32,000 nt of DNA. Source: Mycolicibacterium smegmatis. GTDB lineage: Bacteria; Actinomycetota; Actinomycetes; Mycobacteriales; Mycobacteriaceae. A program made the translations under genes and the position numbers. The stretch is from NCBI RefSeq assembly GCF_001457595.1, contig NZ_LN831039.1:4770001-4802000 (forward strand), given 5' to 3'. The notes below the pieces were generated by a model that was not told where the DNA came from, did no database searches, and saw only the letters and a program-made list of their open reading frames with translations. Below are positions 1 through 32,000 of the stretch, in pieces. Position 1 is the stretch's first letter, and each line of letters begins with the position of its first letter.

Positions 1-1499
1 TCGACGTCCTGGGTGTGCCGGGCGATCCTGATGTAGATCTCTTCCACCAGGGCCGGGTTGAGGTTCGCGGGCGGGTTCGCCTGGAATTCGACCAGGATCT
101 TCTCGGCAGCGTCGTGTGCGACGCGTTCGGCCTTGACCTCCTCGGCGCGGTCCGCCTCGTGGTCGTCGTTGAAGCGCGAGATGTGCAGCTTGCGGATCAG
201 CCACGGCAGCGTGGACCCCTGAAGCAGCAGCGTGCCGACGGCGACCACGAACGCGATCGCCTGGATGGTGGCGCGTTCGGGGAACGGTTCACCCGACTCG
301 GTGTACGCGGGGATCGCGGCGGCGGCCGCCAGCGTCACCACGCCGCGCATGCCGGTCCAGGACAGCACGACGTTCTCCTGCCAGCTCAACGTGCGGCGGT
401 CGACCATGGTGCGCCAGTTGGCCCTGCGTTTCTTCTTGCGCTGCTTGCGGACGGCCGCGCCGAGCGAACTGCGGCTTCCGTCCGGGGCCGGGACGCTGAG
501 CTTCTTCTCGACGTGTCTGGACAGCTTGTTGCGGCCGAAGATCGCGAACACCGAAAGCGGCCGGATCACCAGCACGATCAACAGCACCACGGCTGAGGCG
601 GTGATCACCTCGGTGAGGGACTCGTGCGCCTCGTTGAGATGTTCGAGGACGAACCGCAGGTGCAGGCCGATGTAGGCGAACACGAACGCCTCCAGCAGCA
701 CGTCCACCGAGTTCCACACGTAGCGTTCCTGCAGGCGGGTCTGGTAGCCCGCACCGAGGTTGCCGTTGCCGACCACGAATCCCGCGACCACGACCGCCAG
801 CACGCCGGACGCGTGCAGTTCCTCGGCGGTGATGAACGCCGCGAACGGCACCACGAGTCCCTGGACTGTTTCGAGTCCGGGATTGGCCAGGCGCTTGCGG
901 ATCCACAGCGTGACGTAGCCGAGCACCGCGCCGACGAGCGGGCCGACAGTGGCGCTGTAGCCGAACAGCAGGAGCGGGTTCTCGATGAAGATGTGGCCAC
1001 CGGCGACCTGGGTGACCGCGATGGAGAACAGCGTCAGCGCGGCCGCGTCGTTGATGAGGCTCTCACCGGTCAGGATCGCCATCATGCGTTTCGGCAGACC
1101 GAGCTTGCGGCCCACCGCCACGGCTGTGACGGCGTCCGGAGGCGCCACGATCGCGCCGAGCACCAACGCGGTCCCGAACGTCAACGGCACGATCACCAGC
1201 CAGCTCGACACCGCCGCGACCGCGAACGCCGATACCACGACCAATCCCACGCCCAGGCCGAGGATCGGGCGGATGTGTCGCAAAAACGTCGGGAACGAGA
1301 AGTTCAGTGCCGCGGAGTACAGCAGCGGCGGCAGGACGACGGACAGCAGGATGTGCGAATCGAGTTCGGGAGGTTCGAAATCGGGGAGGAAAGATACCGC
1401 GCTGCCGACCACCACGATCATCAGTGCGGGTTCGAATCCGCGGTGGTGAGCGATGGCTGTGACCAGGATGGCGCCGACGACGACAAGTAACAACTCCAC
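1..1499 (-). CDS. Na+/H+ (monovalent cation:proton) antiporter, CPA1/NhaP-YjcE family; C-terminus runs off the left window edge
   Basis: Absent from the ORF track because there is no stop in the window. Manual translation of the minus strand from GTG at 1499 gives an uninterrupted frame to position 3: VELLLVVVGAILVTAIAHHRGFEPALMIVVVGSAVSFLPDF...IVAPPDAVTAVAVGRKLGLPKRMMAILTGESLINDAAALTLFSIAV...SWTGMRGVVTLAAAAAIP. It has multiple hydrophobic helices and the PPDAV / GESLxNDA signatures typical of CPA1 exchangers. The ORFs listed on both strands here translate to R/G/H/D-rich junk. Confidence 0.8.
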   Translation of the reverse strand, partial: MELLLVVVGAILVTAIAHHRGFEPALMIVVVGSAVSFLPDFEPPELDSHILLSVVLPPLLYSAALNFSFPTFLRHIRPILGLGVGLVVVSAFAVAAVSSWLVIVPLTFGTALVLGAIVAPPDAVTAVAVGRKLGLPKRMMAILTGESLINDAAALTLFSIAVTQVAGGHIFIENPLLLFGYSATVGPLVGAVLGYVTLWIRKRLANPGLETVQGLVVPFAAFITAEELHASGVLAVVVAGFVVGNGNLGAGYQTRLQERYVWNSVDVLLEAFVFAYIGLHLRFVLEHLNEAHESLTEVITASAVVLLIVLVIRPLSVFAIFGRNKLSRHVEKKLSVPAPDGSRSSLGAAVRKQRKKKRRANWRTMVDRRTLSWQENVVLSWTGMRGVVTLAAAAAIPAYTESGEPFPERATIQAIAFVVAVGTLLLQGSTLPWLIRKLHISRFNDDHEADRAEEVKAERVAHDAAEKILVEFQANPPANLNPALVEEIYIRIARHTQDV

Positions 1500-1536
1500 C
1501 CGCAAATTGTGCCGTGCGAACGACCGTCTCGCCCAA

Positions 1537-2343
1537 TCAGGACTGACAGGTGGGGCACCAGAACAGGTTTCGCCCTCCGAGTTCCGCGGTTCGTACGGGT
1601 GTACCACATATGCGGCACGGCTCGCCCGCCCTGCGGTAGACGTAGGTGCGTGGCCGCCCGGTCCGGTAGGACGGGGCGCCGTGGTCGTGTTCGGGCCGGA
1701 CGACGACGATCTTGCCGCGTCGCACACCGACCTTCATGAGCGCGACGAGATCGGTCCACATCGCGTCGAATTCGGCCGCGTCGAGTTGCGTGCCCGGCAG
1801 GTAGGGGTCGATGCCGTGGCGGAACAGCAGTTCGCTGCGGTACACGTTGCCGACCCCGGCCATGACCGTCTGGTCCATCAGCAGCGCGCCGATCGGTCTG
1901 CGTGACTTGGTGATCCGCTTCCAGGCCAGGGACGCGTCGGCGTCGGGGCGCAGCGGGTCCGGGCCGAGTTTGGCGATGACGTCGACGATCTCGGGTTCGG
2001 TGATCAGCTCGCATACGGTCGGCCCGCGCAGATCGGTGCCGTACTGAGCGCCGATGATGCGCATGCGGACCTGGCCCACCGGCAGCGGCAGCGCGAGCTC
2101 GGCGGGCACCGGCCACTCGGTGAACGCGCCGTACAGACCCAGGTGGATGTGCACCACGCGGCCACCGTCGTAGTGGTGGAACAGATGCTTGCCCCATGCA
2201 CTCGCCCGTTTGAAGATGTGACCGCTGACCGCCGCGGCGCCGTCGGCGAACCGGCCCTGCGGACTCGAGACGACGACGGCGGTCCGACCGAACCGACGTT
2301 GGTGCAACCGGGCCAGCCGGTGCAGGGTGTGCCCCTCAGGCAC
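1537..2343 (-). CDS. nei: Fpg/Nei-family DNA glycosylase (endonuclease VIII), Rv2464c-like
   Basis: 268 aa. GTG start gives M-PEGHTL, with Pro2 as the catalytic N-terminal nucleophile and Glu3. C-terminal zinc finger CRICGTPVRTAELGGRNLFWCPTCQ. Lies directly downstream of rpiB, as in M. tuberculosis. Confidence 0.9.
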   Translation of the reverse strand: MPEGHTLHRLARLHQRRFGRTAVVVSSPQGRFADGAAAVSGHIFKRASAWGKHLFHHYDGGRVVHIHLGLYGAFTEWPVPAELALPLPVGQVRMRIIGAQYGTDLRGPTVCELITEPEIVDVIAKLGPDPLRPDADASLAWKRITKSRRPIGALLMDQTVMAGVGNVYRSELLFRHGIDPYLPGTQLDAAEFDAMWTDLVALMKVGVRRGKIVVVRPEHDHGAPSYRTGRPRTYVYRRAGEPCRICGTPVRTAELGGRNLFWCPTCQS

Positions 2344-2358
2344 CGAAGACGCTCGCGG

Positions 2359-2838
2359 TCAGGCCGGCGCGCCCGGAACCGCGGGTGCGACGTGCGTGCG
2401 TTCGTACTCGGCGAGGATGTCGATGCGGCGCTGGTGCCGCTCGGCCTCCGACCACGGGGTGGTCAGGAACGCGTCGACGATCGCGAGCGCCTCCTCGGTG
2501 GTGTGCATCCGGCCACCGATGCCGACCACGTTCGCGTTGTTGTGCTCGCGCGCCAGTTTCGCGGTTTCGACGCTCCAGGCCAGCGCGGCGCGTGCACCGG
2601 GCACCTTGTTCGCGGCGATCTGCTCACCGTTGCCCGAACCGCCGAGCACGATACCGAGGCTGCCCGGATCGGCGACGGTCTTCTCCGCCGCGGCGATGCA
2701 GAACGCCGGGTAGTCGTCGTCGGCGTCGTACTCGTAAGCCCCGCAGTCGATAGGCTCGTGGCCGTTCTTCTCCAGGTGGGCGATGATCGTTTTCTTGAAC
2801 TCGAAACCGGCGTGATCGGCACCGACGTAGACGCGCAT
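2359..2838 (-). CDS. rpiB: ribose-5-phosphate isomerase B (RpiB/LacAB family)
   Basis: 159 aa, MRVYVGADHAGFEFKKTIIAHLEKNGHEPIDCGAYEYD...GSGNGEQIAANKVPGARAAL, the typical actinobacterial RpiB sequence. Its stop lies 15 nt upstream of the nei start. Confidence 0.92.
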   Translation of the reverse strand: MRVYVGADHAGFEFKKTIIAHLEKNGHEPIDCGAYEYDADDDYPAFCIAAAEKTVADPGSLGIVLGGSGNGEQIAANKVPGARAALAWSVETAKLAREHNNANVVGIGGRMHTTEEALAIVDAFLTTPWSEAERHQRRIDILAEYERTHVAPAVPGAPA

Positions 2839-2856
2839 GCGGCTAACCCTAACGTG

Positions 2857-3414
2857 TCAGCACTCCGTGACCACGATGCCGGCCTGCAGCAGGTCCAGCA
2901 GCCGCTGCGTCTGCTCGACCGAGCCGCTTGCGATGCAGATTCCCAGCAGGCTCGACACCACATCGTCGGCGCGGACGGCGGCGCGGAGGGCACCGGCGGC
3001 GGCGCACGCATCGACCAGGAGGCCGACGGCCGCGACGATCCGCTCGCGGGTCTCGTTGCGGTCGATCGAACCGGACTCGAGGACCACGAGTAACGACTCG
3101 GCCATCCCACGCTTCGCCCCGACGAACGCGGCGTAACGATCCATCCAGCGGCGCAGTGCCAGGGCGGGCGGGTGCGTGTCGAGCAACTCGGCGGCGCAAC
3201 CGCACACCTCCGCCAACTCCGCCCGGTACACGGCCTCGACAAGCGCCTCACGCGTGGGGAAATGGCGGTAGAGCGTGCCGATACCCACGCCCGCGGCGCG
3301 CGCGATCGCTTCGAGCGACACCGGCGCGGCGGTGGTCTCGGCGGCCCCGAATGCGGTCGCCGCCGCATCCAGCAGGCGTTCACGGTTGCGTCTGACGTCG
3401 GCCCGCTCAGCCAT
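2857..3414 (-). CDS. TetR-family transcriptional regulator
   Basis: 185 aa. N-terminal HTH: RERLLDAAATAFGAAE...VSLEAIARAAGVGIGTLYRHFPTREALVEAVY. GGAGG lies 10 nt upstream of the ATG at 3414. The stop is only 18 nt upstream of the rpiB start. Confidence 0.9.
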   Translation of the reverse strand: MAERADVRRNRERLLDAAATAFGAAETTAAPVSLEAIARAAGVGIGTLYRHFPTREALVEAVYRAELAEVCGCAAELLDTHPPALALRRWMDRYAAFVGAKRGMAESLLVVLESGSIDRNETRERIVAAVGLLVDACAAAGALRAAVRADDVVSSLLGICIASGSVEQTQRLLDLLQAGIVVTEC

Positions 3415-3416
3415 CG

Positions 3417-3463
3417 CGGAGGCACCTCCGGTTTGTTACGTTGGTAAAGCGGAGGGTCCTCCG
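3417..3463. promoter_or_regulatory. two copies of a 14-bp palindrome CGGAGG-N2-CCTCCG; candidate TetR operator pair in the TetR/AKR divergent intergenic region
   Basis: cggaggcacctccg at 3417-3430 and cggagggtcctccg at 3450-3463. Centres are 33 bp apart, about three helical turns. A further half-site cggag lies at 3469-3473. The 2-nt spacer is too short for an RNA hairpin loop, so a DNA operator is more likely. Confidence 0.45.
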
Positions 3464-3494
3464 CATTTCGGAGTATGGCACGAGGAGAATTTCT

Positions 3495-4439
3495 GTGACC
3501 ACTGAGAGCCCCGGCAGTCCTGGCATTCCCGGTGGGTCCGGCACGATCGGGACACAGCCGGTGGCCCGTGTGGGCTACGGCGCGATGGCACTCGGACCTC
3601 GCGTGCCCATCGACGACGCCGTGGTGCTGCTGCGCCGCGCCGTCGAACTGGGCGTCAACCACATCGACACCGCGTCGTTCTACGACGACGGCGAGGTGAA
3701 CCGCCGGATACGCCGGGCACTGGCCCCGTATCCCGACGATCTGGTGATCGTCAGCAAGGTCGGCGCGCGACCGGCCACCGGACCGGTGCCGCTCGCTCTC
3801 GCGCAGCGGCCCGCCGAACTACGAACTGCCGTCGAACGCGATCTCGCCGAGTTGGGCGTCGACCGGATCGCGGTGGCCAACCTGCGCCGCGCGGACATCG
3901 GCCCGGGCCTGATCGCCGAGGGCGACCAGGTGGTCGATCTCGACGATCAGCTTGCCGAGATGATCGCGCTGCGCGACGAGGGCAAGATCGCCGCGATCGG
4001 CATGAGCAACATCGATCTGGACACCGCGCGGCGGGCCGCCCCCGCAGGCATCGTGTGCATCCAGAACGCGTACAACCTGCTGGACCGGACAAGCGAGGAG
4101 CTCCTCGGATTCGCGCGGCAGCAGAACATCGCGTTCGTGCCCTATTTCCCGCTGGGCTCGGCGTTTCCCGGCTTCCCCAAGGTTTCCGACAACCCGGTGG
4201 TGCGCACGATCGCCGCCGAGTCGGGTGTCACGCCCGCCCAGATCGGCCTCGCCTGGCTGTTGGCCCATGCGCCGAACATCCTGCTCATCGCCGGAACGGC
4301 GTCGGTCGATCACCTGGAGCAGAACGTGCGCGCCGGTGACATCACGTTAAGCGACAAGGCGATCGCGGCCCTCGACGCCGTGCCCGGCGAGCGGTCACCC
4401 CACGGTGATGGCGTCGAGGCGTTCCTTGATGAAAGCTGA
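3495..4439 (+). CDS. aldo/keto reductase family oxidoreductase
   Basis: In frame with track ORF 3441-4439. I prefer GTG at 3495, preceded by GAGGAGA at 3482-3488. AKR-like sequence: GYGAMALG...AVELGVNHIDTASFYDDGEVN...VIVSKVG...GMSNIDLDTARRA...VCIQNAYNLLDR...VPYFPLG. Confidence 0.88.
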   Translation: MTTESPGSPGIPGGSGTIGTQPVARVGYGAMALGPRVPIDDAVVLLRRAVELGVNHIDTASFYDDGEVNRRIRRALAPYPDDLVIVSKVGARPATGPVPLALAQRPAELRTAVERDLAELGVDRIAVANLRRADIGPGLIAEGDQVVDLDDQLAEMIALRDEGKIAAIGMSNIDLDTARRAAPAGIVCIQNAYNLLDRTSEELLGFARQQNIAFVPYFPLGSAFPGFPKVSDNPVVRTIAAESGVTPAQIGLAWLLAHAPNILLIAGTASVDHLEQNVRAGDITLSDKAIAALDAVPGERSPHGDGVEAFLDES

Positions 4440-5354
4440 CGAGATGACCGGTTCGAGCCCCGCGGTGCGGCCGACGGGCGGCTGCAGCGGCGTCACCACC
4501 GCGTCGTGGTTGGCCTCGTAGAAGTAGATCAACGACACCAGGTCCTCTTCGGGGGCGTCCGGCTGCGGGGGCAGCACGCGGTGGCGTCCCGACGGCCACC
4601 GGCGCCCGCTCCAGTACTCCAGCAGGTCACCGATATTGACGGTCAGCGCGCCGGGCTCCCACGGCGCGTCCTCCCAGCCCTCGGCCTCGGAGTAGACCTG
4701 AAGTCCACCTGCTCCGGGCTCGCGGTCGAGTACCGTGACCGTTCCGAAGTCGGTGTGCGGACCGATGCGGAACTGGCCTGGCTCGGGCTCCCCCACGGCG
4801 GTCAACGGTGGGTAGTGGTTGATGTTCATCGTCCACGTCGGTCGATCTGCCAGCGCCACAAAGGGATTCGCCGGGAGCCCGAGGGCGTGGGAGAACAGGT
4901 CCAACAAATCGTCGGAGAGTTTCCGCATCGCGGCGGTGTATTCGGCCACCAACGGCTGCAGCGCGGGCACTTCGATGGGCCAGACGTTGGGCGCGTACCA
5001 GATCCGGTCCACCTCGGCATCGCCGGTCGCGGTGTCCGACCCCAGGCTGAAGCTCTCTTTCAGGTCGGGTGGTGTCTCGGTGCCTTCGGCGTACCCGTTG
5101 GCCTCGGCACCCGGCCCGATCCAGCCGCGACCGCCGACGGGCACCGAGTACCGCCGCTTCGTCGCGTCCGGCAGGGCGAAGAAGTCGCGGCTCGCGGCGC
5201 GGACACGCGCGGCGAGGGCGGGGTCGACGTTGTGGCCGGTGACGACGATGAATCCCGCGCGCTGCAGGCCGGCGTCGACCTCGGCGGCCACCGCGTCGGC
5301 CTCGGCGCCGCCGGCATACCACCGTGAAAGATCAACTGTGGCAATGGCACTCAC
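4395..5354 (-). CDS. 2-oxoglutarate/Fe(II)-dependent oxygenase (isopenicillin N synthase-like family)
   Basis: Track ORF 4395-5420. I prefer GTG at 5354, which overlaps the upstream deaminase stop (GTGA). Facial triad visible: GPHTDFG (HxD) and distal SGRHRV. The N-terminal DIOX_N-like segment is IATVDLSRWYAGG...AGFIVVTGHNV. Confidence 0.85.
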   Translation of the reverse strand: MSAIATVDLSRWYAGGAEADAVAAEVDAGLQRAGFIVVTGHNVDPALAARVRAASRDFFALPDATKRRYSVPVGGRGWIGPGAEANGYAEGTETPPDLKESFSLGSDTATGDAEVDRIWYAPNVWPIEVPALQPLVAEYTAAMRKLSDDLLDLFSHALGLPANPFVALADRPTWTMNINHYPPLTAVGEPEPGQFRIGPHTDFGTVTVLDREPGAGGLQVYSEAEGWEDAPWEPGALTVNIGDLLEYWSGRRWPSGRHRVLPPQPDAPEEDLVSLIYFYEANHDAVVTPLQPPVGRTAGLEPVISSAFIKERLDAITVG

Positions 5355-5791
5355 TCGCCGATGTCCTCCGCCCACAGATCCGGTTTCGCCGCGATGAAAT
5401 CCTGCATCATCTTCACGCACCGCTGGTCATCCAGCAACGTGACAGCGACGCCGTGCTCGGCCAGCCACTCGTGACCGCCGGAGAATGTGCGTGCCTCACC
5501 GATGAGAAGGGCACCGATGTTGAACTGACGGACCAGGCCGCTGCAGTACCAGCACGGTGACAGCGTCGTCACCATGATGGTGTCGCGGTAGCCGCGTTGC
5601 CGGCCTGCGGCACGGAAGGCATCCGTCTCCGCGTGCACCGATGGGTCCCCCTGCTGCACCCGCCGGTTGCGCCCGCGGCCCAACAGCTCACCGTCGGCGC
5701 TGAACAGGGCGGCGCCGATCGGAATGCCGCCTTCGGCCAAGCCTTTTTGCGCCTCTTCGACCGCGACGTCGAGCATCTCCCCGGGACTCAT
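5351..5791 (-). CDS. CMP/dCMP-type zinc deaminase (cytosine/guanine/nucleoside deaminase family)
   Basis: Track ORF 5351-5824. ATG at 5791 is preceded by GGAAGGG with about 7 nt spacing, whereas GTG at 5824 has no RBS. Zinc ligand motifs HAETDAF (HAE) and PCWYCSG (PCxxC) are present. Confidence 0.85.
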   Translation of the reverse strand: MSPGEMLDVAVEEAQKGLAEGGIPIGAALFSADGELLGRGRNRRVQQGDPSVHAETDAFRAAGRQRGYRDTIMVTTLSPCWYCSGLVRQFNIGALLIGEARTFSGGHEWLAEHGVAVTLLDDQRCVKMMQDFIAAKPDLWAEDIGE

Positions 5792-5921
5792 GGCTGCACC
5801 CTTCCATCGTTCATTCCTCGCCACACAGCGACAGACGGCCGATCAGGCGAGCACCGATCACGGCGATCCGGAGGTGATTCGGCCTCGGCGGAAAGGTCGG
5901 CAGCGCTCGCGGGCGTCGTCA

Positions 5922-5957
5922 TGCGTTACACCGTGGCCCCAACTGCGGTGTAACGCA
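5922..5957 (-). terminator. hairpin downstream of the GntR gene (12-bp perfect stem, 12-nt loop)
   Basis: tgcgttacaccg (5922-5933) pairs perfectly with cggtgtaacgca (5946-5957). It lies 27 nt past the GntR stop at 5984-5986. There is no U-tract, as is common in mycobacteria. Confidence 0.5.
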
Positions 5958-5983
5958 AGCTGAACACACAGGCTGTCTCGACG

Positions 5984-6661
5984 TCAGTCGGGTTCAGCGA
6001 CCGCGAGCAACTCGCGGGCGCTGGCGACGATGTGTCCGTCGAGGGCCGACCGGCGCACCTCGGTACCGCCCGTGGTGATCGCCTCGAGCAACGCACGGTG
6101 TTCTTCGGGAATCGCGAACGGGCTCTCGTGACGTTTGGCGAGCCGGTGGATCTGCATTCGGATGCGCGGCTGGACGCTGGCCCACAGTTGCATCGCGTGT
6201 TCGGAATGCGCGCTCCTGACGATCGTCTCGTGGAACAGCACGTCGAGTTCGTTCAGCTGTTCCAGGTCACCGGCGCCTGCCGCATCGTCCATGAGCGCCA
6301 CCAGACGCCGGAGTTCGGCGAGCACCGCCGGATCGGCACTGGCCTTCTCGACCGCGAACTGCTCGATGGACAGCCGCACCGGCAGCAACACCCCCAGCAG
6401 TTCGTCGGCGCTCACGGTGGCCACGAACGCGCCCCGATTGGGGATGTGGTGCACCAGCCCTTCGCTTTCCAGCTGCCGTAGCGCTTCGCGCACCGGGCCG
6501 GGGCTCGTGCTCAGATGCGCGGCCAGCACGTCCTGCTTGAGCTGCGCACCCGGCGGCAGACCGCCCTTGACGATCTGCTCACGTAGCCAGTCCGCGATCT
6601 GGTGCCGCCGCGACGAGGCCAACGGGGCGGCGACCGCCAGAGGTTGCAACGCCTCCGTCAT
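5984..6661 (-). CDS. GntR-family regulator, FadR/FCD subfamily
   Basis: Track ORF 5984-6679. ATG at 6661 is preceded by GAAGGAGAAGG. The winged-helix segment is IADWLREQIVKGGLPPGAQLKQDVLAAHLSTSPGPVREALRQLESEGLVHHIPNRGAFV, followed by an all-helical FCD-like C-terminal domain. Confidence 0.9.
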   Translation of the reverse strand: MTEALQPLAVAAPLASSRRHQIADWLREQIVKGGLPPGAQLKQDVLAAHLSTSPGPVREALRQLESEGLVHHIPNRGAFVATVSADELLGVLLPVRLSIEQFAVEKASADPAVLAELRRLVALMDDAAGAGDLEQLNELDVLFHETIVRSAHSEHAMQLWASVQPRIRMQIHRLAKRHESPFAIPEEHRALLEAITTGGTEVRRSALDGHIVASARELLAVAEPD

Positions 6662-6774
6662 GATCCTTCTCCTTCGCAAGGGTCGCCAGGGTCGCCCGCT
6701 GGCGCCATCCTAGGCAGCCGCGCCTGCTCGCGAGCGTGCTGACACAGTTGCCGACGCACTATTGCGCCGATTAC

Positions 6775-6790
6775 AGATTATAGATAATCT
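6775..6790. promoter_or_regulatory. AT-rich 16-bp palindrome AGATTAT-AG-ATAATCT; candidate GntR operator overlapping divergent -10 elements
   Basis: 7-bp perfect arms. This is the only strongly AT-rich patch in the intergenic region. The minus strand reads a perfect TATAAT (6782-6777) pointing towards the GntR gene. The plus strand reads TAATCT (6785-6790, TANNNT) pointing towards the ABC operon. Confidence 0.45.
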
Positions 6791-6862
6791 CTGATCCACT
6801 CACAGTCGCCCGTCGGCCCCACCCGGCCCATCGGTGAAACATCCTGCGGATAAAGGAAACCC

Positions 6863-7678
6863 ATGCGTAGACGCACCCGTGCGGCGATCGCCGCCCTCGC
6901 CGCCACCACCGCGCTCGTTCTGGCCGGTTGCACCTCGTCGGACCAGGCGGGCCCGACCCAGAACAGCACGTTGACGAAAGTGCTGAATTCCAAGAAGCTC
7001 ACCGTCGGCGTCTTCGCGGACGCGCCCCCGTACGGCGTGATGAACAGCTCGGGCGAATACCAGGGCTTCGACATCGACAAGGCCCGTGCGCTGGCCGACT
7101 CCCTCGGCGCCGACGTCCAGTTCGTCAGCACCACCAACGCGAGCCGAATCCCCATGCTGGAGACGGGGAAAGCAGATGTCATCATCGCCGCGCTCACCAA
7201 CCTCGATGAGCGAGCCCAGGTGGTCGCACTGACCAGGCCGTACGCCTCGGAGGGCCAGCTGGTCGTGGTGCCGGCCGACAGTCCCATCCAGGGCTACGAC
7301 GACCTCGCGGGCCGCACGGTCGCCGCCACCCGCGGCAGCGTGCCCGCCACCATCCTCGAAACCGAATTCCCGCAGGCCAAGCCCAGCCTGTTCGAAGCCG
7401 TCGCCGACTCGATCCAGGCGCTGCGCAGCGGCAAGGTCGACGCGCTCATGGAGAGCACGGCTGTCGTCGCCGAGATCCGTGCGAGCCAGAAAGATGCGGT
7501 ACGCGTTCTCGACGCTCCCCCACTGGCACCGTCGTTCGTGTCCTTCGGCGTGAAGATGGGCGATCAACTCTGGCTGAACTACCTCAACAACTTCATCCTC
7601 AACTACAACATCAGCAAGGCGGCGAACGAGTCATACAACAAATGGCTCGGCATGGACGTACCAGAGCTCATCAAGTAG
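6863..7678 (+). CDS. ABC transporter substrate-binding lipoprotein, polar amino acid (SBP_bac_3) family
   Basis: 271 aa. Signal peptide with lipobox LVLAGC. Family-3 SBP-like sequence: KLTVGVFADAPPYGVMNSSGEYQGFDIDKARALA...GKADVIIAALT. The RBS AAGGAAA lies upstream. Confidence 0.9.
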   Translation: MRRRTRAAIAALAATTALVLAGCTSSDQAGPTQNSTLTKVLNSKKLTVGVFADAPPYGVMNSSGEYQGFDIDKARALADSLGADVQFVSTTNASRIPMLETGKADVIIAALTNLDERAQVVALTRPYASEGQLVVVPADSPIQGYDDLAGRTVAATRGSVPATILETEFPQAKPSLFEAVADSIQALRSGKVDALMESTAVVAEIRASQKDAVRVLDAPPLAPSFVSFGVKMGDQLWLNYLNNFILNYNISKAANESYNKWLGMDVPELIK

Positions 7679-7708
7679 TCACTGCGCCCACCACGTTCAG
7701 GACACACC

Positions 7709-8371
7709 ATGCAGCTCTACTACGGCGATCTCGTCCCGTACCTCATACCACTGCTCAAAGGGCTCGCGGTCAGCATCGCGGTGAGCCTGGCCGCGACCGC
7801 GATCGGTGGCGCGTTCGGGATCCTGCTCTATGCGGGACGAACCGCACGGCTCAACGCGTTCCGTGTCGCGGCCTCGGCCTACATCGAGGTCATCCGCAAC
7901 ACGCCCCTGCTGCTGCAGCTCTACCTCGTGTACTTCGCGCTGCCGCACGCCGGGGTCAACCTCGATCCTGTCACGGCAGGCATACTGGCCCTGAGCATCA
8001 ACAACTCGGCCTACATGGCCGAGATCTACCGGGCCGGGTTCCAATCTGTTCCCGCGGGACTCCGCGAAGCCGCAGCCGCACTCGGTATGAGCCCGCGCGA
8101 CACGTTCTGGCGAGTGCTGTTCATCCCGGCCATGCGAAATGTCCTGCCCGCCATCACCAACCAGACGATTCTGCTGTTCCTCGCGTCGTCGATCACGTCG
8201 GTCGTGTCCCTGCCCGATCTGATGCACGTGATGATGGGCATCACCTCGACGACGTTCCGCACCATCGAGGCCTTCACCGTGGGCGGCCTGCTGTACTTCG
8301 CCGTCGCGTTCCTCATCGCAAGTTTCTCGCGAGTCGTCGAGACCCGATTCATCAAGTGGAAGGTGGCGTGA
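7709..8371 (+). CDS. amino acid ABC transporter permease (His/Glu/Gln/Arg/opine family)
   Basis: 220 aa, polytopic. The EAA-like region is [32 protein letters not shown]. Confidence 0.9.
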
Positions 8372-9078
8372 TGTTCGAGGGACTCGGCACCCAACATCTG
8401 ACACTGATCTGGCATGGAGCCCTGGTCACCGTGCAGATCTGCACTCTCTCAGTACTTTTCGGAGGCGCACTGGGAATCGTCATCGGTTTGATGTCGACAG
8501 CACCAATACGGGTGCTGCGGTGGGTGGCAGCGCTCTACGTAGCGGTGATCCGCGGCATACCGGTGTTGTTGATCATCTTCTTCGTCTACTTCGGCATCCC
8601 TCTACTCGCGCCGGGCAGCAGCCTCTCGGAGTACTGGGCTGCCGTGATCGCGCTGTCGGTGTTCGCCTCGGCCTATGTCGGCGAACTGGTGCGCGGCAGC
8701 ATCCAAGCGGTCCCGCACGGGCAGTTCGAGGCGGCCGACGCACTCGGGTTGTCCTACGCACAGCGCATGCGCTGGGTGATCCTGCCGCAGGCGGCGCGAG
8801 TGATCGTGCCGCCGGGCGTCGGGTTCCTGGTGGTGCTGATCAAGGACAGTTCGCTGGTGGCGGTCATCGGCCTCATCGAACTGACGCGGGCCGGAAACGT
8901 GGTCAGCTCGCTGACCGCCGACCCGATCACCACCTATCTGATCGTCGGCGCGTGTTACTTCGTCATCTGCTATGCGCTCTCGTCGCTGGGGCGCCGCTAC
9001 GAGCGCCGACTCGGCGTTCACGTCAAAGCCCCCGAGGTCGGCGACGCCCTCAAACTCACCACAGGAGCGAAGAAATGA
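8371..9078 (+). CDS. amino acid ABC transporter permease, second subunit
   Basis: This is the real part of track ORF 7642-9078 and starts at ATG 8371, overlapping the previous stop (TGATG). Sequence: [22 protein letters not shown]...[33 protein letters not shown]. Confidence 0.88.
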
Positions 9079-9803
9079 TCAAGGTCGACGGACTGCGGTT
9101 GAGCTTCGGCGACACCGAGGTGCTGCATGGTGTTTCGTGCACCGTGGCCGAAGGCGAGGTGGTGTGCATCATCGGGGCTTCCGGATCGGGTAAGAGCACC
9201 CTGCTGCGCTGTATGAACGGGTTGGAGCGCCCGTCGCACGGCACGATCGTCATCAACGGCCACACCCTCGGACCGCAGGAGAAGACGGCCGACCTGGCGG
9301 TGGTGCGCCGCGACGTGGGCATGGTGTTCCAGCACTTCAATCTCTTCCCACACATGACCGTCATGGACAACATCACTCTGGCGCCTCGTCGCGTGCTCAG
9401 GCGCAGCAGGGACGAGGCGCAGGAGCGGGCGCGCACCCTGCTGTCCAGAGTGGGACTGGCCGACAAGGCCGACGTCTATCCCGATTCCCTGTCGGGTGGC
9501 CAGAAGCAGCGTGTGGCCATCGCCCGTGCGCTCGCGATGGACCCGACCATCATGCTGTTCGACGAACCGACATCGGCACTGGACCCCGAAATCGTGGGTG
9601 AGGTGCTGACTGTGATGAAAGACCTTGCCGCCGAGGGTATGACGATGGTCGTGGTGACCCACGAGATGGGCTTCGCCCGCGAGGTGTCCGACCGGGTGAT
9701 CTACATGGACAAGGGCACCATCGTCGAAACCGCCGGACCGACGGAACTGTTCACCTCGCCTGAGGAAGCCCGTACGCGCGAGTTCCTCAGCAAGGTGCTC
9801 TGA
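9075..9803 (+). CDS. amino acid ABC transporter ATP-binding protein
   Basis: ATG at 9075 overlaps the permease stop (ATGA). Walker [10 protein letters not shown], signature [15 protein letters not shown], Walker [13 protein letters not shown] and the H-loop VVTHEM are all present. Confidence 0.93.
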
Positions 9804-9804
9804 C

Positions 9805-11394
9805 ATGCCCGCACTGGACTTCCTGCTGACCGGGGCACAGATCGTCGACGGCACCGGAGCTCGCGCCCGTCGCGCCGATATCGGGCTGCGCGGTGACCGC
9901 ATCGAGTTCGTCGGTTTGTCACCCGACGCCAAGGCCGTCACCACCGTGGACTGCACCGGCATGCTCATCACCCCGGGACTCATCGACCCACACAGCCACA
10001 GCGACTGGTCGGCACTGGGCAATCCCGACGCGTTCAGCACGATCCACCAGGGCGTCACCACCGAGGTGGTCGGCAACTGCGGGGTCACCTACGCGCCCAT
10101 CGGCGACGACGACGTCGACGCGACCGCGGGCGCCCTGCGCGCGATGGGCTACCAGGGACCGATCGACTGGCGTGACTTCGGCGAGTACGTGGCCCGTGTG
10201 CACTCGGGGCCCACGGCGCAGAACCTCATGTGGTTCGTCGGGCACACCGCGCTGCGCTCCGCGGCGCGACGAGCCACCGACGGGCTGCGCGAACAGATCC
10301 GCTTGCTCGAAGACGCCATGGACGCCGGCGCGATCGGCTTCTCCAGCGGCCTCGAGTACGGCTCGGGACGGTTCGCCACGACCGAGGAACTCGTCGCCCT
10401 GGCCCGGGCGGCGGGACGACGGGATGGCATGTACGCCAGTCACATCCGCAACCGCGATGCCGACCTGGACGCGGCCGTCGAGGAATTCTTCACGATCGTG
10501 ACCGCGGGCGGGGTCCGCGCGCAGCTGTCGCATCTCAACGTCCGCCACGACACCGGTGCCCCACCGGGTGCCTGGGCTCGGGCCGCCGACCGGGTGGTCG
10601 CCGAAAGACGTCGCGGGACTGACGTACTCGCGGACATGACACCCTATCCCCACGGCATCGGCATGGCCACCGGACTGCTGCCGGGCTGGCTGGTCGAGCG
10701 CCCCGCCGCCGAGGTCGCGGCGCTGCTCGGTGACCGCGAGATCCGGGACCGGGTCCGCCTCGACGGCGACCGCTATTGGCGGTTCGTACATCGCGGCCAG
10801 TGGCACCGGGTGCGCCTCGGCGTCAGCACCACCCATCCGGAATGGGAAGGTCTGTCGTTCCCCGAGATCGCCGAACGGCACGGCACCGACGAGTGGGAAT
10901 GCCTGTTCGACATTCTCGCCGCGGCCGGGGCGGAGATGGGCGGCGTCCAGTTGCTCGGTGATCTGTTCAGCGCGGACCATCTGGCCGAGGCCATCGGCCA
11001 TGATCACTTCTTGCTCGGTGTCGACGCCTTCACGACATGCCGTCATGGTGCGCTCGACGGCAGAACACGCAATCCGCTGTTCTATCACGGGCATACGCAC
11101 TATCTGGCTCATCACGTGCCTGCGGGGACCCTGACGTTGGAGACCGCGATCCACAAGATGACCGGAAAGGTCGCCGAACATTTCGACATGCGTGACCGGG
11201 GAGAACTTCGGGCGGGCGCATTCGCCGACATCGTCGTCTTCGATCCGGCCGTCATCGACCGCACCGACACCTGGGGTCTGCCGACCCGATATGCCGAGGC
11301 GGCCCGTCACGTGTGGGTCAACGGCGTACCCGTCGTCACCGACGCTGTCCACACCGGCCGAAGGCCTGGAGTCATGCTCACCCACCGGTCGTGA
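9805..11394 (+). CDS. N-acyl-D-amino-acid deacylase (D-aminoacylase) family amidohydrolase
   Basis: 529 aa, starting 1 nt after the ATPase stop. Motifs: IDPHSHSD (HxH), VVGNCGVTYAP (the Cys metal ligand typical of D-aminoacylases), YASHIRN and QLSHLNV (distal His ligands). The small N- and C-terminal beta-barrel segments typical of the family are present. Confidence 0.85.
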   Translation: MPALDFLLTGAQIVDGTGARARRADIGLRGDRIEFVGLSPDAKAVTTVDCTGMLITPGLIDPHSHSDWSALGNPDAFSTIHQGVTTEVVGNCGVTYAPIGDDDVDATAGALRAMGYQGPIDWRDFGEYVARVHSGPTAQNLMWFVGHTALRSAARRATDGLREQIRLLEDAMDAGAIGFSSGLEYGSGRFATTEELVALARAAGRRDGMYASHIRNRDADLDAAVEEFFTIVTAGGVRAQLSHLNVRHDTGAPPGAWARAADRVVAERRRGTDVLADMTPYPHGIGMATGLLPGWLVERPAAEVAALLGDREIRDRVRLDGDRYWRFVHRGQWHRVRLGVSTTHPEWEGLSFPEIAERHGTDEWECLFDILAAAGAEMGGVQLLGDLFSADHLAEAIGHDHFLLGVDAFTTCRHGALDGRTRNPLFYHGHTHYLAHHVPAGTLTLETAIHKMTGKVAEHFDMRDRGELRAGAFADIVVFDPAVIDRTDTWGLPTRYAEAARHVWVNGVPVVTDAVHTGRRPGVMLTHRS

Positions 11395-11434
11395 ACCTCA
11401 CGACAGCACCCTCACTCAAGGAGCACCGAAACCC

Positions 11435-12571
11435 ATGAAGATCACCGACATTCAGACGTGCGGCCTGCGCGGCGCCACTCCAGAGGGCGGCTGGTCCAAC
11501 GAGCTGCGGCCCGACGACGTCGTCCACACCTTGGTCGCCGTACACACCGATACCGGCCAGGTCGGCATCGGCAGCGCGTTCACCACCGAGGGGTTGGTGG
11601 CGGCCGCCGTGGATCTGCTCGCGCCACAGCTGATCGGTCAGAGCGCGCTGGAGGCCGAACGGCTCACCGAGACGCTGCACCAGAGCGCGTTCTGGATGGG
11701 CCGCGGCGGTTCGCTCACCCACGCCACCAGCGCGATAGACATCGCGTTGTGGGATCTGGCCGGGCAGGCTCTCGGGCAGCCGGTCGGGCGGCTGCTGGGT
11801 GGCCGCTATCGCGATCGGGTACGCCCATACGCCTCGGTGCTCATGGACGAGGCCCCGGCGATGACCGAGAACCTGTCGGAGCTTGTCGACCAGGGCTTCA
11901 CCGCGTTCAAGATCGGCTGGTGGAAGTTCGGCCGCGTGGACGCGCAAACCGACGAGCGCACCGTGGCCGCTGCGCGGGAGGCCGTCGGCGATCATCTGCT
12001 GGCGGTCGACGCCGGTGGATCCGAGGCGTTCTTCCCGGGCGGCCTGTCGTGGGCGAAACGCACCGCCGACATGCTGGCCGACTATGGCGTCGCATGGTTC
12101 GAGGAGGCGCTGGCACCCGACGACCTCGACGGGTTCACGGAACTGCGAAGGCATTCCAAGATTCCGATCAGCGGTGGTGAGGTGCTCACGCGCCGGCAGA
12201 CCTTCCTTCCGTTCCTGGATGCGGGGGCCTTCGACATCGTGCAGCCGGACACCACGAAGGGCGGTGGTCTCAGCGAGTCACGCCGCATCGGCTGGGCGGC
12301 CCAGGACCGCGGCATCAGGTTGGTACCGCACGGCTGGAACACCGCGGTGGGGTTGGCCGCCGATCTGCATCTGGCATCCGCACTGGCCGCCACCGATCTC
12401 GTCGAGTACAAGACCGGATCGGCATACATCGACGAACTCGTCTGCGCCGGATGGGAGCTCGACCGCGACGGAATGCTCGCGATTCCGGAGACACCGGGGC
12501 TCGGCATCACGCTGGATCCGGCCGCCCTCGAGCGCTACGGCACTCGGCCTTCCTTCGCCGATCCGCGATGA
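11435..12571 (+). CDS. enolase-superfamily enzyme (mandelate racemase/muconate lactonizing enzyme family; acid-sugar dehydratase-like)
   Basis: This is the real part of track ORF 11192-12571. ATG at 11435 follows AAGGAGCA. Candidate metal ligands are LAVDAGG (D), WFEEAL (E) and ISGGEVL (E). The candidate Asp/His dyad is FDIVQPD and LVPHGWN. The capping domain is HATSAIDIALWDLAGQALGQPVGRLLGG. Confidence 0.85.
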   Translation: MKITDIQTCGLRGATPEGGWSNELRPDDVVHTLVAVHTDTGQVGIGSAFTTEGLVAAAVDLLAPQLIGQSALEAERLTETLHQSAFWMGRGGSLTHATSAIDIALWDLAGQALGQPVGRLLGGRYRDRVRPYASVLMDEAPAMTENLSELVDQGFTAFKIGWWKFGRVDAQTDERTVAAAREAVGDHLLAVDAGGSEAFFPGGLSWAKRTADMLADYGVAWFEEALAPDDLDGFTELRRHSKIPISGGEVLTRRQTFLPFLDAGAFDIVQPDTTKGGGLSESRRIGWAAQDRGIRLVPHGWNTAVGLAADLHLASALAATDLVEYKTGSAYIDELVCAGWELDRDGMLAIPETPGLGITLDPAALERYGTRPSFADPR

Positions 12572-13188
12572 ACGACGTGTTCGATCATCGCGTGATCCCG
12601 CTCGCCACCGTGCGGGATCCGGGTCACGTCGACGTGATCGGCGACGGTCTCGTCGACGGGGGCCTGCCCGTGGTCGAGGTCGCGCTGCGTGGTGAGTACG
12701 GTCTGGCCGCGATCCGCAGACTGTCGGCGCGGGGCGACATTCTGGTGGGCGCGGGGACCGTCCGCTCGGTCGCGCAGGCCGCTGACGCGATCGAGGCAGG
12801 CGCACGGTTCATCGTGTCTCCCAACCTCGACGATGATGTCGTCGAGTTCGTCGGCCGCGCCGGGCTGGCGGTCATCCCCGGCGTGCTGACGCCCACCGAG
12901 GTGGGCAACGCCGTGCGGCTCGGCCTGCACAGGCTCAAGTTGTTTCCGGCCGCTGCCGTCGACGCCCGCGCGCTGCTCACCGCGTATCGCGCGGTCTTTC
13001 CCGACGTGGCCTTCATGCCCTCGGCAGGCATCACCGCGGCATCGATGGCGGAACTGTTGGAACTGCAGGCGGTTTTCGCCGTCAGCGGCAGCTGGATCAC
13101 CGCAGCGGCCGCGAGAGGCGCGACCGCGGTGGCCGAGGAGGCACGGGCCGCCGTCACGATCGCGACCGGAGGACGGTGGCGCGCGTGA
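12568..13188 (+). CDS. 2-dehydro-3-deoxy-phosphogluconate/-galactonate aldolase (KDPG/KHG aldolase, Eda/DgoA family)
   Basis: ATG at 12568 overlaps the previous stop (ATGA). Motifs: VIPLATV, VVEVALR, GAGTV, FIVSP, IPGVLTPTE, and LKLFPA carrying the Schiff-base Lys. Confidence 0.85.
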   Translation: MNDVFDHRVIPLATVRDPGHVDVIGDGLVDGGLPVVEVALRGEYGLAAIRRLSARGDILVGAGTVRSVAQAADAIEAGARFIVSPNLDDDVVEFVGRAGLAVIPGVLTPTEVGNAVRLGLHRLKLFPAAAVDARALLTAYRAVFPDVAFMPSAGITAASMAELLELQAVFAVSGSWITAAAARGATAVAEEARAAVTIATGGRWRA

Positions 13189-14144
13189 CTCCCCTATTCG
13201 ACGTCGTCACGGTCGGTGAGAGTCTCGGCCTGCTCACGGCATCACGGTCCGGTCGCCTCCACCACAACCGCGATCTGCGACTGGGATTCGGTGGCGCCGA
13301 GAGCAATGTGGCGATCGGAGTCGCTCGGCTGGGCGCAACGGCGGCCTGGATCGGCCGGGTGGGCGACGACAGCCTCGGCGAACTCATCGTGCGCGAATTA
13401 CGGGCCGAGGGGGTCCACGCCTTCCCGGTGGTCGACCGCGGCGCCTCGACCGCGCTGATGATCAAGGAACACCCATATCCGGGCGCCGCCCGCATCACCT
13501 ATTACCGTCGCGGGCAGGCCGGCAGCCGACTGCAGCCGCGTGACGTGCCCGACAGCGTCGTGTCGGACACGAAAATCCTTCATCTCACCGGCATTTCGGC
13601 GGGCTTGGGTGCCTCCACGCTGGCCACGGCCCATGCCGCGGCGGACGCCGCGGCTTCGGCGGGTGCGACGATCTCCTTCGATGTCAACCATCGCACCGCA
13701 CTGTGGCAGGACCGCGGCGCGGCCTCGGCGGCCTACCTCGAACTCGCCCGCCGGGCGCATATCGTGTTCGCCGGGGAAGAGGAGGCCTTCCTGCTCACCG
13801 GGATCGACACCGCTCATGGCCAACTCGATGCCCTGTTGAGCCTCGGCGTCGACTGCGCGGTGATCAAACTCGGCGCGGACGGCGCGATCGCTGCCACCGC
13901 CACGGACAGGCTCTCGGCCCCGGCCGTGCCGGTGCCGGTGGTGGACACCGTCGGCGCGGGAGACGCCTTCGTCGCGGGGTGGCTGGCAGAACTCGCCGGT
14001 GGCGCCGGCGTTGGACTGTGCCTGGACACCGCGGTGGCCTGTGGCGCGTTCGCCTGCACGGGTGAAGGCGACTGGGAATCGGCGCCGGGCCGCGACGACC
14101 TCGACTGGCTGCGCCGCGGCCCGGCCGATCCCGTTCTGCGTTAG
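13185..14144 (+). CDS. PfkB-family sugar-acid kinase (2-dehydro-3-deoxygluconokinase/-galactonokinase-like)
   Basis: Track ORF starts at 13176. GTG at 13185 overlaps the aldolase stop (GTGA) and lies 11 nt after GGAGGA. The N-terminal [10 protein letters not shown] and the C-terminal [15 protein letters not shown]/anion-hole motif are present. Confidence 0.85.
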
Positions 14145-14749
14145 TCGAATTCGGGGCTCTCGGTGCGGGACCGCTTGAGCTCCCAGAAGTGCGGGTAGGA
14201 CGCGAAGGTGACGGAGGCGTCCCACAACTTGCCGGCCTCCTCGCCGCGCGGGATGCGCGACAGGACCGGGCCGAAGAACGCGACGCCGTTGACGTGGATG
14301 GTGGGGGTGCCGACGTCGTCACCGACGGCGTCCATGCCGGCGTGGTGGCTGCGACGCAGCGCCTCGTCGTACTTGTCGGTGGTGGCGGCCTCCGCCAGCT
14401 CGGCGGGCAGGCCCACCTCCTCGAGCGACTGCGCGATCACCTCGTCGAAGTTCTTGTTGTCCTGGTTGTGGATCCGGGTGCCCATCGCGGTGTAGAGCGG
14501 CGACAGGATCTCGGAGCCCTTGAGCTGCTCGGCGGCGATCGCGACGCGGACCGGGCCCCAGGCCTTCTTCATCATCTCCTGGTATTCCTCGGGCAGGTCC
14601 CTGCCCTCGTTGAGGACCGCCAGGCTCATCACGTGGAACTGCACCTCGATGTCACGCACCTTCTCCACTTCGAGAATCCAGCGCGAGGTGATCCAGCACC
14701 ACGGGCACAACGGGTCGAACCAGAAACCTGCGACATCCTTCTGAGCCAT
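14141..14749 (-). CDS. DsbA-like thioredoxin-fold oxidoreductase, Rv2466c homologue (mycothiol-dependent reductase family)
   Basis: Track ORF extends to 14839. ATG at 14749 is preceded by GGAGAGGA. The sequence [47 protein letters not shown] carries the CPWC active site and closely matches my memory of Rv2466c. Its stop overlaps the convergent kinase stop (TTAG at 14141-14144). Confidence 0.88.
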
Positions 14750-14791
14750 CAACGCGTCCTCTCCACAACCGGTCGGAATTCCGTTCAGCAC

Positions 14792-14817
14792 AACTGCCGG
14801 CGCGCCCGCGGTGTTCC
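14792..14817 (-). promoter_or_regulatory. ECF sigma-H/sigma-E-type promoter candidate (GGAACA-N17-GTT) upstream of the DsbA-like gene
   Basis: The minus strand reads gGGAACA (14818-14812), a 17-nt spacer, then GTTg (14794-14791). This lies about 43 nt upstream of the ATG at 14749. Confidence 0.4.
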
Positions 14818-14999
14818 CACTCACATCCGACGCAGACAAACCGGCCGAGCTTGCACAGGAAAGTCACAGCGGAAAGCACGCAACGCAGATAGTGCGCCGA
14901 TCTTTATCGAACCGTGTTTCCTCTGTGACCTACGTCTACCACCGTTACAGAAACGTACTAGAGCGCTGTGAGTGCTCTCCGTGACAATTGAGGAGCCAC

Positions 15000-15404
15000 A
15001 TGTCCGCTCGCCTCCCCGCGGTGCTCGTCACCGCCGCCGCCCTTGCCGCCGGTGTCGGCGCCACCCCCGCCCACGCCGACCCGGCGGCTCCCGGCGCCCC
15101 TGGCAATCCGGTGGACCGCTCGTTTCTGACCGCGCTGAACAACGCGGGCGTCGGCTACGCGGACCCGGACGCGGCCGTGCGCCTGGGGCAGGACGTGTGC
15201 CCGATGCTGGTCGAACCGGGGAAGAACTTCGCGTCGGTCGTGACGAAGCTGCGCGGGGACCGCAGCGTCGTCTCCCCTGACGTCGCGGCATTCTTCGCCG
15301 GGATCGCGATCTCCATGTACTGCCCCCAGATGATCTCCGGAATCGGCGACGGGACCCTGTTGCGCATGCTGGCGGTTCCCGGCCTGGGCGCATTGGGCCG
15401 GTAG
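15000..15404 (+). CDS. secreted DUF732-family protein
   Basis: Track ORF starts at 14988 (TTG). ATG at 15000 follows AGGAG at 14991-14995. Signal peptide MSARLPAVLVTAAALAAGVGATPAHA, then the DUF732-like FLTALNNAGVGYADPDAAVRLGQDVCPML...AISMYCP with a Cys pair. Confidence 0.7.
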   Translation: MSARLPAVLVTAAALAAGVGATPAHADPAAPGAPGNPVDRSFLTALNNAGVGYADPDAAVRLGQDVCPMLVEPGKNFASVVTKLRGDRSVVSPDVAAFFAGIAISMYCPQMISGIGDGTLLRMLAVPGLGALGR

Positions 15405-15441
15405 GTCGGCCGGTGTCCCCGCCAGCCGATAGGTTGGACGG

Positions 15442-18024
<2,583 letters not shown>

Positions 18025-18114
18025 CACCCCGCACCGCGACCGTGCGTGGTTGCTGCTCGACACGCCGGAAAACAGCAGCATTCCGCGCACGCTCGCGGGC
18101 CATACCCTTGGCCG

Positions 18115-18465
18115 GTGGCCGTCAGTCGTACCCGTTCAGCACGGTATGCCCGCAGGCGTAAGCGCAGGCTCGACGCTGTCGTCAACGACCTCACCCCCGC
18201 ACAGTGGGAGGCGATCAAGCAGGCGTGGGGCGGCTGCGCCTACTGCGGGGCCACCGGCGGCCCGTTCCAGAAGGACTGCGTCATGGCGATCTCGCGGGGC
18301 GGGCGCTACACCGTCGACAACGTCGTGCCCGCATGCGGATCGTGCAACGCAAGCAAGTGCAACGACGAGGTGACCGGCTGGCTGCGTCGTAAACGCCTCG
18401 ACGAGCGGCGGTTCCTCACGCGCTACGTCGAGATCCGCGCCCGACTGACCGCGCAGTTCGCGTAG
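18115..18465 (+). CDS. small free-standing HNH-like protein with a degenerate catalytic motif
   Basis: In frame with track ORF 18046-18465. The start is uncertain: GTG at 18115 or at 18046, neither with a clear RBS. Sequence: RRRKRRLDAVVNDLTPAQWEAIKQAWGGCAYCGATGGPFQKDCVMAISRGGRYTVDNVVPACGSCNASK. This keeps the CxxC...CxxC zinc scaffold and the Asn, but has D-C where HNH proteins have D-H. Confidence 0.6.
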   Translation: MAVSRTRSARYARRRKRRLDAVVNDLTPAQWEAIKQAWGGCAYCGATGGPFQKDCVMAISRGGRYTVDNVVPACGSCNASKCNDEVTGWLRRKRLDERRFLTRYVEIRARLTAQFA

Positions 18466-18480
18466 CGCCCCCACAAACGC

Positions 18481-18514
18481 CGCGAGCGACCGTGCTCACG
18501 CACGGTCGCTCGCG
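18481..18514. terminator. perfect 15-bp GC-rich hairpin with a 4-nt loop between convergent genes; bidirectional terminator candidate
   Basis: cgcgagcgaccgtgc (18481-18495), loop tcac, gcacggtcgctcgcg (18500-18514). On the minus strand it is followed by GCGUUUGUG. It sits between the HNH stop at 18465 and the DUF5130 stop at 18527. Confidence 0.65.
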
Positions 18515-18526
18515 ATCGAAAAAGGT

Positions 18527-19238
<712 letters not shown>

Positions 19239-19277
19239 TCAGTCGCCAACTGTGCGCGCGCCGACAGTGAGGCCCGT

Positions 19278-19922
19278 TCAGGCCGCGCCCTCGCCCAGAT
19301 ACCGCACCCAGGCCGGGTCGAGCTCCTTGACCGTCGACAACAGCCGCCAGTGCTGGCCTTTCGGCGGCATCGGCACGCACCGCAGCGTCCACCCCAGCTC
19401 GGTGAGCAGCCGGTCGGCCTTGCGGTGGTTGCACGTCGCACACGCCGCGACGCAGTTCTCCCACGAGTGCTCGCCGCCGCGGCTGCGGGGCACGACGTGG
19501 TCGACGGTGTCGGCGCGGCCGCCGCAGTACGCGCAGCGGAACCGGTCGCGGTGCATCAGCGCGGCCCGCGTCATGGGGACGCGCGCCCGGTACGGCACGC
19601 GCACGTAGGTGCGCAGCCGGATCACCGACGGCACGACGATCGACCGCGACGCCGAGTGGATGACCGGGCTGGTGGGGTCGTCGTGCACGACGTCGGCCTT
19701 GCCGCACACCACCATGATCACCGCGCGACGCAGCGGCAGCGCCGTGAGCGGCTCGTATGTGGCGTTGAGCAACAGGACCCTGCGACGCCCCCACAGTGAC
19801 GCGTCGGGCTCGGCGGACGCGAGCGGCTCGACGCTGTGCAGTGGGCGGTTGGGCACAAGAGGCCCCGCTGGGCCGGGTATGTGGCCGGTCCGTCGTGTAT
19901 GGGCTTTTCTGCTGTGCGCCAT
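19278..19922 (-). CDS. HNH endonuclease-domain protein, Rv2469c-like
   Basis: Track ORF extends to 19949. ATG at 19922 is preceded by GGAGG with 4 nt spacing. The HNH motif is canonical: CAYCGGRADTVDHVVPRSRGGEHSWENCVAACATCNHRK. An N-terminal domain of about 110 aa has unknown function. Confidence 0.8.
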   Translation of the reverse strand: MAHSRKAHTRRTGHIPGPAGPLVPNRPLHSVEPLASAEPDASLWGRRRVLLLNATYEPLTALPLRRAVIMVVCGKADVVHDDPTSPVIHSASRSIVVPSVIRLRTYVRVPYRARVPMTRAALMHRDRFRCAYCGGRADTVDHVVPRSRGGEHSWENCVAACATCNHRKADRLLTELGWTLRCVPMPPKGQHWRLLSTVKELDPAWVRYLGEGAA

Positions 19923-20057
19923 GGAGCCTCCGGAGAGACAGTCCACCACGGATCACTGCCGATCGCACGATAATTCTTCGGGTGTTCGCAGGTCAGTCCG
20001 ATGAACACCAGGTGACGGGCCCGTCCTCGCCCGGCGGGCGGCCGCAGATCAGGAACA

Positions 20058-20462
20058 ATGGGTGACGTGACGCAGGTGCAACGATCTTTCTACGACGAAG
20101 TCGGTGGCCACGACACGTTCCATGCCATCGTGTCGCGGTTCTACCAGCTGGTGCGCGAGGACGAGATCCTGCATCCGCTGTATCCGGAGGACGATTTCGA
20201 GGGCGCCGAGGAACGGTTGCGGATGTTCCTCGAGCAGTACTGGGGTGGTCCGCGCACCTACTCCGACCAGCGCGGGCACCCGCGGCTGCGGATGCGTCAC
20301 GCGCCGTTCCGCATCGGTTTCCTCGAGCGCGACGCGTGGTTGCGGTGCATGCACACCGCGGTCGCCGAGATCGATTCGCAGACGCTGGACGACGCGCACC
20401 GCCGCGCGTTGCTCGACTACCTCCAGATGGCCGCGGACTCGATGGTGAACTCGGCGTTCTGA
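20058..20462 (+). CDS. glbO: group II truncated haemoglobin (trHbO)
   Basis: 134 aa. [75 protein letters not shown] is nearly identical to my memory of M. tuberculosis GlbO. Confidence 0.92.
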
Positions 20463-22000
20463 TGGCGCAGTGGTGGTCGCACGCGGTCTTCTACCAGGCC
20501 TATCCCCGCTCGTTCCGTGACAGCAACGGTGACGGCGTCGGCGACCTGGACGGCGTGACCGCAGGCCTGGACCATCTGGCCGACCTCGGTGTCGACGCGC
20601 TGTGGCTCAACCCCGTGATGGTCTCGCCGATGGCCGACCACGGCTACGACGTCGCCGACCCGCGCGACGTCGACCCGCTGTTCGGCGGGCTGGACGCGCT
20701 GGACCGGTTGCTCGACGCCGCCCATGCGCGCGGCATCCGCGTGACGATGGACCTGGTGCCCAACCACACCAGCTCGGCGCATCCGTGGTTCGTCGAGGCG
20801 CTGGCCAATCCACGGCGGCGCGACCGCTACATCTTCCGCGACGGGCGCGGGCCCGACGGTGCGCAGCCGCCCAACAACTGGGTGTCGGTGTTCGGCGGGC
20901 CGGCGTGGACCCGCGTGACCGAACCCGACGGCACGCCCGGGCAGTGGTACCTGCACCTGTTCGACCCGGCTCAGCCCGATCTGAACTGGAACAACCCCGA
21001 GGTCTTCGAAGACCTGGAGAAGACGCTGCGGTTCTGGCTGGACCGCGGCGTCGACGGGTTCCGCATCGACGTCGCACACGGCATGGCCAAACCGCCCGAT
21101 CTGCCCGACATGTCCGTCACCGACACCGCGCTGCTGCGCAACAGCGACGACGATCCGCGCTTCGACAACGACAGCGTCCACGACATCCACCGCTTCATCC
21201 GCCGGGTGCTCGACGACTATCCCGACACCGTCGCCGTCGGCGAGGTGTGGGTGCACGGCAACGAACGGTTCGCGCGGTACCTGCGTGCCGACGAATTGCA
21301 CCTGGGCTTCAATTTCCGTCTGGTGAAGGCGGATTACGACGCCGCCGAGATCCGCGACGCCATCGACAACGCGATGACCGCGGCCGCGCTGGAGGGCGCG
21401 ACGCCCACCTGGACGCTGTCCAACCACGACGTGGTCCGCGAGGTGACGCGCTACGGTGGCGGTGCGCAGGGTCTGGCGCGGGCCCGGGCCATGGCGCTGG
21501 TGATGCTGGCCCTGCCCGGCGCGGTGTTCATCTACAACGGCGAGGAACTCGGCCTGCCCAACGTCGAACTGCCCGACGCGGTGCTGCAGGACCCGGTGTG
21601 GGAACGCTCGGGTCACACCGAGCGTGGCCGCGACGGGTGCCGCGTGCCGATGCCGTGGGCGGGCACCGCGCCGGCGTTCGGGTTCTCCTCGACGCCCGAC
21701 ACCTGGCTGCCGATGCCCGACGAGTGGGCGGCGCTGACGGTCGAGCGGCAACTGGCCGATCCGTCGTCGACGCTGGCGTTCTACCGTCGCGCGGTCCAGT
21801 TGCGCTCCGCGCGAGGCGAATTCGACGGATCAGGCATCGAGTGGGTCGACGATCAGGTGTTCCGCCGGCCCGGCGGGCTCACGTGCGCCTTCAACACCGG
21901 GACCACTCCCCTGCCGCTGCCCGACGGCGAGATCCTGCTCACCAGCGGAGAACTCGTCGACGGCATGCTGCCGCCCGACACCGCGGCCTGGCTGGTCTAG
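20462..22000 (+). CDS. aglA: GH13 alpha-glucosidase / oligo-1,6-glucosidase-like, Rv2471-like
   Basis: ATG at 20462 overlaps the glbO stop (TGATG). Sequence: WWSHAVFYQAYPRSFRDSNGDGVGDLDG...DLVPNHTS...GFRIDVAH (nucleophile region)...GEVW...SNHD. Confidence 0.88.
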   Translation: MAQWWSHAVFYQAYPRSFRDSNGDGVGDLDGVTAGLDHLADLGVDALWLNPVMVSPMADHGYDVADPRDVDPLFGGLDALDRLLDAAHARGIRVTMDLVPNHTSSAHPWFVEALANPRRRDRYIFRDGRGPDGAQPPNNWVSVFGGPAWTRVTEPDGTPGQWYLHLFDPAQPDLNWNNPEVFEDLEKTLRFWLDRGVDGFRIDVAHGMAKPPDLPDMSVTDTALLRNSDDDPRFDNDSVHDIHRFIRRVLDDYPDTVAVGEVWVHGNERFARYLRADELHLGFNFRLVKADYDAAEIRDAIDNAMTAAALEGATPTWTLSNHDVVREVTRYGGGAQGLARARAMALVMLALPGAVFIYNGEELGLPNVELPDAVLQDPVWERSGHTERGRDGCRVPMPWAGTAPAFGFSSTPDTWLPMPDEWAALTVERQLADPSSTLAFYRRAVQLRSARGEFDGSGIEWVDDQVFRRPGGLTCAFNTGTTPLPLPDGEILLTSGELVDGMLPPDTAAWLV

Positions 22001-22657
22001 TCAGTTCAGCACCAGGGCCGGGTCACCGCGGCGGCGGTACACCGAACCGAAACGCGCGTCGATGCGCAACCACGCGGCGTGCGCACGCACCCGGACGATC
22101 TCCTGCGCGCTGACCTCGTCACCGGTCTGCGGCAAGAAACCCATTGCGGTCAGAGCGAATACACACCGCATCGGGATACCGACGGTGACGTCGCCACCGG
22201 TCACCGACAGCACCTCGGAATCCAGCAGCGACGCGGGCGGTCCGTGGGCGCCGCTGTGTTCCCTGGCCAGCGCAAGGCCCTGCTGGGCGAGGTCGAGGAC
22301 CACCCGGGCCGGTACGTCGTCGAGGTGGACGAACCCGTTCTCGGGCGGCAGCGCGCCACGCCACGCCGAATCCATCGGGAACCCGGGATCGATGTGGTCC
22401 CCGCCGCCCGAAAGAGCCGTCGCGAGCGCGTCGGCCCCTGCCGACAGGTCGTGCGGACGGACGCGCCCGGACACCGCGCGGCTCGCGAGCACATCGAAAC
22501 CCGTTGCCACCCAGGCCACCACGCGTTCGTTCTGGGTCCGCTGCCGCAGCCGCACCACGGCGGCCTCGTCGAGGCGCAGCGAGCGGTCGACGAAGGTCAT
22601 GAGGTCCCCGCGGTCCCGCGGATCCTCGATCCACAGGCCCCGTTCCGGGACGTTCAT
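22001..22657 (-). CDS. conserved hypothetical protein, Rv2474c-like
   Basis: Track ORF extends to 22840. ATG at 22657 overlaps the thioesterase stop (ATGA). 218 aa with no recognisable catalytic motif. Its stop abuts the aglA stop with zero gap. Confidence 0.65.
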   Translation of the reverse strand: MNVPERGLWIEDPRDRGDLMTFVDRSLRLDEAAVVRLRQRTQNERVVAWVATGFDVLASRAVSGRVRPHDLSAGADALATALSGGGDHIDPGFPMDSAWRGALPPENGFVHLDDVPARVVLDLAQQGLALAREHSGAHGPPASLLDSEVLSVTGGDVTVGIPMRCVFALTAMGFLPQTGDEVSAQEIVRVRAHAAWLRIDARFGSVYRRRGDPALVLN

Positions 22658-23061
22658 CGCAGATGGGATTCGAGGTACGCGCGTTGTTCGGGCGTAAGCC
22701 GTTCCAGCCGTTGCTGTTCGATGTGCACGGCCGCGAGCTGCGTCTCCCCGATCACCGAAGGCTTGGAGTCGGGCGCGGCGTTGACCGAGCGCACCTCGTA
22801 GCCGATGGTGAAGTCCACCGCGCGCACCCGCTTGCTCCACATGGTCACCTGCAACGGTGAGTCGATCAGCCGCAACTGCCCCTTGTAGGAGATGTTCACC
22901 TCGGCGATCAGCAGGCCGATGGTGTCGATCGTGGGGCCGAACGGCTCACGCAGGAACGGTATGCGCGCCTCTTCGAGGATCGTCACCATGGTGGCATGGT
23001 TGATGTGCTGGTACATGTCGATATCCGACCAGCGCACATGCACCGGCGTCGTAAAGCTCAC
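22654..23061 (-). CDS. hotdog-fold acyl-CoA thioesterase (4HBT/YbgC-like), Rv2475c-like
   Basis: 135 aa. GTG at 23061 follows GAGGAGAA. VHVRWSDIDMYQHINHATMVTILEEARIPFL is typical of 4HBT-type thioesterases. It lies 29 nt downstream of gdh. Confidence 0.8.
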   Translation of the reverse strand: MSFTTPVHVRWSDIDMYQHINHATMVTILEEARIPFLREPFGPTIDTIGLLIAEVNISYKGQLRLIDSPLQVTMWSKRVRAVDFTIGYEVRSVNAAPDSKPSVIGETQLAAVHIEQQRLERLTPEQRAYLESHLR

Positions 23062-23090
23062 GTTGTTTTCTCCTCAGGCGAGCGTCAGGC

Positions 23091-27989
<4,899 letters not shown>

Positions 27990-28000
27990 CTAGTCGTCCT

Positions 28001-28034
28001 GGCTGTGGGCCGGTTGGAATCCGCGCCCACAGCC
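28001..28034 (-). terminator. hairpin 10 nt downstream of the ettA stop
   Basis: ggctgtgggc (28001-28010) pairs with gcccacagcc (28025-28034). Three more bp form (28011-13 with 28021-23) after a 1-nt bulge, leaving the loop ttggaat. Confidence 0.5.
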
Positions 28035-28043
28035 CGTGGACGG

Positions 28044-29717
<1,674 letters not shown>

Positions 29718-29825
29718 GCCGTGATGTGCCTTTCTGAAGCTGTTCGAGTCGTCTCGGTGCGCTCGCGCGGTGAACGCGGCAAGCGCCACTTGCTCGCCGA
29801 CCATCCTAGGCGTGGCCGAATACGG

Positions 29826-30332
29826 CTACGCCGTCAGTGGCAGCCCGTCGCCGGCGAGGTCGGCGACGTCGTCGTCCGCGAGGTCGTCCGGCTCGTCGTC
29901 GGCATCCCGGCGGTCGACGTCATCATCGGGAACGCGCTCGGGATCGCCTCCGGCGTCGGCTCGCGGCCCTTGGGACGGCTGCACCTTTTCCACCCGCGCG
30001 ATGCACCGGGACAGGTCCGGGCCCACCGCGGTGGCCCTGACCTCGACCGACGAGCGGCGCACGCCTTCGCGGTCCTCGTACTCATTGGTGTAGAGGTGAC
30101 CGACTACGACCACGGAGTCACCCTTGCCGAGTGACGCGCTGACGCCGCGGGCGAGGTTCCCCCAGCAGTTCACCGTGACGTACAACGAGTTGCCGGGCTC
30201 CCAGGTGCCCTCGGGGCTGCGCCGCCGCGAATTGCTGGCCACCCGGAACTTGTAGAGCTCCTGGTCGCCGAAGCGCAGCCGCACCGGATTGGTGATGATG
30301 TTGCCGACCACAGTGAACGGTGTCTCGAACAT
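29826..30332 (-). CDS. single-stranded DNA-binding protein paralogue (Rv2478c-like; SSBb-like)
   Basis: This is the real part of track ORF 29826-30725. ATG at 30332 lies 6 nt after AAGGGA; ATG at 30338 is the alternative. The OB fold reads MFETPFTVVGNIITNPVRLRFGDQELYKFRVASNSRRR...YVTVNCWGNLARGVSASLGKGDSVVVVGHLYTNEYE. The acidic C-terminal tail ends in GDGLPLTA. Confidence 0.85.
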   Translation of the reverse strand: MFETPFTVVGNIITNPVRLRFGDQELYKFRVASNSRRRSPEGTWEPGNSLYVTVNCWGNLARGVSASLGKGDSVVVVGHLYTNEYEDREGVRRSSVEVRATAVGPDLSRCIARVEKVQPSQGPRADAGGDPERVPDDDVDRRDADDEPDDLADDDVADLAGDGLPLTA

Positions 30333-30349
30333 GTTCATTCCCTTTCGCT

Positions 30350-30458
30350 TTTCATCCATGCGAACCGGTGAGATCCGGCCGCCTGTGACCCATTCATCGC
30401 GCACGGGCCGACACGGGCCGTGCGCAGGGCCGATGAAGCGACAGGGTTGTGGATGAAA
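30350..30458. repeat. nested inverted repeats plus tandem CACGGGCCG repeats upstream of the ssb paralogue
   Basis: Outer inverted repeat: tttcatcca (30350-30358) with tggatgaaa (30450-30458). Inner: ttcatc+gcgcacgg (30393-30406) with ccgtgcgc (30418-30425) and gatgaa (30432-30437). Direct repeats: cacgggccg at 30402-30410 and 30412-30420, with a degenerate third copy cagggccg at 30425-30432. Confidence 0.5.
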
Positions 30459-30511
30459 TGCGATCTGGGGATAACTGCCGGGCCCACGGCGCGGCAGGCG
30501 CCTGCGACGCG

Positions 30512-30570
30512 TCGAGGCTGTAGTTGCCGTGCTGTGCACTCGCACTTCTGCTCGGTAACTACAGCCTCGA
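30512..30570 (-). terminator. long hairpin (18-bp stem with one mismatch, 23-nt loop) downstream of the CopD/CtaG gene
   Basis: tcgaggctgtagttgccg (30512-30529) pairs with cggtaactacagcctcga (30553-30570), including 13 contiguous perfect bp. It starts 26 nt after the stop at 30596. A 12-bp palindrome gcaggcgcctgc follows at 30494-30505. Confidence 0.55.
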
Positions 30571-30595
30571 AGGGTCCATGCCCGTGAGGGCCCGG

Positions 30596-32000
30596 CTACT
30601 GGGGCGGGTTGTCCCGACGGGCCAGGTGGGCCAGCATCCGGTTGTAGGCGGCCAGGTCGGCGTCGTCGTCGCGGTCGGCCGCGCGGTCGAGGCGTTTGGC
30701 CGTGCGGTCGTCGCTGCGCCGCCACTGGATGAGCAGCGCGAGCATCACGATCACCAGCGGAACCTCACCGGCCGCCCACGCCACCCCGCCGCCCAGCTTC
30801 TGATCACCGAGCAGATCGGTGTGCCAGCTCAGCTGCAGCGATCGGTAGAAAGGCTCGCCCAGCACGGTCTTCATGCCCATCATCACCACACCGAAGAACG
30901 CGTGCAGCGGCAGCGACGCGAAGACCATGCCGATCTTGCCGAGGTGCGGGATGGGACGCGGTGTCGGGTCGATGCCGATGACGACCCAGTAGAACAGGTA
31001 GCCCGACAGCAGGAAGTGCACGTTCATCATCACGTGCGCGGCGTGGTTGCTCACCGCGGCGTCGAAGATGCCGCCGAAATACAGGCCGTAGAACCCGACC
31101 ACGAACATCACCGTCGCGATCACCGGGTTGGTGAAGAACTGCGAGATCTTGGAGTGCAGCGCGGCCAGCAGCCATTCGCGCGGTCCCGGCGGCTGCCCGC
31201 GGCCCGCGGCGGGCAGGGCCCGCAGCGCCATGGTCACCGGAGCGCCGAGCACCAGCAGGATCGGCACCAGCATGGACAGCAGCATGTGGGCGATCATGTG
31301 CATGCTGAACATCGCGGGCATGTACCGCCCGAGGCCCGACGACGTGGTGAACAGCAGCGTTGCGCAGCCCAGCAGCCACGCGACGGTGCGGCCGACCGGC
31401 CAGGCGTCACCACGATGACGCAGCCGGTACAGCGCCGCGAGGTAGACCAGGGCGCCGACGATCGCGGCCGTGCCGAACAACAGGTCGAACCGCCAGTCGA
31501 ACAGCACACGGGCGACCGTGGGCGGACCGGCGAAGTCGTAGCCGATCGCCACCTCGGCGGCCGACGGGATGCGCTTGATCGGCGGCGGCGGGGTGCGCCC
31601 CAGCCCGACCGCGATGCCGAACGTCACGCCGAAGATCGCGCCCTCGGTGAGCGCGAGCCGGATCAGCGGGCCGCGCGCCGTGGGATCGGCCTGCAGTGCC
31701 GACACCGCGCTGCGCCGCTGCAGGAAGCCCAGCGCCCCCAGCACGACGAGCGCGACGATCTTGCCGACGATCAGCCAGCCGTAGGACGTGCGGAACAGGT
31801 CGGCGGGTGACATCCGCACCAGCGCGTTGATCACGCCGCTGACACCCATCGCGATGAAGCACCACAGCGCCAGCGCCGAGAAACGCCGCGCGGCCAGCGC
31901 AGTGGCCGCGCCCTCACCCGCTCTGCCGCGCATCGCGTGGGCCAGCAGCGCCAGCAGCCCACCGGCCCACACCGCACCTGCGACGAGGTGGATGAACAGG
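30596..32000 (-). CDS. bifunctional CopD / cytochrome c oxidase assembly factor CtaG (caa3_CtaG) membrane protein; N-terminus beyond the right window edge
   Basis: The frame stays open upstream of the track start at 31972 to the window end (...LFIHLVAGAVWAGGLLALL, the CopD-type motif). It is polytopic. The C-terminal half has the CtaG-like MFSMHMIAHMLLSMLVPILLVLGAPVTMALRALP and HAAHVMMNVHFLLSGYLFYWVVIG. Confidence 0.8.
   Translation of the reverse strand, partial: LFIHLVAGAVWAGGLLALLAHAMRGRAGEGAATALAARRFSALALWCFIAMGVSGVINALVRMSPADLFRTSYGWLIVGKIVALVVLGALGFLQRRSAVSALQADPTARGPLIRLALTEGAIFGVTFGIAVGLGRTPPPPIKRIPSAAEVAIGYDFAGPPTVARVLFDWRFDLLFGTAAIVGALVYLAALYRLRHRGDAWPVGRTVAWLLGCATLLFTTSSGLGRYMPAMFSMHMIAHMLLSMLVPILLVLGAPVTMALRALPAAGRGQPPGPREWLLAALHSKISQFFTNPVIATVMFVVGFYGLYFGGIFDAAVSNHAAHVMMNVHFLLSGYLFYWVVIGIDPTPRPIPHLGKIGMVFASLPLHAFFGVVMMGMKTVLGEPFYRSLQLSWHTDLLGDQKLGGGVAWAAGEVPLVIVMLALLIQWRRSDDRTAKRLDRAADRDDDADLAAYNRMLAHLARRDNPPQ

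Follow-up and report, generated by a model that had tools for sequence, protein, structure and literature searches.

A GntR-associated operon of Mycolicibacterium smegmatis with a proposed role in the catabolism of an amide-linked sugar acid

Introduction

Which compound would be consumed by a mycobacterial operon that joins an amino-acid-type ABC importer and an amidohydrolase of the D-aminoacylase fold to an enolase-superfamily enzyme, an aldolase, and a sugar-acid kinase? The question is raised by a locus within a 32,000-nucleotide stretch of the M. smegmatis genome (contig NZ_LN831039.1; hereafter the window, numbered from its first letter). An earlier reading made from the letters alone, the sequence-only reading, had taken this locus for a single regulated catabolic unit acting on N-acylated amino-sugar acids, and had drawn a parallel, which proved correct, with the ong pathway of Pseudoalteromonas (OngB deacetylase, OngC deaminase, and KdgK). 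In the literature we found nothing on the pairing of such an amidohydrolase with an enolase and no published description of the operon. Here we report a comparative analysis of the locus and its relatives, from which we consider it rather likely that the operon serves the GntR/FCD-repressed catabolism of a small carboxylate that is built on a sugar-acid skeleton and contains an amide bond.

Results

Organization of the operon and its candidate operator

Eight tightly packed genes at positions 6863-14144 run in one direction on the plus strand, opposite the gene of a GntR-family regulator with an FCD (FadR-type) effector domain (gntR, 5984-6679, minus strand; Pfam GntR 57 bits, FCD 66 bits), whose probable start is the ATG at 6661 with GAAGGAG ahead of it. 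The first gene encodes the lipoprotein substrate-binding protein (SBP) of a polar-amino-acid-type ABC importer (6863-7678; SBP_bac_3 111 bits, LAGC lipobox). After a 30-nt gap come permease 1 of the HEQRo 3-TM type (7709-8371) and, through a TGATG overlap, permease 2 (8371-9078), both matching BPD_transp_1 and TIGR01726 (98 and 91 bits, respectively; cut-off 42). An ATGA overlap leads to a GlnQ/TcyN/EhuA-like ATPase (9075-9803; ABC_tran 136 bits), and a 1-nt gap to a metallo-amidohydrolase of the D-aminoacylase fold (subtype V) that falls in a distinct clade (9805-11394). The mandelate-racemase (MR)-subgroup enolase-superfamily enzyme, here called enol1 (11435-12571; MR_MLE_C 192 bits, MR_MLE_N 55 bits), follows after 40 nt, with AAGGAG 5' of its ATG, and overlaps by ATGA an Eda-type KDPG/KHG aldolase (12568-13188; Pfam Aldolase 146 bits). 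The last gene encodes a KDG-kinase-like sugar-acid kinase of the PfkB family (13176-14144; PfkB 166 bits); its alternative start, the GTG at 13185, would make the junction with the aldolase gene a GTGA overlap. All nine genes were found at the coordinates given in the sequence-only reading, Pfam confirmed every protein family that it had named, and the junctions matched its view of a translationally coupled unit divergent from gntR and under a single regulation. Simple scans for promoters and terminators yielded nothing exceeding shuffled background.

The intergenic region between gntR and the SBP gene contains an AT-rich perfect palindrome (6775-6790, AGATTAT-AG-ATAATCT) that occurs once in the window and that we propose as a candidate operator of the GntR/FCD regulator. 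Orthologues of gntR (80-91% identity) occupy the same position in six Mycolicibacterium loci, and the palindrome is unchanged in five of the six other loci of this genus, with a single-base difference in the sixth. Its counterpart in Arthrobacter is AGTTTATAAATAATCT, and the amidohydrolase-linked cluster of Saccharothrix and the SDR-linked cluster of Streptomyces carry a related palindrome, ATTGTCGACAAT. The window regulator shares 41-43% identity with its counterparts in the enolase clusters of Pseudonocardia (amidohydrolase-linked) and Streptomyces viridosporus (SDR-linked).

A conserved core and an accessory module

Six other Mycolicibacterium species share the gene order that runs from gntR through the enolase gene, at 70-93% protein identity, and the pair of amidohydrolase and enolase is found again across Actinobacteria, so the arrangement is not due to chance. 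This side-by-side placement of the amidohydrolase and enol1 genes is kept in Mycolicibacterium, Saccharothrix, Microbacterium, Streptomyces, Saccharopolyspora, Pseudonocardia, Isoptericola, Nocardioidaceae, and Nakamurella. Among the 43 amidohydrolase-clade loci with good flanks, the amidohydrolase gene lies next to an enolase gene in 13, and an MR-type enolase, sometimes from a different subfamily than enol1, is found within the locus in 36 (84%). Over 15 loci, the identities of the two proteins to their window counterparts drop in parallel (r = 0.95), a correlation that shared ancestry alone could also give. The counts support the functional coupling of the two enzymes postulated earlier.

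The conserved core consists of the regulator, a carboxylate/amino-acid-type importer, the amidohydrolase, and the enolase-superfamily enzyme. The aldolase and kinase genes are both missing from the loci of M. porcinum, M. brisbanense, and M. canariasense; this pair is an accessory module, dispensable in close relatives. The 'dgo-like' kinase/aldolase pair of the earlier reading thus lies outside the conserved core. Another recurrent partner in related clusters, SDR-A, has no assigned position in the pathway, and its gene was looked for in the window and is missing. A RidA-type gene accompanies none of the clusters, the window included.

The amidohydrolase retains the D-aminoacylase metal site and lacks the carboxylate anchors

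The metal ligands that the sequence-only reading had described as intact are all present (H63/H65, C92 in GNCG, H213, and H243), as is the catalytic D407. In phmmer searches the solved D-aminoacylases scored about 190 bits versus 143 bits for OngB, and the AF2 model (pLDDT 89.6) matched 3gip/1m7j with a TM of 0.89 and OngB with a TM of 0.86. D-aminoacylases and OngB, a GlcNAc1A deacetylase, anchor the alpha-carboxylate of their substrates by Lys252, Tyr283, and Arg377 in AfDam numbering (PMC12017989, PMC12149444). In contrast, the window protein has N245, T279, and L425 at these positions, which are invariant in its clade. The two clade motifs, SHLNVR (residues 242-247) and DRYWRF (residues 322-327), are both present in 67 of the 80 related loci. 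A 7-residue insertion follows D407, next to the acyl-pocket Leu, and the conserved Leu111 is the counterpart of OngB Leu116, which contacts the acetyl methyl. As judged by sequence and model, the protein is a member of a separate clade with the D-aminoacylase fold and metal site and with rebuilt carboxylate and acyl pockets. The D-aminoacylase assignment made earlier holds for fold, metal site, and catalytic Asp, but a canonical D-aminoacylase is ruled out, all three side-chain anchors being replaced. Without these anchors, a substrate of the N-acyl-alpha-amino-acid kind would have to be bound in a new way.

The enolase-superfamily enzyme and its genomic contexts

The named models nearest to enol1 are galactonate, gluconate, and arabinonate dehydratases; with 173 bits, the match to the galactonate dehydratase model falls short of the 311-bit cut-off. 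The best solved relative of enol1 is 3sjn, a structure of unknown function. Residues K159, D192, E223/E224, E249, D272, and H299 are conserved in all clades, and the beta2 Lys and the His-Asp dyad are retained. Enol1 is probably a beta-eliminating dehydratase yielding a 2-keto-3-deoxy acid. Its orthologues are found with five unrelated amide hydrolases, namely the window amidohydrolase and AstE/DoeB-like, M81 MlrC, S15 CocE/NonD, and CBAH proteins; for the alpha-proteobacterial deacylase the closest named family is DoeB, an N-acetyl-amino-acid deacetylase. Other orthologues (57-80% identity) reside in clusters that contain no amide hydrolase: with an SDR and a GntR regulator in Streptomyces, with a sugar porter and an SDR in Klebsiella, and with a DgoT-like permease, KdgK, and Eda in Proteus. 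Most chitinolytic Streptomyces have only the SDR, GntR, and enol1 genes, and the amidohydrolase cluster is not widespread among them. Given these hydrolase-free sugar and sugar-acid clusters, the role of an ordinary aldonate dehydratase stays live for enol1.

Downstream enzymes and the importer

The aldolase exceeds the cut-off of the TIGR01182 eda model (157.0 versus 156.05 bits) and scores only 94 bits with the DgoA-type model; in its sequence, LKLFPA provides the context of the Schiff-base Lys, and the Glu of EVALR is present. The kinase carries a GAGDAF motif and scores 160-162 bits with KDG/KDGal kinase models and 175 bits with the IolC model, all under the cut-offs. A pair of the Eda/KdgK type, not the DgoA/DgoK type, points to gluco/manno-configured KDG, and the family membership of both enzymes supports the earlier suggestion that the product enters a route of the KDG-kinase/KDPG-aldolase type. 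KdgK and Eda are also the partners in Microbacterium and Proteus, and other related clusters have an SDR (about 290-300 bits from 6D9Y, the structure closest to L-KDR 4-dehydrogenase), an FAH hydrolase, or an HpcH aldolase. All of these downstream enzymes are, by family, predicted to process 2-keto-3-deoxy acids.

Every transporter adjoining the amidohydrolase belongs to a type for carboxylates, amino acids, or peptides (SBP_bac_3 ABC, MHS-family MFS, Dpp/Opp ABC, and TAXI-TRAP). The best solved relative of the window SBP is AncCDT-1, a binder of cationic amino acids; the window protein retains the carboxylate-binding Arg (TNLDER, R117), with the canonical alpha-ammonium Asp replaced by Ser and a Glu one position before (DALMES). 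The ATPase scores 312 bits with the GlnQ model, under its cut-off of 379. A second SBP_bac_3 orthogroup, in which both Arg and alpha-ammonium Asp are kept, is encoded immediately beside enol1 in Actinobacteria as well as alpha- and beta-proteobacteria, and two of these loci (Paraburkholderia and a Rhodospirillales MAG) contain no hydrolase. Such amino-acid-type importers beside enolase orthologues, found in several phyla, favor an amino-acid-like sugar acid.

Discussion

The conserved core, the amidohydrolase clade, the contexts of the enolase, and the downstream enzymes together suggest that the operon channels an (amino)sugar acid in amide linkage toward cleavage of the KDG/KDPG type. In the proposed pathway, the regulator would bind the palindrome between the divergent genes until released by the substrate or an intermediate. 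The compound, as presumed ligand of the SBP, would be taken up through the two permeases and the ATPase, and its amide bond hydrolyzed by the amidohydrolase. Enol1 would then abstract the proton beside the carboxylate and eliminate the beta substituent to give a KDG-type 2-keto-3-deoxy-hexonate, which the PfkB kinase and the Eda-type aldolase may convert into pyruvate and glyceraldehyde-3-phosphate; sister species lack both of the latter genes in the cluster, and other taxa have an SDR, FAH hydrolase, or HpcH aldolase at this step.

We lean slightly toward the amine fragment as the part that goes on, an amino-deoxy-aldonate such as D-glucosaminate freed from its N-acyl form. Canonical homologues of the amidohydrolase adjoin genes for fold-type-III PLP deaminase-like proteins, sometimes together with RidA or an SSS transporter, an arrangement of the same kind as that beside the D-aminoacylase-family deacetylase of the ong pathway (PMC9537276), whereas in the window operon the enolase occupies the deaminase position. 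The lean also rests on the second SBP orthogroup directly beside enol1 and on the kinship of the alpha-proteobacterial deacylase with DoeB, its nearest named family.

In the version favored by the sequence-only reading, a special case of this general model, N-acyl (N-acetyl) D-glucosaminate or D-galactosaminate would be de-N-acylated, and enol1, as a PLP-independent deaminating dehydratase, would release KDG and ammonia for the kinase and aldolase. This version is plausible, though we think it somewhat less likely than not. The step order would be that of the ong pathway, and it is consistent with the gluco/manno KDG expected from the Eda/KdgK-type pair, the Arg- and Asp-containing SBPs beside enol1 in hydrolase-free clusters, the conserved Leu111, and the CE14 (PIG-L) and CE4 deacetylase genes that neighbor the amidohydrolase gene in Nakamurella and a Clostridia MAG. 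Cis-3-hydroxy-L-proline dehydratase provides a precedent for dehydration of a beta-hydroxy alpha-amino acid in the enolase superfamily; however, to our knowledge no MR-subgroup enzyme acts on an alpha-amino substrate. The very anchors with which OngB holds this substrate are replaced in the window protein, which is also nearer to D-aminoacylases than to OngB in both bit score and TM. The Proteus cluster with its DgoT-like anion permease and no deacylase, the ordinary sugar porters in Klebsiella and Microbacterium, the absence of RidA, and the scarcity of the cluster in chitinolytic Streptomyces also argue against it, and the window-type SBP without the ammonium Asp fits the N-acyl form, not the free amino acid.

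The main rival, the other special case of the general model, places the scissile carbonyl at C1 of the sugar acid: an N-aldonoyl amide of an amino acid or amine would be hydrolyzed, and enol1, as a conventional aldonate dehydratase, would form KDG. We regard this as rather doubtful. Its chemistry is canonical for the MR subgroup and its nearest named models, and it suits the hydrolase-free clusters, among whose other genes are those for a DgoT-like permease, a sugar porter, and SDRs with L-rhamnose and glucose 1-dehydrogenases among their top named models. Loss of the anchors and the insertion near the acyl-pocket Leu would be expected if the acyl side were a sugar acid, as would an SBP with the carboxylate Arg and without the free-amine Asp for an N-acylated amino acid. 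However, N-aldonoyl amides are not known to us as an abundant class of natural compounds, and our literature searches brought up none. Five unrelated hydrolase families would each need to accept aldonoyl groups, although D-aminoacylases and DoeB, the nearest characterized relatives of two of them, strip off a small acyl group and hand on the amine part, and the hydrolase-free SBPs with a canonical ammonium site beside enol1 would be hard to explain.

[quoted passage not shown] In Deinococcus, a more distant homologue shares its locus with dipeptidases, a Dpp-type ABC transporter, a GNAT, and an NSAR-like 'menC'; the versions from Gaiellales and alpha-proteobacteria come with peptidases and importers of the peptide type, and the beta2 Lys and His-Asp dyad are the two-base set that a racemase would need. 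But enol1 is a member of the MR subgroup, with acid-sugar dehydratases as neighbors, and falls outside the MLE/NSAR subgroup; whatever the context, the enzymes found with it act on 2-keto-3-deoxy acids, its gene overlaps that of the aldolase, and the D-amino-acid carboxylate site is missing from the amidohydrolase. Equally remote is a chance fusion of an importer-acylase module and a sugar-acid module with no common substrate, for even though the presence of the aldolase/kinase pair varies between close relatives and enolase orthologues without the amidohydrolase exist, the two genes are adjacent across actinobacterial orders with correlated divergence, an MR enolase, even of another subfamily, accompanies most clade loci, and a single regulator and a single conserved candidate operator serve the whole unit.

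Organization of the operon and its conserved core

Window gene calls place nine genes exactly where the sequence-only reading had them, and Pfam assigns each to a family. The gntR gene (GntR and FCD domains; 5984-6679, minus strand, with a likelier start at ATG 6661, preceded by GAAGGAG) is divergent from plus-strand genes encoding a lipoprotein solute-binding protein, or SBP (SBP_bac_3; 6863-7678), permease 1 (BPD_transp_1; 7709-8371), permease 2 (BPD_transp_1; 8371-9078), an ATPase (ABC_tran; 9075-9803), an amidohydrolase (Amidohydro_3; 9805-11394), an enolase-superfamily enzyme termed enol1, as are its orthologues (MR_MLE_N/C; 11435-12571), an aldolase (KDPG/KHG Aldolase; 12568-13188), and a PfkB kinase (13176 or 13185 to 14144). 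The tight packing was likewise confirmed: from the SBP to the kinase gene, successive genes are 30 nt apart, joined by TGATG and by ATGA, 1 nt and 40 nt apart, and joined by ATGA and GTGA, the 40-nt gap between the amidohydrolase and enol1 genes holding an AAGGAG ribosome-binding site. The closest homologues are found in fortuitum-group Mycolicibacterium (82-96% identity). All operon enzymes score below the NCBIfam equivalog cut-offs, with only the aldolase narrowly passing a subfamily model, eda, and scans for promoters and terminators returned nothing exceeding the shuffled background.

An amidohydrolase profile was scanned against one genome per species, which gave 80 loci that were compared with the window proteins by tblastn. 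The gene order from gntR to the enolase gene is the same in six other Mycolicibacterium species. The amidohydrolase gene remains adjacent to an orthologous enolase gene (62-80% identity) in Saccharothrix, Microbacterium, Streptomyces, Saccharopolyspora, Pseudonocardia, Isoptericola, Nakamurella and a Nocardioidaceae MAG, and the identity of both proteins to their window counterparts drops in step (r = 0.95, 15 loci), a pattern expected of joint inheritance, which shared genome ancestry would also produce. The transporter varies among these loci, being the window-type SBP_bac_3 ABC importer, a second SBP_bac_3 with one permease, or a metabolite/H+ symporter-family MFS (ProP/TcuC/ShiA-like). M. 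setense, M. peregrinum and M. wolinskyi carry the aldolase and kinase genes. A design with the "dgo-like" kinase/aldolase layout as part of the core, as previously proposed, was rejected, since both genes are missing in the sister species M. porcinum, M. brisbanense and M. canariasense, whose clusters stop at the enolase gene; in M. porcinum and M. brisbanense an Rv2466c-like gene follows within about 25 nt of the enolase stop. Judged by profile and neighbourhood, the amidohydrolase/enolase pair co-occurs across actinobacteria, the kinase and aldolase being optional. Because of the conserved order, the persistent adjacency and the kinase/aldolase absences, we define the conserved core as regulator, carboxylate-type importer, amidohydrolase and enolase, and the kinase/aldolase pair as an add-on.

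The amidohydrolase lacks the carboxylate site of its fold

The AlphaFold2 model of the window amidohydrolase (pLDDT 89.6, pTM 0.91) matches solved D-aminoacylases over its full length (TM 0.82-0.89, with 0.89 to both 3gip and 1m7j) at 28-31% sequence identity, and the GlcNAc1A deacetylase PpOngB with a TM of 0.86 at an identity of only about 24%. In a phmmer-type comparison, the solved D-aminoacylases score about 190 bits and PpOngB 143 bits. Subtype V (cog3653) of the amidohydrolase superfamily is characterized by an HxH motif, a GNCG Cys, two distal His and a catalytic Asp, carried by a (beta/alpha)8 barrel with a beta-sandwich and an alpha/beta insertion domain. In the window protein, H63/H65, C92, H213, H243 and D407 align with the AfDam ligands, in agreement with the intact HxH, Cys and two distal His noted from the sequence, and the Tyr adjoining the amide oxygen is also retained.

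The carboxylate site of AfDam is built from the side chains of Lys252, Tyr283 and Arg377 and the backbone of Ser289, which are strictly or highly conserved in characterised members (PMC12017989, PMC12149444), and a 2025 D-acylase study likewise found a conserved Tyr/Arg/Ser "c-site" (PMC12149444). In PpOngB, the alpha-carboxylate is anchored by Lys254, Tyr285, Arg379 and the Ser291 backbone, strictly conserved in the OngB-like and both D-aminoacylase-like groups (PMC12017989). Unlike in these enzymes, a profile alignment with AfDam and BbDam places N245 (SHHK to SHLN), T279 (YPY to TPY), L425 (HPR to NPL) and I285 at the corresponding positions of the window protein, and these replacements are invariant or nearly so in 29 family members. 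The window enzyme further differs from D-aminoacylases in a 7-residue insertion after the catalytic Asp, beside the Leu that contacts the acetyl methyl, in a longer alpha/beta insertion domain with an invariant DRYWRF...W.R motif, and in its genomic partner, which is a mandelate-racemase-type (MR) enolase instead of a PLP deaminase or NSAR.

[quoted passage not shown] The OngB family is characterized by the D-aminoacylase anchors together with Ser292, Gln298, Glu226, Ala193, Ala256 and Gly348 (PpOngB numbering); the window enzyme has lost the anchors, its OngB score is below its D-aminoacylase score, and the specificity positions, transferred via the AfDam alignment, are changed from Glu226 to R217, from Ala193 to E184 and from Ala256 to R247. 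Residues 290-404 (the insertion domain) cannot be aligned by sequence with the solved D-aminoacylases, and the region of OngB Ser292 and Gln298, which falls there, is covered by the fold comparison alone. Filing the protein as an N-acyl-D-amino-acid deacylase or an OngB-type deacetylase was rejected on the failure of the carboxylate anchors, the defining feature tested. Judged by its sequence, the amidohydrolase belongs to a separate clade of the D-aminoacylase fold, and its current annotation is probably wrong in detail because the carboxylate site is missing.

The clade signature is SH[LM]N[VI][RK] plus DRYWRF, and both motifs occur in 67 of the 80 loci. Flanks of 5 kb or more on each side are available for 43 clade loci; of these, 36 have a mandelate-racemase-type enolase homologue, 19 of them within 3 kb and 13 directly adjacent, compared with one of the 13 loci lacking both motifs. 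The anchors are kept by homologues in canonical contexts from Haladaptatus, Azospirillum (with Gln for Lys), Deinococcus and a Rokubacteria MAG. The Haladaptatus and Azospirillum genes adjoin genes annotated as "alanine racemase" (the fold-type-III PLP family of OngC), with or without RidA or an SSS symporter, and the Deinococcus gene adjoins an NSAR-like menC. Searches against plasmids yielded just distant homologues of the amidohydrolase (30-34% identity), three of which served as canonical-context controls.

In Gaiellales, the partner enolase is of a different subfamily (about 30% identity), and the cluster adds an Opp/Dpp-type ABC transporter, an S15 CocE/NonD hydrolase, an AstE-like gene, an HpcH-type aldolase and a gamma-glutamyltranspeptidase. 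The same profile scan detected amidohydrolases of gut and rumen Clostridia MAGs with 32-41% identity (L057 17-4099, L065 6927-13662, L073 3494-11019) in carbohydrate-type contexts: GH127 and an MR enolase; TAXI-TRAP and a CE7 acetyl esterase; a PfkB kinase and a CE4 deacetylase. Products of LPMOs are unlikely in anaerobic habitats, and these amidohydrolases therefore probably act on more than one substrate.

Two ong-like clusters were observed beyond the Gammaproteobacteria, each with a canonical-anchor D-aminoacylase homologue and an "alanine racemase"-annotated gene. The one on a Haladaptatus plasmid (L093 7998-12526) adds an SSS symporter, and that on a plasmid of Azospirillum thermophilum (L095 4428-13213) adds RidA and a Dpp-type ABC transporter; they may represent GlcNAc1A or D-hydroxy-amino-acid pathways.

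Enol1, the aldolase and the kinase

Pfam MR_MLE_N/C match enol1. The mandelate racemase subgroup is defined by three acidic metal ligands ending strands 3-5, a Lys ending strand 2 and a His-Asp dyad on strands 7 and 6. The window enzyme has K159 (FKIGW), D192, E223/E224, E249, D272 (QPD) and H299 (PHGWN), all kept in 19 of 19 aligned members, which we assign to the strands on the assumption of motif analogy with mandelate racemase, and a capping-loop motif, GLRGATPEGGWSxE, is strongly conserved. Acid-sugar dehydratases are the nearest named models, all far under cut-off, and the equivalogs for DgoD and gluconate/galactonate dehydratase are not reached (NF010624, 172.6 bits vs 311; NF040790, 150 vs 750). 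Among solved structures, 3sjn from Shewanella is the nearest, and no function is assigned to it. Within this very large family, which has more than 8000 members, a neighbour-joining tree groups the window enzyme with the amidohydrolase-linked enol1 of Saccharothrix and Microbacterium, and the same group holds many Streptomyces enol1 (about 80% identity) whose sole partners are a GntR/FCD regulator and an SDR.

The aldolase is of the Eda (KDPG/KHG) type by a narrow margin (TIGR01182, 157.0 bits vs 156.05), and its translation contains the Schiff-base Lys (LKLFPA) and the Glu (EVALR) that we take to mark the catalytic motifs. By its scores, the kinase is certainly a member of the PfkB family (166 bits; it has a GAGDAF motif), with 160-162 bits against KDG/KDGal kinase models with cut-offs of 400-440, and 175 vs 300 for IolC. 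An Eda-like aldolase and a PfkB kinase, neither being of the DgoA/DgoK types, point to a KDG-type product in the window.

Regulator, candidate operator and importer

The regulator combines a GntR wHTH with a C-terminal FCD domain (Pfam), as in the FadR subfamily, and a palindrome lies near the divergent promoter. This candidate operator, the 16-bp AGATTATAGATAATCT at 6775-6790, is identical in five of six other Mycolicibacterium loci and one base off in the sixth; an operator-like palindrome, ATTGTCGACAAT, is common to the amidohydrolase-linked cluster of Saccharothrix and the SDR-linked cluster of Streptomyces. The importer has the composition of a polar amino acid (PAAT) ABC system, with an SBP_bac_3 protein, HEQRo-type permeases and a GlnQ/HisP-like ATPase. 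Among the ligand contacts of the window SBP, the carboxylate Arg is present and the alpha-ammonium Asp is replaced by Ser. A second SBP_bac_3 orthogroup, with 38-49% identity, was found in Nocardioidaceae, Nakamurella, Paraburkholderia and two alpha-proteobacteria; it keeps both the Arg and the Asp, and adjoins enol1 even where a hydrolase is absent.

Genomic contexts of enol1 orthologues

Orthologues 57-61% identical to the window enol1 were compared by gene neighbourhood. On Klebsiella plasmids, enol1 lies beside genes for a sugar porter, an SDR and a GntR regulator. In Proteus mirabilis, it adjoins a D-galactonate-transporter-family MFS, and the opposite strand encodes GntR, an SDR, KdgK (347 bits) and Eda. 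Clusters on Cereibacter sphaeroides plasmid pA, in Martelella and Microvirga and on a metagenome contig carry a Dpp-type ABC transporter, a deacylase of the AstE/AspA family (most similar to DoeB, which deacetylates N-acetyl-diaminobutyrate), an M81 MlrC peptidase, a second enolase-superfamily enzyme termed enol2, and an SDR scoring about 290-300 bits against 6D9Y, the structure given in a 2024 paper as closest to L-2-keto-3-deoxyrhamnonate (L-KDR) 4-dehydrogenase (PMC11199699). The Paraburkholderia cluster consists of GntR, enol1, SBP_bac_3, a permease, an ATPase, a 6D9Y-like SDR and enol2, with no hydrolase. A Rhodospirillales MAG has SBP_bac_3, a permease and enol1, to which Angulomicrobium adds a FAH hydrolase, an SDR and a CBAH-type Ntn amide hydrolase; Rhodoferax has SBP_bac_5, two S15 hydrolases, GntR, enol1 and two SDRs. 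Searches of the 32-kb window for RidA, OngC-like, AstE, M81 and S15 homologues gave none.

The downstream partners of enol1 are of 2-keto-3-deoxy-acid types, comprising KdgK with Eda, an L-KDR-dehydrogenase-like SDR, FAH and an HpcH aldolase. Because such enzymes act on 2-keto-3-deoxy acids, enol1 is probably a beta-eliminating enzyme and not a racemase. Neighbours of enol1 also repeatedly include amide-bond hydrolases, which belong to five unrelated folds, and importers of the amino-acid or peptide type, and its substrate would therefore often be delivered in amide linkage, although the Proteus, Klebsiella and Streptomyces clusters, which resemble plain sugar or sugar-acid clusters, count against such delivery.

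Members of SDR-A, a recurrent SDR partner, are 45-59% identical to the S. viridosporus copy, and their top named models are L-rhamnose and glucose 1-dehydrogenases. SDR-A genes (L085 7289-8077, L008 14657-15442, L010 about 12808, L012 about 12866, L025 about 12785, L082 7224-8024, L089 5942-6730) occur with enol1 in Streptomyces, Microbacterium, Isoptericola, Klebsiella and Proteus, whether or not the amidohydrolase is present, and none was found in the 32-kb window. The notion that the amidohydrolase and SDR-A are mutually exclusive feeders of enol1 was rejected, as tblastn placed SDR-A right after enol1 in three loci with amidohydrolase and MHS and in Microbacterium. The enol2 gene (L081 5122-6297, L090 12899-14071, L018 13748-15007, L061 5378-6568) co-occurs with enol1 in Actinobacteria, alpha-proteobacteria and beta-proteobacteria; its products are 53-64% identical to the Paraburkholderia copy (L090), the Cereibacter one 64%, and this copy scores 554 bits against PDB 2hzg from Rhodobacter sphaeroides, a structure with no assigned function.

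Proposed pathway and alternative substrates

We consider the following general scheme rather probable. A carboxylate carrying an amide would be imported and its amide hydrolysed by the enzyme of the new amidohydrolase clade, enol1 would then form a KDG-type keto-deoxy acid by beta-elimination, and this acid would be processed by the kinase and then the aldolase, with a FadR-type GntR repressor controlling the operon at the conserved palindrome, its candidate operator.

The fragment passed on to enol1 could be the amine. The substrate would then be an N-acyl-2-amino-2-deoxy-aldonate and the enolase a deaminating dehydratase, as the sequence-only reading had it, an assignment that we retain as tentative. 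It parallels both ong and the canonical contexts of the D-aminoacylase fold and is in line with the amino-acid-type SBPs, the DoeB-like deacetylase in relatives and occasional CE4/CE14 neighbours, and N-acetyl-glucosaminate has a known natural supply. The mandelate racemase subgroup offers no known precedent for such a reaction; elsewhere in the enolase superfamily, cis-3-hydroxy-L-proline dehydratase, which dehydrates a beta-hydroxy alpha-amino acid, is one. The absence of RidA and the plain-sugar contexts of enol1 orthologues also speak against the amine fragment, as does the missing carboxylate site, which OngB keeps for exactly this substrate. The clade and enol1 occur in Actinobacteria and Proteobacteria, and related amidohydrolase-plus-enolase pairs in Gaiellales and gut Clostridia. 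That they form the core of a widespread undescribed pathway, in which enol1 would dehydrate 2-amino-2-deoxy-aldonates such as D-glucosaminate without PLP and with release of ammonia, is a doubtful proposition at present; if true, soil actinobacteria would own a route for N-acetyl-glucosaminate, a product of LPMOs and sugar oxidases, and a type of reaction new to the enolase superfamily would be established.

Both the lost carboxylate site and the plain-sugar contexts, as well as the remodelled acyl pocket, would be accounted for if the acyl fragment were passed on instead, the substrate being an N-aldonoyl amide and the enolase an ordinary aldonate dehydratase. We regard this as unlikely: it requires a substrate class of which we know no natural example and sits awkwardly with hydrolase-free clusters that have canonical amino-acid SBPs. 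Conceivably, the amino group could instead sit at C3 and be the group that leaves in the elimination, which would account equally well for a shifted carboxylate site. A role of the amidohydrolase as lactonase for an SDR-made aldonolactone was dropped, as its own carboxylate/amino-acid importer is always alongside and the window has no such dehydrogenase; we know of no lactonase in the D-aminoacylase-fold subtype.

Comparison with characterised systems

The ong pathway of Pseudoalteromonas prydzensis for oxidised chitin (GlcNAc1A) comprises the deacetylase OngB, the deaminase OngC, the RidA protein OngD and KdgK (PMC9537276, PMC12017989). Like it, the window cluster has a D-aminoacylase-fold Cys/His/His amidohydrolase followed, in the predicted steps, by a 2-keto-3-deoxy-acid-forming enzyme and a PfkB KDG kinase, under a repressor. 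Unlike it, the window uses an enolase-superfamily eliminating enzyme instead of a fold-type-III PLP enzyme and an ABC importer instead of an SSS symporter, lacks RidA, GH20 and a TonB receptor, and has an amidohydrolase devoid of the OngB anchors Lys254/Tyr285/Arg379 for the GlcNAc1A carboxylate.

With the De Ley-Doudoroff D-galactonate operon (dgoRKADT) and the semi-phosphorylative Entner-Doudoroff (ED) pathway, which has an enolase-superfamily gluconate dehydratase, the window shares a FadR-type GntR, an enolase-superfamily dehydratase, a keto-deoxy-acid kinase and a class I aldolase; the Proteus enol1 cluster has exactly a dgo-like layout with a DgoT-like permease. Differences from dgo include the score of the window enol1 (173 bits vs the galactonate dehydratase cut-off of 311), a kinase of the PfkB and not the DgoK family, an Eda-like and not DgoA-like aldolase, the amino-acid-type importer, the inserted amidohydrolase and the optional nature of the kinase/aldolase pair.

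In the Salmonella dga operon, D-glucosaminate is taken up by a PTS, and the aldolase is DgaF. If the amino-aldonate reading is right, dga and the window would share the end products (KDPG, then pyruvate and GAP) and the aldolase family; in dga, however, phosphorylation precedes deamination, the lyase is the PLP-dependent D-glucosaminate-6-P ammonia-lyase DgaE (PMC9529869), and the amidohydrolase, the enolase-superfamily enzyme and the ABC importer are absent. Non-phosphorylative routes for 6-deoxy-sugar and pentose acids run from an enolase-type dehydratase through a 2-keto-3-deoxy-acid 4-dehydrogenase (SDR) to a FAH-family hydrolase (PMC11199699). The Cereibacter, Martelella, Paraburkholderia, Angulomicrobium and Nocardioidaceae relatives similarly have an L-KDR-dehydrogenase-like SDR and/or FAH after enol1, but carry amino-acid or peptide importers and amide hydrolases, and the window has a kinase and an aldolase instead.

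By this comparison, the nearest characterised system is ong in its logic, dgo and semi-phosphorylative ED in its parts, and the non-phosphorylative keto-deoxy-acid routes for the cluster relatives. On the sequence features tested, the window cluster belongs to none of these: it lacks what defines the D-aminoacylase and OngB functional families and the DgoD equivalog. Full-text literature gave nothing that links the amidohydrolase clade or enol1 to a substrate or describes their pairing. The operon has a conventional catabolic architecture assembled from known superfamilies in an undescribed combination, with both central enzymes outside the characterised specificities of their families and probably of new specificity.

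Were the substrate an N-acyl amino-aldonate, the operon would provide actinobacteria with their first pathway for the acids formed when chitin is cleaved oxidatively, in which a PLP deaminase is non-orthologously replaced by an enolase-superfamily enzyme, and the mandelate racemase subgroup would gain a new reaction; an N-aldonoyl amide would reveal an unrecognised class of natural sugar-acid conjugates and their hydrolases. Either substrate would provide a function for thousands of genes annotated as "N-acyl-D-amino-acid deacylase family" or "mandelate racemase/muconate lactonizing enzyme family".

Genomic surroundings

Both flanks of the operon consist of ordinary mycobacterial genes, with a Fpg/Nei glycosylase, RpiB, a TetR/aldo-keto-reductase pair, a 2OG oxygenase and a deaminase upstream, and an Rv2466c-like nitroreductase, DUF732, PepN, an alpha-amylase-family enzyme, a large NAD-glutamate dehydrogenase, an ABC-F protein and CtaG downstream. 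Because rpiB and Rv2466c are neighbours in M. tuberculosis, the segment 2857-14144, which separates the corresponding genes in the window, has the look of a variable island. It contains the TetR/aldo-keto-reductase pair, the 2OG-Fe(II) oxygenase gene overlapping a cytidine-deaminase-like gene, and the operon. Within the M. fortuitum group, the aldolase and kinase genes form a clean presence/absence polymorphism (window 12568-14144 vs L001, L005 and L006). In the window, the convergent kinase and Rv2466c-like genes overlap by 4 nt at their stops (14141-14144). Five related species have an extra 464-aa gene between the deaminase gene and gntR (L001 4721-6115), which the window lacks.

Three high-GC3 ORFs with no Pfam match, at 22001-22840 (minus strand, 279 aa), 232-675 (plus strand, 147 aa) and 985-1449 (plus strand, 154 aa), may be real genes or shadow ORFs. 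An HNH endonuclease gene (19278-19949, minus strand) lies amid housekeeping genes, adjoining DUF5130.
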